DNA from: Nitrosopumilus sp.
GTDB taxonomy: Archaea; Thermoproteota; Nitrososphaeria; Nitrososphaerales; Nitrosopumilaceae
Reading direction: 5' to 3'
Assembly: GCA_965206745.1 (NCBI GenBank)
Contig: OZ242220.1
Location: forward strand, 1,795,079-1,859,078
Length of the DNA: 64,000 nucleotides
Under the pieces are notes generated by a model. It had not been told where the DNA came from and ran no database searches. It saw only the letters and a list, made by a program, of their open reading frames with translations. Position numbers and translations under genes: made by a program. Position 1 is the first letter of the stretch. Each line of letters begins with the position of its first letter. Below are positions 1 to 64,000 of this stretch, one piece after another.

Positions 1-46
1 GCGTGGCAATTATAAAATAATTTACAGTATTTTATGAATTAGTCAG

Positions 47-1174
47 TCATTCAAAGATGACAATTTTGGGATTGATTTTTTTTAATTGATCAATAATCTC
101 GTTCCTATAAGATCCAACTTTGACTATAACACCAACATCTTTCTCATTTTCTATTGTATTTGGATCAAACACATTCAGTCGTGTGCCATACAGCCGCTTT
201 CCAATTTTTAAGGCAGAATTATCCAAGATGCCAAAAATTTTAGATTGATCCAAGCCAAATGATAGGAGGTATTGGGAGAACAAATGTGCTCCGAAAATAT
301 ACAGTTTTCCAGGAAAATTTTCAGTTTTGGAATTTATCTCATTAACAAAATTTTTGTAATATTTTATAAATTCAGAATATAGATTTTTGTTTTTTTCATA
401 TAGGTTTGGATAATCTAAATTATTCTTAATTCCAGTATATTTTGTGGCATAAAAAATACTGTGATCATCCTTAAAATATGATTTTTCAATAATTTCAAAC
501 CCAGTTTTTTTTAATATAATATCCAAATAATCTTCAATGAGGAAGATTGAGTGTTCAAACATCATGCAATTTAGATATTTTTTTTGTAACCAAACCAACA
601 TGTTGGGAAATGAGAATACATGTAAATTTCCAGGAATCAAATGCTTGGAAATGTCGTTTAGGAATTCTTCAGGGTTTGGAGTATGTTCTATTACGTGTGA
701 ATGAACTATTGTATCGAAATTTTCTTCAAATTTTAGATCAGAAGAAAAATATTTCCTGATGCTATGAATGGAGGGTTCATTTTGATACAAAGGATTGGGA
801 TCTAAAAGGGTCCAGTCATAATCGTTGTTATTCTGAAGGCATATTTTTGCTAGTTTTGCAGGACTCCCTCCGATCTCTAAAATTTTTCTGGGGTCAAATT
901 TCATCAAAAAAGTTGCAAATTGTTCGTTATGTTCTTGCCAGGTTTTACCAATTGCATCATTATGAGGAAAAAGATAAATTTGTTCGATTGGAGGGATGTT
1001 TTTCAGTTGCAATATTCCTGTATCTTTACAAATATCGACTTGAAGATCAAGTAAATAATCATCAGTGTCATTACCAGATATACAGCCAGCATAAACAGGG
1101 AAATTTGAAAAAGTGTAGAGAGTTTCCAACCTATTCTTATTGGTAAGCACACTTGAATTTCTAACGAGTGACAA
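47..1174 (-). CDS. Class I SAM-dependent methyltransferase, NDP-sugar C-methyltransferase-like
   Basis: ILEIGGS motif I, FDTIVHSHVIEH, FEH motif and a C-terminal IFGAH...ILDNS..KIG..LYGT domain typical of sugar C-methyltransferases; lies in the glycan island. Confidence 0.75.
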   Translation of the reverse strand: MSLVRNSSVLTNKNRLETLYTFSNFPVYAGCISGNDTDDYLLDLQVDICKDTGILQLKNIPPIEQIYLFPHNDAIGKTWQEHNEQFATFLMKFDPRKILEIGGSPAKLAKICLQNNNDYDWTLLDPNPLYQNEPSIHSIRKYFSSDLKFEENFDTIVHSHVIEHTPNPEEFLNDISKHLIPGNLHVFSFPNMLVWLQKKYLNCMMFEHSIFLIEDYLDIILKKTGFEIIEKSYFKDDHSIFYATKYTGIKNNLDYPNLYEKNKNLYSEFIKYYKNFVNEINSKTENFPGKLYIFGAHLFSQYLLSFGLDQSKIFGILDNSALKIGKRLYGTRLNVFDPNTIENEKDVGVIVKVGSYRNEIIDQLKKINPKIVIFE

Positions 1175-1239
1175 TATTTTTTGTGAAATTTAATGAAGAT
1201 ATAAACGTGTAATAAATTTTGCAGTATTTAAAAAATCTG

Positions 1240-1974
1240 TCAAAAATAATCTTTAAGAGTTTGTAAGAATTTTGAAATTTTTGGTTGTGGATAATTATAT
1301 TTTAGACCTTTTATGCTACCAGGATATGCAAGATTACTTATTAAAAAAATAGAATTATGAAAATTCATTTTATTATCAATTAGAAAATTATTTAAATTAT
1401 CTCCAAAACATTGCTCAGATGTGAAAGGATTAGTTATTTTAATATCTGTAAAAAGGCCTTTCTGAATTAGATCAGATTTTACTATAAAAAAGGTCGCAGT
1501 GAAAGTCGTGGTGTCTTTGATAATTAGGTGGTTTAGTTTCCCATCTGAATCGTAAAGTGTTTGTCCAAGTGGCCTTGTAATACCTAGAAATTTATTTTGC
1601 TTTTCCATTTTTCTAATAATTTTTTGAATGCCAGACAAGTTGTTTAATAGCACATCACCCATAATGAACACCCACCAATCAACATCAAATGAATTTGCAA
1701 CTTGAAATCCCATACTGCAATTACGACTCAGAGCTCTTGCAGGAGTGGTAGATGGCCCTCCCTGTTTTCGTTCATTTTGATAGTTTTCAATTGACGATGC
1801 AAGATCAGGCAATAATTCATAGTGATCTGCCAAAGAAGGATCAATGAGTTTTTTTTCATCGTCTGGATTAGATTGGATAACAATTATTTTGTGGAAGCTC
1901 TTTTTCGTGTTTTTTATGGTTTCAATAACTTTTTCAGTTTCATCATACATGGAAACTATCAATCCCAAACTCAT
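1240..1974 (-). CDS. Hypothetical protein, divergent GT-A/GT2-like glycosyltransferase
   Basis: N-terminal LGLIVSMYDE...IIVIQS and WVFIMGDV resemble the GT2 start and a degenerate DXD region. Confidence 0.45.
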   Translation of the reverse strand: MSLGLIVSMYDETEKVIETIKNTKKSFHKIIVIQSNPDDEKKLIDPSLADHYELLPDLASSIENYQNERKQGGPSTTPARALSRNCSMGFQVANSFDVDWWVFIMGDVLLNNLSGIQKIIRKMEKQNKFLGITRPLGQTLYDSDGKLNHLIIKDTTTFTATFFIVKSDLIQKGLFTDIKITNPFTSEQCFGDNLNNFLIDNKMNFHNSIFLISNLAYPGSIKGLKYNYPQPKISKFLQTLKDYF

Positions 1975-2110
1975 TTTTCTCTGAAATTTATCACAAAAAC
2001 ATCTAATAAATAGTCATTATCACCAACTTGCTCTAATTTTCAATAGAACATAAGATAAATATCTAAAAATATTTAAAAAATGATAACATGGACTTTGGAG
2101 GCAGGAAAAA

Positions 2111-2908
2111 ATGAAAATAGGACTTGTAGGACTAGGCATGGTTGGTTCTGCTGTAAAATACGGTTTTGAGGTTAAACGTGGACATTCAGTTTTTGTTCAT
2201 GATTTGAAACTTCCAGATACAACACTAGAAAATGTCTACGATAATTCGGAGATTATATTCATCTGTGTAAGCACTCCAAAGACTCCAGACGGTTCATGTA
2301 ACATTGATAATGTCTCAGAAATTTGTATGAAAATAAACTCGATTGCAGAAAGTAAAAATGAAACAAAGGATGTAGTAATCAAATCAAGTGTGATTCCAGG
2401 TACAACAGATCAGTTAGCAAAAAAAAATACTTCAATCAGACTAGCTATGAATCCAGAATTTCTTTTAGAAAGAGCAGCAATGCATGATTTTTGCCATCAG
2501 GATATTTGTGTAATTGGAACAAAACATGATGACATTTATAAAAAGATTGTAGAGATTCACGGTAATTTAGCCCAAGAGTTTATCAAAACAACTCCTGCTA
2601 ATGCAGAGGTTGTAAAATATTATTGCAATGTGTTTAATTCAACACGAATAATTTTTGCCAACATGTTTTATGATATTTCAAAAAAAGTAGGTGCAGATTA
2701 TGATGAGGCTAAAAAAATTGCCACAAAAAGATACAACATGATAGATTCATACCTAGATTGCAATGAAAACTTGCGGGGATTCGGTGGAGCATGTTTGCCA
2801 AAAGATACTTTCGCTATTCTTTCATTATCTGAAAAGTTAGGAATACACTATAATTTTCTTAAAGGATTAATAGATGATAACGAGAGACTGAATCATGAAA
2901 CAGAATAA
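2111..2908 (+). CDS. UDP-glucose/GDP-mannose dehydrogenase family, short form lacking the C-terminal domain
   Basis: GLGMVG Rossmann motif, ICVSTP, IKSSVIPGT, NPEFL and catalytic GFGGACLPKD. Confidence 0.85.
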   Translation: MKIGLVGLGMVGSAVKYGFEVKRGHSVFVHDLKLPDTTLENVYDNSEIIFICVSTPKTPDGSCNIDNVSEICMKINSIAESKNETKDVVIKSSVIPGTTDQLAKKNTSIRLAMNPEFLLERAAMHDFCHQDICVIGTKHDDIYKKIVEIHGNLAQEFIKTTPANAEVVKYYCNVFNSTRIIFANMFYDISKKVGADYDEAKKIATKRYNMIDSYLDCNENLRGFGGACLPKDTFAILSLSEKLGIHYNFLKGLIDDNERLNHETE

Positions 2909-3947
2909 AACAGTTCTGGTAACAGGTTCTCAAGGGTTCATAGGTTCCTACATATGCAATGAATTGTTAAGCAAGGGATACAAAATAATTGGAATTGATA
3001 ATTATTCTAAATATGGAAAAGTGAGTAGGGCTCATGATAAAAATTCCAACTTTAGATTGATTGAGGAGGATTGCTCTTCGGAGAAATTTAAAGAAAGGTT
3101 TCTAACAGGCAATGAAAGAGATACAGAGTTTGATTTTGTCATAGCAGGCGCAGCCATGATTGGGGGGATTTCTTATTTCCACAAGTATGCCTATGATCTA
3201 TTAGCCGTTAATGAAAAAATTTTGGCAAATACATTTGATATTGCAATTAACAGATTAAAGAAAGAAAAATTAGAGAGGATTATTGTGTTGAGTTCAAGCA
3301 TGGTGTATGAAAATGCCACTATTTGGCCTACACCGGAAGGACATGAATTAATCTGTCCGCCTCCATTTTCCACATACGGATTCCAAAAATTAGCTTCTGA
3401 ATATTTTACAAAAGGTGCATCAGAACAATATGAAATGCCATATACAATCATTCGTCCATTCAATTGTGTCGGAGTCGGTGAGGATAAGGCACTAAATGAG
3501 GAGGAAATTTTTTCAGGCAATGTTAAATTAATGATGTCTCACGTAGTTCCGGATTTAATTAACAAATGTTTGCTAGGTCAAGATCCATTGCACATACTAG
3601 GTTCTGGGGATCAGATTAGACACTATACAAATGGGAAAGACATTGCACTTGGAATAAGACTCGCTTTGGAATCAGACAAGGCGATAAATGAGGATTTTAA
3701 CATATCCATATCAGCCAGTACCACCGTATTAGAGCTAGCAGAGATGATATGGGGGAAAATCAATCCCGATAAAGACTTTAGATTTATTTCAGATAAGCCC
3801 TACATACATGACGTACAAAAAAGGATGCCAGATGTTACAAAAGCTGGGAAAATTCTAGGATTTGGGGCAAAGATTGAACTATCTGAGAGTCTAGATGAAA
3901 TAATTAAATGGATGAAATCAAATATGGAATTGATAAAAAATGAGTGA
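2895..3947 (+). CDS. NAD-dependent nucleotide-sugar epimerase/dehydratase (extended SDR)
   Basis: TGSQGFIG, SSS, YGFQK (YxxxK), RPFNCVG. Confidence 0.9.
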   Translation: MKQNKTVLVTGSQGFIGSYICNELLSKGYKIIGIDNYSKYGKVSRAHDKNSNFRLIEEDCSSEKFKERFLTGNERDTEFDFVIAGAAMIGGISYFHKYAYDLLAVNEKILANTFDIAINRLKKEKLERIIVLSSSMVYENATIWPTPEGHELICPPPFSTYGFQKLASEYFTKGASEQYEMPYTIIRPFNCVGVGEDKALNEEEIFSGNVKLMMSHVVPDLINKCLLGQDPLHILGSGDQIRHYTNGKDIALGIRLALESDKAINEDFNISISASTTVLELAEMIWGKINPDKDFRFISDKPYIHDVQKRMPDVTKAGKILGFGAKIELSESLDEIIKWMKSNMELIKNE

Positions 3948-4335
3948 CGTGTCAGAAACAAAAGAAAATTTTGGTGAATTCGGAGATAAGGTTGAAAATG
4001 TAATAGAATTTGTATCATCGTGCAACTCTTTTTCTGAGATAATTGACAAATTATGCATTGAAAACATCAGATTATGGCACATACTGGACGATACAATTGC
4101 ATTAAAAAAGGAATTAGGGAAACCGGGAATGGGTGAAAAAGAAAGGGTAGAAATTTTGGAAAGAATTGCTAGAAAATCATTTGAAAATGTAGAGACAGTT
4201 AAAAGAAGATCAGTTTTCAAGAAAGCAATTGATGAATTGTTTATCATTAATACAAAATCAATCATGCAAGGAAATGATTCAAACGTATGCAATGAAAACA
4301 AAAGTTATGGAAGAGATAACCCCAAGCAATCTTAA
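3940..4335 (+). CDS. Hypothetical helical protein, DUF4254/DUF6165-like
   Basis: Overlaps the upstream stop; IIDKL..ENIRLWH..D...R...KKAID pattern resembles these glycan-locus-associated DUFs (from memory). Confidence 0.45.
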   Translation: MSDVSETKENFGEFGDKVENVIEFVSSCNSFSEIIDKLCIENIRLWHILDDTIALKKELGKPGMGEKERVEILERIARKSFENVETVKRRSVFKKAIDELFIINTKSIMQGNDSNVCNENKSYGRDNPKQS

Positions 4336-4391
4336 TGAAGATGGGATTTTTGAATAGATAAATTAATTATTGATATTAAATTTGTCATAAT

Positions 4392-4850
4392 ATGAAATTA
4401 AATTTGGGTTGCGGAACTGATTACAAATCAGGCTGGGTAAATGTGGATAGTGGAAATATAAAATGTGATGTAAAACATGATATAGAAAAATTTCCTTGGC
4501 CTTTTGAGGATTCAAATGTTGATGAAATTCTTATGAAACATGTCTTTGAACACATATCAAAAGCAAATTTTTTAGATGTGATGAAAGAGATTTACAGAGT
4601 TTGTGAAAATGGGGCAATAATCAATATCGAGGCACCATATGGCGGTTCTGATAATTTTTGGACAGATCCGACACACAAATTTCCAATGACAACTAGAACG
4701 TTTGATTACTTTGATTCAACAAAACCACTTGGAATTAGTGGTCAGATATATGGATGGGATAAAGTGAAAATAAGGGTTTTGGAAGCAAAGAAGGTGAAAA
4801 ATAAACCAAATGGTCCAGACGTATTCTATAAGCTTGGAGTAACAAAATGA
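4392..4850 (+). CDS. Small class I SAM-dependent methyltransferase
   Basis: KLNLGCG..YKSGWVNVD, PWPFED, HVFEH, EIYRV, DPTH. Confidence 0.85.
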   Translation: MKLNLGCGTDYKSGWVNVDSGNIKCDVKHDIEKFPWPFEDSNVDEILMKHVFEHISKANFLDVMKEIYRVCENGAIINIEAPYGGSDNFWTDPTHKFPMTTRTFDYFDSTKPLGISGQIYGWDKVKIRVLEAKKVKNKPNGPDVFYKLGVTK

Positions 4851-5758
4851 TGGAATTCACTTATTATACAATTATTGGAAAGGATTTGGAACTTTTCAAA
4901 GGCCATGTTGAAAATGTTAAAAAATATGCGGGCTTTGATAAATTGCCTTGCAAAAAAAATTTTAATACTATTATTTACAAAAATGATAGAATTAAAAAAG
5001 AAACAACAGATTCAATTTTAGAATTTTGTAAAGAGCAAAACATCAAGCCAATAATCTATAATGAACTCACAGATACATTTATTGATAATCTGTATGCATG
5101 CTGGAATTTGGGATATGAAACAGCATCAGATGGTTATGTTTTTCGGGGGGGATCAGATCAAGTGTTTTCAAAAGATTCATTCTTGGCACTGTATGATGCG
5201 GCGGAGAAATTTTCAAAAGAGTATCCAGAAAAAAATGTAATATTGCAGGCAAATACAATCGAATGTAAAAACAGGTTGAGGATGATAGGAGTTAAAAAAA
5301 GTAGGCATTTTGAAGAAGATTTTGGAGATAATTTTACAAATATGGATTATGGTTCTTTTGAAAAATTTATTGAGCAAATTAATTCATCCGTAAAAGAAAA
5401 TTTGTTAACAATAGATATGGCATTAAAATATTGGAAAAAACCAACCTCGTTATATGGTAAATTTGGGAAAACCAACAGAACTGATGGTTGTTCTTGGTTA
5501 ATGACAAAACAGGATTGGTTGGATCACGGTCCTCTTCCTGTTTTTGAAAATAACATTACTGGAGATGTAATAATTCACGACAGATTTCAGGAAAATGATT
5601 ATAAAAATTATATTGTAAGGGATTGTATAACCTATCACTTTGTACAAGGAGAAAGTTCGGATAAGCAAGCATTGTCTAAAAAATCAACTGCATCAAATAA
5701 TTTCATGAAAAGAATTGCCAGATACATTAAATCAGGTAGATTGTGGTCAACTAGATAG
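4847..5758 (+). CDS. Hypothetical protein, probable divergent glycosyltransferase
   Basis: Overlapping start; WN.G and GSDQVF (DXD-like) motifs, GD..., terminal YHF; glycan-island context. Confidence 0.45.
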   Translation: MMEFTYYTIIGKDLELFKGHVENVKKYAGFDKLPCKKNFNTIIYKNDRIKKETTDSILEFCKEQNIKPIIYNELTDTFIDNLYACWNLGYETASDGYVFRGGSDQVFSKDSFLALYDAAEKFSKEYPEKNVILQANTIECKNRLRMIGVKKSRHFEEDFGDNFTNMDYGSFEKFIEQINSSVKENLLTIDMALKYWKKPTSLYGKFGKTNRTDGCSWLMTKQDWLDHGPLPVFENNITGDVIIHDRFQENDYKNYIVRDCITYHFVQGESSDKQALSKKSTASNNFMKRIARYIKSGRLWSTR

Positions 5759-5792
5759 TGATTATACAGGTATTTTGAGTGCAATTTCTCGT

Positions 5793-7514
5793 TTATTTAT
5801 CCAAAACTTTTTTTTCAAGTATTTCTATCAGATCGTTTGTATATTTTTTCATAGAATAATCTTCAATTTTTTTTCTCCTTTCTAATAATGGCTCTCGTAT
5901 CTTTTTCAATATGTCTAAAAGACCTGATTCGTCGTTTGGTTTATACAAATATTCAATATTAAATTCAGAAACCCATCCAACATCTGAAGATATAACAGGT
6001 ACGCCTTTTGCAAGAGCCTCAGGTACAGACATTGGGCCGCCTTCCCATAAAGATGGAATCAGTAGATAATCAATGGAATCATAGATTTTTGGATAATTTT
6101 CATAGTTTTCATCTGCCGTACTGCATTGGATATTTTTAGATCTGTATAGAGTAACAACTTCATCCCAGTTATTTCCACAAAAAATAAATTCAAAATTTTT
6201 CATGTAATCATGTTCTGCCATTTGAATCATGAAATTATGTCCTTTTCCTTCAAATCCTCCTCTTTGTACAATACCGAGTTTTAACTTTTTCAAGTTAAAT
6301 TCTGGAAAAATTTCGATGGGTTTTAGAACAGACATTTTTTCTTTCGGATAAAATTCGGAAAATATTTCAAAATATTTTTTGTTCATATGAACTATATAAT
6401 CACATGTAAGCCAATGTTTGTTTTTTAATAAGTGATCCTTACTATTACGATCCAGATGTGTAAAAAATCCTACATCCTTTGTTTTACTTTTACCGGTATA
6501 ACAATTTTGAATGTCAATGTAGAAGTTTACATCAACATCATCTCGTGGTGAATGTGAAAGTGAGAATGTGGCAGTGTCAGATGCAGCAGAAACTATACGT
6601 TCTGCAATCTTTTGAAGTATCCATCCACTGCTTACAGTAACAACATTTACCTGAAAAGTTTTTTCAATTTTTAATGAGGGATCCAAGGTGGATGAGGGAA
6701 ACCAATCTTTTTCAAATTTTTTGGTTTTGAGGGTTTTTTCATCTTTTATTCTTGATAAAGAATTTCCTGTTTGTCCAAGCGATTTATAATTATCATATTT
6801 TTTGTTAATAGATGATTCGCTTGCAAATCCATAATGAATGAGTTTCATATCAGTGCGGCGATCATTGTTGAGACCTAGCGGATGTAAGCCCAAATGCAAC
6901 CCTTCACGTACATTAAATCGCAAATTTCCTGTATTTTTCCATAATTTAGGCTGCCAGTTTTTCAGCCACAATTCATCAACACGATATTTTGCTGTATTCT
7001 TCCAAAGATTATGAAACAGGAATGAAAATGAGTCAATATTGTGATGGTTGCCATAATTACATAATTTACGAACTCCTCCATCCTCACCATCTCTATCAAA
7101 AATCTCATCAGGATCTAAAGACACAATCCAATCAGGTTTTAATTTTAACGTTAAATCAAGTAATTTTTGTTTGTGCTCAAGTTCCTTTGTAAATTCATCA
7201 GGTAGTATAATTATATTATCGGTGAATTTTTTAGCAATCTCTACACTATTATCTGTGGAACTGTCATCACAAAATGCAATATCGTCACAAAATGATGATA
7301 AATGTTTAAGACATCTTTCTAAATTACCATTTTGTCCCTCATTGAAGCATTTAACAAAACCAACTAATTTCAACGATTTGTTATCAGTAACAGGCGGAAG
7401 AGTAGAATGTTTAATTGCACGCAAGTTTTTGTAAACACCCAAACCTTTTTTTGCAAGTTTTTTAATCCTCAATATTAAATTATATCTAAATGAGCTATTT
7501 ATCTTATTGATCAA
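5793..7514 (-). CDS. Fused glycosyltransferase (N-terminal GT2-like, C-terminal GT4-like)
   Basis: CFNE..DDSSTDNS..LDPDE..IHYGF (GT-A) followed by KG..PSLWEGGPMSVPEALAKGVPVISSDVG (GT-B). Confidence 0.85.
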   Translation of the reverse strand: MINKINSSFRYNLILRIKKLAKKGLGVYKNLRAIKHSTLPPVTDNKSLKLVGFVKCFNEGQNGNLERCLKHLSSFCDDIAFCDDSSTDNSVEIAKKFTDNIIILPDEFTKELEHKQKLLDLTLKLKPDWIVSLDPDEIFDRDGEDGGVRKLCNYGNHHNIDSFSFLFHNLWKNTAKYRVDELWLKNWQPKLWKNTGNLRFNVREGLHLGLHPLGLNNDRRTDMKLIHYGFASESSINKKYDNYKSLGQTGNSLSRIKDEKTLKTKKFEKDWFPSSTLDPSLKIEKTFQVNVVTVSSGWILQKIAERIVSAASDTATFSLSHSPRDDVDVNFYIDIQNCYTGKSKTKDVGFFTHLDRNSKDHLLKNKHWLTCDYIVHMNKKYFEIFSEFYPKEKMSVLKPIEIFPEFNLKKLKLGIVQRGGFEGKGHNFMIQMAEHDYMKNFEFIFCGNNWDEVVTLYRSKNIQCSTADENYENYPKIYDSIDYLLIPSLWEGGPMSVPEALAKGVPVISSDVGWVSEFNIEYLYKPNDESGLLDILKKIREPLLERRKKIEDYSMKKYTNDLIEILEKKVLDK

Positions 7515-7546
7515 AACATATATGCAAATAACAAGTTGTTTAGTTA

Positions 7547-8740
7547 TTGAAAGCCAAATGCATGATTGTTCTGGGCATAAGGCCAGACATAATTAATTAT
7601 CAGCCTCTAGTAAATGAATTCAAGCGTAAGAAAATAAATTTTTCAATTGTTCATACAGGACAACATTATTCATATTTTTTTGACGGATTATTTTTTAAGC
7701 AACTAAATTTTCCAAAGCCGGATTATCATTTAAAAATTGGTTCAGGTACTCAGTCTCATCAGCTTGGCCAACTGGCTCAAAAATTTGAAAAAGTTCTATT
7801 AAAAGAGAAACCAGACCTGGTGTTCTCATTTTCAGATGCAAATCCCGCATTATCAGGAATTCTAGCCTCAAAAATGGGAATCAAGGTTGCCCATTTGGAG
7901 GCAGGAATGAGAAGTTTTGATTGGAGGATGCAAGAGGAAAAGAACAGGAGACTATTAGACAGTATTTCAGATTATCTTTTTACTCCAACATCATCTACAA
8001 AACAGAATCTGATTAACGAAGGAATCTCAAATCATAGGATTTTCCAAGTAGGCAAGCCAATCTTCGAGGTATTGGAAAATTTTAAGGATCAAATAGACAG
8101 GAGCGACATATTAGACAAATTAAAAATATCTAAAGGAAATTATTTCCTTGTAACATCACATAGGCCAGAAAATGTGGGAGTAAGACGGCCATTAAAAAAT
8201 ATTTTGAATGCACTAGGCAAGATTCATAAAAAATATGAAAAGGAGGTTATTTTCCCAATGCACCCAAGAACTAGGGCATCAATTAAGAAATTTGATCTTA
8301 AAATTCCAAAAGGTATTAGAATATCAGATCCGGTAGGATTTTTGGAGTTTTCAAAGCTTGAAAAAAATGCATTTTGTTGTGTAACAGATTCTGGAACGGT
8401 TCAGGAGGATGCCTGTATTTTTAGAGTTCCCTGTGTTACTATGAGAGTAAGTACTGAACGCTCAGAAACAATAGAAGTGGGTTCAAGTATTGCAGCAGGT
8501 GTTAATTCAGATCATATTGTAGATGCCGTAGATAAAATGGTAAACCGAAAGACAAACTGGAGGAATCCATACGGGAAACCTGACTTTTCTAAAAAAATGA
8601 TCAAGATCTTGGATAAATTAGATAAGGAAATATGCTCACCAAAAGTTTGGTGGGATCATCCAAAAGTTAGCTCCAGTAAGTCAATCAGTCAATATAAAAC
8701 AAAATGGAAAAATCAGTCAATACCTGATGAAATTTTTTAG
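7547..8740 (+). CDS. wecB: UDP-N-acetylglucosamine 2-epimerase family
   Basis: GIRPD, HTGQHY, HLEAGMRS, HRPEN, HPRT, TDSGTVQE, TER.E, NPYG. Confidence 0.85.
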   Translation: MKAKCMIVLGIRPDIINYQPLVNEFKRKKINFSIVHTGQHYSYFFDGLFFKQLNFPKPDYHLKIGSGTQSHQLGQLAQKFEKVLLKEKPDLVFSFSDANPALSGILASKMGIKVAHLEAGMRSFDWRMQEEKNRRLLDSISDYLFTPTSSTKQNLINEGISNHRIFQVGKPIFEVLENFKDQIDRSDILDKLKISKGNYFLVTSHRPENVGVRRPLKNILNALGKIHKKYEKEVIFPMHPRTRASIKKFDLKIPKGIRISDPVGFLEFSKLEKNAFCCVTDSGTVQEDACIFRVPCVTMRVSTERSETIEVGSSIAAGVNSDHIVDAVDKMVNRKTNWRNPYGKPDFSKKMIKILDKLDKEICSPKVWWDHPKVSSSKSISQYKTKWKNQSIPDEIF

Positions 8741-8753
8741 GTAAAGTTAATTA

Positions 8754-9224
8754 TTGAACAGTTTTGGACATATATCGATGATACAGGGATTGGCATGTAA
8801 TAGGGTAGAATCATTTGTAGACGATAGGGGATTCCTCTCGCAGATTTTACCAGAAGGTGATGAGTCATTTGATATTAAAAGAATCTATTCCACTGGAAAC
8901 TTCTCTAAAGGGACAATTAGGGGATTTCATAAACATTCAAAAGAGAAAAAAGCTTTCTTTGCAACTTCAGGCGTAGCCAAATTTGTTGCAGTGGATGATA
9001 GAAAAGACAGCCCAACTTACAAGCAAATCAATACTTTCATTTTGTCACAGTTTAATCCTTCAGTACTAATAGTCCCAACCGGGATTTACACGGGATGGAT
9101 GTCATTGGAAGATAAAACAGTGATCATAGGCATATCTAATAAAATATTTGATAAAAATAATCCCGATGATGAGCGATTGGAACCATTTTCATACGGAGAT
9201 GTATGGAAGGTTAAAGACAGATGA
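8754..9224 (+). CDS. dTDP-4-dehydrorhamnose 3,5-epimerase-like cupin
   Basis: DDRG, IRGFHKH, DDRKDSPTY, LIVP.G; the true start may be the ATG of MIQG. Confidence 0.8.
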   Translation: MNSFGHISMIQGLACNRVESFVDDRGFLSQILPEGDESFDIKRIYSTGNFSKGTIRGFHKHSKEKKAFFATSGVAKFVAVDDRKDSPTYKQINTFILSQFNPSVLIVPTGIYTGWMSLEDKTVIIGISNKIFDKNNPDDERLEPFSYGDVWKVKDR

Positions 9225-10213
9225 AAATTTTACTTACGGGCGGTTCAGGATATCTAGGATCCATTCTAACTAGAAAATTATTGGCAAATGGCCACAGTGT
9301 TAGAATATTAGATAATTTTCTCTTTGGAAAAGAATCACTCAAAGACATTCAGAAAAATAAGAAATTGGAACTGGTGACAGGGGACATTAGAGACTTGTCA
9401 ATAGTGGGGAAATCATTAAAAAATATTGATTCGGTAATCCATCTAGCATCAATAGTGGGAACACAGTCTGCAGAGTTGGATCCAAAAGCATCAATAGAGG
9501 TTAATTTCATGGCAACAAGAAATATTGCAGAATTATGTAAAATATACAAAATTAAACAGTTCATTTTTGCAAGTACCTGTTCAGTTTATGGTGCCCAACC
9601 GGATCAGTTGATTGCAGAAAATTCTGAAGTCAATCCGTTAGATTCGTACGGACTATCAAAATTCCAATCCGAGCGTGCAGTTTTACAGGCTTATGACTAT
9701 CCTACAATATTGAGATTGGGAACATTATTTGGCGCATCCCACAGAATGCGATTTGATCTTGCAATTAATTTATTCATCGCACAGGCAATGAATAAAGAAA
9801 AGCTAACAGTGTTCGGAGGCGACCAATGGAGGCCATTTTTACACGTAGATGATGCTGCAGAAGCATTTAGTTTTGCAGTTGAAAATAAAATGGAGGGAAT
9901 ATACAATGTGGTTTGGAAAAATCTTACCATAAACCAGATGGCAAAAGATATTAAAAAATTGATCCCGTCTCAGATCAATTTATCAAAAGACATTGTAGAT
10001 AAGAGGAACTATAGAGTAACGGGCAAAAAATTAGAGCATTTCAGTTACAAGGCAAGAAAAGATATTGCTTTTGCAGTCAAAGAGTTCAAATCCAAAATAT
10101 CAGATGATGTAAAAAATTACAGGCAGGACAAATATAGTAATTACAAATCATTCTTCAATTCAAAAGCAATCCAACGAAAAGTTTACACGCAGGGACCAAT
10201 CTTCAAGAAATAG
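9221..10213 (+). CDS. NAD-dependent nucleotide-sugar epimerase/dehydratase
   Basis: TGGSGYLG, HLASIVG, ASTCSVYG, YGLSK, RFDL, QWRPFLHV. Confidence 0.9.
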   Translation: MKILLTGGSGYLGSILTRKLLANGHSVRILDNFLFGKESLKDIQKNKKLELVTGDIRDLSIVGKSLKNIDSVIHLASIVGTQSAELDPKASIEVNFMATRNIAELCKIYKIKQFIFASTCSVYGAQPDQLIAENSEVNPLDSYGLSKFQSERAVLQAYDYPTILRLGTLFGASHRMRFDLAINLFIAQAMNKEKLTVFGGDQWRPFLHVDDAAEAFSFAVENKMEGIYNVVWKNLTINQMAKDIKKLIPSQINLSKDIVDKRNYRVTGKKLEHFSYKARKDIAFAVKEFKSKISDDVKNYRQDKYSNYKSFFNSKAIQRKVYTQGPIFKK

Positions 10214-10216
10214 GAA

Positions 10217-10942
10217 ATGACTGTTTTCATAACTGGTGCAGCAGGGGCTTTAGGTTCAGAACTGAGAAAAAGATATCCTGATGCCTTGACACCAACGCAT
10301 AAAGAACTAGATATTGGAAACGGAGAACAGGTCTCAGATTTTTTTAAAAAACATTCAGATATCGATGTCATAATTCATGCAGGAGCTTTGACTGGAATAA
10401 GGCCTTGTGAAGAAAATCAGCAATTAGCATGGAATACAAATGTTGAAGGAACTAGAAATTTAATTGATGCAGTGTCAGAATCGAAACAAAAGATTCAATT
10501 CATCTATGTAAGTACTGCATGTGTTTTTGACGGACATCATGAAATGTATAAGGAAAGTTCTATCCCGTATCCTGAAAATTACTATGCTTTAACAAAATTG
10601 GTAGGTGAAAGTGAGGTACGAAAATTACCGGAATTTCTGATTGTAAGGACAAATTTTGTAGCCAAAGAAAAATGGCCATATCCAAAAGCATTCACAGATA
10701 GATATGGAACATATCTATTTGCAGATGGAGTCGCAGAAGGGATTGAAGACGTACAAAAAGAAAAAATCTCAGGCATTGTGCATGTTGTTGGAGATAAAAA
10801 AATCTCAGTGTATGAATTGGCAAAAATGACAACCCCGGATGTTCAACCAATGACTATAGATGACTACTCTGGTCCGCCATTGACTATGGATATGAGTTTG
10901 GATACAGAAAGATGGAAAAAATATAAAATTAGTGAACCTTAG
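10217..10942 (+). CDS. dTDP-4-dehydrorhamnose reductase (RmlD)-like SDR
   Basis: TGAAGALG, CE...NV.GT, VST.CVFDG, YALTK..GE. Confidence 0.8.
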   Translation: MTVFITGAAGALGSELRKRYPDALTPTHKELDIGNGEQVSDFFKKHSDIDVIIHAGALTGIRPCEENQQLAWNTNVEGTRNLIDAVSESKQKIQFIYVSTACVFDGHHEMYKESSIPYPENYYALTKLVGESEVRKLPEFLIVRTNFVAKEKWPYPKAFTDRYGTYLFADGVAEGIEDVQKEKISGIVHVVGDKKISVYELAKMTTPDVQPMTIDDYSGPPLTMDMSLDTERWKKYKISEP

Positions 10943-12018
10943 TTATTTGACAAATTCTCCAAAACATACAAGAACGATTTTTTGAAGGTCTTTTGATCAA
11001 ATTTTTGTATAGATTTCTGCAAAGAGTCTTTGAAATGATCCAATTCTCCTGACAATGCTCGCTTAATTTTTTCTTGTGCATCATGAATGTTATTAGATTC
11101 ATATCGCAGTTCTTCAAATGGAACAGTTTCTTTATGTGCAGAATTATCTGGAACAATCGGTATGCATCCTGCAGCAATACTTTCAACAACAGAAATACCA
11201 AAAGTCTCCTTAGAACAATGAAGATAAACCTTGGAATGACTCATTTTTTTAACAAGATGATTTCTTTCTATGTTTTTTAATAAATGAATTTTTTCATAAT
11301 TTTTATTTTTGACTATATTATCCAATTTTTTATAATAAATCATATTAGATTTTGTATTAGTATTTCCAACAATATCATAATTGCAATCTATATCCTTCAT
11401 TACGCTGATTCCAAAATCGTGATTTTTTTCTTGAGAATAACGTCCGATTGTTATCACAGAATTTTCTTTTATGCCAGCCTTAAATTCATCTAAATTAACA
11501 GGAGGATAAATCACCTTGGAATCTTTGTTGTGATTTTCTTCAATGCAATTTTGTATGTATTTGGAATTACTAATTAGACATATTCTAGAATCAGTGACAC
11601 TTTGAATGAATTTTTTCGTCATTGAATAATATGATTTGTAATACAAACTCCATAATCCTTTGTATTTTGTATCAGAATTATCAAGTTCTCCTGAAAAATC
11701 TGCATGACAGTAAACTAGGATTTTTTGACTAGGATTTTTTGGAATTCCTAGACCTCCCGATGATTGTATTAACAGATCTTCATTCTTTGCTTTGGAGATT
11801 AGTTTTGGTTCCATAGCACGTTGAAACAGTCCAAATAAAGGGAGCGATATAGGAATCATTGTTTTTATCTTGATTTTTTTAAATTTAATTTTTGGTTTTG
11901 AAAATGTGTAGAGAGTTACATGGTGATCTGTTTGTTCTAATGCTTCAAGGATTCCGTATAGTGTTTTTTCTGTTCCACCTCCCCCACCTACAAAGCCATG
12001 AATAATTCCTATTTTCAC
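10939..12018 (-). CDS. GT4 family glycosyltransferase
   Basis: GGGGTEK, NSKY, IYPPV, GRYSQEK, ETFGISVVESIAAGCIP. Confidence 0.9.
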   Translation of the reverse strand: MKIGIIHGFVGGGGGTEKTLYGILEALEQTDHHVTLYTFSKPKIKFKKIKIKTMIPISLPLFGLFQRAMEPKLISKAKNEDLLIQSSGGLGIPKNPSQKILVYCHADFSGELDNSDTKYKGLWSLYYKSYYSMTKKFIQSVTDSRICLISNSKYIQNCIEENHNKDSKVIYPPVNLDEFKAGIKENSVITIGRYSQEKNHDFGISVMKDIDCNYDIVGNTNTKSNMIYYKKLDNIVKNKNYEKIHLLKNIERNHLVKKMSHSKVYLHCSKETFGISVVESIAAGCIPIVPDNSAHKETVPFEELRYESNNIHDAQEKIKRALSGELDHFKDSLQKSIQKFDQKTFKKSFLYVLENLSNN

Positions 12019-12161
12019 AATAAAATACAGGAAAAAGCTTTTAATATATTACCATGATTTATTATCTTCAAACTAGGTTTTTGTGCAGAAAATTTTTAAA
12101 AACTAGAACAAAATATCTATTGTCTTTGATTAATTTATCTGACAAGTTTTGATTGCTTTAT

Positions 12162-12464
12162 CTAGTTGATTGTAAATGTCTTCATATTGATGAAGTTGTT
12201 CCTTGCTAATCTTGCATCAGGGTGATTATCATAAAAATCCACACCCAACACATATTTTAAAAACATACTCAGTTTTTCAACTGTCCCTGCAATCAATTCA
12301 GGTGGGACATGCATTAAAGTTTCAACTCCTAGCACCAGATAGTATTTTTCTGTATCAGCATAGTCTTGAATTGATGAGATTTGAAAATCTGTGTCACAAG
12401 TTTCACAAAATTTCTTTGCATTATTAATTTGAACTAATGATAAATCAGATGCTTTGTATTGTTT
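12162..12464 (-). pseudogene. Class I SAM methyltransferase remnant
   Basis: Manual translation of an open frame with no start: KQYKASDLSLVQINNAKKF...ISSIQDY...EKYYLVLGVETLMHVPPELI...YVLGVD; motif I is absent and an in-frame TAA lies upstream. Confidence 0.65.
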
Positions 12465-12584
12465 TTATAGCCTATTAGGCGGGCTTTCTCTCTCTGGGTA
12501 TTCATCATCTCGAGTAAATTTGTCTACGCTTAGTTCCAATAATCTACTGATCTGTATTTTGAGAAATATTTGAATATTTTAAAA

Positions 12585-14249
12585 TTACATTGTTGCCTGT
12601 GAAGCGTCATGGAACATTTGACTCTTTGCGCAGCCAGCGGCAAGTTCATCACCTGCACCGCGTCTCATCAGTCCCCTGTAAAGACCGTCTTCTAGTTTGA
12701 CACCCTCTCTCTCTTCCCATTCTTCTACCGTGATGGAGTATTTCTTTTGGATTCTATCCCTGTACCATTCTGGAATCACATTGAATGCACAGAATGGAAC
12801 TATTCTAAGGTCCGGAGTCACATAGTGAATATCACATCTTTGCAGCCTCTCCAGGTCTTCGTTGTATTTGTCCTGAAAGTGCATCATGCCAAGGAACAGT
12901 CCCTTTACGTGCCATGAACCAACTGAATCAAATGATCTTTTCATGAGTATATTGCCAAACATCTTTGCCAAGTCCAATCCTGCCGGCTGTTTCTTTGAAT
13001 CAACGAATCCCTTGAGTTTTCTGACAACCTCAAGCATCGTAAAGTACTTGTTTTTACCAGAGCGAATCTCCTCTGCCTTGTCCTCAAAGAGTTCCAACAT
13101 TCCTTGAATGTCACAGAACTTTGTTAATGGAACAAACTTTTTTGTATCTGCATCCTCAAAGATGTACGTTCCTGCACCGCAGGCAAAGTGAATGGATAAT
13201 TCATATTTTGGTTTGCTTGAGAATGCCTCAATTACATTTGTCAGTGGCATGCAACTTGGAACTGGGAACCAGTCATCAACAGTTACTTGACCGTCTGTCT
13301 GCTCTTCGATTCTTTGGACGCAGTCAGGAACGGTAATTCTGTATTTTTCACGTTCAGTTTTGCCCATTCTTCCAGTCAGTGATACTGGTTGGAAGTTGAC
13401 AGCATGGACTACGTCCATGTTCTTTTGTGCATATCTGATGATTCCACCTAGTTCGTGGTCGTTAATTGATTTGATTACAGTTGGAACAAATACCACTGTG
13501 GTGCCCGTTTTTCTGCAGCTGTCAAGTGCATATGGAATTTCCCAGTGGTTCTTTGGGTTTGTTCTTGCAGTTACACCGTCAAAGGAAAGGTACAGGTTGT
13601 TACATCCGGCAAGCCTTACCTCTCTTGCAGCCTCTGGATCCATTGCGTGTCTAATACCATTGGTGTTCATCTGAATATGGTCAACACCCTCTTCTTTCAT
13701 AATTTTGATAACATCGGCGATATCTTCCCTGAGCATTGGTTCACCGCCAGTGATTTGCATAGAGTTTCCTGGAATTGGTCTCTCAGCTCGTAGAGTCTTC
13801 ATCATGCCTCTAATTTGAGTATGATCTGGTTCATACATGTAAGCGCCTTCAAGTCCCTTCTTCACATAGAAGAAGCAGTACCAGCATGTCAAATCACATC
13901 TGTTAGTTACAATCATGTTTGCTAATCCGCTGTGTGAGAGGTGGTTTGAGCACAATCCACAGTTGTTTGGACATGAGCATTTGTCAATCATTACGTTTGG
14001 AGAGTGGGCACCCTTGCCATCCATCCAGTATGTACTGAATTTCTTGTACATCTCATAGGAACCAAAGTATAACTCCTCACATTCGCCGTGAGTTGGACAA
14101 ACTTTTGACATAAACACCTGACTGTCTCTCTCAAAGACTTCGGCATCGAGAATCATGTTACAGTCAGGACAGATACTTTGAGTGAATCTGATTGTGGATT
14201 TCTTGCCTAAATTTTTCGTTGACTGATTGGATATCTGAATTAGTGCCAT
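12585..14249 (-). CDS. tes: Tetraether lipid synthase (radical SAM, GDGT macrocyclisation)
   Basis: N-terminal CPDC..C..HG, CPNNCGLC..H, radical SAM CDLTCWYC, TGGEP, FQPVS, HF.CG, RCDIHY...PFCAFN: the MJ0619/Tes architecture. Confidence 0.9.
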   Translation of the reverse strand: MALIQISNQSTKNLGKKSTIRFTQSICPDCNMILDAEVFERDSQVFMSKVCPTHGECEELYFGSYEMYKKFSTYWMDGKGAHSPNVMIDKCSCPNNCGLCSNHLSHSGLANMIVTNRCDLTCWYCFFYVKKGLEGAYMYEPDHTQIRGMMKTLRAERPIPGNSMQITGGEPMLREDIADVIKIMKEEGVDHIQMNTNGIRHAMDPEAAREVRLAGCNNLYLSFDGVTARTNPKNHWEIPYALDSCRKTGTTVVFVPTVIKSINDHELGGIIRYAQKNMDVVHAVNFQPVSLTGRMGKTEREKYRITVPDCVQRIEEQTDGQVTVDDWFPVPSCMPLTNVIEAFSSKPKYELSIHFACGAGTYIFEDADTKKFVPLTKFCDIQGMLELFEDKAEEIRSGKNKYFTMLEVVRKLKGFVDSKKQPAGLDLAKMFGNILMKRSFDSVGSWHVKGLFLGMMHFQDKYNEDLERLQRCDIHYVTPDLRIVPFCAFNVIPEWYRDRIQKKYSITVEEWEEREGVKLEDGLYRGLMRRGAGDELAAGCAKSQMFHDASQATM

Positions 14250-14365
14250 CTCTGTATTGTTGACTTTTCGGGAATGGTATATAATCTATTTCCTACTTGC
14301 CCTAGGGGTAATTCAGGCCACAGGCATGCCTATTTAAATACCAAAGCTGATCGAAGAGATCGCAT

Positions 14366-15133
14366 ATGAGCATATCAGATAAAACAAGAAAGTCACTAGA
14401 AAGAATAGGTCTTACCAGCTATGAGATTAGAACATTTTCAGCCCTGCTCCAATCAGAGGAATTGACAGCATCGGATCTTAGCCAAAAATCAGGGGTCCCA
14501 TACTCAAAGATTTACGAGGTGCTGGGTACTCTGGAGGAGAAGGGATGGGTTGGTTCAGATGATTCAAGGCCAACAAAATATTTTGCAAACTCTCCATCAA
14601 CGGGACTTGAAACTACAAAGCAAAAGATGGAAAGCAATTTTTCAGAGAATCGGAACATAATTCTAAATGAACTGGTCCCATTGTATGAGAAGAACGGCAC
14701 CAGTGAAAGGCCAGACATCTGGGTATTGTCTGGCGGGGCAAACATTGCAGCCAAAATCTTGGAGATGGTAGATACCTGCAGAAGTGAGGTGATGATTGCA
14801 TTGCCTGAGGCGGGAGTGGAACTGGTAAAGCAGGCATTGCCAAAATTGAGGTCACTTCATGATAAAGGGGTGAGTATCACGATTCTAACATCAGATAAGA
14901 TGGACAAAGAGTCAATCAAGGCAATCAAGAGGGTTGCCACCGTAACAATCAAGAAAGGCCTGTTTGGAGGGGGCATAATTTCGGATAAAAGGTACGTAGT
15001 GATTCTGCTAGGCCCGGAGATAGGAGGGATGAACTCTTCAGAAATTGTTGCAATATGGGCAGATCATACAGGATTGGCGGGATTTGCACGCCAATATTTT
15101 GAATATTTATTAAAAGATTCCAAGAAGGTATAG
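14366..15133 (+). CDS. TrmB family transcriptional regulator
   Basis: GLTSYE...SGVPYSKIYEVL..LEEKGW wHTH plus an effector domain. Confidence 0.9.
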   Translation: MSISDKTRKSLERIGLTSYEIRTFSALLQSEELTASDLSQKSGVPYSKIYEVLGTLEEKGWVGSDDSRPTKYFANSPSTGLETTKQKMESNFSENRNIILNELVPLYEKNGTSERPDIWVLSGGANIAAKILEMVDTCRSEVMIALPEAGVELVKQALPKLRSLHDKGVSITILTSDKMDKESIKAIKRVATVTIKKGLFGGGIISDKRYVVILLGPEIGGMNSSEIVAIWADHTGLAGFARQYFEYLLKDSKKV

Positions 15134-15135
15134 AC

Positions 15136-15618
15136 ATGGACGCAATAGATGAGGAGACACTTTTTGTAGGTACAGCAGAGGCAGAACACGTAGAGATGTA
15201 TCTTAAGGCAATTTGGCACATCAAAGAGAGGGGGGAGGATGTGAAGATCAGCACAATTGCAAAGATGCTCAATGTCAGGCAACCAAGCGTTGTTCAGATG
15301 CTCAAAAAACTAAATCTGAAAAGCCTTGTAAACTACAACAAGGCAGGAGTGAAACTGACAGAAGAGGGCGAGAGGATCGGCGCAAGCATGATGCGAAACA
15401 GCAGACTGCTTGAGGTCCTCATGGACAGTGCACTAAAAGTGGAAATTGATGAGGAGATGGTTTGTGGAATTGAGCATCACATGAACAAGCAGTTTACCGA
15501 TGCGCTTTGCGTAATGCTAAAGCATCCAAGAAAGTGTCCACATGATCATGACATTCCGATAGGTGAGTGCTGCAAGTCGCCAGAGACAAACTACAACCCA
15601 AAAGATATATCATCTTAG
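15136..15618 (+). CDS. DtxR/MntR family metal-dependent repressor
   Basis: EMYLKAI, IAKMLNVRQPSV..MLKKL, RLLE, IEH, CPH..IP. Confidence 0.9.
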   Translation: MDAIDEETLFVGTAEAEHVEMYLKAIWHIKERGEDVKISTIAKMLNVRQPSVVQMLKKLNLKSLVNYNKAGVKLTEEGERIGASMMRNSRLLEVLMDSALKVEIDEEMVCGIEHHMNKQFTDALCVMLKHPRKCPHDHDIPIGECCKSPETNYNPKDISS

Positions 15619-15633
15619 AGACGATATTGATTC

Positions 15634-15798
15634 ATGGCATGTTTCTGCGGGTGCGAGACGTATGAGAAAAATGAGGATGGATTCAAGATTGCATGTGTAA
15701 AATGCGGACACGGACCTCAAAATCATAGTGACGAATTCAGAGATGCAGCAAGAAAGAATGAATCGCAGAGTCAGAAACGTGATGCAGACTTTGGATGA
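15634..15798 (+). CDS. Small Cys/His-rich protein (54 aa), probable zinc ribbon
   Basis: Manual translation MACFCGCETYEKNEDGFKIACVKCGHGPQNHSDEFRDAARKNESQSQKRDADFG; fills the gap between dtxR and yjbQ. Confidence 0.7.
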   Translation: MACFCGCETYEKNEDGFKIACVKCGHGPQNHSDEFRDAARKNESQSQKRDADFG

Positions 15799-16218
15799 CT
15801 ATTCCCCAATAATTTTGACCAAAACTCTTTTTGGTCTCTTGCCATCAAATTCACCATAAAAGATCGCCTCCCACGGTCCAAAATCCAATTTACCGTCAGT
15901 TATAGCAACTACAACTTCTCTTCCCATCACTTGTCGTTTGAGATGTGCGTCTGCATTATCCTCACCTGTTTTGTTGTGATCATACTGTGTGGTTGGTGCA
16001 TGTGGAGCTAGTCCTTCCAACCATTTCTCATAATCACAGAGTAACCCAGATTCATTATCATTGATGAAAACACTTGCAGTGATATGCATTGCATTTACAA
16101 GGCAGAGGCCTTGCCGAATCTTGCTCTTTGCAACCAGTCTGCTTACATCAGAAGTAATATTGACAAATGCCCTCCTGGTTCTGACTTCAAATGTCAGGTA
16201 CTCGGTGAGGGATTTCAT
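15799..16218 (-). CDS. YjbQ/UPF0047 family protein
   Basis: [13 protein letters not shown]....[21 protein letters not shown]. Confidence 0.9.
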
Positions 16219-16254
16219 GATTTTTTTTTATGATGGTGATTAATTAAAATCCTA

Positions 16255-16315
16255 GGGCAGGGCTCAGAACTCAAGATCCTCATCATCAATCAAAGGGATA
16301 GGTACATCACTGCCC
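16255..16315 (-). ncRNA. Box C/D guide sRNA (candidate)
   Basis: Minus strand reads: terminal stem GGGCAG/CTGCCC, box C-like GTGATGT, 10-nt guide, D' TTGA, C' ATGATGA, 12-nt guide GGATCTTGAGTT, D box CTGA. Confidence 0.75.
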
Positions 16316-16392
16316 GCAAGCCATATTTGAAGCGGTTTACTATTGAGTCTTTCAAAAAGCTTGATAAATGGCCAATGGTTTAATCATTCAAA

Positions 16393-16809
16393 ATGGTTGC
16401 AATAGATACCCCCTCCTCACTGGAAAGTTTTAGAAGATTTGTCATTTCAAGCACATGCATGTCTTATGCACCGAGGGCCTATCTGGAGGACTCGGAGGTC
16501 TTTGCCGAAAGGGATGACGGTCTCGGGGCAATTTACGTTGAGGCAGCCGATAAAGTCACTTTGAAGAAAATAAGGGACATTACGTTTGTCAATGGAAAGG
16601 ATGTCCTGGGGATAATCTACAACTCAAAGAGTGGAAATACATCGCTAAAATGGAGGCAGTTAAAAAGAAACAACGGCAAAGTTACGGGAGAAGCTTCTGC
16701 AAACTCTTTGGCAAATTTATCAGAATCAGGCGTTCTCACCTTAGAATGGGTTGAAAATTATCTAAAAAAGAAATCACAAGAAGCAAAGGCTGAAGAGACC
16801 TCAAGCTAA
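16393..16809 (+). CDS. Hypothetical protein
   Basis: 138-aa ATG ORF co-oriented upstream of pelota; no recognisable motif. Confidence 0.7.
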   Translation: MVAIDTPSSLESFRRFVISSTCMSYAPRAYLEDSEVFAERDDGLGAIYVEAADKVTLKKIRDITFVNGKDVLGIIYNSKSGNTSLKWRQLKRNNGKVTGEASANSLANLSESGVLTLEWVENYLKKKSQEAKAEETSS

Positions 16810-16841
16810 ACGCTTTTCTTTTTGTAAATTAGGATAACATC

Positions 16842-17894
16842 ATGATTACAAAGGCAATAGATGAGAACTCAATTTCTGTCATGCCAGAGGATTCAGAGGA
16901 TCTTTTGAATTTGCGCCGCATCATCAAAGAGAATGACAAGGTGGTCGGGGATACGACAAGGGTCCTAAAACAGGATAAGGACTATGCAAGGCCGGACAAG
17001 GGCGAGAGAATCAAGGTTAGAATTGCGCTGTCTGTGGAAAAAATTTCCCTTGATGATGTGTTGGATAAATTAAGAATAGGCGGTACAATCTCTGAATCAA
17101 GTAACGAATCAGTACCGCACGGATCACACCACTCATTTATTCTCAAGCTCAATGACGGAATTACAATTTCAAAGAAAAGTTGGCAGCCTATAGAAAAAAA
17201 ACTTTTGGAATCAAGTAACGATCAAATCAGCTTTGTTCTAGTTGCAATTGACACAAGCGATAGCGGTATTGCAAGATTGAGGGGGACGCATCTGGAGTTT
17301 ATGCCAAACATCTATTCGGGATCCGGTGGTAAGAGATACAAGACTAGTTTCAACATTGAGAAATTCTTTGAGCAGGTACTGCAGGCACTATCAAGCATCT
17401 TCAAAGAGGGCGATACCATAGTAATTTTCGGTCCCGGTGAGACAAAGAAGAGATTTGCAAATTTCATAGAAAAATCGCAAAAACTTCAGAAATTCAAGAT
17501 TCAGGTGGTCGATGGAATTGATTCTGGAGGTGAGGACGGAATTTACACGTTTACAAAGTCACAGGCAATGCAGGAGATAATGTCAGGGAGCAAACTGGCC
17601 AAAGCCTCATCGATTATCGATGAGGTCATGATCCTGGCAAACAAGAAGAGTAGAAAGTTTACAATGGGGTATGCTGAAACCTTCAATGCAAACCAAATGG
17701 GCGCAGTTGAATCACTGGTCTTCTCCGATAAAGCAATACAGGATAATGACGAGCAAGAGATGATGGATTTTCTAAATGATGCAGAAGGCAAGGGGGTGAA
17801 AATTTACAGTGTCGACTCGTCAACTGATATCGGTCTTAGGGTTACAGGTCTGGGCGGAATTATTTCCCTGCTAAGATATTCTGTGGGATCTTAG
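16842..17894 (+). CDS. pelA: Pelota/Dom34 ribosome rescue factor
   Basis: PEDSEDL..L, T.R, LRIGG.I, G.HHS, GPG.TK, three eRF1-like domains, GLGGI..LLRY. Confidence 0.9.
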   Translation: MITKAIDENSISVMPEDSEDLLNLRRIIKENDKVVGDTTRVLKQDKDYARPDKGERIKVRIALSVEKISLDDVLDKLRIGGTISESSNESVPHGSHHSFILKLNDGITISKKSWQPIEKKLLESSNDQISFVLVAIDTSDSGIARLRGTHLEFMPNIYSGSGGKRYKTSFNIEKFFEQVLQALSSIFKEGDTIVIFGPGETKKRFANFIEKSQKLQKFKIQVVDGIDSGGEDGIYTFTKSQAMQEIMSGSKLAKASSIIDEVMILANKKSRKFTMGYAETFNANQMGAVESLVFSDKAIQDNDEQEMMDFLNDAEGKGVKIYSVDSSTDIGLRVTGLGGIISLLRYSVGS

Positions 17895-18202
17895 ACTGTG
17901 GATTCGGCCAACCATTTCAGATATGATTTGTTCATTGAGACAATGTCAATTTCTGCTATCTCTGGAACATCGTATGGATGTGTCAGTCTGATTTTCCTCT
18001 TTAGCAGGGTCTTGTTCTTTGCAGTTGTTTTGAATATGGCAAGATACTCTGCAGAATCTACTATTTTTCCCTTCCAGGAATAAATCGATGAGATTTTGGA
18101 AATATTGACGCATGCCACTGTCTTGCTTTTTACAAGTTCATTTGCAATTTTGGAAACTGATTTTTTGTCAGGATATGTCGAGATGATTACTACTGGTTTC
18201 AT
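17891..18202 (-). CDS. cutA: Divalent cation tolerance protein CutA
   Basis: ACVN..I.SIYSWKG...E...KT...HPYDVPEI. Confidence 0.92.
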   Translation of the reverse strand: MKPVVIISTYPDKKSVSKIANELVKSKTVACVNISKISSIYSWKGKIVDSAEYLAIFKTTAKNKTLLKRKIRLTHPYDVPEIAEIDIVSMNKSYLKWLAESTV

Positions 18203-18245
18203 AGTAACCGATAAATGACTGTACCTTAAAAAATTAACAATTAGT

Positions 18246-19466
18246 TTGGAACTTGATTTTATTACTCAGAATTCGATAATCTACGTCTTGATCGCCTGGG
18301 TGGTCATTATCGTGATTGCAAAGGCCCTCAAATTAGAGAGGTATGGTTGTGAGTTAAAGGCATACAGCCTAGTATACAAGAATAAGAGCATAAATGACGT
18401 ACTGATCAGGGTCCTGGGAAGAACAAGGAGAGGCATCAGGGTTTTTGCGGATCTAAGCGTTGTTGCAGGTTTCATAATGATGGGGTTTGCGTTTTACTTT
18501 TTGTTAAACAATGTCTCAAATTATTTTGTGGAACCGGGCGCTTTTTCAGAATTAACAGTGCTTATTCCTGGAGTCACATTGACTTCGGCGCCGGCTATCA
18601 CATACTTTTTGCTTTCAATTCCAATCGTACTAATCATTCATGAAGGCGCACACGGTATTGTTGCTGCATTAGAAAAGATAAAGATCAAGACCGGCGGATT
18701 TGCGATATTCATTGCATTGTTTGCAGGGTTTGTGGAACCAGATGAGGAGGAGTTTGACAAGGCCAAAAAGATTTCAAAACTAAGAGTGATCGGTGCAGGT
18801 GCCACCTCAAATGTACTCTTCGCGATTGTCTTGGGTGCAATCATGCTGACAAACCCAGTCTTTGGACTGGTCTTGGAGAGCATCCCACTGTTTGGGGATG
18901 TAATCCTAAACACGTTTTATGAGTTATCGCAGGGGGTTCTGGTACTTTCAATCATAGAAAACTCGGGAGCTGAGCAAGCAGGACTGCTTGCAAATGACAT
19001 CATTACCACAATTGACGGGAAGCAGATACACGGTCCGGGTGATTTTCCCGCCTTGAATCCGGGGGATACGGCCAGCGTATCGATAATTAGAGACGGCCAG
19101 GAATTAGAAAAGACATTAGAGGTGATGGCATCGCCAGACGATCCCCAGAAAGGACTGATAGGAATTATGAGGGACAATTCAATTCCATACAAGCCGGTAA
19201 TCGGTTTGATCGATTGGTCAGGTGTTGATTTTAACATTTCAATGTTCCTGCTGTGGCTCTGGATGATTTCATTCTTCATAGGCATCATCAACATGCTGCC
19301 CCTTCCCATTTTGGATGGGGGAAAGTTTGTCCACATCATTATTGACAAGAGAATTTCAGAAAAGTCAGTCAACATGGTAATGTGGGGAATATACGCATTT
19401 ACTTTTGTCTTATTTGGCCTCAACATCGCCTTGTCATATCTGAAATCAGGCTGGTTTACAATCTAG
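18246..19466 (+). CDS. Site-2 protease (M50) with PDZ domain
   Basis: HEGAH zinc motif, GAG..SN, PDZ-like SGAEQAGL..NDII, NMLPLPILDGG. Confidence 0.92.
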   Translation: MELDFITQNSIIYVLIAWVVIIVIAKALKLERYGCELKAYSLVYKNKSINDVLIRVLGRTRRGIRVFADLSVVAGFIMMGFAFYFLLNNVSNYFVEPGAFSELTVLIPGVTLTSAPAITYFLLSIPIVLIIHEGAHGIVAALEKIKIKTGGFAIFIALFAGFVEPDEEEFDKAKKISKLRVIGAGATSNVLFAIVLGAIMLTNPVFGLVLESIPLFGDVILNTFYELSQGVLVLSIIENSGAEQAGLLANDIITTIDGKQIHGPGDFPALNPGDTASVSIIRDGQELEKTLEVMASPDDPQKGLIGIMRDNSIPYKPVIGLIDWSGVDFNISMFLLWLWMISFFIGIINMLPLPILDGGKFVHIIIDKRISEKSVNMVMWGIYAFTFVLFGLNIALSYLKSGWFTI

Positions 19467-19507
19467 AAAATACCTAAAGAATCATTAATGAAAGCAGACT
19501 GGTTGAT

Positions 19508-20425
19508 TTGATGAATTGTGACAGATGCGAGAATCCTGCAGCATACACAAGAAAGTACTCTGGTGAAAAACTGTGCTCACAGTGCTTCTCAAGGTCAATT
19601 GTAAGAAAAACTGCAAAGACGATTTCAAAATACAACATGATCAAGCATAACGAACTAGTCGCAGTTGCAGTATCGGGAGGAAAGGACTCGCTTGCACTAT
19701 TGAAAATTATTAATGAGATGGCATCAACCCATAGTTTCAGGATAAAGGCAATTACCATTGATGAGGGGATACCTGGATATAGGAACGAGGCCCTGGAGAT
19801 AGTTGAAAAGTTTTGTGCCGAGCTAAACGTGGAACACAAAGTCTACTCGTACAAGGATCTCTTTGAGATGACACTGGATGAGGCCCTGGATCTGCGGGAA
19901 GGCGAAAAGACATCGTCATGCTCAATCTGCGGGACCCTTAGAAGAAGGGCAATAGACCATGCAGCAAAGGATATCGGTGCTGACGTCATTGCGACAGGCC
20001 ACAATCTGGATGATACGCTGCAGACGTTTGTGATAAACATGATCTCCGGTGATACGACCAAGATCGGATGGATGGATCCTGATACTTCGGCAAATGATTT
20101 GAGAAAGATAAAACCATTTTGTGAGATTTACGAGTCAGAGATAGTCTTTTACGCATTCACAAATGAGATGCCATTCCAGTCAGAACCATGCCCGCACATG
20201 AATGAGGGAATAAGGACGGAAATTCGTGAGTTTTTAAATTCGCTGGAAAATCAGCATAGCGGAATCAAGAACAACTTGTATCAGTCAGTTCTCAGAGTCT
20301 CGGCAGCCGTAAAGAGTTCTGGTTCCAAAGAAAAAACAAGATGCGAGAAATGCGGAAGTGATTGCACAGGCAAGGTGTGCTCAGTGTGTAGCATGGTTTT
20401 AAAACTAAAGAAGAGTCAAACCTAA
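19508..20425 (+). CDS. tRNA 2-thiolation protein, TtuA/Ncs6 (TIGR00269) family
   Basis: Terminal CxxC zinc fingers, SGGKDS PP-loop, CSICG.LRR, TGHNLDD. Confidence 0.9.
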   Translation: MMNCDRCENPAAYTRKYSGEKLCSQCFSRSIVRKTAKTISKYNMIKHNELVAVAVSGGKDSLALLKIINEMASTHSFRIKAITIDEGIPGYRNEALEIVEKFCAELNVEHKVYSYKDLFEMTLDEALDLREGEKTSSCSICGTLRRRAIDHAAKDIGADVIATGHNLDDTLQTFVINMISGDTTKIGWMDPDTSANDLRKIKPFCEIYESEIVFYAFTNEMPFQSEPCPHMNEGIRTEIREFLNSLENQHSGIKNNLYQSVLRVSAAVKSSGSKEKTRCEKCGSDCTGKVCSVCSMVLKLKKSQT

Positions 20426-20456
20426 TGCAAATATAACATACTTTCTTAGCAAAAAC

Positions 20457-20772
20457 GGTAGTAGGTAGGATCAGGGTGCCAGCCGTGCCCTATTCTGAAA
20501 CCGGCTATACGCAGAGATCAGCAACTGTTGGGTAAATCTCTAGATGGGTAATTCCCGCTTGGTGTGCGGAAATGAGATCACGCCGAGGCGGGTGGTTGCA
20601 GGACTAGAAATATCCGAAGGGATAACTTCTAAGACCGAACCATCGAAAGTGATGAGGTCCGGGAGGGAGCAATCCTAAGGTGGAGCATCCACGCTTCCTC
20701 GTCAACGTGACGGATCTTGTACGCCTTGAAATGGGGCTATTCGTTTAGACTGGAGCCAGCAGGTCTACTACC
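20457..20772 (+). ncRNA. ffs: Archaeal SRP (7S) RNA
   Basis: About 316 nt, GC-richer and intergenic; ends pair (GGTAGTAG/CTACTACC); helix 8 motif GAGGTCCGGGAGGGAGCAA; helix 6 ATCC-GAAG-GGAT tetraloop. Confidence 0.9.
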
Positions 20773-20801
20773 TTTATAATTAAAACAAGAGTTGGGACAT
20801 C

Positions 20802-21134
20802 ATGGAAGGAATCATCTCATTTGGAAACAAGAGAAGCTATGAGGACTTTAAGAAGCAGATTCCAACGCCGGTGCTGCCGTTGTTTGACTCAATTAGGGAG
20901 TTTTGCCTCTCTTTAGGAGACAAGGTCATCGAGGATGTAAGGATGCACAGGGTGGTTTTTTGCAAGTCAATGACATTCAGATGGTTTGCAGATGTGGAAC
21001 CAGAAAGAGGGGGAGTGATCATAAAAATTCAGAAGAGCAGAAAGGATCCAGTCCAGATTATCCAGGTAAAAATAGATCAGGGGATCTCAGATACAAGCCA
21101 GGCCATCAAAGAGGCCTTTGAGAAGATCCACTAG
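20802..21134 (+). CDS. Hypothetical protein (DUF5655-like)
   Basis: 110-aa ORF; LF..IREF...LG..V.E pattern and terminal IKEAF. Confidence 0.6.
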   Translation: MEGIISFGNKRSYEDFKKQIPTPVLPLFDSIREFCLSLGDKVIEDVRMHRVVFCKSMTFRWFADVEPERGGVIIKIQKSRKDPVQIIQVKIDQGISDTSQAIKEAFEKIH

Positions 21135-21409
21135 TACAGCACATCAAATTTTGAAAATTCCCCAGTGAATTTTTCATTACGTATCTCCACATCCTCAACT
21201 CTTGCATTGGCAGGACCGCCGTGCGCCCATTCAATTAACCGGTCAATTTTTTCTGCATCACCCTCCAAAACAGCTTCGACCCTGCCATCCTTGAGATTTT
21301 TTACCCAGCCAAGAATATCATTCTGCTTTGCCTTTACCTTCAATGTCTGACGGAAGAAGACACCCTGTACCTTTCCTGTTACAAAAAGCCTGATACGTTG
21401 TTTTGACAT
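21131..21409 (-). CDS. acyP: Acylphosphatase
   Basis: VTGKVQGVFFR, GWVKNLKDGRVE, GP..ARV. Confidence 0.95.
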   Translation of the reverse strand: MSKQRIRLFVTGKVQGVFFRQTLKVKAKQNDILGWVKNLKDGRVEAVLEGDAEKIDRLIEWAHGGPANARVEDVEIRNEKFTGEFSKFDVLY

Positions 21410-21455
21410 TAGGGGAATACTTTACAAGCCATTAATCAGTTTTAGGTTAAAGAAT

Positions 21456-22190
21456 CTACTTTCTTTCTTTGATTCGAGCTCTGCCTGTCTTTCTTGCTGC
21501 AATACTGCCCACCTTTGCACCAGGAGGAGCATCCCTTGAAACCGTGGAACTCTGTCCCACATGCTGATGACGGCCACCACCGTGCGGGTGCACATATGCT
21601 GCTTGAGCAACGCCTCTTACAATTGGATATTTCTTGCCTTTAGCTTTAAAACTGCGCCACTTGTTACCTGCGCTCATAAAGTGTCGCTCAGTTGCACCAC
21701 CGCCGGCCAGAGTACCAATCATGGCCCTGTTTTTGGGATTAAGGGTGGCAAACTTGCCAGATGGAAGCTTGACTGTTACACCGTCATCACCGTGTGAAAA
21801 TATGGTCGCATCAGTTCCTGCAGATTTCACAATGGCACCACCATCACCAAAGTGCTTCTCAATGTTGCACACAATTGTGCCATCAGGGATATTTTGAACG
21901 CTGATTACGTTTCCTTTCTTAATTTCTGATTTTAATCCAAATTGTAAAGTTGCGCCCACCGTGGTTCCCAGAATTGCAGGTACAAATGAGACAGAGCCAT
22001 CCTCAAATCTTATCTTGGCTAATGGCGCTTCTCTTCCACGCTCATGAATCAGATCGATGATTTGTCCCTCATGCTGTTCAGATAGTGGAAAACGCGGGTA
22101 ATTCGCCTTTACGCCTACTTTTCCGGTGGATGTGGATCTAAACTGATTGCCTCCACGGCCCCGTCTTCGTACTAGTGGTCTCTTACCCAA
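21456..22190 (-). CDS. rpl2: 50S ribosomal protein L2 (uL2)
   Basis: MGKR..RRRGRG, GR.APLA, LPSG, VRGVA...HPHGGG.HQH; start placed at TTG 22190 rather than the ORF-track 22247. Confidence 0.95.
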   Translation of the reverse strand: MGKRPLVRRRGRGGNQFRSTSTGKVGVKANYPRFPLSEQHEGQIIDLIHERGREAPLAKIRFEDGSVSFVPAILGTTVGATLQFGLKSEIKKGNVISVQNIPDGTIVCNIEKHFGDGGAIVKSAGTDATIFSHGDDGVTVKLPSGKFATLNPKNRAMIGTLAGGGATERHFMSAGNKWRSFKAKGKKYPIVRGVAQAAYVHPHGGGRHQHVGQSSTVSRDAPPGAKVGSIAARKTGRARIKERK

Positions 22191-22289
22191 GTTGATCGTT
22201 TCTGATACAGAGAGAATTTTAAGCTTGTGGTATTGCCAATTCTGCAAATTACCACAAAGATATAAAAATTAGAATTCAGGCAGTTATGT

Positions 22290-24476
22290 ATGAGTCAAAA
22301 CGCTCTTTCCCTGAAAGTTCTCGAAGCATATACACGGGATGTTGGAAGAGGGGTGGCAAGAATCGATTATGACTCTATGGACACGTTAAATGCCTCAACA
22401 GGCGATGTTATTGAGATTAAAGGTAAAAGAAGGACAGTCGCAAAATGTCTTCCGCTTTATCCTTCAGATGAAGGCAAGGGAATCATAAGAATTGACGGGC
22501 TTGGAAGGAACAACTCAGGAATTGCAATTGGCGATACGATATCTGTTAGAAAGATAAAGGCAGTGGCTGCAGAAAAAGTGGTGGTTGCGCCACTTGAGGC
22601 AATTCCGCCAATTGATGAAAGATATCTTGCAGATGCTCTAGAGAGCGTCCCTTTGATTAAAGGGGACAACGTGATGGTTCCATACTTTGGAGGACGTCTA
22701 ACTTTCCAAGTAATAGCAGTAAACCCATCGGCTGATGCTGTCTTGGTAACTCAGAAAACTATTTTCAATATTGCAGAAAAGGGAGAGACACTACGTGGAG
22801 TTCCGCAAGTAACCTATGAAGACATTGGTGGAATTTCAAATGAGATTAAAAAGGTCAGGGAGATGATTGAGCTTCCATTAAGACATCCTGAAATTTTTGA
22901 AAAGCTGGGAATTGAAGCTCCAAAAGGCGTACTGTTGTACGGCCCACCAGGTACAGGCAAGACACTGCTTGCAAAAGCAGTTGCAAATGAAAGTAATGCA
23001 CATTTTATCAGCATTTCAGGTCCTGAAATTATGAGCAAGTTTTATGGTGAGAGTGAAGCAAGGTTAAGGGAAATTTTCAAAGAGGCAAGGGAGAAGGCTC
23101 CATCAATCATCTTTGTTGATGAGATTGATTCGATTGCTCCAAAGAGAGAGGAGGTCACAGGAGAAGTCGAACGAAGAGTAGTTTCCCAAATGTTATCATT
23201 AATGGACGGATTGGAAGCAAGAGGCAAGGTGATTGTCATCTCTGCAACAAACAGGCCAAATGCGATAGATCCCGCACTGAGAAGACCGGGAAGATTCGAC
23301 AGGGAGATTGAGATCAAAGTTCCAGACAAGAAAGGAAGAAAGGACATTCTTGCAATTCACAGCAGAAACATGCCATTGGAGGAGGATGTCAACATGGAGA
23401 AGATATCGGCAGTAAGTCACGGGTATGTCGGTGCGGACTTGGAATACCTCTGCAAGGAGGCTGCAATGAAGTGTCTGAGACGACTATTGCCAGTCTTGAA
23501 TTTGGAGGAGGAGAAACTCCCACCGGAGACCTTGGATAAGCTAGTTGTAAATCATGATGATTTCCAGAAGGCCCTAATCGAGGTCACACCATCTGGAATG
23601 CGAGAAGTTTTCATTGAGAATCCGGATGTGAAATGGGAGGATGTCGGAGGATTGGAAGATGTAAAGCGAGAGTTACAGGAAGCCGTGGAATGGCCAATGA
23701 AGTATCCTGGTCTTTATGATAAACTTGGGCACAACATGCCAAGAGGGATATTGCTGCACGGTCCGAGCGGGACTGGCAAGACCCTGCTTGCAAAAGCAGT
23801 TGCCACCCAGAGTGAGGCAAACTTTGTTTCAGTCAGGGGTCCGGAACTCTTATCCAAGTGGGTGGGGGAATCAGAGCGAGGAATTAGAGAGATTTTTAAA
23901 CGTGCACGTCAGTCTGCCCCATGTGTCATATTCTTCGATGAGATTGACTCCATTGCGCCAATCAGGGGAGCAGGCGGAGAGACTGCAGTTACCGAAAGAG
24001 TGGTCAGTCAGCTACTGACGGAGCTTGATGGCATGGAAAACATGCACGGTGTCATAGTACTGGCTGCAACAAACAGGGCAGACATGATCGATCCCGCACT
24101 ATTAAGACCGGGAAGATTTGACAAGATTATTCAGATTCCACTTCCAGACAAGGAGAGTAGAAAGAACATCCTGAGGATTAATGCCGAAAAGATTCCAACA
24201 GTCAGTGATGAGAAGGATCCTCAACATGTTGATTTTGCAAAACTTGCAGAGCTAACTGATGGCCTCAGTGGTGCAGATACGGCATCCATTGCAAATACTG
24301 CAGTATCCCTAGTAATTCATGAATTCTTGGATTCACACCCAGATGTAAAGGATATCGAAAAGAAGGATGTCGATGCCAAGGTGACCATGAAACACTTTGA
24401 GGAGGCAGTAAAGAAGGTGAGGGAGCAAAAAGACCTCAAGATAGGCGAAAAACTGGTAGCCTCCTATTACAGGTAG
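22290..24476 (+). CDS. cdc48: CDC48/VAT AAA+ ATPase
   Basis: N-domain plus two AAA modules ([27 protein letters not shown]). Confidence 0.97.
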
Positions 24477-24508
24477 TTTTAATAAAATAACAGATCTAAT
24501 CCTCGTAA

Positions 24509-25798
24509 ATGTCAGAGTATACAGGATATGAGGGGGATTCCTTGGAATTTCTAAAAGCCAATAAAATTTCAATTGGCAGTACTGTAAAGATCCTAGCAGA
24601 TATCACCTATCTGGGGATTGTAATGCCAAGATACGAGCACAGTGATGACAAGCACATTGTCTTGAAGCTAAAGAGCGGATACAACATAGGCTTGGAGATT
24701 GCAAAAATTCAAAAGATTGAGAGTACTCTGACACCAGAAAAAATCATCGAAAAGGATCAAAAGACTGCAAAGGATGAAAAGTTGCCAAACATTCTATTGC
24801 TGTCAACTGGAGGCACGATTGCAAGCAAGATAGATTACAGAACCGGAGCAGTTACTCCGACATTGGCTGCAGAGGAGCTAAATTCGTCAGTTCCCGAGCT
24901 TGCTAAAATTGCAAACATTGACACCAGGGTGCTGTTTTCAGAATATTCAGAGAACATCATGCCCAAACACTGGCTAAAGATCGCCCAGACAGTCAACGAG
25001 TATGTGGATTCTGACTATGATGGAATCATTATTGCACACGGTACAGATACCATGCACTATACATCATCCTATCTCTGTTTTTCACTGGCAGGGTTTCCAA
25101 TTCCAATAGCATTGGTTGGTTCACAGAGATCATCGGACCGTGCATCCTCAGATGCGGCACTAAATCTGATCGGGGCTGCAAAATTCCTTACAGAATGTAA
25201 GACAAACGGAATCTACATAGCAATGCATCAGGATGAGAATGACCAAACAGTTGCATGCCATATTGGAACAAGGGTGAGGAAAAATCACACCAGCAAAAGG
25301 GGGGCATTTCAAACGGTAGGAGATGATCCGGCATTCCTGATTGTGGATGATGAGATTCACAGCAACATGAAGGAGGAGTTTTTTACAGCCAACCAATACG
25401 ATCCCAAAATAAAGATAAACGAAAAGGTTGCCCTGGTAAAATACTATCCCGGATATGATCCAACTATGCTCAAAAACATCATAGATGCCGGATGCAAGGC
25501 AGTAATTTTTGAGGGTACAGGACTGGGACACATTGGGGAAGGCATGTACCCGGTGGTAAAGATGGCAGAACAGAGAGGCATCTTTATGGGAATGACTTCA
25601 CAGTGTGTGGATGGCAGGGTCAGAATGACAGTTTACGAGAGTGGCAGGGACCTTCTTAATTTGGGAATAACTCCCCTGGAGAACATGATTCCAGAGACTG
25701 CCTTGGTAAAGGCAATGTGGGCTGCGGGAAACACCCAAAGTCGTGAGGAGATCAAAGAGATCATGCTAAATAGAATTGCATCAGAATTTTCAATGTAA
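24509..25798 (+). CDS. gatD: Glu-tRNA(Gln) amidotransferase subunit D
   Basis: KLKSGYNIG N-domain, STGGTIAS, HGTDT, GSQRSSDR..SD, HTS.R.AF. Confidence 0.95.
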   Translation: MSEYTGYEGDSLEFLKANKISIGSTVKILADITYLGIVMPRYEHSDDKHIVLKLKSGYNIGLEIAKIQKIESTLTPEKIIEKDQKTAKDEKLPNILLLSTGGTIASKIDYRTGAVTPTLAAEELNSSVPELAKIANIDTRVLFSEYSENIMPKHWLKIAQTVNEYVDSDYDGIIIAHGTDTMHYTSSYLCFSLAGFPIPIALVGSQRSSDRASSDAALNLIGAAKFLTECKTNGIYIAMHQDENDQTVACHIGTRVRKNHTSKRGAFQTVGDDPAFLIVDDEIHSNMKEEFFTANQYDPKIKINEKVALVKYYPGYDPTMLKNIIDAGCKAVIFEGTGLGHIGEGMYPVVKMAEQRGIFMGMTSQCVDGRVRMTVYESGRDLLNLGITPLENMIPETALVKAMWAAGNTQSREEIKEIMLNRIASEFSM

Positions 25799-25813
25799 TC
25801 AGGTGATATCGAT

Positions 25814-27718
25814 ATGGAAGAATTCTCAATAAAAGATGCAGGTGTCAAAGTGGGATTGGAGATCCACCAGCAGTTGGCTACAAACAAGAAGCTGTTTTGC
25901 AACTGCAACCCGATAGAATCCGACGAGTATTCAATCAGATTTCAGAGGAAGTTACGTGCATCAAAAAGTGAGTTAGGCGAGTTTGATCCTGCAGCACTCT
26001 TTGAGAGCACAAAATCAAAGACAATAGTATACTATGCAAATGAACAAAGCAGCTGTCTGGTTGAACAGGATGAAGAGCCGCCACATGAGCTAGATGAGGA
26101 TGCAAGAAAAACTGCATTGATAATCTCTTCTGCATTGAAATCGAATATTTTTAGTGAGATTTATCCCATGAGAAAGACGGTGATTGACGGATCCAATACG
26201 ACCGGATTTCAGCGTACCATGCTGATGTCCCAGGGGGGATTTTTTAATGCAGGAGAAACAAGGATAGGGGTTCAGTCAATCTGTTTGGAGGAGGACGCAG
26301 CCAAGAATCTGGGAGATGACGGTCCTGTAAGAAAATTTGGCTTGGAACGTCTAGGGGTTCCCCTAGTTGAAATTGCAACGGAGCCTTTCGAGGTTGAATT
26401 GACAGAGATCAAGAAAATTGCACTCTCACTAGGAAGGATTTTGAGGAGTACGAAAAAAGTAAAGAGGGGACTGGGTTCTATAAGACAAGACGTCAACGTG
26501 TCGATAAAAGATGGGGGCGTAGTGATTGAAGTAAAAGGGGTACAGCAGTTAGATCAGCTAGAAAAGGTCGTAGAGTATGAAGCTAAAAGACAGCACGGTT
26601 TATTGAAAATCTCAGAGAAGATCCAAGAAATGAATTGGATGCATGATAAAAGAGACAGCAAGGACATTACAGAGTTATTTTCAGGTTGCAGTTCAAAGAT
26701 TATCCAATCTGCCTTGAAGAGGAAGCAGAGGATTGTGGCAATTACATTTAGAGGCATGGCCGGAATTTTCGGGTATCTGCCTTACGAAGGCATAAGACTG
26801 GGCAAGGAGGTGGCAGAACTGGTCAGATTCTTTGGAATAGGAGGAGTTTTTCATTCAGATGAATTGCCCAACTACGGAGTAGAGCAGGCAGACTTGGAGA
26901 GACTAAGGGAACATTCACAGATTGGTGAGAATGACGCTTTTCTGATCTTGGCATCCCCTGAGGAAAAAGTTCAGACCATAACTGATCAAATTATTCTAAG
27001 AGTCAAGCATATCAAAGATCACGGAATACCAATAGACACCAGATTGGCTACTCAGTCAGGTGAGACAAAGTTTCTAAGACCAAGGCCGGGGGCAGCCAGA
27101 ATGTATCCCGAGACAGACATTCCCCCGATAATCATTACAAGGAATGATCTATTGCAGGCAAAGGAAAGCATTCCGAAAGCTTGGGATGACTCTATAAAAG
27201 AGCTAGAGACAAAATACGGACTTAATCCACAGCTGGCTGAGCAGATCTTTGATTCACGGCATATCGGATTGTTTGAAAAAATTGTTGAAGAGATTAAAAC
27301 TAATCCCACATTTGTCGCATCAATTCTTTGCTCGACGATTACAAATCTGGAGAGGAGTGGTTTGAATTCTGATCTGTTAAAGAACGACGAGATTTTCAAG
27401 TTGTTTGGCTTGCTAGAGGGGGGTAAAATTGCCAAAGAATCAATTGAGATAATATTTGAAAGCATAATGTCTGGAAAATCAAAGACTGCAGAAGAGGCAA
27501 TGAAAAATGCGTCAATCGAGTCTGTTGGTGATGAGGAACTCGAAGAGATTATTACACAGATAGTGGACAAAAATGAGGGAATCATTAAAAACCAAGGGGA
27601 GAGGGCAGTTGGGCCTCTGATGGGAATTGCCATGAAGGAGTTGAGAGGAAAAGCTTCTGGAGAGACAATTAACAGCTTGCTTTTAAAAAATATCAAGGAC
27701 AAGTTGGAAAAAATTTAG
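25814..27718 (+). CDS. gatE: Glu-tRNA(Gln) amidotransferase subunit E
   Basis: GLEIHQQL, DEEPPH, DGSNTTGFQRT, RGLGSIRQDVN, RPRPGAARMYPETD. Confidence 0.97.
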   Translation: MEEFSIKDAGVKVGLEIHQQLATNKKLFCNCNPIESDEYSIRFQRKLRASKSELGEFDPAALFESTKSKTIVYYANEQSSCLVEQDEEPPHELDEDARKTALIISSALKSNIFSEIYPMRKTVIDGSNTTGFQRTMLMSQGGFFNAGETRIGVQSICLEEDAAKNLGDDGPVRKFGLERLGVPLVEIATEPFEVELTEIKKIALSLGRILRSTKKVKRGLGSIRQDVNVSIKDGGVVIEVKGVQQLDQLEKVVEYEAKRQHGLLKISEKIQEMNWMHDKRDSKDITELFSGCSSKIIQSALKRKQRIVAITFRGMAGIFGYLPYEGIRLGKEVAELVRFFGIGGVFHSDELPNYGVEQADLERLREHSQIGENDAFLILASPEEKVQTITDQIILRVKHIKDHGIPIDTRLATQSGETKFLRPRPGAARMYPETDIPPIIITRNDLLQAKESIPKAWDDSIKELETKYGLNPQLAEQIFDSRHIGLFEKIVEEIKTNPTFVASILCSTITNLERSGLNSDLLKNDEIFKLFGLLEGGKIAKESIEIIFESIMSGKSKTAEEAMKNASIESVGDEELEEIITQIVDKNEGIIKNQGERAVGPLMGIAMKELRGKASGETINSLLLKNIKDKLEKI

Positions 27719-27801
27719 TCAACAAACGTGATCGTATATTTGGGATTTCATGAATCATTGAGGGTTTTTCCACCATTAATCATTCATAGAAATCAAAGGG
27801 G

Positions 27802-27886
27802 TGCGGGAAGTGGGATTTGAACCCACGAACTCCTAAGAGATAAGGATCTGAACCTTACACCGTTGGCCAGGCTGGGTGACTCCCGC
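27802..27886 (-). tRNA. tRNA-Leu(CAG)
   Basis: GCGGGAG/TTCCCGC acceptor stem plus A discriminator, anticodon arm TAAGG-TTCAGAT-CCTTA, long variable arm, GTTCAAATC T-loop. Confidence 0.93.
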
Positions 27887-27963
27887 ATTGGGAAAAATTT
27901 GGAGCTAGAATATGATTCTTTATTATACCATAAAGCAATCATAAAGACTAATCAAGAGATAAA

Positions 27964-28128
27964 ATGGAATTCAGAGAAATATATTGTTCAAATTGTAAGA
28001 AAGTTTTGGGACGATACAACATTAAATTCTATACTGAGGATAAAATTAGTGAGCTAGTCAATACAACGCATTCTGCACATATTAGGAATGGCCATCATGT
28101 TAACATTAGAAAATTTGAAAAGGGTTAG
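27964..28128 (+). CDS. Small zinc-binding protein (54 aa, CxxC...H/H)
   Basis: Manual translation MEFREIYCSNCKKVLGRYNIKFYTEDKISELVNTTHSAHIRNGHHVNIRKFEKG; stop overlaps the convergent HAD gene. Confidence 0.7.
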   Translation: MEFREIYCSNCKKVLGRYNIKFYTEDKISELVNTTHSAHIRNGHHVNIRKFEKG

Positions 28129-28664
28129 GACTGTATTTTTTTAATTGCCTCTGATAGATTTGAAACTCGATGAATGTTATTTCCAGAGACATGTTTATTC
28201 CATGGTTGCGAATAAAGGATTACTTTTTTCTTATTTTTAAGGAATTTTTCTGCATTCAACGGGGAATCATCAATGAACACGTCATAATCTAAATCGGCTT
28301 TCATTGGACCGTCAATTACCGATACATAATCATCATATGCAATATCATGGTGGGCCAACCAGGATTTTACAGATGAGTCAGTGGAACGTTCTCTTGCAGT
28401 CACAATATCTACGTGGCCAATCTCTGCAAGTGACGCAGTTACTGAGGCCAAATTTTTTTCAGTAGTGGGAATGGCGGTCCAATTTTTCCAACAAGTGTTG
28501 AGTTCAGTGTAAAAATCATAGCGATCGATATCAAACTCCTTCCAAAAATCCCAACTGGTTATCTGATGTTTGGCGATTTCTGATCTAATAGAATTGCTAT
28601 AATTTAACCAAGAAGCTATGACATCTGCAAGTACGCCATCGACATCTAGTGCAATTTTCATCAT
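28125..28664 (-). CDS. HAD-superfamily 5'(3')-deoxyribonucleotidase-like phosphatase
   Basis: DVDGVLAD, VTAR, K, FIDDSP, PWN. Confidence 0.85.
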   Translation of the reverse strand: MMKIALDVDGVLADVIASWLNYSNSIRSEIAKHQITSWDFWKEFDIDRYDFYTELNTCWKNWTAIPTTEKNLASVTASLAEIGHVDIVTARERSTDSSVKSWLAHHDIAYDDYVSVIDGPMKADLDYDVFIDDSPLNAEKFLKNKKKVILYSQPWNKHVSGNNIHRVSNLSEAIKKIQS

Positions 28665-28669
28665 GCCAA

Positions 28670-29728
28670 TCAGTCACCAGATTCTTTAAGCTCAGATAAA
28701 AGATTTTTCTGGTGTTTGCTGAGTTTTTTAGGAATATTTACTACGATTCTTACAAATTGATCACCCGTGCCTCTAGAATTGATATGAGACACGCCCTTTC
28801 CTTTTAATTTGATAATGGTGTTGGGTTGACTGCCTGCATTAACCTTAATTTTTTCTGTTCCCTCCAGGGTTGGAACAATAACTTCACATCCCAAGGCAGC
28901 ATCAACCATTGAGACGTCATGATCATAAAAGATATCCTTTTCATCACGATGAAACTTTGAATGTGGTTGTACTCTTACTCTAATAATTAAATCACCATTT
29001 ACGCCATCAGGAATTTCATTTCCTTCTCCAGATACAGTGTAATCTCCCGAATCAATCCCTGGGGGTATATCAAATGTTACAGTTTTAGAACCTTTTTTCT
29101 TTCCATGTCCTCTACATTCATTGCATGGGGTTTCGATTATGGTTCCTTGGCCTCTACAAGCAGAACATGGTGCTGCAGTAACAAATGAGGCAAATCCCAT
29201 GTTACGAGTTTGCCTTACTTGTCCCTGACCATTACATGTTCGACATGTTTTCTTGTCGGTACCTGGCTTTGCACCAGAGCCATTACAGATATCACACTTG
29301 ATCTGTTTTTGTAAATTAATTTCCATTTTTTTGCCATGTAATACTTCTTCCAAAGTTACATGAGTCTCATAGAGAAGATCAGAGCCTCGCTGTTGTTGAT
29401 TAAAACCAAATCCTCCTCCACCACGACCAAAGATGGAATCAAAAACGGAATCAAAACCTCCTCCCTGTGCCCCTTGAAAAATATCTTCACTAGAATATCT
29501 TCCATCTACGCCAGCATGACCGTGTTGATCATAGATCTGCTTTTTTTCAGGATCTGAAAGAACTGCATATGCTTCAGAAATTTCTTTAAAGTGTTCTCCG
29601 GATTCTGAAGATTTGTTACGGTCAGGGTGAAATTTTAATGCTAATTTTCTATACTGTTGCTTGATTTCATCAGATGGAGATGCTTTTGTGACACCTAAAA
29701 CCTCATAATAATCACGTTTTGCAGTCAT
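28670..29728 (-). CDS. dnaJ: Chaperone DnaJ
   Basis: J domain HPD, G/F region, four CxxCxGxG repeats. Confidence 0.97.
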   Translation of the reverse strand: MTAKRDYYEVLGVTKASPSDEIKQQYRKLALKFHPDRNKSSESGEHFKEISEAYAVLSDPEKKQIYDQHGHAGVDGRYSSEDIFQGAQGGGFDSVFDSIFGRGGGGFGFNQQQRGSDLLYETHVTLEEVLHGKKMEINLQKQIKCDICNGSGAKPGTDKKTCRTCNGQGQVRQTRNMGFASFVTAAPCSACRGQGTIIETPCNECRGHGKKKGSKTVTFDIPPGIDSGDYTVSGEGNEIPDGVNGDLIIRVRVQPHSKFHRDEKDIFYDHDVSMVDAALGCEVIVPTLEGTEKIKVNAGSQPNTIIKLKGKGVSHINSRGTGDQFVRIVVNIPKKLSKHQKNLLSELKESGD

Positions 29729-29774
29729 GAATCATATCTCCATCATAAATCCGTATAAATGATTGAATTGAGAC

Positions 29775-31703
29775 CTAGTTGGTTTTTGTCTCATCGTTAG
29801 AAGATGATTCATTATCCTGTCCCTCGGTACCTGCTTGTCCCTCGGTACCTGCTTGTCCCTCGGTACCTGCTTGTCCCTCGGTACCTGCTTGTCCCTCGGT
29901 ACCTGCTTGTCCCTCGGTACCTGCTTGTCCCTCGGTACCGGGTGGAGGTGAAGCATTTTTGTAAAGTTCAGTTGTTACTTCATTTACCAGTGCCTGTAGT
30001 GCTTCAAGTTTGGGTTTTAGTTCATCTGGCTCTTTATCTAAAACTTCGCGGACTTCCTTTACAGCATCAGTGATTTTGATTCCTTGCTCTTGTGAGATTT
30101 TATCTTTAAGATCATGATTGACTAGCTTTTCGGTAGTGTAAATGTAACTTTCTGCTTCATTCTTTAAATCAATCTTCTCTTTCTTCTTTTTATCTTCATC
30201 AGAAAACTTTTCTGCATCTTCTTTTAGTTTTTCAATCTCTTCCTTTGATAGTTTTGATGTGGACTCGATTGTAATTTTTGCCTCTTTTTGTGTGCCAAGA
30301 TCTTTTGCAGTTACATTGATTATTCCATTTGCATCAATATCAAACTTGACTTCAATTTGAGGAACTCCTCTAGGGGCAGGCGGTAAATCCGTAAGATTAA
30401 AACTTCCTAATGACACATTATCAGTCGCCATCGGTCTTTCACCCTGAACGACATGAATGGTAACTGCCATTTGATTATCAGCTGCAGTCGTAAAGACTTT
30501 GCTCTTTGAAGTAGGAATCGTGGTATTTCTCTCAATCAGTGGCTCCCTAACACCACCCAAAGTTTCAATTCCCAATGTTAGGGGCGTTACATCAAGTAAA
30601 ACAATATCACTGCTGACATCTCCAGCAATAATTCCGGCCTGAATTGCTGCACCCATGGCTACGGCCTCCATTGGATCCACGCCTGACTCTGATTCTTGGC
30701 CAACTAGTTCACTGACAAATTTTTTCACTAGTGGGATTCTTGTAGGTCCGCCAACCATCACGATTTTATTAATATCAGAATTGGAAAGTTTTGCATCTTC
30801 AAGTGCTTTGAGTACAGAGGGTTTGCATCGCTGTACAATGGGATTAATCAGTTCATCTAGTTTAGCTCTAGTAATTCTCAATTCCAAATTCTTGGCACCT
30901 GCTGAAGGATCATGTGCAATAAATGGCAGGTTAACATCAGTCTCCATCACAGTAGATAATTCAATCTTGGCCTTTTCAGAAGCCTCTCTGATTCTTGTCA
31001 TTGCAGTTGAATCCTGAGAAAGGTCAACACCCTCCTTTTTCTTGAACTCGTCAACAATGAAATCAATTAGGACCTTGTCCATGTCTGTACCACCTAGTTG
31101 AGTATCACCAGACGTGCTGAGAACTTCAAAGACACCTCCACCCATTTCCATGATGGTAACATCCAATGTACCGCCACCAAAATCAAAGACAAGGATTTTC
31201 ATGTCCTCTTTTGCCTTATCTAATCCAAATGCCAAAGATGCAGCAGTTGGTTCATTAATTATCCTGACAACATCAAGACCGGCAATGGTTCCAGCATCTT
31301 TAGTGGCCTGTCGCTGATTATCATCAAAATATGCAGGAACAGTGATGACTGCTTTGCTAACTGCTTCTCCAATGAATGCTTCAGCATCTTTTTTGATTTT
31401 CTGAAGAATAAATGCTGAGATTTGCTGCGGTTTGTATTCTTTATCTAGGATTTTGAAAGTATAATCAGAGCCCATTTTTCTTTTGGCGGCAACTATTGTG
31501 TTGTCAGGATTGCTAACTGCCTGCCTGCGTGCCGGCTCACCAACCAAAAGGTCACCATCTTTGGAGAATGCCACGACTGAGGGGAATGCCTTGCCACCCA
31601 CTGTAGCACCTTCTGCTGCCGGAATAATTGTGGGTTTGCCACCCATTACAACTGCTGCAGCAGAGTTACTTGTTCCCAAGTCAATCCCAATAATTTTAAC
31701 CAT
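29775..31703 (-). CDS. dnaK: Chaperone DnaK (Hsp70)
   Basis: [34 protein letters not shown]. Confidence 0.98.
29818..29939. repeat. Perfect 18-bp tandem repeat, about 6.8 copies, in the dnaK 3' end (GTEGQA)n
   Basis: TGTCCCTCGGTACCTGCT x6 plus a 14-nt partial copy, no mismatches. Confidence 0.97.
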
Positions 31704-31712
31704 TTATCATCA

Positions 31713-32276
31713 TCATCCTTTTTTTGAAATTTCTACTAGTGTCGGTCTTATAACTCTCTCATGAGAAATATATCCCTTCCTGATCTCTTTTGTAATTGTA
31801 TTGTCATCCAAGTCAGGATCGGTGATTGTGGATATTGCCTCATGAAAATTCGGATCAAAGATCTCCCCTAATGCGCCAATTGGTTTGATATGATATTTTT
31901 GCAGTAAAGAGTCCATATTTTTTAGGATTGAGTCCAAGCCGTCCAGATTAATTTTACTTTCAGAAAAAACTTCTTTGGCCCTGACAAAATCATCATAAAT
32001 TTGTAAAAAATCTAATGCAAATTCGTTAATCTTTGAATTTATTCCGTTTTCTATATCAGCTTGTGTTTTTCTGCTCAGATTTTGAAAATCAGCTAATACA
32101 AGTTTCAATTTTTCCTTATATTCAGATGATCTCTGTTTTTCCAATTCTAATTGCTTAGTTAATTCATCAATGCCAGGTTCTAAAGGCCTTGGTTCGATCA
32201 CAGAAGAATCATTTTCTTCTACATCTTCAGATGATGCGTTAACAGGTATTTCATCCAAATTAGATTCGTCAGACAA
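31713..32276 (-). CDS. grpE: Nucleotide exchange factor GrpE
   Basis: ADFQN, FDPNFHEA, KGY....VIRP..V; upstream of dnaK. Confidence 0.95.
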   Translation of the reverse strand: MSDESNLDEIPVNASSEDVEENDSSVIEPRPLEPGIDELTKQLELEKQRSSEYKEKLKLVLADFQNLSRKTQADIENGINSKINEFALDFLQIYDDFVRAKEVFSESKINLDGLDSILKNMDSLLQKYHIKPIGALGEIFDPNFHEAISTITDPDLDDNTITKEIRKGYISHERVIRPTLVEISKKG

Positions 32277-32298
32277 TTCAATAGAAATAATGATTTAG

Positions 32299-33462
32299 CT
32301 AATTTATACTATTATTGATTATTTCACACAGAGGATTGGCCTTTACGATTATTAAATCAGAATCCCGTTTTGTTTTTTCAATATTATCAAAGTCAGATTT
32401 TGAGCAGGCTACAACTATTGTTGTTTTATCACTATGGAACAAATCAAAGTCTGGATCCTCATAGGCTTCCACATTGCCGATGTAATCACGCAGTTTTGAT
32501 GTCAGAATTTTTAACATCTCAATTTTATCTCCACGCATTGCATGTTGATCAAGCGTCCAAGATAACGCAATCTTTGTTTTGCTTGCTTTGAGATCATTTT
32601 TCTTTAGCGTTGTGCGAATCTCATCAATTAACCGCTTGATGTACCCATCAATTCCTTTTACACTTCCATTAATCAAGTATATCAGAGAGTTTGCACCCTC
32701 AAAAGATGTGCCCAGGGATTTTAAATCAAGTAGCCCGCTAACCATATCGTCTAAAAATATTTTCTGAAATTCATCTGAAGAAAGATCATTTTTGGTAACA
32801 TCATCGTGAGCATATTTACAGACTTCTAAAATGCTACATAAACTTGAAAATCCGGACAGGACATCAATGGCATGGAAATGCTCAGATGATGAAATTGCCA
32901 CAAATTTTTTCTCTTGCTTGCCTACCGTGAGAAGCTCTGCCAATTTCAAATCTTCTTTCCCGTCAAATGATCCAATAATTTTTGGCTGTTCTTTGAGATC
33001 CTCAAGAGGATAATAAAAATATGAGATATGCTTGCCTGTCTCAAAGCCTGTGACATGCTCAAGTAATGAAATATTCTCATTGTTTCCACCAAATCCTGTT
33101 GGAAGTGTAAAAATTACAGAGCTGTTCTTTTTCATGGATGTGATTGCATCTTTAAATTTTGAATGAATTTCAGTTTTAATGTCTTGCCCAGTTTTTCTAA
33201 TTCTCGGGGTAAAGAAGAGGTATTGTGCCTTTGAAATTGCCACGTCAATTGGCTCCATGGCTAAAAGAGGCTCATCCTCTTTCAGGGAAGATACGTTTGG
33301 ATATGTTTTGGCAATCTCAGCTTTGAGTGAAATCGCTGACGGGGTAGATTCATCAATGATGTAGACATCTGCACCTTTTATTGCCATTTGTGATGCAATT
33401 GAATATCCCTCAGTGCTAAGACCATATACCACAACTTTGACTCCTGCCATAATTCTTGTCAT
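32299..33462 (-). CDS. Degenerate nucleotide-sugar dehydrogenase-like protein
   Basis: VVVYGLSTEG (broken Rossmann motif); layout parallels the 37614 protein; no catalytic GGxC motif. Confidence 0.55.
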   Translation of the reverse strand: MTRIMAGVKVVVYGLSTEGYSIASQMAIKGADVYIIDESTPSAISLKAEIAKTYPNVSSLKEDEPLLAMEPIDVAISKAQYLFFTPRIRKTGQDIKTEIHSKFKDAITSMKKNSSVIFTLPTGFGGNNENISLLEHVTGFETGKHISYFYYPLEDLKEQPKIIGSFDGKEDLKLAELLTVGKQEKKFVAISSSEHFHAIDVLSGFSSLCSILEVCKYAHDDVTKNDLSSDEFQKIFLDDMVSGLLDLKSLGTSFEGANSLIYLINGSVKGIDGYIKRLIDEIRTTLKKNDLKASKTKIALSWTLDQHAMRGDKIEMLKILTSKLRDYIGNVEAYEDPDFDLFHSDKTTIVVACSKSDFDNIEKTKRDSDLIIVKANPLCEIINNSIN

Positions 33463-33512
33463 GTATTAGACTCAAAAAAACTTATTTAATTTACCATAAT
33501 TAGAGGAAATAC

Positions 33513-34544
33513 TTGAAAATATGGATAGATGTTCTTACTCCCAAACAATTATTGTTTTTGGAGCCAATAATGAAGAATTTAGGTAAGAAACACAAGATTT
33601 TATGCACTACTAGAAGATATCGAGAAGTAGATCACTTAATAAAGATTAGAAAGTTGAAAATACAGACCATTGGAAAACATGGTGGGAGCAATAACTCTGA
33701 TAAATTAAATGCAAATCTGAATAGAATGAAAGGTCTAATGCCAATTATTGAAAAATTTAGACCAGATGTAACAATTAGTTCTTGTTCACCTGATGCTGCA
33801 AGAATTTCATATGGATTGCAGATTAAGCATGTAGCGTTTTCTGATGCGCCTCATGCAGAAGCTGTTATGAAATTAACCATACCATTAATCCAAAAATTAT
33901 TAATTCCATGGGTAATTCCAAAGAAAGAATTTACCAAATATGGAATATTACCAAAAAATATTATCACTTACAAAGCAATAGATGCTACTTTAATAATATC
34001 CCAAAAACCAAAAAAGAATACAGTTCCTCAAATAAATAAAAAAGGCAGGAATATTTTATTCAGAACCCATGAATCAAGTGCATCATATACAAAAAAGAAG
34101 ATAGATTTAGTAAAAATGATTAAAATACTCGCATCGATTAAAAACGTAAACATCATAGTTTTAGGAAGATATTCTGATGAGATAGCCCAATTGGCAAAGA
34201 ATCTGAATAATCAAGTTACGATATTAAAAAAACCTGTTGATAGTGGGGAAATTTTAGGAATGACAGATATTTTTGTAGGTTCAGGAGGTACAATGACTGC
34301 CGAAGCAGCTCTTAGAGGAATTCCAACGTTGTCATATAATGCAATTCCAAATATCATAGAGGAATACCTGGTAAGGAAAAAATTAGTAACAAGAATTGAT
34401 AAAGCAAATGAATTGGATAAACTGATTTTACGAATTCTAAATAAAAAATCAAATACACTGAAAAATCGTGCAAAAAAAGAATTCAAAAGTATGGAGAATC
34501 CGATGAAAAAACTTGAATCTGTTTTAGATACGCTTAATGAATAA
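33513..34544 (+). CDS. DUF354 family protein (GT-B fold, LpxB-like)
   Basis: KIWID..TPKQ, IGKHGG, SPDAAR, GSGGTMTAEAALRG.PT. Confidence 0.85.
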   Translation: MKIWIDVLTPKQLLFLEPIMKNLGKKHKILCTTRRYREVDHLIKIRKLKIQTIGKHGGSNNSDKLNANLNRMKGLMPIIEKFRPDVTISSCSPDAARISYGLQIKHVAFSDAPHAEAVMKLTIPLIQKLLIPWVIPKKEFTKYGILPKNIITYKAIDATLIISQKPKKNTVPQINKKGRNILFRTHESSASYTKKKIDLVKMIKILASIKNVNIIVLGRYSDEIAQLAKNLNNQVTILKKPVDSGEILGMTDIFVGSGGTMTAEAALRGIPTLSYNAIPNIIEEYLVRKKLVTRIDKANELDKLILRILNKKSNTLKNRAKKEFKSMENPMKKLESVLDTLNE

Positions 34545-34578
34545 CATTTTAAGGGAAATTAAAACAGAAAACTTGGGC

Positions 34579-34651
34579 AGCCCGGTAGTGTAGCGGTCAA
34601 GCATAGAGGCCTTTGAAGCCTTTGACCCCAGTTCGAGTCTGGGCCGGGCTA
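34579..34651 (+). tRNA. tRNA-Gln(TTG)
   Basis: AGCCCGG/CCGGGCT acceptor with A1-U72, anticodon loop CT-TTG-AA, GTTCGAGT T-loop, T-tract downstream. Confidence 0.95.
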
Positions 34652-34693
34652 CTTTTTTGAAAAATTAAAAAATCAAAAGATTGTATTTCATCG

Positions 34694-35786
34694 TCTTGTA
34701 TGAATAGTATTGTTTTTTATGGTATTCTACTCCATCCATTTTGAGTTGTTTTCCTGATCACTTCGGAGACACAATTATCTCTGTCTCATCCTGGAGTTTG
34801 GTCCATCAATGTATAATGAAAAATGCAATCTATCCCCATTGTAGTAACTCTGAATTCGGACATCTCTCCAAGGTGAACCAGTTCTGCCTTCAATGTACCA
34901 AAGAATCCCTCAATCTTGTCACTAGTCTGTGGATGTTTTACACATACCAAAAACTGCACCATGTTGTGATCAGTTAGCTCTTGCCGGTATAATGCAAGTT
35001 TACTGTTCGATGAATCCCATGTTAGGTACAAATTGAGTTCCGTGGTGAGAGTGTCTGTCCTGAGATTTCAGAATTTCTTTATGGCGTTCCTTAGAATCAA
35101 TATCGTATTTTCTGATGTTGCTTCAGGGAACAATCCAGATTCAGTTACACACCTTGATGCATCATCAAGATACATTATCAAATTCGGTTCCTTTAGGCAT
35201 GGATCCTTCATTTTGTGCCAGTCAACATGCCAAATTGCGTTTGAATACTTTCATTCAAATCGTATATGGGGCCATTTACTCAAAAAACCAAGCATAGAAA
35301 TATTTTCAACAATGCCGATTCATATCAGATTGAAAGGCAGAGACGGCCTCATCAAATCGTACTCACTTGCATCTCTGTAGTTTATTTTTTGAGGATACCA
35401 CTAGACCTTCCTGTTTCATTATATGGCATATTTGATGATAAGATACTTTGGATTATTGCAGATGGTCGTTTTTTCATATGTCTTACACCTGCCGGTTCTT
35501 TGTCGTACATCTCTAGAATTTTGATGTCTTGCTTGGCTGAGATCTGTTTTGATCTGCAATGTTCTTTGACTGTGCAATGTGTGTGTTTTGGGATAATATC
35601 ACCATATCTTGCAGATCCAATCTACAGATTGTCTAGTTCCTGAGCAATGACTATTGCATATTTTTTTCTGTTTGTTGTGTATGATGCCTCCTTGATTGAG
35701 GCTTCTAATGGACATTATTATTGATCACTGAATTCTTGTGTGATTCCTTTGTTTGTTTAGTTTGGATGTATACTATTTGCACAACA
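34694..35786 (-). mobile_element. Decayed IS481-family element (transposase pseudogene)
   Basis: Frame-broken minus-strand peptides YERKYSNAIWHVDW..LIMYLDDASR..LFPEATSEN and HPQTSDKIEGFFGTLK (rve/DDE core); degenerate terminal IRs TCTTGTATGAATAGTAT and, on the reverse strand, TGTTGTGCAAATAGTAT; about 1.1 kb. Confidence 0.8.
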
Positions 35787-35850
35787 GATATTTTTTATAT
35801 AACATAAAGATTATATTTAAACACAAAATGTGTGTTGTAAGTGCTTTAAT

Positions 35851-37560
35851 TTGAATGATATTATAATACTAGGTATTACTGATGGTCATAATGCAGGCGC
35901 CTGTCTTTTACGAAATGGAAAAATAGAATATGCAATTTCAGAAGAAAGAATTTCCAGAAACAAAAATGAAGCAGGATATCCAAAGCTTGTTGTTGAAAAA
36001 ATTCTTAAATTATCAAATGTTAAAGCTGAAGAAATCCATACAGTTGCTTTAGCTGGTAAATTCAGTCATGAAAAAAACTTCTATTCCAGGGTGGATTGGT
36101 ACAAAGTCGGTTTTGAAAACCAACTAGAAGATAGCAAAAAAGGAAACATGGTGAACTTTGAGAATCAGTTAAAGGGTAGAAAAAAAGCTATTACTGATCA
36201 TCTAGGAATAGATGAAAAGAAGATTACTGTTGTCGGACATCATTTATCGCACGCGGCATCTGCATATCTAGCATCACCATGGGTAAATGATGAAAAAGTT
36301 CTAGTTCTTACTTGTGATGGCTCAGGTGACGGAATATGTGCCACAGTAAACATTGGACAAAATGGAAAAATTACTAGAATTTCAAAAACAGAAAATAGTG
36401 CATCAGTAGGCAAAGTCTATTCTAGAATTACGTTGCTTTTAGGAATGAAGCCTTTGGAGCACGAATATAAAATTATGGGACTAGCTCCATACGCTGATGA
36501 AGCAGGAGTGGCAAAATCCAAGAAAGTTCTTGATGAACTATTGGAAGTAAAAGAATCCAGTCTGGAATTTAGCATGAAATCTAAATTGTCTATGAATTAT
36601 TGTTATGAATTTCTAAAAACTAGATTGGAAAATCATAGATTTGATTGGATAGCAGGCGGAATTCAACAATTAACTGAGGAATTGGTAAAAAAATGGGTGA
36701 TTAATACCTTGAAAAAAACAGGTTGCAGAAAAGTTGTTTGTGCAGGTGGTGTATTTATGAATGTAAAATCCAACATGCATATTTCAGAATTAGACATGAT
36801 TGATGAGATTTTCATCTTTCCAAGTGCAGGTGATGAATCACTTGCAATGGGATCAGCAATGTACGCTTATTCAGAAATTCTTGAGGAGATGGGAAAGAAG
36901 ATCCAGCTAGAACCAATAGGACCAATTTATCTTGGAACGGAATTCTCAGATTCAGAGATTGAAGATGAGATAGGAAAGAATGAACTGGAGAAAGGATTTT
37001 CAGTTGAATATAGCAAAGATGTTGAAAAACATGTTGCAGAACTATTGTCACAAGGGGAAATTGTTGCCAGATTTAAAGATAGAATGGAATGGGGAGCTCG
37101 TTCATTAGGGAATAGAAGTATACTTGCAGATCCTAGCAGTTTTGATAAAGTCAGGGACATCAATTTGGCCATCAAACAACGCGATTTTTGGATGCCGTTT
37201 GCACCCTCTATAATTTCAGAAAGACAAGATGATTATATTGAAAATCCAAGAAAAATCAAAGCGCCATACATGGTAATGGGTTTTCGTACCAAGGAGAGGG
37301 CACATAAAGAATTAGCATCAGCGATTCATCCGTATGACTTGACATCCAGACCACAGCTGCTTGAAAAAGAATTCAATCCAGCATATTATGACCTGATTAG
37401 TAATTTTGAAAAACATACAGGAATTCCAGCTTTGCTCAATACCTCATTTAATCTGCATGGATATCCAATCGTTTGCACTCCAACTGATGCAATTCATACT
37501 CTGAAAAAATCAGGGCTAAAACATCTTGCAGTTGGAAATTATTTAATAAGTAAAATTTAG
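35851..37560 (+). CDS. O-carbamoyltransferase (NodU/CmcH family)
   Basis: HNAGA, SEER.SR.K, HH.SHAAS, DGSGD, EYKIMGLAPY, AGGVFMNVK, GD, E.GARSLGNRSI, PFAP, LNTSFNLHG.PIV; start placed at TTG 35851. Confidence 0.93.
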   Translation: MNDIIILGITDGHNAGACLLRNGKIEYAISEERISRNKNEAGYPKLVVEKILKLSNVKAEEIHTVALAGKFSHEKNFYSRVDWYKVGFENQLEDSKKGNMVNFENQLKGRKKAITDHLGIDEKKITVVGHHLSHAASAYLASPWVNDEKVLVLTCDGSGDGICATVNIGQNGKITRISKTENSASVGKVYSRITLLLGMKPLEHEYKIMGLAPYADEAGVAKSKKVLDELLEVKESSLEFSMKSKLSMNYCYEFLKTRLENHRFDWIAGGIQQLTEELVKKWVINTLKKTGCRKVVCAGGVFMNVKSNMHISELDMIDEIFIFPSAGDESLAMGSAMYAYSEILEEMGKKIQLEPIGPIYLGTEFSDSEIEDEIGKNELEKGFSVEYSKDVEKHVAELLSQGEIVARFKDRMEWGARSLGNRSILADPSSFDKVRDINLAIKQRDFWMPFAPSIISERQDDYIENPRKIKAPYMVMGFRTKERAHKELASAIHPYDLTSRPQLLEKEFNPAYYDLISNFEKHTGIPALLNTSFNLHGYPIVCTPTDAIHTLKKSGLKHLAVGNYLISKI

Positions 37561-37613
37561 AATGCTGAAAATACAATGATAAATTAATATTAATTTCATC
37601 ATTAATCAAAATA

Positions 37614-38996
37614 TTGCTTGAAAATGAAGGAATTTTGGATTTAGATATCGAAGAATATGTAAAAAAGATTCAAAGAAAAGATATCAAAATCTCTGTTATT
37701 GGATTAGGAAGGATTGGCTTGCCTACCGCCGTAGCCATAGCAAGATCTGATTTGCCCACCATTGGCGTAGATATTAATCAAGAAATTGTTGAATTTACAA
37801 ACCTGGGAAAGTTGAGAGTAAATGATGAGCCGGGATTGGAAGAAGCATTGCAAAAAGTACTTGAAAATAAAAAATTTTTGGCTACAACAAAAATTGATGA
37901 ATCAGTCAGGGATGCAGATATAATTATTGTCTGCTTGCCAACTCCTCTTGACGATGACTTGAAAAAAACTAATTATCAGTTTTTGTTAAATGGATGCTCT
38001 GAAATTGCAAAAATTATGAAAAAGAATTCACTGATAATAATAGAAAGCACAGTTGGGCCAGGAATAGTTGAAAATAAAGTTATTCCAGTATTAGAAAAAG
38101 AAAGCAACCTCACCTCCGGAAAAGATTTTGGTGTTGCTAGTTGCCCAGAACGTGCAAATCCATCTACAATATTGACAGATTTTAACAAAATTCCAAGGGT
38201 GGTAGGAGGAATAAACGAAAAATGCACAAACTTTGCTTCCCATCTATATGAATTTATTTTTAAAATTAATGTAGTACGTGTAAAAAATTGTAAAACTGCA
38301 AATGCGATTAAAATAGTTGAAAATGTTTTCAGAGATGTAAATGTGGCATTTATCAATGAAATTGCAATTTTTTGTGATAGAATGGGAATGGATGTAAATG
38401 AACTGATTGAAGGTTGCCAAACAAAATATAATTTCATACCACATTTTCCAGGTCCTGGAGTTGGAGGTCCGTGCCTTCCAGTCAATCCTTATCAATTACT
38501 AGATGCACCTGAATCAGAAGATATTCTTCAAGTAGTCAGGATTGCAAGAAAGATAAATTCCGAAATGCCAAAATATGTGATCAAATTAGTTGAGGATTCA
38601 CTAAATGAAATTAGCAAAAAATATGAAAACATTACAATTGGGATTTTGGGGATTTCATACAAACCAAATGTTGGAGATATTCAACTAACTCCAATCAAAG
38701 AAGTTGTTGAAAAACTAAAACAGATGGATTTCAAAATAAAGATTTTTGATCCTTATTTTGTCAAGAAGGAGTTTATGTCAATAAAAATTGAAGAAAGTAT
38801 TGAGAATCTTGTTGATGATTGTGATGTGATAATTTTAGGCACAGATCATGATGAATTTTTAAAGATGGATTTCAACATGTTGAAAAATCTAATGAAGCCA
38901 TCTGGAATAGTGATTGATACTAGAGGCAAACTATCATCTAATGCAGTTAGGGATGCGGGATTAATTTTCAAGGGAATTGGCACGTCGGTAAAATAA
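37614..38996 (+). CDS. Nucleotide-sugar dehydrogenase (UDP-GlcNAc/ManNAc 6-dehydrogenase type)
   Basis: GLGRIG, CLPTP, ESTV.PG, CPER, EN.FRDVN.AF.NE, PGPGVGGPCLP, YKPN. Confidence 0.9.
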   Translation: MLENEGILDLDIEEYVKKIQRKDIKISVIGLGRIGLPTAVAIARSDLPTIGVDINQEIVEFTNLGKLRVNDEPGLEEALQKVLENKKFLATTKIDESVRDADIIIVCLPTPLDDDLKKTNYQFLLNGCSEIAKIMKKNSLIIIESTVGPGIVENKVIPVLEKESNLTSGKDFGVASCPERANPSTILTDFNKIPRVVGGINEKCTNFASHLYEFIFKINVVRVKNCKTANAIKIVENVFRDVNVAFINEIAIFCDRMGMDVNELIEGCQTKYNFIPHFPGPGVGGPCLPVNPYQLLDAPESEDILQVVRIARKINSEMPKYVIKLVEDSLNEISKKYENITIGILGISYKPNVGDIQLTPIKEVVEKLKQMDFKIKIFDPYFVKKEFMSIKIEESIENLVDDCDVIILGTDHDEFLKMDFNMLKNLMKPSGIVIDTRGKLSSNAVRDAGLIFKGIGTSVK

Positions 38997-38997
38997 A

Positions 38998-39759
38998 TTA
39001 GAAATCCAATTTTGTAAGCAGCCGTGAGGCAATAACAAACAGTGTGGATGCAATTGCCACCAGTACTATCATCTCAATGATTACAAACTCATCGATGGTT
39101 CCAAAAATTCCTGCCCTAATCACATCCACAAGATATGTCAATGGATTTAGATAAAATGCAGTTCGTAGGGGTTCTGGAGCACCATCAGCCGGATAGAATG
39201 CAGTACTAACAAAAGCAAAGAAGAGAAAAACAGTATTGATGATTACATTGAATCCTTCACTTGAGCGTAGTCGGGTTGAGATAATTGATGCCAATGAGCC
39301 AAAAAGTACCGAGCCTGTGATGGCACCAAAGATGATTATTGGGATTGTAACAAATGAGAATTCGACAGATTCAAAAAAGACTGGATATCCGACTACTGCT
39401 ATCAGTGCAGCACTGACTAGTCCGATTATCCCAATGGTGCAAATATTGCTCAGTATGTAATGACTCCTGGTGAATGGTCCGGACATAATTTGCTCGAACA
39501 TTCCATGTTTTCTGTCATTCCAGATAATGATGCCAGAGATCAGTGTGCTATTCATTATGTTAAATCCGATCATGCCAGATGCTAAAAATGCAGGATAGTC
39601 AAGATCCTTATTTCCAAACGGAACTGCACTGATTAATGGCGCATATGCAAACCCTGCCACAAAGATATAGATCAAAGGAAAAATCACTTGCCAGATCAAA
39701 AAACCGGGATTAAGAGAAATCGTGAGATTTCTATTGACAAGCCTAATTAGCGGATGCAT
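38998..39759 (-). CDS. ABC-2 type transporter permease
   Basis: Six hydrophobic segments, DR..G.FE, NPLTY.VD..R. Confidence 0.9.
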   Translation of the reverse strand: MHPLIRLVNRNLTISLNPGFLIWQVIFPLIYIFVAGFAYAPLISAVPFGNKDLDYPAFLASGMIGFNIMNSTLISGIIIWNDRKHGMFEQIMSGPFTRSHYILSNICTIGIIGLVSAALIAVVGYPVFFESVEFSFVTIPIIIFGAITGSVLFGSLASIISTRLRSSEGFNVIINTVFLFFAFVSTAFYPADGAPEPLRTAFYLNPLTYLVDVIRAGIFGTIDEFVIIEMIVLVAIASTLFVIASRLLTKLDF

Positions 39760-40681
39760 TTTCTCTTACCATGTTCAAAAAGATCTCTTCAAGGTTTGTC
39801 GGTACCGCAGATAGATCCTCAATCTCAACTCCATTTTCATTGAGAATTTTTAGCACCTTTAACAGTACCAATTCAGATTGCTCCGAACGAATAATGATAT
39901 TGGTTCCAGTTTCAAAATCAATTTTACAGTCAGAGATACCAGATAGAAGGGAGGTGACTTTGGATTGTTTCTCCAATAGATGAATCTTGATGGTCTTTTC
40001 TTTTCCAAATCTGTTTTTTAATGCATCAGGTGAATCAACAGTGACAATCTTTCCTTTATCAATAATGGCTATCTGATCACACAGGTATTCTGCTTCAGAT
40101 AGAATATGCGTGGTGTAAAAGATTGTCAAGCCTGTCTTGACTTTACTTTTTAAATAATCTAACAATTTTCTTCTGGCACTTGGATCTAATCCGACAGTAG
40201 GCTCATCTAAAAACAATAGCTCCATATCATGCATGAACTCGCGTGCAACTTGGACCCTTCTTCGTTGGCCAATAGACAGATCCTCATTTCTTTTCTTGCG
40301 AATTTCAACCAGATCAAAATCATTCAATAGTTGTTCCATCCTTTTTTTACGCTCAATTTTAGGGACATCCCACATCATTCCATATTTTTCAAGAGCCTTT
40401 TCCACAGACAATGTAGGCTCGTAGCTGGGCTGCTGTAAAACAACCCCAATTTTATGACGAATCTTGAGAGGATCTGCCACAGCATCAACGCCCAGGATGG
40501 ATAATGAGCCACTTGATGGCGGGATGAGAGTGGTAAGGAGTTTGATTGTGGTGGATTTTCCGGCACCATTTGGGCCTAAAAATCCAAAGACCTGACCTGA
40601 TTTTACCGACAGGACAAGGTCATCTACTGCACGAACTGAACCGTATGACTTTGATAGATGGCTAACATCGATACAGGACAT
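39743..40681 (-). CDS. ABC transporter ATP-binding protein (DrrA-like)
   Basis: GPNGAGKST, LSIGQ, LDEPTVGLDP, TTH. Confidence 0.93.
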   Translation of the reverse strand: MSCIDVSHLSKSYGSVRAVDDLVLSVKSGQVFGFLGPNGAGKSTTIKLLTTLIPPSSGSLSILGVDAVADPLKIRHKIGVVLQQPSYEPTLSVEKALEKYGMMWDVPKIERKKRMEQLLNDFDLVEIRKKRNEDLSIGQRRRVQVAREFMHDMELLFLDEPTVGLDPSARRKLLDYLKSKVKTGLTIFYTTHILSEAEYLCDQIAIIDKGKIVTVDSPDALKNRFGKEKTIKIHLLEKQSKVTSLLSGISDCKIDFETGTNIIIRSEQSELVLLKVLKILNENGVEIEDLSAVPTNLEEIFLNMVRENASAN

Positions 40682-40905
40682 ATCAAAACTGCGATCTACC
40701 TATTAATTTAGTTAGTGAGATAAATCAGGACATTTTTTGGAAAATTGTAATTAATTGTGACAAATCATGCACGGATTTGGAAGGTTGTCTGTCTGGCAGA
40801 TTTGAAGATAAAATAAAATAATGCCCAGGCGATCATTTTGTTAAAGAGAACAGAGTTCCAAAAGAATGAAATTTTTATTAATGGAGTAGGTTTAACAAAA
40901 GTGAG

Positions 40906-42303
40906 TTGTCAGAATTTGAAGATCTTATCGGTAAACTGCTTGCACAAAAGCCAGAACTAACCAAAGGTGAACTTGAAGAGCAAATCAAACAAAAGAAGGA
41001 AAAGATTGGGGCAGGCTACCTAACTGACCAAGGCGCACTATTTCTAATTGCTTCTGATTATGGAATAGCATTGTCAGAACCAGAAAAGAGCGATATTGAA
41101 TTAAAGGATCTGTACGCAGGTGCAAAGGAAATTTCGTTGGAGACAAGAGTCTTGAACCTTTCACCGGCAAAACAATTTTCTAGAAAGGACGGTTCCCCAT
41201 TCTATCTGAGAACCATGACCGTATACGATGGAAATTCCACAGCTAGCGTAAAGCTGTGGGATGAAAAGGCAAATCTTCCGGGTATTGAGGATCTAAAGCC
41301 AGGCGATCTGATCAAAATAATTAAAGCCTATGTAAAATCTGATCTGGATGGCTCTCCGACCATCAACATCGGTTCCGGATCAAATATAGAGACTAGAGAT
41401 GCTAAAAGTGAAATCCCTACAATTGACACCATCACAAAAGATGTTAGTGAATCCAAAGAGGGTCAAAAAGATCTAGTAATTTCCGGAACTGTTGATGGAG
41501 TGATTAGTGGAATGGAATTTACAAACTCTCGCGGCATGCCTGGAAAAGCACTAAGAATGAGGCTAAAAGGCAAGGATGGAAATGGAATGAGGATAGTGCT
41601 GTGGGGAAAAGATGAATCAGACATTCCAAATATGATTTCGCAAGCTGCCAAAGTAAGACTGCTTGGTGTCAGGGTAAAATCAGGAAATCAGGGAATGGAA
41701 ATTCACGGAAATGACGCAACAATAATTGAAATTGAGGGCGGCAAGGAAGCAGAACCAGTCATTACAAGAGTCCTATCCATAACCCCAACAGAGAGCGGTA
41801 AAAATATGATTTTGGCAGTTGACAATAAAAAGAATTTATTTAACATCAGTGATCTTTCAAACTCCACTAGCATCTGCATAGAAGGCGATGTCATAGAATG
41901 TATGCCATCAAAAATTTATGGAAATTCAATCACGCTAGATGAGAATTCCTTCGTAAGAAAGCTGGACAACGACGAATCCATTCCTTCATTATCCCAGATT
42001 AGGACAAAGATCAATGATGTCAAGGTAGATGCAAGTTACTGTATTGAGGCAATCGTATTGAAGGTTCCAGAAAGACGCGAAATTCAAACAAAAACAGGCG
42101 AATCAGTAACACTCTCAGAGATGTTTGTTGAGGATGACACAGGACAAATTTGGATAAAGGGCTGGAGAAACCTATCGAGAATTATTGACAAGTGTGAGTT
42201 GGGAGAAATTATTTCAGTTACAGGACTCAATGCAAAGCCGGGACTGGAGGGCAGAATAGAGTTATTTGTTGGCCCATTTTCTAAAATTACAAAAAAGAAC
42301 TAA
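40906..42303 (+). CDS. rpa: Replication protein A (multi-OB-fold ssDNA-binding protein)
   Basis: DUF2240-like N-terminus, F.RKDG, LWD/LWG, D.TG.I.I..W OB-fold signatures. Confidence 0.85.
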   Translation: MSEFEDLIGKLLAQKPELTKGELEEQIKQKKEKIGAGYLTDQGALFLIASDYGIALSEPEKSDIELKDLYAGAKEISLETRVLNLSPAKQFSRKDGSPFYLRTMTVYDGNSTASVKLWDEKANLPGIEDLKPGDLIKIIKAYVKSDLDGSPTINIGSGSNIETRDAKSEIPTIDTITKDVSESKEGQKDLVISGTVDGVISGMEFTNSRGMPGKALRMRLKGKDGNGMRIVLWGKDESDIPNMISQAAKVRLLGVRVKSGNQGMEIHGNDATIIEIEGGKEAEPVITRVLSITPTESGKNMILAVDNKKNLFNISDLSNSTSICIEGDVIECMPSKIYGNSITLDENSFVRKLDNDESIPSLSQIRTKINDVKVDASYCIEAIVLKVPERREIQTKTGESVTLSEMFVEDDTGQIWIKGWRNLSRIIDKCELGEIISVTGLNAKPGLEGRIELFVGPFSKITKKN

Positions 42304-45041
42304 GAGTCCCAAAAACCCCTAGTAACAACATACTGTCTTTCTGCTTCATAGATTTGCTTGAACAAATGTTCTTCATCAATCATATTTCTCAAAATTCTTG
42401 CAGCAGTATCGGCCCCTACGCCGTATCCAGAAATTACGGTGATGGCAGTCTTGCCAAAATTTTCAACCAGGGAGGCGACCTTCCAGGCACGGACAAACTT
42501 GTGGTTCTCTTCTGCAGAGAGTTTCTTTCCCTCGTGTTTTTTCCGAATTATTTTGGGCAGATCATAATCCGAATAATATGTTGAGGTGATTTGCCTTGCC
42601 TTACAGTAAGGACAGGCCAGCAAATTCTTTACCTCAAATGTTTGCATTACCCGCTCCCATCTTCCACAGCGGGCACAAATCAGGCGGTGCTTGGTTTTTT
42701 CCAGTCTAGCTTTGACAAGATCAATGATTCCTTTGTCAAGATTTGCAGGGGAGGAATAATATTTCGCGGTATGATCCAACACGGGCTCGGCCAATTTTGA
42801 GAATCCGTCAACCTCCAACCACGTGACATGAATTTCATCATCCTGAATCTTTTTTAGAATCCTTTCAGTATTTTTGAGGTCATACTTGTCATGAAACAGT
42901 TCCCGCAGTGCTTCATGCACAAGTGCTGTCTTGGAATACCGTTCGTACAAAAATCGGGCGGACTTTCTTTCATATATCGCTCCACGGCCAACGACGCCAA
43001 ATTTTTTGGCAACACACCAGGTTCTCCAGTTCACATTGTGAGTTCCAGTCAGAGACGAACTGACGACAGACTGTAAATCATAATCATCTTTTAGTACTTC
43101 AACGAAAAGCTTTTCTGAAATCCTTGATGTGGAGGATAGAACAATTCGGTATCCATCAGAACGAGAATCAACAATCGACCCCAGCATTGTGGAAAGCATT
43201 GATGAAAGCAGTGTTGATAGTGTAGAGTTGATTTTGGTGCCAAAACAGCAATGAATTACAATTGAACCCTGAGATCTGTTAGATTCAACTACAACATTGT
43301 TCTCATCGGGAATCGGATCAAGGGCTAACTTTTCAATCATTTTATTTATCAGAGTGATATTTCCGCCCTTTACCTTACTGCGAAAATTGCCCACCCTTCG
43401 CGCAGTCTTGTAATCAATTGCAATGTTCTCCCCCTCCCAATAGGGGACAGTCACTCCTCCCCCTCTGAAGGGCTCGACATTTACGCTGAATGATTTTTCA
43501 TCCACATTGAGAATCCTCCATTGTGAGCCCTTTAGGACAAAGATGTTTCCCGAATCGCCAAAATCGCCGACAAACCTTTGATCCAAAGATCCGATGATCT
43601 TTTTGCCGACACTGTCAAAGACCTTGAATTTCAGAATGTCGGGTATTGTTGAGAGGTTTTCAAAATAATATTTGAAGGCGCCGCCTTTCTTCCAGTAGGT
43701 CATCTTTGTTCTGTCAAAAAATATCAGATAGTTTGAATCAAGCAAATCCAACACGTCAACCAGATCGTTGATTTTTAAATTTCTAAACGGGTATGCTTTG
43801 GTTATCAAGTCAAAAGCTTCCTCTACTGAAACCTCGCCAATTTGCATCGATAGTCCAACTAGGTGGTGGGCCAAAACATCAAGTGAGCCGTCATGAATTT
43901 TTTGCTCTTCAATCGAACCTTCCTCAATACGATCTAGAATGGCTCTTGCTTCAAATTCATCATCAGGGTTGTTTGTAATAATTAATCCCTGAGCCGATGC
44001 GTTGCGATTGTGCTTGCTTCGGCCAATTCTTTGGACAAATTTTGACACCTGTCTAGGAGAACCATAATGAATCACCAACTCGATTGATCCGATGTCCAGG
44101 CCCAATTCTAGTGACGATGTGCATACTACAATGCCGCGCTTTCCTTCACGTAAAGTCATCTCGGTTTCCTCCCGCACTTGTTTTGAGAGGGAACCGTGGT
44201 GTAATTCAATGGGAACAGATGACTTTTCTTTTAAAATTGATGCTAAAAATTCAGCCTCCCCCCGGGTATTGGTGAAAAGAAGAACTGGGGAATCCAGATT
44301 CAATTCTAACACGTATTCAGTTATCTTTTCTGCTACATCAGTGATTGTCCCATCAACATATTTTATTTCTACATCATATTTTCGTACAGAGGTATCCCGT
44401 ATAATCTCACATTTTCGTTTGGTGCCTACAACAAATTTCCCTGCCTCATCAACATTGCCGACCGTAGCAGACAGTCCGATTTTTGTGAGTGGATATTTTG
44501 AGTTTAGTTCTAGTCTTTCGATGCTCAATGAAAGCTGGGAGCCTCGCTCACTGGACAGTAGCTCGTGCACTTCATCAATGACTATCCATTCCAAGTCAGT
44601 CAATGCGGCAAGCATTTTAACTTGTGTTAAAAGAATCACGAGGGTTTCAGGAGTCGTAATCAGAATATCCGGCGGATTTTCGGTTATTTTTTTCCTGTCC
44701 TTTTGACTGGTATCGCCGTGGCGGATTTCAATTGTCAGTTGGTTTTGATCAGCATACTTTGTAATCCTTCGAAAGACATCTCGATTCAATGCCCTAAGCG
44801 GAGTAATGTATAGAGCTTTAATTTTTCCAGTCTTTTTGACATTTTTTAAAAGTGAAAAAATTGGTATTACCGAACATTCAGTTTTGCCGGAACCCGTGGG
44901 GGCAATAACAAGACAGTCTTTTTTCTGCAGGATTACCGGTGATGCTTTTTTTTGAATTTCAGTTAGTTTAGAAAAACCAAACTTTCCAAATAAGGAATCA
45001 AGATGATGATTTGGTGGTGGTGCTTGATCGTGATTTTTCAT
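42300..45041 (-). CDS. lhr: Lhr-type DEAD/DEAH helicase
   Basis: APTGSGKT, TPLRALNRD, TTPE, DEVHE, SAT, HHGSLS, TSSLELGLD, QRIGRS; C-terminal CxxC..CPYC. Confidence 0.92.
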   Translation of the reverse strand: MKNHDQAPPPNHHLDSLFGKFGFSKLTEIQKKASPVILQKKDCLVIAPTGSGKTECSVIPIFSLLKNVKKTGKIKALYITPLRALNRDVFRRITKYADQNQLTIEIRHGDTSQKDRKKITENPPDILITTPETLVILLTQVKMLAALTDLEWIVIDEVHELLSSERGSQLSLSIERLELNSKYPLTKIGLSATVGNVDEAGKFVVGTKRKCEIIRDTSVRKYDVEIKYVDGTITDVAEKITEYVLELNLDSPVLLFTNTRGEAEFLASILKEKSSVPIELHHGSLSKQVREETEMTLREGKRGIVVCTSSLELGLDIGSIELVIHYGSPRQVSKFVQRIGRSKHNRNASAQGLIITNNPDDEFEARAILDRIEEGSIEEQKIHDGSLDVLAHHLVGLSMQIGEVSVEEAFDLITKAYPFRNLKINDLVDVLDLLDSNYLIFFDRTKMTYWKKGGAFKYYFENLSTIPDILKFKVFDSVGKKIIGSLDQRFVGDFGDSGNIFVLKGSQWRILNVDEKSFSVNVEPFRGGGVTVPYWEGENIAIDYKTARRVGNFRSKVKGGNITLINKMIEKLALDPIPDENNVVVESNRSQGSIVIHCCFGTKINSTLSTLLSSMLSTMLGSIVDSRSDGYRIVLSSTSRISEKLFVEVLKDDYDLQSVVSSSLTGTHNVNWRTWCVAKKFGVVGRGAIYERKSARFLYERYSKTALVHEALRELFHDKYDLKNTERILKKIQDDEIHVTWLEVDGFSKLAEPVLDHTAKYYSSPANLDKGIIDLVKARLEKTKHRLICARCGRWERVMQTFEVKNLLACPYCKARQITSTYYSDYDLPKIIRKKHEGKKLSAEENHKFVRAWKVASLVENFGKTAITVISGYGVGADTAARILRNMIDEEHLFKQIYEAERQYVVTRGFWDS

Positions 45042-45117
45042 AAACAATTACGCCAACTAGGCCAAGTGCAAATAAGACTGCGGTAATAACTGGTATTGAG
45101 TCAAAAATTCCTGCCAT
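44998..45117 (-). CDS. Possible 39-aa single-TM micropeptide or gene remnant
   Basis: Manual translation MAGIFDSIPVITAVLFALGLVGVIVYEKSRSSTTTKSSS; overlaps the lhr start. Confidence 0.3.
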   Translation of the reverse strand: MAGIFDSIPVITAVLFALGLVGVIVYEKSRSSTTTKSSS

Positions 45118-45139
45118 TGTTTAACCTAAGATTAGACCA

Positions 45140-45799
45140 TTAAAAATCTTCACTATTATCAGACAGTCCGATTTTATTAATCACGTAAGGAAAATTTTCC
45201 TTTTTCAATGCCCAGTAGACTTGACCATTGAATTTTGATGAATTTTTAAAAAGATGAATCTTGATGTGGGTATAGGGATCAATTGCATTTTGCATGTTTT
45301 CCACTTCAACATTATTTGCCATTCTAATCATATTGGTAACTACGATTGGAATATTTTTTGTGATTGCCAATCTTGATAGTTCATGCATGTATTTCATAAA
45401 TAACAGATTCTTTTCAAATGTGGGCTTTTCTTTTTGGTATTCATAAGAGAATAGATCAGTAATGTTGTCAATTACTATTAAAGAGAAACGGCTCTGCTCC
45501 AGATTGTTAATTGATTTGATTTGTTCTGAGGTATTTGTAATTCTAGATACGGTTATCTTTTCCAATAAATTGATCTCTATGCCCAGTTCCTTCTGAATTC
45601 CAATGATTCGTTCCGGTCTAAATCCACCGGTGGTATCAAAATACAGGACATTGCCGTCATTTTTAATTGAATTTATGCACAATTGCAACAGGAACAGGGT
45701 CTTGCCAGTTCCATTCTCACCAAATACATCCACAATCACATTATTGGGAATTCCACCTGACAAGAATTTGTCTAATTTCTTTAAACCTGTAGAGATCAT
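45140..45799 (-). CDS. RadA/RadB-like RecA-family paralog
   Basis: ISTG...LD..L.GGIP, GENGTGKT, DT.GGFRPERI, LIVID, VVTN. Confidence 0.85.
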   Translation of the reverse strand: MISTGLKKLDKFLSGGIPNNVIVDVFGENGTGKTLFLLQLCINSIKNDGNVLYFDTTGGFRPERIIGIQKELGIEINLLEKITVSRITNTSEQIKSINNLEQSRFSLIVIDNITDLFSYEYQKEKPTFEKNLLFMKYMHELSRLAITKNIPIVVTNMIRMANNVEVENMQNAIDPYTHIKIHLFKNSSKFNGQVYWALKKENFPYVINKIGLSDNSEDF

Positions 45800-45906
45800 T
45801 TGGATAATTATTAAAAAACAAGAAAAAATTTAAAGAATTTGTATTTTTATAAAAGAGGTAAGGCTTTTATGATAGAGAACAAAGTTGCAAAACAAGTGAA
45901 CAATCA

Positions 45907-46152
45907 GTGGAACAATCAAATAGCGCAAAAAGACCTCTAACAACCCTTCAAAAAAGTACCAAGAAGAAAGTTACCGTGAGACTGAAAAACGAAGTGGAAT
46001 ACAAAGGAAAGATGGACAACGTGGATTCCTACATGAATTTGATCATGACTGATGCTGAAGAGCTTCAGGACGGTAAAACAATTGCAAATTATGGCAGAGT
46101 GATCGTAAGAGGCAACAATGTATTATTTATCAAACTTGAAAACGAACTCTAG
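45907..46152 (+). CDS. Sm-like (Lsm/SmAP) RNA-binding protein
   Basis: V.V.LKN..Y.G....D..MNL...DAEE, VIVRGNNV. Confidence 0.93.
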   Translation: MEQSNSAKRPLTTLQKSTKKKVTVRLKNEVEYKGKMDNVDSYMNLIMTDAEELQDGKTIANYGRVIVRGNNVLFIKLENEL

Positions 46153-46168
46153 TTAGCGATGTGGTTTT

Positions 46169-47335
46169 ATGACCAATAATTTTCTATTCACCTCCGAATC
46201 AGTTACTGAAGGACATCCGGACAAAATCTGTGACAATATTTCTGATGCATTCTTGGATGAATACCTCAGACAAGATCCTGATTCTAGGGTTGCAGTTGAA
46301 ACGATGGTGACAACTGACTATGTGGTTGTGTCAGGGGAAGTCACATCAAAGGCGGAGTTTGATAAAGAGGCTCAGGAAGAGCTAGTCAGAAAGACAATTA
46401 GGGAGATTGGTTACGATAACAAAGATTTGATGTTTGACGGGGATACCTGCAAAGTGGACTTGAGACTTCATTCCCAGAGTCCGGATATCAGTCAAGGTGT
46501 TACAGCTACTGAAAAAAAAGAGCAAGGTGCAGGGGATCAGGGCCTGATGTTTGGTTATGCATCAAATGAAACCAAGGAGTTGATGCCCATGCCAATTCTG
46601 CTGGCACACAAGCTTATTCAGAGATTATCAAAAGTAAGAAGAGATCAAACTTTGCCATGGGTAAGACCTGACGGCAAATCACAGGTATCTGTAAGGTATG
46701 AAGATAACAAACCCACAAGGATTGAAACGGTTGTCATATCCACACAACATGACCTCAAAGTTTCACAAGAGGAGATTTCAAGGGAAATTATTGACAAAGT
46801 CATCAAGCCGGTTTTAGGAAATCTTTGGAACGATCAAATCAAAATCCACATCAATCCGACGGGAAAGTTCGTTATCGGAGGTCCGCACGGGGACGCAGGA
46901 CTAACCGGAAGGAAGATCATTGTTGACAGCTATGGCGGGTTTGGAAGGCATGGAGGTGGAGCCTTCTCAGGAAAGGATCCATCCAAGGTGGATAGATCTG
47001 CATGTTACATGTGCAGATACATTGCAAAAAATCTTGTAGCGGCAGGATTAGCAGACAGATGCGAAGTTCAACTAGCATACGCAATAGGAGTGGCAGAGCC
47101 GGTATCACTTTATGTCAATACGTTTGGGACAAACAAAATCCCCGAAAGTAAAATTGAGGAAATAGTCAGGGAAAATTTTGATATGAAGCCATCAGGAATC
47201 ATCTCTCAGTTGGATTTGAAGAGGCCCATCTACAAAAAAACTGCCGCCTATGGTCATTTTGGAAGGGAAGAACCAGAGTTTACTTGGGAAAAAACCGACA
47301 AATCCGAAGCATTAAGGCAGTCTGCCGGACTGTAG
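46169..47335 (+). CDS. metK: S-adenosylmethionine synthetase, bacterial/eukaryotic type
   Basis: [40 protein letters not shown]. Confidence 0.97.
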
Positions 47336-48181
47336 CAACTCCAATACGGATTGAAATTTGATTTTAGATATTCTAGACAACCTCCGATGGTCCCCTTTGA
47401 AATTACCAATCAGAATGTTCAGATCGTCAATTCCAAAAGCAGATTTTGGATTTGTAATTGCACTGTGATACGCATCTTCAAGGTCAATTTTCCTAATTTT
47501 GGTTTTAGTTCCCCTCGAAAAGAGCTTGACATATTTTTCAAAAGTCACATAGTCAGGCCCGACAAGATCAATGATCTTGTCATTGAATCTCAATTGTGAT
47601 GCCGATTCAAAAATAACCTTTACAACATCAGATACGTGTATTGGTTGAATTGAATATGTCCCAGAGCCAGGAATTATAATTTCTCCGGATTTGATCTGTT
47701 TTTTTAGATTTTTTGAAAGCAAGTCGTTTTTTCCGACAATGTATGACGGTCTAAAGATCGTAAAATCTAAACCGGAATCGATGATCTGTTTTTCCGCATT
47801 ATATTTTGAAATAAAGTAACCCGAGGATGAATTTGACGAAACCCCTAGGCCGCTCAAGAAAATAATTTTTTTTATTTTGGCTTTCTTGCTTAAATCTACA
47901 ACACGTTTTGTCAAATCGGTATTTACCATGTCATAGTCGACATTCACGGATTGCCTCCCTATTCCAACAAGGTGGATTAGTGCATCTGAATTTCGTATCT
48001 TTTTGAGCATGTCTCCCCCTTCATAGTTTTTTGAGACAACTTTGGTTTCACATTCAAAGTTCTCAAAGTCATTTCTGGATATTGAGATCAGTTCGATATT
48101 TTCCTCTGATAGGTATCTTCGAAGATTTTTGGCAATAAAACCACTAGCCCCAGTAACGGCAATCTTTAGAGACTCAACCAT
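47312..48181 (-). CDS. NAD(P)-binding atypical SDR (NDUFA9-like)
   Basis: [28 protein letters not shown]. Confidence 0.8.
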
Positions 48182-48265
48182 AATAGAACCAACTTTGTTT
48201 TAATTTTAAGTCTATTTGAACAGTTGTGAAATAAGAGTTAATACTACAAAATCAATACAACTAAC

Positions 48266-49354
48266 GTGGAAGAAGAAAAGACAAAATTAAAGACAGGCTA
48301 TACCACGGGGAGCTCCGCAACTGCAGCATCAAAGGCTGCACTGTTATCAATAATCAATCAGAAGGAAATTCAGAGTGTGGATATTTTGCTGCCAAAGGGA
48401 TCCTATGTTCAAATTCCGATACACTCATGTGAATTCGGGTCTGACAGGGCAAGATGCTCGGTGATCAAAAATGGGGGAGATGATCCTGATGTTACACACG
48501 GGGCCGAGATCATCGTGGAGTTGTCACTTACTGAAAAAATAGAGGAGATCGAGATTGATGGCGGAGAGGGAGTGGGGATAGTAACCAAGCCAGGGCTGGG
48601 TTTGGAAATTAACAAGCCTGCCATAAACCCGGTTCCTAAAAAAATGATTATTGAAAATCTAAGACAGGCAGGAGAAAAAGTTCTTTTGGAAAAGGGAATC
48701 AGGGTGATTATCTCAGTACCCAAAGGAAAGGAGTTGGGACCCAAAACAGACAATCCAAGACTGGGGATCACAAATGGGATCTCAATTTTGGGAACCAGTG
48801 GAATTGTCGTTCCATTTTCTACAGCAGCCTATGCAGCATCAATTAGACAGAACTTGGATGTGTCAATTGCAATGGGTAATGATACAGTGGTGCTGACAAC
48901 TGGCGGAAGAAGTGAGGATTTTGCAAAGAAGATAGTGGATTTGCCGGAGCACTGTTTTGTACAGATGGGTGATTTTTCAGGATATACAATTCAGCAGTGC
49001 GGCAGAAAGGAGATCAACAGGGCATATGTTGTAGGTTTCATCGGAAAGCTGGCAAAGATGGCAGCGGGAGTTAAACAGACTCATGTTAAAGGATCCAAAG
49101 TGGATATGGGTTTTCTGGCCCAACTAGCTCAAAAGTGTAATGCCAACCAGAGTGTAGTTGAAGATGTAAAAAAAGCAAATACAGCAAGACACGTCTTGGA
49201 GATTATTCAAGAAAGCAAGGTTGGGGGATTTTTTGACTTGATCTGTGCTGAGACATACAGACACATGAGAAAGCACTCTGAAGAAAAGGTTTCAATTGAC
49301 GTGATATTGTTTGATTTTGAAGGAAATATTCTGGCCAGAAAATCTGAACAGTAA
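48266..49354 (+). CDS. cbiD: Cobalt-precorrin-5B C1-methyltransferase
   Basis: GYTTGS.A.AA, K.GGDDPDVTHG, GVG.VTKPGL, NPRLGI..GISILGT.G. Confidence 0.95.
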   Translation: MEEEKTKLKTGYTTGSSATAASKAALLSIINQKEIQSVDILLPKGSYVQIPIHSCEFGSDRARCSVIKNGGDDPDVTHGAEIIVELSLTEKIEEIEIDGGEGVGIVTKPGLGLEINKPAINPVPKKMIIENLRQAGEKVLLEKGIRVIISVPKGKELGPKTDNPRLGITNGISILGTSGIVVPFSTAAYAASIRQNLDVSIAMGNDTVVLTTGGRSEDFAKKIVDLPEHCFVQMGDFSGYTIQQCGRKEINRAYVVGFIGKLAKMAAGVKQTHVKGSKVDMGFLAQLAQKCNANQSVVEDVKKANTARHVLEIIQESKVGGFFDLICAETYRHMRKHSEEKVSIDVILFDFEGNILARKSEQ

Positions 49355-49379
49355 GGTATTTTATTAAAGCAGAAAGATT

Positions 49380-50438
49380 TTGATTATGGAGAAAACATCG
49401 GTCCTTGCTATTACTAAAAACGGGGTAAAGATAGGAGAGAATCTGAAAAAATTGTTTCCGGATTGGAACGTGTTTGCTCCTTTGAAATTAACAACCAGTG
49501 CAGTGGGAATTGAATGGTACTCTGAGCCCACAACAGAGAAGATTGTAGAACTTTTCAAAGATAGTAATGCGTTAATCTGTATTTTTTCATTGGGGGCAGT
49601 AATTAGGCTAATTGCCCCATATTTGAAAGACAAAAAGACGGATCCGGCAGTAATTGTCATCGATGACAAGACAAATTTTGTAATTAGTGTCCTGTCCGGA
49701 CATATAGGAGGGGCCAATGAGCTTACCGAAGAGATCGCAAAGAAACTGGGAGCCCTGCCTGTAATCACCACGGCAGCTGATGTAAACAAGACAATTGCAG
49801 TTGATCTTGTAGGAAGGGAGTTTGATTGGAAGATAGATGATGATTCAACGGTGACCAGAATTAGCGCGCACATGGTAAATGAGGAACCAATAGGCGTATT
49901 CCAAGAGGCAGGGGAGAGAAACTGGTATAAAAAATTGCCAAAGAATGTTGTGATTTATGACAACATTGAGGATCTGAAAAGATCAAATTCCAAAGCTTGC
50001 CTAATAATTTCTGACAAAATTATCGATGAACAGTTAGCCAGGGAATCAGTAGTTTATCGGCCTCCCAGTTTGGTCATTGGGATCGGATTGCACTGGGATA
50101 CTTCAAAGGATACGATTAGAAAAGGCATCGAGTCTTGCTTGGAGAAATTCAAGTTAAACTCAAAATCAATTGCAAGATTGGTATCAATAAAAAAGCCTGA
50201 AGACGTACAGGGACTAGTTGATCTTGGAGAAGAGATGGGAATTCCAGTGCAATATGTAAACAGGGAGGATTTGGCTGAAATTTCTGCTCCAAATCCATCT
50301 GAGACGGTAAAAGCATTTGAAGGGACTGCAAGTGTCTCCGAAGCTGCTGCCATCAAAGTCTCCGGAGGCCAATTGATAGTAGAAAAACAGAAATTCCCGC
50401 CAAATTTGACCATAGCCATAGCGAGGATAATGAATTGA
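49380..50438 (+). CDS. cbiG: Cobalt-precorrin-5A hydrolase
   Basis: GAVIR.IAP...DK..DPAV, LSGH.GGAN, VITTA.D, SVSEAAA. Confidence 0.93.
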   Translation: MIMEKTSVLAITKNGVKIGENLKKLFPDWNVFAPLKLTTSAVGIEWYSEPTTEKIVELFKDSNALICIFSLGAVIRLIAPYLKDKKTDPAVIVIDDKTNFVISVLSGHIGGANELTEEIAKKLGALPVITTAADVNKTIAVDLVGREFDWKIDDDSTVTRISAHMVNEEPIGVFQEAGERNWYKKLPKNVVIYDNIEDLKRSNSKACLIISDKIIDEQLARESVVYRPPSLVIGIGLHWDTSKDTIRKGIESCLEKFKLNSKSIARLVSIKKPEDVQGLVDLGEEMGIPVQYVNREDLAEISAPNPSETVKAFEGTASVSEAAAIKVSGGQLIVEKQKFPPNLTIAIARIMN

Positions 50439-51187
50439 GGCGAGGATTATTACTGATTGACAGGGGAAGCAGGCAGAGAGAGGCATCTGAAGAACTAGAT
50501 GTGATTTGTCAAGGAATCAAGGCAAAAGGCGACTATGTCTTCACTGACTACTGCTTTCTGGAGGTGGAGCCGCCATATATTGAAGATGGGATTTCAAAAT
50601 GCCTCAAAGAGGACATTGATTCTCTGACTATAGTTCCATACTTTTTGTATCCGGGCAGAAAGGTGAAAATTGCAGTTACGGATGTAATGAAATTTCAAAA
50701 AGACACCAAAGTAAAATTTGTAGTTACAAAACAGATGAGCATGCACAAAACTTTGGTAGACGTTGTAGAAAATAGAATAACTACGACTCTTAAAGAAAAT
50801 CAGATTACGCTCTCAAATGATCAAGTGGATGTAATGTTAATCGGGCACGGGAGTAAGGATCCAAAGGCTCAGATGTCGCTAGATTACGTCGTAAACAACC
50901 TGGAGGATTCCTACAGAAACGTGAGCCGATGTTGGCTAGAGATAGAGCAGCCAGACATTTTTGAGGGAATAAAAAAATGTGAAAAGGACGACCCAAAGGT
51001 TCTGGTGATTGTCTTTTATTTCCTTCACGAAGGAGCGCATGTAAAGACTGATATCAATAATGACTTGATTCCAGCACTGGAGGATTCCAGCATAAAAAAT
51101 TCTTTCGTTACAAAACACATAGGAACGGATCAAAAAATGGTGGATTTGATATTGGAGAGGGCCAAAGAGGTAGAGGATGCAGACTAG
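50435..51187 (+). CDS. cbiX: Sirohydrochlorin cobaltochelatase (two-domain CbiX)
   Basis: Duplicated CbiX fold: RGS..FLE..P..VPYFL, then GHGS..LE..P..FL.EGAHV..DI. Confidence 0.85.
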   Translation: MRRGLLLIDRGSRQREASEELDVICQGIKAKGDYVFTDYCFLEVEPPYIEDGISKCLKEDIDSLTIVPYFLYPGRKVKIAVTDVMKFQKDTKVKFVVTKQMSMHKTLVDVVENRITTTLKENQITLSNDQVDVMLIGHGSKDPKAQMSLDYVVNNLEDSYRNVSRCWLEIEQPDIFEGIKKCEKDDPKVLVIVFYFLHEGAHVKTDINNDLIPALEDSSIKNSFVTKHIGTDQKMVDLILERAKEVEDAD

Positions 51188-51818
51188 AAAGGGCCAGTCT
51201 ATCGAAGATGCCAGCATGCAGATGATTGAGGATGAGATAGGCCCTCACCAGTTCGGTGAAAAGGAATGGCCCATTGTCAGAAGAATAATTCATTCAACGG
51301 CAGATTTTGATTTTGCAGGAAAAAACAAGCTAATTTTTCACAAGGATGCAATTCAGAGTGCAATGAAGGCCTTGCAGGGAGGCTGCAGCATAGTAGTTGA
51401 TGTCAACGGGGTGATCGGAGGGATGAATAAGCAAAATCCGAAAGATTTCGGTAACGACATAGTTTGTAACATTTCAAAACCGGAGATCATGGAATTGGCA
51501 AAGAAGGAGGGCAAGACGCGCTCACAGGTATCCATGAGGGCGGCGATTTCAGATATTGACGGAGGGGTTGTGGCAATTGGAAATGCCCCGACTGCCCTGC
51601 AGGAAGTAATCCAGATGGTCAAAGAAGGCACGGTAAAGCCTGCCTTGATCATCGGGATTCCGGTGGGATTCATATGCGCTGCAGAGTCAAAGGAGGAGCT
51701 AGCCAAGCTGCAACAGGTGCCATTTATCACAAATATTGGGAGAAAGGGCGGAAGTTCCTCAGTATCTGCAGTAATTAACGCAATTTTCAAGTTAATCAGG
51801 GCAGAGTCATCTTCTTGA
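51177..51818 (+). CDS. cbiC: Precorrin-8X methylmutase
   Basis: IE..S, RIIHSTAD, TRS, IGNAPTAL, PVGF..A.ESK, GRKGGS. Confidence 0.95.
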   Translation: MQTRKGQSIEDASMQMIEDEIGPHQFGEKEWPIVRRIIHSTADFDFAGKNKLIFHKDAIQSAMKALQGGCSIVVDVNGVIGGMNKQNPKDFGNDIVCNISKPEIMELAKKEGKTRSQVSMRAAISDIDGGVVAIGNAPTALQEVIQMVKEGTVKPALIIGIPVGFICAAESKEELAKLQQVPFITNIGRKGGSSSVSAVINAIFKLIRAESSS

Positions 51819-53162
51819 GTGTCTCAGGCAGTTTTTGACAAAGATCTCTGCATAGTCTGAGCTGTCAAAATACAGGTGCCCATAGGATGCCAGGGTATTG
51901 TACTGCATCAATCCGTCCTGATGCTTCCTGATTCCCTCACCTATTTCCAGACTATAGGCAAACTTTGAATCAGAGGCAACTGAGCTTAGTTCCGAATAAT
52001 GGAACTCATGGCCATGAAAACCGTGTAACTTGTCAGAAATTGGATTTTTTGAGATTATTTTGCCTCTGGTATAGTTTAGCCTCATCTTGTCTGTCATTTT
52101 AGTTTCGGCATCAAATAGGCCAACCATTTCATATCTCTTATTTTTAGATGAGATAGACTTTGTCAGGTACATCAGCCCTCCGCATTCGGCATAAATTGGA
52201 AGGTTCTCCTCAGATAGTTTTCTTATTGATCTTTTCATGGTTTGGTTCTTTGCAAGGGCACTCCCCAAAACTTCAGGAAATCCGCCGCCGATGTAGAGTC
52301 CATCACATTCCGGAATCTTTCTGTCTTTTACAGGACTGAAAAATTTTAAACTTGCGCCTTGGCGACGCAGTGCCTCCAGATTGTCCTGATAGTAGAAATT
52401 AAACGAGGTATCAAGTGCCACTGCGATGGTGGTTTTTGTTTTCTTTTGTGCAGGTTTTGGTTTTTTGGCAAGATCGGCGGAATTTTTTGCAATCTTTACT
52501 ATTTGATCAACATCAAGGGACTTGGATATCATTCTCGAGACTTTCTGAATCTGTCTTTTGAGAGTTTCATCTTTTAATGTTGAGATCAATCCCAGATGCC
52601 TCGAAGGCATGTTCAGCAGCGGATCTTTTGGAACGGCCCCAATTATTGGAATTTTAATTTTTTTGAGGGCACTTTTGCACAAAAGCTCGTGCCTCTTGCT
52701 GCCTATCTTGTTTAGAATGATTCCAGAGATTCGAGAGTTCCTATGAAACTTTAGGAATCCAAGTGCAGTGGCGGCAATAGAGCGTGACGTCTTGCTGGCA
52801 TCTAGAACCAGCAGGACATGGGATTTTGTCAGTGATGCCACATGGTGAGTGCTGGCATAGTTTGAATCACCGCCAAATCCATCATAGTACCCCATGACGC
52901 CCTCTATTACAGAGACATCAGATCTTGAATTTGAAATAAAGCTGTTCAAAAGCTGTTGTTTGCCCATAAGCCACGCATCCAAGTTGTACGTTTGATTTTT
53001 TGAGATACTTGAGAGGTAGCCCGGATCAATGTAATCAGGTCCGACCTTGAAGGGCTGGACTGACAGGCCGTATTTTTGCAAGGCGTAAATTATTGAACAT
53101 GCAATTGAGGTCTTGCCAACTCCGCTAGTGGCACCTGCAACTACAATTCTGGGAACTCTCAA
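51807..53162 (-). CDS. cbiA: Cobyrinate a,c-diamide synthase
   Basis: SGVGKT, FKVGPDYIDP, EGVMG.YDG, SRHLGL, GGGFPE, AECGGLMYL, GHEFHYS. Confidence 0.95.
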   Translation of the reverse strand: MRVPRIVVAGATSGVGKTSIACSIIYALQKYGLSVQPFKVGPDYIDPGYLSSISKNQTYNLDAWLMGKQQLLNSFISNSRSDVSVIEGVMGYYDGFGGDSNYASTHHVASLTKSHVLLVLDASKTSRSIAATALGFLKFHRNSRISGIILNKIGSKRHELLCKSALKKIKIPIIGAVPKDPLLNMPSRHLGLISTLKDETLKRQIQKVSRMISKSLDVDQIVKIAKNSADLAKKPKPAQKKTKTTIAVALDTSFNFYYQDNLEALRRQGASLKFFSPVKDRKIPECDGLYIGGGFPEVLGSALAKNQTMKRSIRKLSEENLPIYAECGGLMYLTKSISSKNKRYEMVGLFDAETKMTDKMRLNYTRGKIISKNPISDKLHGFHGHEFHYSELSSVASDSKFAYSLEIGEGIRKHQDGLMQYNTLASYGHLYFDSSDYAEIFVKNCLRHSRR

Positions 53163-53243
53163 TTTGCATGACTAGGATCATTTTTTATTTAAATTGATAG
53201 ATTTCGTGTTCTGAGTTCTGTCTAATAATCTGGTGTTAGGCAC

Positions 53244-53276
53244 AGACATAAAATACGGATCTTCTCTGAATTGAAA
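53244..53276 (+). repeat. Dispersed repeat copy A (core AAATACGGATCTT at 53251-53263)
   Basis: AGACATAAAATACGGATCTTCTCTGAATTGAAA matches the copies at about 54132 and 54206. Confidence 0.8.
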
Positions 53277-53305
53277 AGAGTCGATTATTGTGTATGATAT
53301 GAGAA

Positions 53306-53596
53306 TCAAGTAAAAAAAGACCGAAGTTGCTTCATAACACCACTAATACTCAAGCCAGCTATTATGGCAACTATTACTATATTATCAAGCATCAACGTAT
53401 CTGTACCAACTAATACTGCAAAAATCATAATTGCAAAAATAGAGACTAACACCAATACAAATGATTTAACATCTTTAGATTTTTGATATCCTAACTCCAT
53501 TTGCCTAATCTTGATATCTTCATCTGTATCTCCTTTATGTTTATCAGATGGGATGTCCGGAGAGCGTATATCATCATTGTCTCTGCTGTTCGGCAT
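53306..53596 (-). CDS. Small two-TM membrane protein, candidate PanT toxin
   Basis: Charged N-terminal half plus two hydrophobic helices; overlaps the 3' end of the Panacea gene by 23 nt. Confidence 0.65.
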   Translation of the reverse strand: MPNSRDNDDIRSPDIPSDKHKGDTDEDIKIRQMELGYQKSKDVKSFVLVLVSIFAIMIFAVLVGTDTLMLDNIVIVAIIAGLSISGVMKQLRSFFT

Positions 53597-54071
53597 TACA
53601 TAACTCCGTATAATGTTCCTTAATCACTTCATTAGGAATCTCTACAAATTTTTTGCCTTTTTTGTAATATCTAGACCAAGGCGTATCTTTCTTATGTGTG
53701 ATATATGATAAATATGTTCCATCTTTGTTCCCATATTGCTCAATTACACGATCCATGATTGAGCGTTGCTCTGTATTAAATTCACTTTCTATTGCCTCAC
53801 GTCTATCTTTAATTTGATCACTGTTTAATTCCACAGCACAATAATACAAACTAGTGATTGGATTGCCCCTATAATCTTTAAATGCATGATAGACAGTAGG
53901 GATTACTGGTCCATGTTCCCAAGCCTCAACTTTTTCTTCTATCAAACTTTTGTTGGTTTTAGCTAATGTGTATCCATGACTTATGTATACCAATTTTATG
54001 ATGTGTAGCGGAGTTAAAGAGATATCAGAATGAGACAAAATATAATCTGCTACCATTAGACCAGATGACAT
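53574..54071 (-). CDS. Panacea-domain antitoxin (DUF4065/SocA/GepA)
   Basis: VADYIL, LTPL.IIKLVY..HG, EAW.HGPVIP.VY..FK, V...YG...G..LS..TH....PW. Confidence 0.9.
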   Translation of the reverse strand: MSSGLMVADYILSHSDISLTPLHIIKLVYISHGYTLAKTNKSLIEEKVEAWEHGPVIPTVYHAFKDYRGNPITSLYYCAVELNSDQIKDRREAIESEFNTEQRSIMDRVIEQYGNKDGTYLSYITHKKDTPWSRYYKKGKKFVEIPNEVIKEHYTELCNAEQQRQ

Positions 54072-54131
54072 TCAAGATGTTAAAAACATACTATCATTTA
54101 ATGCTATGGTATTATGTAATCTTGGAGATAT

Positions 54132-54283
54132 AGACATGAAATACGGATCTTATTCCGATTCAAAAAAACCCCTCTAGGATGTCAAATTACTGTGTGTTTA
54201 GCACCAAATACGGATCTTCTTTGAATTCAAAATATCTCTGACTTTGGTTAAACACCGCGATCTGATCACCATTTGTGACCAGA
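54132..54283 (+). repeat. Dispersed repeat copies B and C plus a 25-bp tail shared with 62378-62402
   Basis: AAATACGGATCTT at 54139 and 54206 (67-nt spacing); GATCTGATCACCATTTGTGACCAGA at 54259-54283. Confidence 0.8.
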
Positions 54284-54337
54284 GCACAGATTTCGGACAT
54301 TCTTAATGTTTTTAGAGAGATCTGTCGGATCAGGTTT

Positions 54338-54871
54338 ATGGAGAGTGATGGCTTGACAATTGTTTACACCGGAAAAGGAAAGGGAAAGACAACTGCCGCC
54401 CTGGGAATCGCCTTGCGTGCGGCAGGATATGAAAAGAGGACATGCATGATTCAGTTCATCAAGGGCTCGTGGCACTACGGTGAGATGGAGTCATCTAAAA
54501 GGCTCGAACCAGAGTTTGAGATGGTGGCAGTCGGCAAGGGGTTTGTGGGCATAATTGATGACAAAAGTCCAAAAGAAGATCACAGGAGAGTGGCAAGGGA
54601 GGCAGTCAGAATCAGCAATCAAAGAATCCAATCAGGGGATTACGATATCGTAATTTTAGATGAGATAAACTATGCAGTAAACCTCAACCTAATTTCAGTT
54701 GATGATGTTCTAAGCATCATAAAATCAAAACCAAAAAACGTGGATTTGGTGTTGACTGGAAATCATGCAAAAGACGAGGTCATAGAGATTGCCGACCTAG
54801 TTACAGAGATGAGGGAGATAAAACACCCGTTCCAGCAGGGAATTAAAGCAAAGAAAGGCATTGATTTCTAG
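54338..54871 (+). CDS. cobO: Cob(I)yrinic acid a,c-diamide adenosyltransferase (CobO/BtuR)
   Basis: VYTG.GKGKTTAALG, QFIKG, ILDEI, LVLTG, ADLVTEM..IKHPF..G..A.KGIDF; start placed at ATG 54338. Confidence 0.95.
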   Translation: MESDGLTIVYTGKGKGKTTAALGIALRAAGYEKRTCMIQFIKGSWHYGEMESSKRLEPEFEMVAVGKGFVGIIDDKSPKEDHRRVAREAVRISNQRIQSGDYDIVILDEINYAVNLNLISVDDVLSIIKSKPKNVDLVLTGNHAKDEVIEIADLVTEMREIKHPFQQGIKAKKGIDF

Positions 54872-54912
54872 CCAGCAAACATTAATTTACGCATAAATGA
54901 GTTTTAGAAGAA

Positions 54913-55710
54913 ATGTCCACTGAAATTCAAGAGATGCCCGAGCAGGGGGAGATTATTATTGCAACGATCACCAAGGTGATGGATCATGGGGCATATGTCA
55001 CATTAGACGAGTATGATGGCATCCAGGGGTTTTTGCACATCTCAGAGATTGCCCCGGGATGGATTAGATCAGTGAACAGGTTTGTCAGGGACGGGGAGAA
55101 GAAGGTTCTCCTTGTAAAAAAAGTGAACACCCAGCGGGGGGACATAGATCTCTCACTAAAGCAGGTTTCAAAAGATCAGAAGAAGCAAAAGCTAAAAGAA
55201 GTCAAGAAATTCGAAAAGGGCAAGACACTGCTGCAAAATGTTCAAGAGAAAACAAAATTATCAGATGAAGAGATAGAAAAATTAGAAGACAGTATCTATG
55301 CAAAGTTTGATTCAGTCTATGATGCCTTTGTATCCATCGGAAGAAATGGGATAGACTCGGCAAAGGAACTCAATCTTGCAAAAAAGACTGCCACGGTAAT
55401 TGAGGATATTTGTTCAAAAATCAAGCTTCCCTCAGTAGAAATCAGAGGAATAATGGAGATTACAAACAATCAATCAGACGGTGTAGAGATAATCAAAAAA
55501 ACATTGCTGGATATCATCAAGAAGGATTCCACTGCAGACATTACATACTTGGGTGCGCCAAAGTATAGACTGTCAATCGTCTCAGAAGATTTCAAAACCG
55601 CAGAAAGGCTACTAAAGCCAATCATTGAAGAGGTCGAGACCAACATCCAAAAGAAGAAAGGCTCCTTCAAGTTTACTAGAGAAGACTCAAAGAAGACAAG
55701 AGAAAATTAA
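54913..55710 (+). CDS. eif2a: Translation initiation factor aIF2 alpha
   Basis: S1 domain PE.GE...GAYV.LDEY..G.LHISE, IDLSLK, GAPKY. Confidence 0.95.
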   Translation: MSTEIQEMPEQGEIIIATITKVMDHGAYVTLDEYDGIQGFLHISEIAPGWIRSVNRFVRDGEKKVLLVKKVNTQRGDIDLSLKQVSKDQKKQKLKEVKKFEKGKTLLQNVQEKTKLSDEEIEKLEDSIYAKFDSVYDAFVSIGRNGIDSAKELNLAKKTATVIEDICSKIKLPSVEIRGIMEITNNQSDGVEIIKKTLLDIIKKDSTADITYLGAPKYRLSIVSEDFKTAERLLKPIIEEVETNIQKKKGSFKFTREDSKKTREN

Positions 55711-55711
55711 G

Positions 55712-55888
55712 ATGCGGTTTTTATTAAGAAAATGCTCAAAGTGCAGTCATTACACATTGAAGGAAAAATGTCCAAAGTGCGGCAATGAGACTATCTCTGT
55801 TCATCCTGCCAAATTTTCACCAGATGACAAATACATGAGATACAGGCTGGCAGAGAGATATTCAAAGAGTCAGGATGCAGGACTGTAA
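55712..55888 (+). CDS. nop10: H/ACA RNP protein Nop10
   Basis: MRFLLRKCSKC..YTLKEKCPKCG....HPAKFSPDDKY..YR, directly after aIF2a (conserved order). Confidence 0.93.
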   Translation: MRFLLRKCSKCSHYTLKEKCPKCGNETISVHPAKFSPDDKYMRYRLAERYSKSQDAGL

Positions 55889-58002
55889 TCCTTGTTGATC
55901 TCATAGATAAAAATGCCTAACACAGGCCCGGTCGTTTCTTCTGTAAAACTAGGGGAGGCATAAACCAGTCTTAACGGCCCATCGCCATCAGGGGGAAATT
56001 TGATGTCCTTTGCATAGATTCCAACCGTGCCAGGAGCATAGGTTTGTGATTGCTGGGTTGAGTTGTTTGGATTAACATAACCCAGTGGAGAAAAGGGGAA
56101 CATCTTGCCAAGCATAGTATCATTCCAAAAATGATCAGTTCCACTAATTCCATCATTATGTATGTATTTTCTTAGATCATCTCCTGCTATCTTGATAAAC
56201 CACTGTTTTTTGGACTCGTCTCCGCCCCCTCCCAGTCTGTAAAACGAGTCATCTCCAGCTAGGGCTAATTTCTCAGCCACTACAAAAACAAGAACATAGT
56301 CAGCCTGCATATCATTGAGCATGTTCCATGCCGAATCCGGGCTACTTAGGAACATTTTTGCAATATTTTCGATGATATGGGTATAGATTGTCGAATTGTC
56401 TGCCAGTGTGGCTCTCTCAGCCATTGTAGAAATCCAATAGCCATAATCCCACCAGGAAGCAATAACAGCGTCTTTGGGAGTGTTGTTCTTGATCCAATCC
56501 AATGCTTCAAGCCAGTCATCAGTGACAACAGGATATGCAGCGCCACCGTTCAAAATTGTGGGGGCCACATCAGTAAGAGAGGAGATCTCCGAACCTACAG
56601 GATAAACCATTGGAATCATCAGCAGTACGATAATGCCTGCGACGTATGGTAGTTGTATGAATTTACTAATGGATTTAGTGCGTGAATTTTCAAACAAGTC
56701 TCTTGTCAATATGGCCAAACCCAATGAAGCCAAGATTATCAGAGAGATAGACGCAAATACTTCCAACCTGATAAACGTGGCACCGACGTAAACTCCTACA
56801 ATTCCCATAATCAGTGAAAATATCAGCAGGTCATTTTTCTGTAATGTAGAATCTGTATTTTTGATATTCCTAATTACCAACCAAACGCCCAGACCTGCAA
56901 AAATCATGAATACCGAGTTAAACAGGAATGACTGTGCCAATGTTGTTGTTGCGTGTTCTGATACAGAATCTACTAGCGGATTGGTGGTAGTCAAAAATGG
57001 ATTTAGCGCATTGAGGTATCTGTGACTGGGTAAAGGCAAAAATTGAGATTCAGAGTTGATGATCATGAGGCTTGAGGCCATAACTAAAATTGCAAGTAAA
57101 AATAACAACCCATTTCGTTTTTTGTGTTTCTGACTTTTCTTTTGGATGAGAATACAGAGTATTAAAAATACCGTTGGAAGTATTAGTGAAATTCCACCCA
57201 ATCCAAAAATGAAATTAGAGCTTACACGTTCAAATCCCAAAGATGTCACTATTGTGGAAATCGTGTATAAAGGAACGGCCCATACGATGAATTTGTGATC
57301 AGTTCGCAAAAATGGCAGTGCAAGAAAGAAGAGGCCTATTGGAATGATAAAGAACTGATTTCCGCCCCAGGCAGAAAGTGAAAACGTTGTAAAAATTCCA
57401 GCACCAATCAACTTGGCAAATGCAATTTTTTTATTTTGAGAACTAATTCCACTTAATAGAAGATATATTGCTAAAAGACCAAAAAACAACCCCAAAGGTT
57501 CTGATTTGAACCATCCGATTGGACTTCGGACTAGTATTGCCAGTGAAACAGGAAACAACATGGCTGCAAACAATCCAGCCGTTGTGCCTCCAATGACCCT
57601 AACTAGTGCAAAAATGACAATGCCGGCAAAAGAGACAAAGACTGCTGGAAATAAAATTGTAAAATCATACACATCCATTCCTCCACCAAAAATCCAGTAT
57701 GTGGTGGCTGCAGTCAGGTGAAGTATCACCTGGGATGTTGCAGATATGTCCCTGCCTGTAGGATACCAGCTTAGAGAGTCATCCCATTCAAAATATGCAG
57801 GAATGCCGTTATCGACGATATACTGGGTTGCACGATAATTAAAAAAAGGATCAAATTCATTTAATTCAAAACCAGCATCAACTGGTTGGGCACGAAGAAG
57901 AAATGATACCGTAAAGGACAGACTGAGGATTCCGATGATTAAAAGATGATTAAATTTTAAATCAAAACTACCAATAGAGACAAGTTTTTTGTTTGCTAGC
58001 AA
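55870..58002 (-). CDS. aglB: Oligosaccharyltransferase AglB (STT3)
   Basis: EFDPFF, WYP.GR, SVSEH, WWDYGYWI, DN.T; multiple TM helices. Confidence 0.95.
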   Translation of the reverse strand: MLANKKLVSIGSFDLKFNHLLIIGILSLSFTVSFLLRAQPVDAGFELNEFDPFFNYRATQYIVDNGIPAYFEWDDSLSWYPTGRDISATSQVILHLTAATTYWIFGGGMDVYDFTILFPAVFVSFAGIVIFALVRVIGGTTAGLFAAMLFPVSLAILVRSPIGWFKSEPLGLFFGLLAIYLLLSGISSQNKKIAFAKLIGAGIFTTFSLSAWGGNQFFIIPIGLFFLALPFLRTDHKFIVWAVPLYTISTIVTSLGFERVSSNFIFGLGGISLILPTVFLILCILIQKKSQKHKKRNGLLFLLAILVMASSLMIINSESQFLPLPSHRYLNALNPFLTTTNPLVDSVSEHATTTLAQSFLFNSVFMIFAGLGVWLVIRNIKNTDSTLQKNDLLIFSLIMGIVGVYVGATFIRLEVFASISLIILASLGLAILTRDLFENSRTKSISKFIQLPYVAGIIVLLMIPMVYPVGSEISSLTDVAPTILNGGAAYPVVTDDWLEALDWIKNNTPKDAVIASWWDYGYWISTMAERATLADNSTIYTHIIENIAKMFLSSPDSAWNMLNDMQADYVLVFVVAEKLALAGDDSFYRLGGGGDESKKQWFIKIAGDDLRKYIHNDGISGTDHFWNDTMLGKMFPFSPLGYVNPNNSTQQSQTYAPGTVGIYAKDIKFPPDGDGPLRLVYASPSFTEETTGPVLGIFIYEINKDYSPAS

Positions 58003-58058
58003 TTTGTATTTTTTAAAAAATCTTTGCTTATTATTCTTTGTATAAGGGATTGCGCCGA

Positions 58059-58511
58059 TTAGGGGGCATATCTTCCTGTAAGGGCAGATTCCTCAATGAT
58101 GTGGTTTCTCATCTCTAGTTCAATCTCTTTTTTCGTTGAGCCTTTGTCGGCAGATAACTTTTGATCTAACGCATAGAGCTTGAAGACATACGTATGCTCC
58201 CTGTCAGGAGGCGCAGGTCCGCCATAGCCAATTTCGCCAAAATCAGTCTCCCCCTGCATGCAATTTGGGGGGATGGAATTTTCTTGAAATTGGGGATTCT
58301 GGGGATCTATATTCCAAACTACCCAGTGCACCCAAACTTTTCCAACTGCACCGACTGCATCAGGATCATCCATAATCAGGGCAAGCGAGACAGTGTTCTT
58401 GGGAATCTGACTTGTTTGCAGAGGCGGACTGACGTTTCCGTGTTTGTATCCGTATTTTTTTGGGATGACTCCGCCATCTTCAAATGCCTTGCTCTCCAAA
58501 ATTAGGGCCAT
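58059..58511 (-). CDS. YbhB/YbcL (PEBP/Raf kinase inhibitor-like) protein
   Basis: SPPL, MDDPDA, WVHWVVWNI, GY.GP.PP, H.Y.F.LYALD. Confidence 0.92.
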   Translation of the reverse strand: MALILESKAFEDGGVIPKKYGYKHGNVSPPLQTSQIPKNTVSLALIMDDPDAVGAVGKVWVHWVVWNIDPQNPQFQENSIPPNCMQGETDFGEIGYGGPAPPDREHTYVFKLYALDQKLSADKGSTKKEIELEMRNHIIEESALTGRYAP

Positions 58512-58545
58512 ACCATAACGTAAGGCAGCTCAAAGTTAAATATTT

Positions 58546-58914
58546 CTAAGATTCTAAAACAATTTTGTCGTTTGAAACCGATATTATCGAACTGCCACTG
58601 TTTTTGATCTGTTTTTTCAGCTCCCTGTCCATCGTGGCCACGATTACTCTGTTTTTTGATGCATAGTCAAGCAGCTCCTTGTCCGCAAAGGAGCCGGATA
58701 TGGGAATTACTTTAAAATTTTTGATGTAATTTAGGGTCGATTGTATATCTGGTTTCTTCTCCGGTCTTTTTTCCAACTCAAGCAGTTCGTTTTTTACGAC
58801 TTGGGGTACAACAAAACTGAGCCGGCCTATCTCTACATCCAAATTATCTAAATTCCTGATTCTGTGTGTAGCTAGGTGAATCAGAAAGTTTGTGTCACAG
58901 ATTACTTCAACCAA
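58546..58914 (-). CDS. PIN-domain protein (Fcf1/Utp24-like)
   Basis: DTNFL, V..EL, AD, VATMD.EL; coupled to aIF2g as in most archaea. Confidence 0.88.
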   Translation of the reverse strand: MVEVICDTNFLIHLATHRIRNLDNLDVEIGRLSFVVPQVVKNELLELEKRPEKKPDIQSTLNYIKNFKVIPISGSFADKELLDYASKNRVIVATMDRELKKQIKNSGSSIISVSNDKIVLES

Positions 58915-60169
58915 CTATTCCTGCACCGATTAGTCTCCATCTTTCAGCAATCCTTCTGCTGATGGCAACGTTGCCACCCTCGAAGATGCATGCAGGTCTC
59001 CTGAGCTCAATCTCAATGTTTTTGGACTTGATCTTGGTAACTTTTCCTAATACCGGAGCGGTTCCAATGTTGAGTCGGAGCAGTTCGCCAGATGAGATTG
59101 GCTGTACCTTGATGTCTTCAGTTATACCAACAGCAGAATCAAACAGGCTCACTTCCAACTTTAACAAGGTGGAATTGTCAGGAAGTGTGCCGGGTTTGCC
59201 AATGACTGAGCCGATAAACGAATCACTTCTGGTCATTGAGGGGTCTAATTTTGTTCCAATGGCCACCAGGCCACCAGGCTTTACTGATTCGACGATTCCT
59301 GCAGCGGTTCCCAGCGAAGTGATTTCTGTCAACAGGGGCTCGTATGTTTTTTTCTTTTCGTTGATAATGCCAGGCTTGATTTCAATTTCATCACCAATAT
59401 TGAAGATTCCCTGAGTGAGGCTTCCGCCGATGACGCCGCCTTTGATATCCTTTAATTTTATTCCAGGCTTGTTAACATCAAAGGAACGCAGAACGTGCAT
59501 TACCGTGTCAGCCTTCTCATCCCTTTTTGGCGTTTTGATTGTAGATTCAATGGCGCCAATTAGCGCATCAATGTTTAATTTGGATTGTGCAGAGATCGGA
59601 ATTACGGGAGCCTTTGCAGCATAGGTTCCCTTGACAAATTTTGCAATATCTTGATAATTTGCAAGTGCCTCTTCATAAGATAACAGATCAACTTTGTTCT
59701 GGACCACAACAATCTGCTGAATTCCAAGGGTTTGAAGTGCCAACAGGTGTTCTTTTGTTTGCGGCTTGGGAACTTTTTCATTTGCCGCAGCCAACAATAA
59801 TGCGCCATCCATCAGTGCAGAGCCTGAAAGCATGTTTGCCATCAGGCTTTCGTGTCCAGGACTATCCACAAAGCTGACAACTCTGGATAGCTCACTTTCT
59901 TGCCCGCAGTTGTTGCATTTTGGAGTAGTAGAGTATCCCAGAGGTTCTTCACATTTCTTGCATTTGTAAAATGCCGCATCAGAGTAGCCTACACGGATTG
60001 TAATTCCACGTTTAAGCTCTTGACTATGTACGCTTGTCCACGAACCAGTTAAAGCTTGAATCAGAGTGGTTTTTCCATGATCCACGTGGCCGGCCGTACC
60101 AATGTTGACACATGGTTGATAGCCGTATTCTTTGGTGTACCAATCAGGAAGGGTTTCTCTCCAATGCAT
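58907..60169 (-). CDS. eif2g: Translation initiation factor aIF2 gamma
   Basis: QP.VNIG.AGHVDHGKTT, RGITI, zinc ribbon, DSPGHE, QNKVD, WRLIG.G. Confidence 0.97.
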   Translation of the reverse strand: MHWRETLPDWYTKEYGYQPCVNIGTAGHVDHGKTTLIQALTGSWTSVHSQELKRGITIRVGYSDAAFYKCKKCEEPLGYSTTPKCNNCGQESELSRVVSFVDSPGHESLMANMLSGSALMDGALLLAAANEKVPKPQTKEHLLALQTLGIQQIVVVQNKVDLLSYEEALANYQDIAKFVKGTYAAKAPVIPISAQSKLNIDALIGAIESTIKTPKRDEKADTVMHVLRSFDVNKPGIKLKDIKGGVIGGSLTQGIFNIGDEIEIKPGIINEKKKTYEPLLTEITSLGTAAGIVESVKPGGLVAIGTKLDPSMTRSDSFIGSVIGKPGTLPDNSTLLKLEVSLFDSAVGITEDIKVQPISSGELLRLNIGTAPVLGKVTKIKSKNIEIELRRPACIFEGGNVAISRRIAERWRLIGAGIVG

Positions 60170-60200
60170 GTGTCAAAAAGTAAAATCGGTATATGTTAAG

Positions 60201-60596
60201 TTATTCTTTTTTATCTTCAGTCTTTTCTTCTGTTGCTGCAGGAGCTTCAACTGGTAATTCTCCATCAAATTTACAGTTTACTTGGTATATTTCTTCAGAG
60301 ACTGTATCCCCTCGCATTAGTTTTCTTTTTCGCTCTCCATATTCAGCATCTTGTAAACCAACGCCCTTGACAAGCAAGACCCGCTTCCTTGCCGCACCAT
60401 GAAGATCATTTCTCATTGGAACTCCAGATTTGTCACTGCCTCCGGTAAGTGTTAACTTTCCAGTCAGCCCTGCAATTGATGCGTCAGTTTCATTTCCCAA
60501 CTGCAGCCCCAGCAATGGATTGGCGTCACTTTCTTTGAGTTCTTTTGAAATGGATCTGCCTTTGATGTCAGAGATTGTAAGTTTGAAATTTGCCAA
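60201..60596 (-). CDS. rps6e: 30S ribosomal protein S6e
   Basis: FKL.ISD, TGGSDKSG.PM, GER.RK..RG, QVN. Confidence 0.95.
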   Translation of the reverse strand: MANFKLTISDIKGRSISKELKESDANPLLGLQLGNETDASIAGLTGKLTLTGGSDKSGVPMRNDLHGAARKRVLLVKGVGLQDAEYGERKRKLMRGDTVSEEIYQVNCKFDGELPVEAPAATEEKTEDKKE

Positions 60597-60670
60597 TTAT
60601 TCCAAAAAAAAGTTGAACGACTAATTAACCTTTGGACATTATTTTTAAAACAGGATTGGCAAAGATAGGC

Positions 60671-60793
60671 ATGGCAGAAGAGATCAGATGTCCAAGATGC
60701 GATAAGAAGATGGTGGACATGCAAGCATGTCATATGTTTTGTCCAAACTGTGGAGCTCATTTAGATTGTTCAGATAAAGGGAGTTACTGGTAA
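60671..60793 (+). CDS. Small CPxCG-type zinc finger protein (40 aa)
   Basis: Manual translation MAEEIRCPRCDKKMVDMQACHMFCPNCGAHLDCSDKGSYW; TTTTTAAA TATA-like box about 25 nt upstream. Confidence 0.8.
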   Translation: MAEEIRCPRCDKKMVDMQACHMFCPNCGAHLDCSDKGSYW

Positions 60794-60967
60794 CTAAATT
60801 CCAGGCCTGTCTGGAATATAGTCAGATGACATGTTGATTGCCTGATCTTTCATGATTTCAAGATAGGTTTCATAATCTGCCTCAAAGTTACAATGGGGGC
60901 ATTTTACACTAGTGACATCATCGTCTAGTACCGCAACTTTTTCACATTCAGGGCATCTTGCATCCAT
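60794..60967 (-). CDS. Small zinc-ribbon protein (57 aa)
   Basis: Manual translation MDARCPECEKVAVLDDDVTSVKCPHCNFEADYETYLEIMKDQAINMSSDYIPDRPGI; TTAAATA box about 25 nt upstream; stop abuts the convergent gene. Confidence 0.8.
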   Translation of the reverse strand: MDARCPECEKVAVLDDDVTSVKCPHCNFEADYETYLEIMKDQAINMSSDYIPDRPGI

Positions 60968-61005
60968 GCTTTGAGTTAGCAGTCAAGATATTTAATCATA
61001 GTTGA

Positions 61006-61142
61006 TCACTGCACTGCTTAATTGAGTGAGGGTTTCACTCGTCTGTAAAGTTAGAGTGGTTTCAGTACATTCTCCATATGTGGGATGACTAGGATATACA
61101 TAGAGACAGGTAGAAAACCTCACCTATTGTACAGCTGAGTGA
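61006..61142. mobile_element. MITE-like element with imperfect terminal inverted repeats
   Basis: Left end TCACTGCACTGCTTAATTGAGTGAGGGTTTC versus reverse complement of right end TCACTCAGCTGTACAATAGGTGAGGTTTTC; non-coding, 137 bp. Confidence 0.5.
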
Positions 61143-61150
61143 AAACATTA

Positions 61151-62242
61151 CTAACAGTGCACTCTATCATGCATTTGACAAGTCCCTGAAGCAAAAATTT
61201 GTAATGGTCCACCACCTTGACCTGATGGACCAGAGTCTGTACTTTGTGTTCGGAATTCAGGATATTCTACAAAAAAGTCATCGACAAATCTCTGCGATAG
61301 TTTCATGGTATTCAACAAAAAGCCTTGGACATCAGTTACGTCGTATGTGTTTTGGTTGTGTCTTACAAAGTCAGCAAAACCTTCCCATATATTTTTAGGT
61401 ACATAGTCTGAAACCACACCAGATTCGGCTCTAACTCTTGGTTCTGGTTTGGGTATTGGATTGTGAACACCGTCCTTAACAAAACGTGTATTTCTATCAA
61501 CAAAACTATTACCAATTTCAGTTCCATCACTAGGCGAACTTCCGCGATATACACGTGCATCATTTTTGAAAATTGCACCATCATCTGTTTTATGTATCTG
61601 ATAAGATGCATCCGTTCCAATTTTTGCCCAATCATATTCATATGTCATTGGACGGGTCAGTGTGATGGACATCTGTCCTGAAGTACTTTCAGAATATGGT
61701 GCTATGTTAAGATGGGCATGATATGTATGTGGAGTATAGAATTCACCATATGTTAATGTTGACCGAGTTGCATCGGTAGAAAATTCCTCTGGAAGTAGCA
61801 ATGAAATCTCATTAACTAATTCACCTTTGTAGTAATCTTTGTCATCACCCTCCCACTGCAAGGTGTAGTTTAAAGTCACTGGCTGACCTACAACAAACTC
61901 ACGCGGTAACTCAAATGTAATATTGGGTTCTGGTTCCTTAACCATTCCACCAACAGAAGATTTACTTTCTCCCCTGATTACATCCACATTGCCTTGTGTT
62001 GTCTTTACAGCCTCAATTGGCAAATAGCCTCGTTTAATTAGCTTCTCAGATGTTGCCTGAGTCAAACAGACGGGTTTGCCTGCAGGGGATTCCATCAGGA
62101 TTTTATTATCATTGCACTGAATCTGGTTTATTGGAGTACCGTTTTTGAGTTGATCCCGTGGTGATGATTCTGCATATGCTGGGGCAATCATCATTCCGAT
62201 AAATAACACTGTGAAGAGGATCATGGTTGCATTTCTAACCAT
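61151..62242 (-). CDS. Secreted hypothetical protein, probably C-terminally truncated
   Basis: Signal peptide (..APAYA), SP..Q...G....C...P.C...L..RG module common in Nitrosopumilaceae exported proteins (from memory); ends in a Gly/Ser linker next to the MITE-like element. Confidence 0.7.
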   Translation of the reverse strand: MVRNATMILFTVLFIGMMIAPAYAESSPRDQLKNGTPINQIQCNDNKILMESPAGKPVCLTQATSEKLIKRGYLPIEAVKTTQGNVDVIRGESKSSVGGMVKEPEPNITFELPREFVVGQPVTLNYTLQWEGDDKDYYKGELVNEISLLLPEEFSTDATRSTLTYGEFYTPHTYHAHLNIAPYSESTSGQMSITLTRPMTYEYDWAKIGTDASYQIHKTDDGAIFKNDARVYRGSSPSDGTEIGNSFVDRNTRFVKDGVHNPIPKPEPRVRAESGVVSDYVPKNIWEGFADFVRHNQNTYDVTDVQGFLLNTMKLSQRFVDDFFVEYPEFRTQSTDSGPSGQGGGPLQIFASGTCQMHDRVHC

Positions 62243-62322
62243 TGCAAATTTGTAAAATCTATAGTATTAAAATAATTTAAAGCGATTATTTTGATGCTAT
62301 GAAACTGGTGTAGATTAAGTAT

Positions 62323-62402
62323 CAAATGTAGATCTTGTTCCTATCTGAAAAATCACCCAGCTCTGCTCAAACATAGTGATCAGATCACCATTTGTGACCA
62401 GA
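62323..62402 (+). repeat. Dispersed repeat copy D (homologous to 54205-54283)
   Basis: CAAATGTAGATCTT...AAACA...GATCAGATCACCATTTGTGACCAGA; last 25 nt are 24/25 identical to 54259-54283. Confidence 0.75.
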
Positions 62403-62477
62403 ACCGTAAAGCCTCCACTCAATTAAACAGTGCAAAGGTCAATTAGGGATATAAGGAACTTTTTGGGGTGATAATTA

Positions 62478-62630
62478 ATGGCAAAATACGATGGTCTGTT
62501 AGGACAGCCGATACTTGAAGTTGAGGAACCAGATAAGGAAGGCGGAATCACCTTCATCTTCAAAGACAACAGGTTTATGTTCATAAAAGCAGTAGATGGC
62601 AAAATTGAGACCGTATCAATCCCGGAATAG
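62478..62630 (+). CDS. Microprotein (50 aa), paralog of the downstream gene
   Basis: MAKYDGLLGQPILEVEEPDKEGGITFIFKDNRFMFIKAVDGKIETVSIPE; SD-like GGGGTGA upstream. Confidence 0.8.
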   Translation: MAKYDGLLGQPILEVEEPDKEGGITFIFKDNRFMFIKAVDGKIETVSIPE

Positions 62631-62640
62631 GTGGACATGA

Positions 62641-62787
62641 ATGGAAAAATTTGACCAAATCAAAATGCTTGAACTTGTAAAAGTGGAAGATCCCGATGCA
62701 GACGGTGGATTGACCTTGATGTTCCAGGAAGAGAAGACCCTGAAGATTAAAGTCGTGGATGGAAAGCTAGTTTCGGAATTCGTTTAA
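62641..62787 (+). CDS. Microprotein (48 aa), paralog of the upstream gene
   Basis: MEKFDQIKMLELVKVEDPDADGGLTLMFQEEKTLKIKVVDGKLVSEFV; SD-like AGGTGG upstream. Confidence 0.8.
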   Translation: MEKFDQIKMLELVKVEDPDADGGLTLMFQEEKTLKIKVVDGKLVSEFV

Positions 62788-62788
62788 A

Positions 62789-63283
62789 CTAGTTTCTCAC
62801 ATGTTTTTCATAAAATCCGATAGCTAGTTCCTGTACCTTGGATTGGATTGATCCCGGTCTTTGATCTCGAATTTTCTTGATTGCATCCCCTGCTGAAAAT
62901 TTTTCATACTTTACAAAATAACACGCAAGTATCGTCCCGGCTCTTCCCATTCCGGCTGCACAGTGAACCATCACAGCTTGATCACTTTTAATCTGTTCGT
63001 GTATAAAGTCCACTGCCGAATCTATTCTGTCCATGTCAGGGGCTGTCAGGTCAGGAGTCGGGACATGAAGATATTCAATGTCTTGGACCCACTCATCTGG
63101 CAACGGCTGCTCAGTCATGGTTACAATTGATTGTATGCCCTGGTCAAGAAGCCAACCAAATTCATCAAAACTTGTTGGAATGCCTGATCCTGCCAGCTGA
63201 TCTTTGATTAGCCAAGAAAAGTTTGTTGGCTTTTTTGTGATTTTACCATGAACCTTCCTCCAGATGTTCCCAGGCTTGCTCAT
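62789..63283 (-). CDS. Dual-specificity protein phosphatase (CDC14/PTP-like)
   Basis: NFSW..LAG..P, PD..AP, HCAAGMGRAG (CX5R), IR..RPGSIQ...Q. Confidence 0.92.
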   Translation of the reverse strand: MSKPGNIWRKVHGKITKKPTNFSWLIKDQLAGSGIPTSFDEFGWLLDQGIQSIVTMTEQPLPDEWVQDIEYLHVPTPDLTAPDMDRIDSAVDFIHEQIKSDQAVMVHCAAGMGRAGTILACYFVKYEKFSAGDAIKKIRDQRPGSIQSKVQELAIGFYEKHVRN

Positions 63284-63330
63284 GTTGGATTTATGACTGC
63301 TCGGTATTTTTAGTATTGCGCAGAGTGTAA

Positions 63331-63972
63331 CTATGACGCTACTGCACGAACGGGGGAACCCGTGGCATCCTTGAGTTTTAATGGCAGAATTGTAAAATTA
63401 AATTCCAAGGATCGTATTTTGTTCATATTTGCCAAATTTTCCACTATCAGGACATTGTTTTTTGCTAAAATATGATGTACAGAAAACGATCCGTCCTCCC
63501 CAAGATCAATGCTCGGGGAATCAATGCCGACCAGGTTGATTTTTTTGGATGCGAGATACTTTGCAGATGATGCATCTAGTCCGGGATTTTCAGTAAAATA
63601 ATTATTTTTTTTCAGATTTTTTTGCCAGTCTGTAAAGAAAAAGACCGAGGAACGGTCTGGAATTTTACCGTTCTTTTCCTCAAATGATGTAATGTCTGAT
63701 TTTGTGATGGGGGTGTTTTTTGATTTTTTGAGTTTGATCAGCGTTGCCTTTCCAACTAATCTGCGGAGAGGAATTTGGTGTATCTTTAGCCCATTTTTGA
63801 CAAAATGAAACGGCGCATCTAGATGCGTTCCCGTATGCGAGCTTAGGAATAACAGTTCCAGATTATACCCGTCATGCTCTATATCAGACCAGTCAATGAA
63901 TTGGGGCGTGGGGGATCCAGGAAAGCTTGGGATGGATCCCGATATTGTAAGTGTCAGATCAACTAGTTTCAT
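63331..63972 (-). CDS. Cyclase family metal-dependent hydrolase (kynurenine formamidase-like)
   Basis: HTGTHLDAPFH, VGIDSPSID, H..L, VENL, GSPVRAVA. Confidence 0.9.
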   Translation of the reverse strand: MKLVDLTLTISGSIPSFPGSPTPQFIDWSDIEHDGYNLELLFLSSHTGTHLDAPFHFVKNGLKIHQIPLRRLVGKATLIKLKKSKNTPITKSDITSFEEKNGKIPDRSSVFFFTDWQKNLKKNNYFTENPGLDASSAKYLASKKINLVGIDSPSIDLGEDGSFSVHHILAKNNVLIVENLANMNKIRSLEFNFTILPLKLKDATGSPVRAVAS

Positions 63973-64000
63973 ATTATCAGGATATACTAGTGATTTATCA

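Follow-up and report, generated by a model that had tools for sequence, protein, structure and literature searches.

Genomes of the ammonia-oxidising archaea to which Nitrosopumilus belongs are small and streamlined, and how they gain accessory genes is poorly known. In the 64,000-nucleotide stretch of a Nitrosopumilus genome analysed here (the window), two segments of about 80 bp, at 54205-54283 (copy A) and 62323-62402 (copy B), had been picked out as one non-coding element repeated in the same orientation 5' of two unrelated accessory genes. The original prediction took them for members of a dispersed family marking spots of gene acquisition, and offered as candidates the end of an unknown mobile element, a recombinase site, a shared operator or an undescribed cassette-insertion system. 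The question is which of these the element is.

The pair itself stood up to re-examination. Globally aligned, the copies share 60 identities over 81 columns, and the 25-nt core GATCWGATCACCATTTGTGACCAGA, with 24 of 25 positions shared, occurs just two times in the window (54259-54283 and 62378-62402), with zero further matches there at up to three mismatches and an expectation of 0.00 in 100 dinucleotide shuffles. Copy A lies to the right of the start of a minus-strand Panacea gene (53574-54071) and copy B to the right of that of a minus-strand ORF of 363 aa (61151-62242), in keeping with the proposed position 5' of accessory genes. The core makes up just one arm, the right one, of an imperfect palindrome 47 bp long, with its centre at 54263 in A and at 62382 in B, which we call M2; the sequence to its left belongs to a second module, M1. 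A further shared motif, ATGCTATG, is indeed present near both copies (54101-54108 and 62293-62300), but it occurs in only 2 of 38 aligned M1 copies, those of sites A and B, out of register between them, and is therefore not a feature of the M1 family; it may be a degenerate outer tip.

A genome-wide nhmmer search bore out the dispersed family, with 44 M1 and 40 M2 non-overlapping matches (E<0.01) in the 1.86-Mb genome; a 20-nt half-site, searched with up to four mismatches, has 50 occurrences, whereas a shuffled sequence has 2. From its tip, GGTTCTGT, M1 (about 65 nt) runs through a variable spacer into a subterminal box that is conserved, GAAATACGGATCTT..GATTCAAAAAA. M2 consists of two short ends with their tips outward, joined at GATC-W-GATC, in each of which the tip GGCTCTGG is directly followed by TCAAATAYGGTGATC. 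The modules are found singly as often as jointly. Where M1 precedes M2 the inverted tips lie about 110 bp apart, and the DNA between M1 and the far arm of M2 is bracketed by inverted ends as well; 11 such composites, of 108-118 bp, have the M1 tip at the left and the tip of the M2 right arm at the right. These 11 have the anatomy of a MITE (inverted insertion sequence (IS) ends, ORF-free, at most a few hundred bp), and M2 alone amounts to two ends within 47 bp. Only 12 short or marginal ORFs, from crude calling, overlap any of the 84 matches, i.e. the copies are intergenic.

The parent of M1 was found in congeners. Full insertion sequences with M1-like inverted repeats at both termini are present in G052 (2.56 kb), G087 (2.83 and 1.72 kb) and G103 (2.26 kb, with 57-bp perfect terminal inverted repeats), and the M1 model matched 16 places in 17 IS loci, at IS termini. 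Between the long inverted repeat of G000 and the IRL of the G103 element, 48 aligned positions are identical. Three of six full copies examined carry 8-bp duplications, two of them perfect (CAAGATTA and AAATTAAC, both 8/8) and one at 7/8. Marks of the IS6 family described in PMC7986276 include 8-bp direct repeats, GG tips and the motifs cTGTt and caaa; the congener elements and M1 begin with GGTTCTGT and the M2 arms read GGCTCTGGTCAAAT, in line with this tip and these motifs. Sequence comparison identifies M1 as an IS terminus, the long inverted repeat at the end of an IS6-like element. The suggestion of a mobile-element end thus proved right, and the provision that it might be the end of a known IS applies in spirit: the family is known, but a published description of this particular IS or of its miniature derivatives was not found.

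The genome holds one intact zinc-finger IS6-like transposase gene. Its 377-aa product, which has an N-terminal zinc-binding domain, is matched best and over the full model (1-202/202) by NCBIfam IS6 (NF033587), at 73.7 bits and thus below the curated cut-off of 125; it also matches Pfam DDE_Tnp_IS240 (38-41 bits, cut-off 27) and, weakly, IS481, IS1 and IS3 models. The gene lies between an M2 and three outward-facing ends, and no clean or convincing inverted end pair and no duplication were found around it. In 16 IS loci from other genomes the R1 model found M2 neither within the element nor at its termini, and a pattern search of five congeners for an autonomous element with M2-type arms gave many dispersed matches and no clear inverted pair around a transposase gene.

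Set beside the IS6/IS26 family as outlined in PMC7986276, the likeness lies in the DDE transposase with its best full-length match to the IS6 model, the ends that carry a G-dinucleotide at the tip together with the motifs CTGT and CAAA, the 8-bp target duplications of the window unit and of three of six full copies and, as in the longer IS6 clade, the zinc-finger N-terminal extension; copies are often duplication-free and accessory genes bracketed by repeated ends, as in pseudo-compound transposons. The full elements here differ in being 1.7-2.8 kb long, with inverted repeats of 50-58 bp and extra ORFs, against about 0.8 kb and 14-20 bp in the family as given there. Their transposase is also far from curated members, falling below the NCBIfam cut-off, and nearly all copies in this genome are ends without a gene. 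In that source, zinc-finger forms belong mainly to Clostridia and the archaeal members to Euryarchaeota and Sulfolobales, and its account of ISfinder holds two MITEs only for the whole IS6 family.

Site A holds a unit with such ends. On its left, a minus-strand core gene (51807-53162) for a cobyrinic acid a,c-diamide synthase-like protein with CbiA and CobB/CobQ amidotransferase domains (PF07685, 145 bits; PF01656, 67 bits) lies in a flank collinear with three congeners (G017, G069 and G007) as far as 53204. The 8-mer AGATTTCG at 53199-53206 is followed by a 1,081-bp unit (53207-54287) with inverted ends and is repeated at 54288-54295, where all eight letters fit both sides. The left end of the unit (53207-53290, plus strand, tip outward) is a degenerate M1 (weak nhmmer match at 53232-53277, 22.4 bits, E 1.7e-4) that begins TGTTCTGAGTTCTGTCTAATAATC, has the core AAAATACGGATCTT and aligns with the inverted-repeat subfamily adjoining the resident transposase gene. 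Two minus-strand cargo genes follow: a 96-aa ORF (53306-53596) without any Pfam family, possibly a partner of the Panacea protein, and the 165-aa SocA/Panacea-domain protein itself (53574-54071; PF13274, 88.1 bits). The nearest species-representative relatives found for the latter are from bacterial MAGs, and a scan of the genome collection for a second end-flanked Panacea unit gave four bacterial relatives only (31-41% identity). Beyond the cargo lie, all on the plus strand, an additional M1 with its tip towards the Panacea gene (54111-54172, 50.4 bits; 43 identities to the IRL of the G103 element, ACATGAAATACGGATCTT included), a second, tandem M1 (54177-54242, 48.9 bits) whose core CAAATACGGATCTT is the start of copy A, and M2 (54243-54287, 50.0 bits), with its left arm to 54262, a central T at 54263 and a right arm, 54264-54287, that forms the inverted end of the unit, the insertion edge falling at 54287/54288. 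The tips of the unit are degenerate (TGTTCTG / GTGCTCTG), with TG/GT instead of GG.

To the right is a plus-strand core gene for an ATP:corrinoid adenosyltransferase (CobO/BtuR; 54275-54871, PF02572, 214.7 bits), the true start of which, judging from the relatives' sequence, is likely the ATG at 54339. The relatives are collinear with the window from 54288 onward and run straight across the insertion point with one copy of the 8-mer each, in a related form where it was compared (AGATTTTA in G017, AGATTACA in G069). The site is likewise empty in a strain about 99% identical, where a contig of run X1 joins 53198 to 54288 through 8 shared letters with 5 differences over 443 nt. Because the segment has inverted ends and an 8-bp duplication and is absent at the same site from a near-identical strain and three congeners, it must have arrived in one piece, landing where the core promoters of two cobalamin genes diverge. 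One pair of ends appears to have brought two genes resembling a toxin-antitoxin system into this spacer of the vitamin B12 genes. Joints in X4 (54165 to 62359, 54171/62405 on opposite strands and 54293 back to 54115, with sides of 25-46 nt) were read as assembler links between repeat copies and not as rearrangements.

Site B (61010-62434) has a different setting. Copy B lies inside a 1.4-kb genome-specific piece at a synteny break; the runs X1-X3 consist of contigs that leave some parts without cover, e.g. 61275-62900. At the left edge of the piece lies a repeat of a third family, M3 (61010-61034, minus strand), 3' of the secreted-protein gene and inverted relative to a partial M3 that abuts M2 at the other side (62410-62434, plus strand); allowing at most 5 mismatches over its 25 positions, the genome has 12 copies of M3 and a shuffle none. 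The 363-aa secreted-protein ORF matches no Pfam family, and its N-terminal coding part and upstream region are common to about 12 other loci, several of which adjoin MORN-repeat genes. To its right are M1 (62295-62361, plus strand, 42.1 bits), which holds the start of copy B, and M2 (62362-62407, plus strand, 48.7 bits; central A at 62382, right arm 62383-62405). Homology to the relatives restarts at 62438/62439 and there matches a distant part of their chromosomes.

What holds for these two sites holds more widely. At all 16 element sites compared, the DNA is absent from the same place in the nearest congeners, one case being a clean insertion of about 45 bp that consists of M2 only; together with the insert that copy A closes, this bears out the view that the repeats mark spots of gene acquisition. 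Some sites are less simple: at the composite between trpA and pyrG the nearest species has different DNA (about 890 bp, with broken ORFs) and no clean empty site, and an 840-bp insertion after the ribosomal P1 gene, with arm-like direct-orientation repeats at both edges, is not separable into single events. About 80 related end fragments coincide with nearly every collinearity break examined, and the genome has element-gene-element arrays and a variable sector of 0.53 Mb. Within the genus, M2-like palindromes were found in 11 of 61 genomes, in very uneven numbers, and the IS6-like transposase in 45 of 101, a distribution that fits a mobile family; 7 of the 10 M2-positive congeners are listed with the transposase. 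G070 has the same composite, an IS end and then the palindrome, built with its own species' IS-end sequence. The M2 palindrome is better conserved between species than the IS ends, which hints at a role of its own for M2.

One could read this conservation as that of an operator, M2 (and perhaps M1) being bound by a dimeric transcription factor that controls the accessory genes, and being selected rather than mobile. The intergenic position of the copies agrees with this, as does the fact that species have in common the centre GTGATCWGATCAC and the outer TCTGGT/ACCAGA but differ in the middle part; moreover, the gene beyond the M1 tip reads away in 30 of 44 cases, often 35-64 nt off (p = 0.02, on crude gene calls). 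We nevertheless consider an operator very unlikely. The neighbours are mixed, ranging from trpA, pyrG, argS, SMC, topoisomerase and purD to serpins, MORN, Fic, restriction-modification, STAND and RelA/SpoT-like genes, and a Pfam search of 99 flanking ORFs for a regulon gave no shared function. The spacers that hold M2 (++ 15, -- 13, -+ 7, +- 5; n = 40) resemble the genome-wide mix without promoter bias, the sites are missing from the same spacers in the nearest species in 16 of 16 cases, and M1 is demonstrably an IS end.

Most small copies lack target duplications. At 34 M2 copies the best 8-mer match between the flanks averages 4.38, against 4.39 in mismatched pairs, none was seen by eye at the 11 composites, and only the cargo-bearing unit has the duplication of the parent IS. 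Site-specific recombination, with the repeats as integron-like attC or att sites at which cassettes are inserted without target duplication, would fit this, and also the frequent bracketing of accessory genes by direct-orientation copies (site A, a serpin/MORN array at 216-232 kb, a small-gene array at 1686-1688 kb); the fixed asymmetry of the imperfect palindromes is likewise reminiscent of attC. Yet no tyrosine recombinase was found: PF00589 has 0 matches in this 99.6%-complete genome, while the control was positive in 14 of 14 genomes. What is duplicated at the only dated insertion is 8 bp of unrelated target sequence, as expected from a DDE transposase but not from an att core, and the paired arm positions show no compensatory change, the arms being kept by sequence, from which it follows that a folded site is not under selection. 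Recombinase sites are therefore highly improbable, and the idea of an undescribed cassette-insertion system is not supported, the ends being those of an IS6-like family common in the genus.

The same comparison of arms bears on hairpins of RNA or single-stranded DNA, whether as REP-like elements mobilised through a Y1 transposase, as terminators, as stabilisers of mRNA or as a gene for a small RNA, to which we give hardly any credence. Arms of 20-23 nt would fold, and REPs and REPINs, too, are imperfect palindromes dispersed between genes, 40-50 bp long and asymmetric in a fixed way. Covariation in the M2 stem was not found, however: the share of cells that pair is 78.5%, and in shuffles it is 79.2%, with 459 of 500 shuffles scoring no lower than the real alignment. 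No Rfam family was found at gathering scores over the window, nor at E up to 10 for 53900-54500. REP/RAYT and IS200/IS605/TnpB systems were discarded as candidates, PF01797 (control positive in 6 of 14 genomes) and PF07282 both having 0 matches, i.e. neither a Y1/RAYT gene nor TnpB was found in the genome. Unlike in REPs, the arms here have IS6-type tips and the palindromes stand in physical continuity with IS ends of the DDE type.

Among known miniature elements, MITEs are alike in being short, gene-less and intergenic, with inverted IS ends and many diverged copies of lineage-specific number; they differ in that the small copies here are without target duplications and the two modules are found alone as well as combined, M2 being an extreme form with two ends one base apart. 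The Tn3-derived TIMEs provide a parallel for the 1,081-bp unit, which appears to have been moved in a like manner, since transposase-less ends can bracket and move unrelated DNA and build mosaic non-autonomous transposons (PMC4133298). Transposase family and duplication length are different, and mobility, demonstrated there by experiment, is here deduced from one polymorphic insertion.

We conclude, with a probability of about 0.8, that the 80-bp element is a composite of two transposase-less IS6-like derivatives, i.e. that these are non-autonomous IS6-like elements. A DDE transposase supplied in trans, for which the single intact zinc-finger gene of this genome is the candidate, would have cut and joined the M1 and M2 ends. 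Most small copies would be old, rearranged or recombination-derived remnants, because the cointegrate and recombination routes of the IS6 family often leave no duplication, and such remnants would accumulate at, and help create, the variable spots that hold accessory genes. A bolder and rather doubtful extension is that the gene-less ends may be functional components of an IS26-like system by which these archaea capture genes. The transposase would then use the dispersed M1 and M2 copies both as landing pads and as ends that can be carried along, M2, being palindromic, serving as an end usable in either orientation, and defence, toxin-antitoxin and secreted-protein segments would be joined beside existing copies without target duplication, building the element-gene-element arrays and the variable sector.

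The elements themselves are of an ordinary kind. According to a survey of mobile elements in thaumarchaea, composite transposons with passenger genes had gone undetected in archaea, thaumarchaea included (PMC6563490); the end-bounded unit with a Panacea-type gene pair described here bears the marks of recent transposition, since it is flanked by an 8-bp duplication and its site is empty in a strain about 99% identical. The repeats are a practical marker of variable spots and call for caution in annotation, as they resemble operators or small RNAs and break short-read assemblies. The unit and the end fragments at collinearity breaks point to a specific route, amenable to testing, by which these archaea could gain genes and rearrange their genomes on a small scale.

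The two stretches at 54205-54283 and 62323-62402 are indeed similar and lie, as the original prediction had claimed, 5' of minus-strand genes. They are identical in 60 of 81 alignment columns, and just to the left of each is a minus-strand gene start, that of a Panacea-domain gene (53574-54071, site A) and that of a 363-aa ORF (61151-62242, site B). Within the window there are exactly two occurrences of the 25-nt core, even when up to 3 mismatches are allowed, and 100 dinucleotide shuffles contained none. The dyad pointed out within it is present, but belongs to a more extensive symmetry, of which it is a small portion. This is an imperfect palindrome of 47 bp (GGCTCTGGTCAAATAYRGTGATC-W-GATCACCATTTGTGACCAGAGCC, with its centre at 54263 in site A and 62382 in site B), and the core itself forms its right arm.

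Searching the whole source genome (G000; 1.86 Mb, 41% G+C, the window being C1:1795079-1859078) recovered 50 occurrences of a 20-nt half-site with up to 4 mismatches, versus 2 in a shuffle. Profiles for nhmmer made from seven long copies resolved two modules, found jointly or singly: M1, of about 65 nt (core GAAATAYGGATCTTnTTCnGATTCAAAAAA, 44 matches), and M2, the palindrome (40 matches). There are 11 composites, in which M1 is followed by M2, of 108-118 bp. Site A holds a weak M1 (53232-53277), two further M1 (54111-54172 and 54177-54242) and one M2 (54243-54287), and site B one of each (M1, 62295-62361; M2, 62362-62407). All but a few matches are intergenic, the 12 ORFs that overlap them being short or marginal calls of a crude ORF caller. 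The distance from an M1 tip to the nearby gene start is often 35-64 nt. Twenty-eight of the 44 M1 and 31 of the 40 M2 fall in a sector running across the contig ends (1.58-1.86 Mb and 0-0.255 Mb) that makes up 29% of the genome. Every module has GATC at a fixed place (GGATCTT in M1, GATC-W-GATC in M2). In a separate array at 1686423-1688472 (L041:3920-5977), five M2 have the centre GTTC-T-GTTC instead (aligned strand) and are interleaved with small paralogous ORFs (87-192 aa), all of which begin with ATGGATCAGTTAAATCAAAG, some 30 nt away from the palindrome; the M2 at 1707715 and 1771263 are likewise followed by this start. A MORN_2 gene (L030:4533-6704) adjoins a tandem M1 pair.

We read the element as most probably an end from a family of IS6-like insertion sequences, accompanied by a palindromic double-end derivative, and as non-autonomous. 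The single DDE gene near the repeats (1602496-1603626, one copy in G000) encodes a 377-aa transposase with a zinc-binding domain at its N-terminus. Its best NCBIfam model is IS6, matched over the full model length at 73.7 bits, short of the curated cut-off of 125, and it scores above the Pfam DDE_Tnp_IS240 cut-off. Homologues are present in 45 of 101 genomes of the genus, with a maximum of about 20 per genome. From near-identical copy pairs in congeners we could delimit whole elements of 2.56 kb in G052 (inverted repeats of ~58 bp), 2.83 kb (51 bp, perfect) and 1.72 kb in G087, and 2.26 kb in G103 (57 bp, perfect). Their ends are M1 (e.g. GGTTCTGTGAAGTTATCGAGGGATAACATGAAATACGGATCTTCTTCAAATTGAA): the M1 model gave 16 matches on 17 IS loci, at the element termini, and direct alignments of M1-type ends showed 48 and 43 identities. 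Three of six full copies are flanked by 8-bp duplications (CAAGATTA, AAATTAAC and a third matching at 7 of 8 positions). The sections consulted of PMC7986276 give as marks of the IS6 family 8-bp target repeats, G dinucleotide tips and cTGTt and caaa motifs, and further describe transposases extended by a zinc finger and pseudo-compound transposons in which the IS is repeated. The ends in G000 and its congeners fit the published tip and motif marks.

Each M2 arm has the tip GGCTCTG followed at once by the subterminal box (TCAAATAYGGTGATC; AAATACGGATCTT in M1). The arms thus read as a shortened IS end, and M2 therefore as two short ends with tips outward and one base between them. To the left of the resident transposase gene is an M2, and to its right are three ends that point outward (one short, two M1), with neither a clean pair of ends nor a duplication definable around it. 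Neither the M2 model on IS loci of other genomes nor a pattern search of congeners revealed a full element with M2-type arms. M2-like palindromes are carried by 11 of 61 genomes of the genus, G000 included (1 to 41 matches in each of the others). They vary less between species than the IS ends do, and in G070 one comes after the genome's own IS end, in the composite layout of G000.

Other repeats and remnants were encountered along the way. Some 35 copies of GG(C/T)TATGATGCAAAAT are scattered through G009 and may represent a further IS-end family, and G070 (C1:1088626-1089577) has ten tandem copies of GGTTCTGGTGCAAGGT spaced by 96 or 132 nt. The small contig C2 (2,066 bp) is internally repetitive, with many 85-92% self-matches at ~143-nt offsets and inverted, and matched neither C1, M1, M2 nor the transposase. 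In the window, a weak integrase-core (rve) match on the minus strand (35044-35244, 17.8 bits, internal TGA) lies in a ~1.2-kb stretch free of long ORFs beside a tRNA gene (34579-34651); it may be what is left of an integrated element and shows no relation to the IS6-like transposase.

Insertion is demonstrated at site A. A contig from a ~99%-identical strain joins window positions 53198 and 54288, skipping 1,089 bp (8 letters fit both sides), with 5 differences in 443 letters across the empty site. Three congeners (G017, G069 and G007) are collinear with the window across exactly this point, and the relatives' empty site has a single 8-mer, AGATTTTA or AGATTACA, between the same flanks. G000 has AGATTTCG twice (53199-53206 and 54288-54295), around the inserted 53207-54287. 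The left end of this piece is a degenerate M1, in one subfamily with the end found next to the transposase gene, and its right end an M2 right arm, both with tips outward; inside are a 96-aa ORF, the Panacea gene and two further M1 in direct orientation. The piece 53207-54287 is a transposon-like unit that appears to have moved whole. The target would have lain between the core promoters of divergent cobalamin genes, both promoter-like TATA stretches of which remain. Among species representatives, the closest relatives of the Panacea protein are bacterial (31-41% identity).

At site B, relatives are collinear up to 61005, and from 62438/62439 on, the counterpart of the window sequence lies far away on their chromosomes. 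The 1.43 kb in between is specific to G000, holds the secreted-protein-like ORF and an M1-M2 composite, and has at its edges two inverted copies of a third repeat, M3 (61010-61034, minus; 62410-62434, plus). No duplication was seen around this piece, and none is expected at a rearrangement joint. M3 (consensus about ..GAGTGAAACCCCCACTCAATTAAACAGTGCA, usually with a conserved ~45-nt extension) has 12 copies in G000, including those at 79542, 273801, 1701318, 1705865, 1709728 and 1713680, and is usually placed 3' of secreted-protein, serpin and MORN-type genes; the copies at 1705865 and 1709728 abut degenerate M2-like sequence. The N-terminal coding part of ORF 61151-62242 (minus strand) and its upstream region, to ~62330, share 66-82% identity with about 12 further loci of G000, several of them in front of MORN-repeat genes and with M1 upstream too. 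This 5' region is a paralogous module common to otherwise different exported proteins.

The proposal that the element marks gene-acquisition hotspots holds in a comparison with the nearest species over eight stretches (81 kb in total): at loci picked for holding elements, 16 of 16 element sites lie in DNA without a counterpart at that place. In L034, three sites are in insertions of ~270, 217 and 1,050 bp; the last (L034:13261-14312, G000 ~1349760-1350810) is specific to G000, lies directly 3' of a tRNA gene and carries M1 and a 147-aa hydrophobic ORF, and G017 keeps the tRNA gene with the site empty. L017 has two M2, one a clean ~45-bp insertion and the other at the edge of a G000-specific gene; L026 has one M2 in a hypervariable spacer, and L035 a composite at the opening of a ~860-bp insertion. 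Three elements are in a 6.6-kb island of L043, two in 1.4- and 3.6-kb insertions of L045, one composite site in trpA-pyrG, and three sites in the window complete the 16. Gene runs between elements are long and unbroken, and two breaks free of a detected element were seen, in L034 (q2233-2443, query coordinates) and L035 (q2518-2591), besides unmatched query ends in L045. Separately, ~190 nt 3' of the trpA stop (L031:2950-3140; G000 ~1060950-1061140), where no long ORF was called, are 72-85% conserved in many congeners, with a matched query range up to q630-644, and may be a small ORF or RNA.

Other readings fared less well. A structured RNA is not supported: no Rfam family matches at the locus, and in the M2 stem 78.5% of cells pair versus 79.2% after shuffling, with no compensatory change; the arms are therefore kept as sequence and not as fold. 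Whole-genome family searches of G000 found no Y1 transposase and no TnpB. As to a recombinase site, Phage_integrase (PF00589, tyrosine recombinase) gave 0 matches at E up to 0.01 in this 99.6% complete genome, a search that was positive in 14 of 14 reference genomes, four archaea among them. Nor is a shared operator supported: the 99 flanking ORFs mix housekeeping with accessory or defence genes under no common theme, and we found no bias of M2 to promoter-bearing spacers.

How the small copies spread is less simple. At 34 M2 the mean best flank match was 4.38 of 8, versus 4.39 for mismatched pairs, and no target duplication was seen at the 11 composites. Divergence among copies is ~20%, too low for decay alone to have erased duplications, so most small copies either arose in some way other than simple cut-or-copy insertion or recombined afterwards. 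The sections consulted of PMC7986276 describe routes of the IS6 family by which no target duplication is produced.

Non-autonomous elements of this kind are known, and this lineage is one from which they had not been described: our literature search found no account of miniature inverted-repeat elements in Nitrosopumilus or ammonia-oxidising archaea. In the portions consulted, PMC6563490 reports 244 IS of 13 families in 20 thaumarchaeal genomes (its supplementary tables may list IS6 members) and composite transposons with passenger genes as undetected in archaea, and the archaeal IS survey PMC13343696 does not treat these elements. The more interesting question is whether the ends actively mediate the capture of accessory genes in trans, a candidate role for them.
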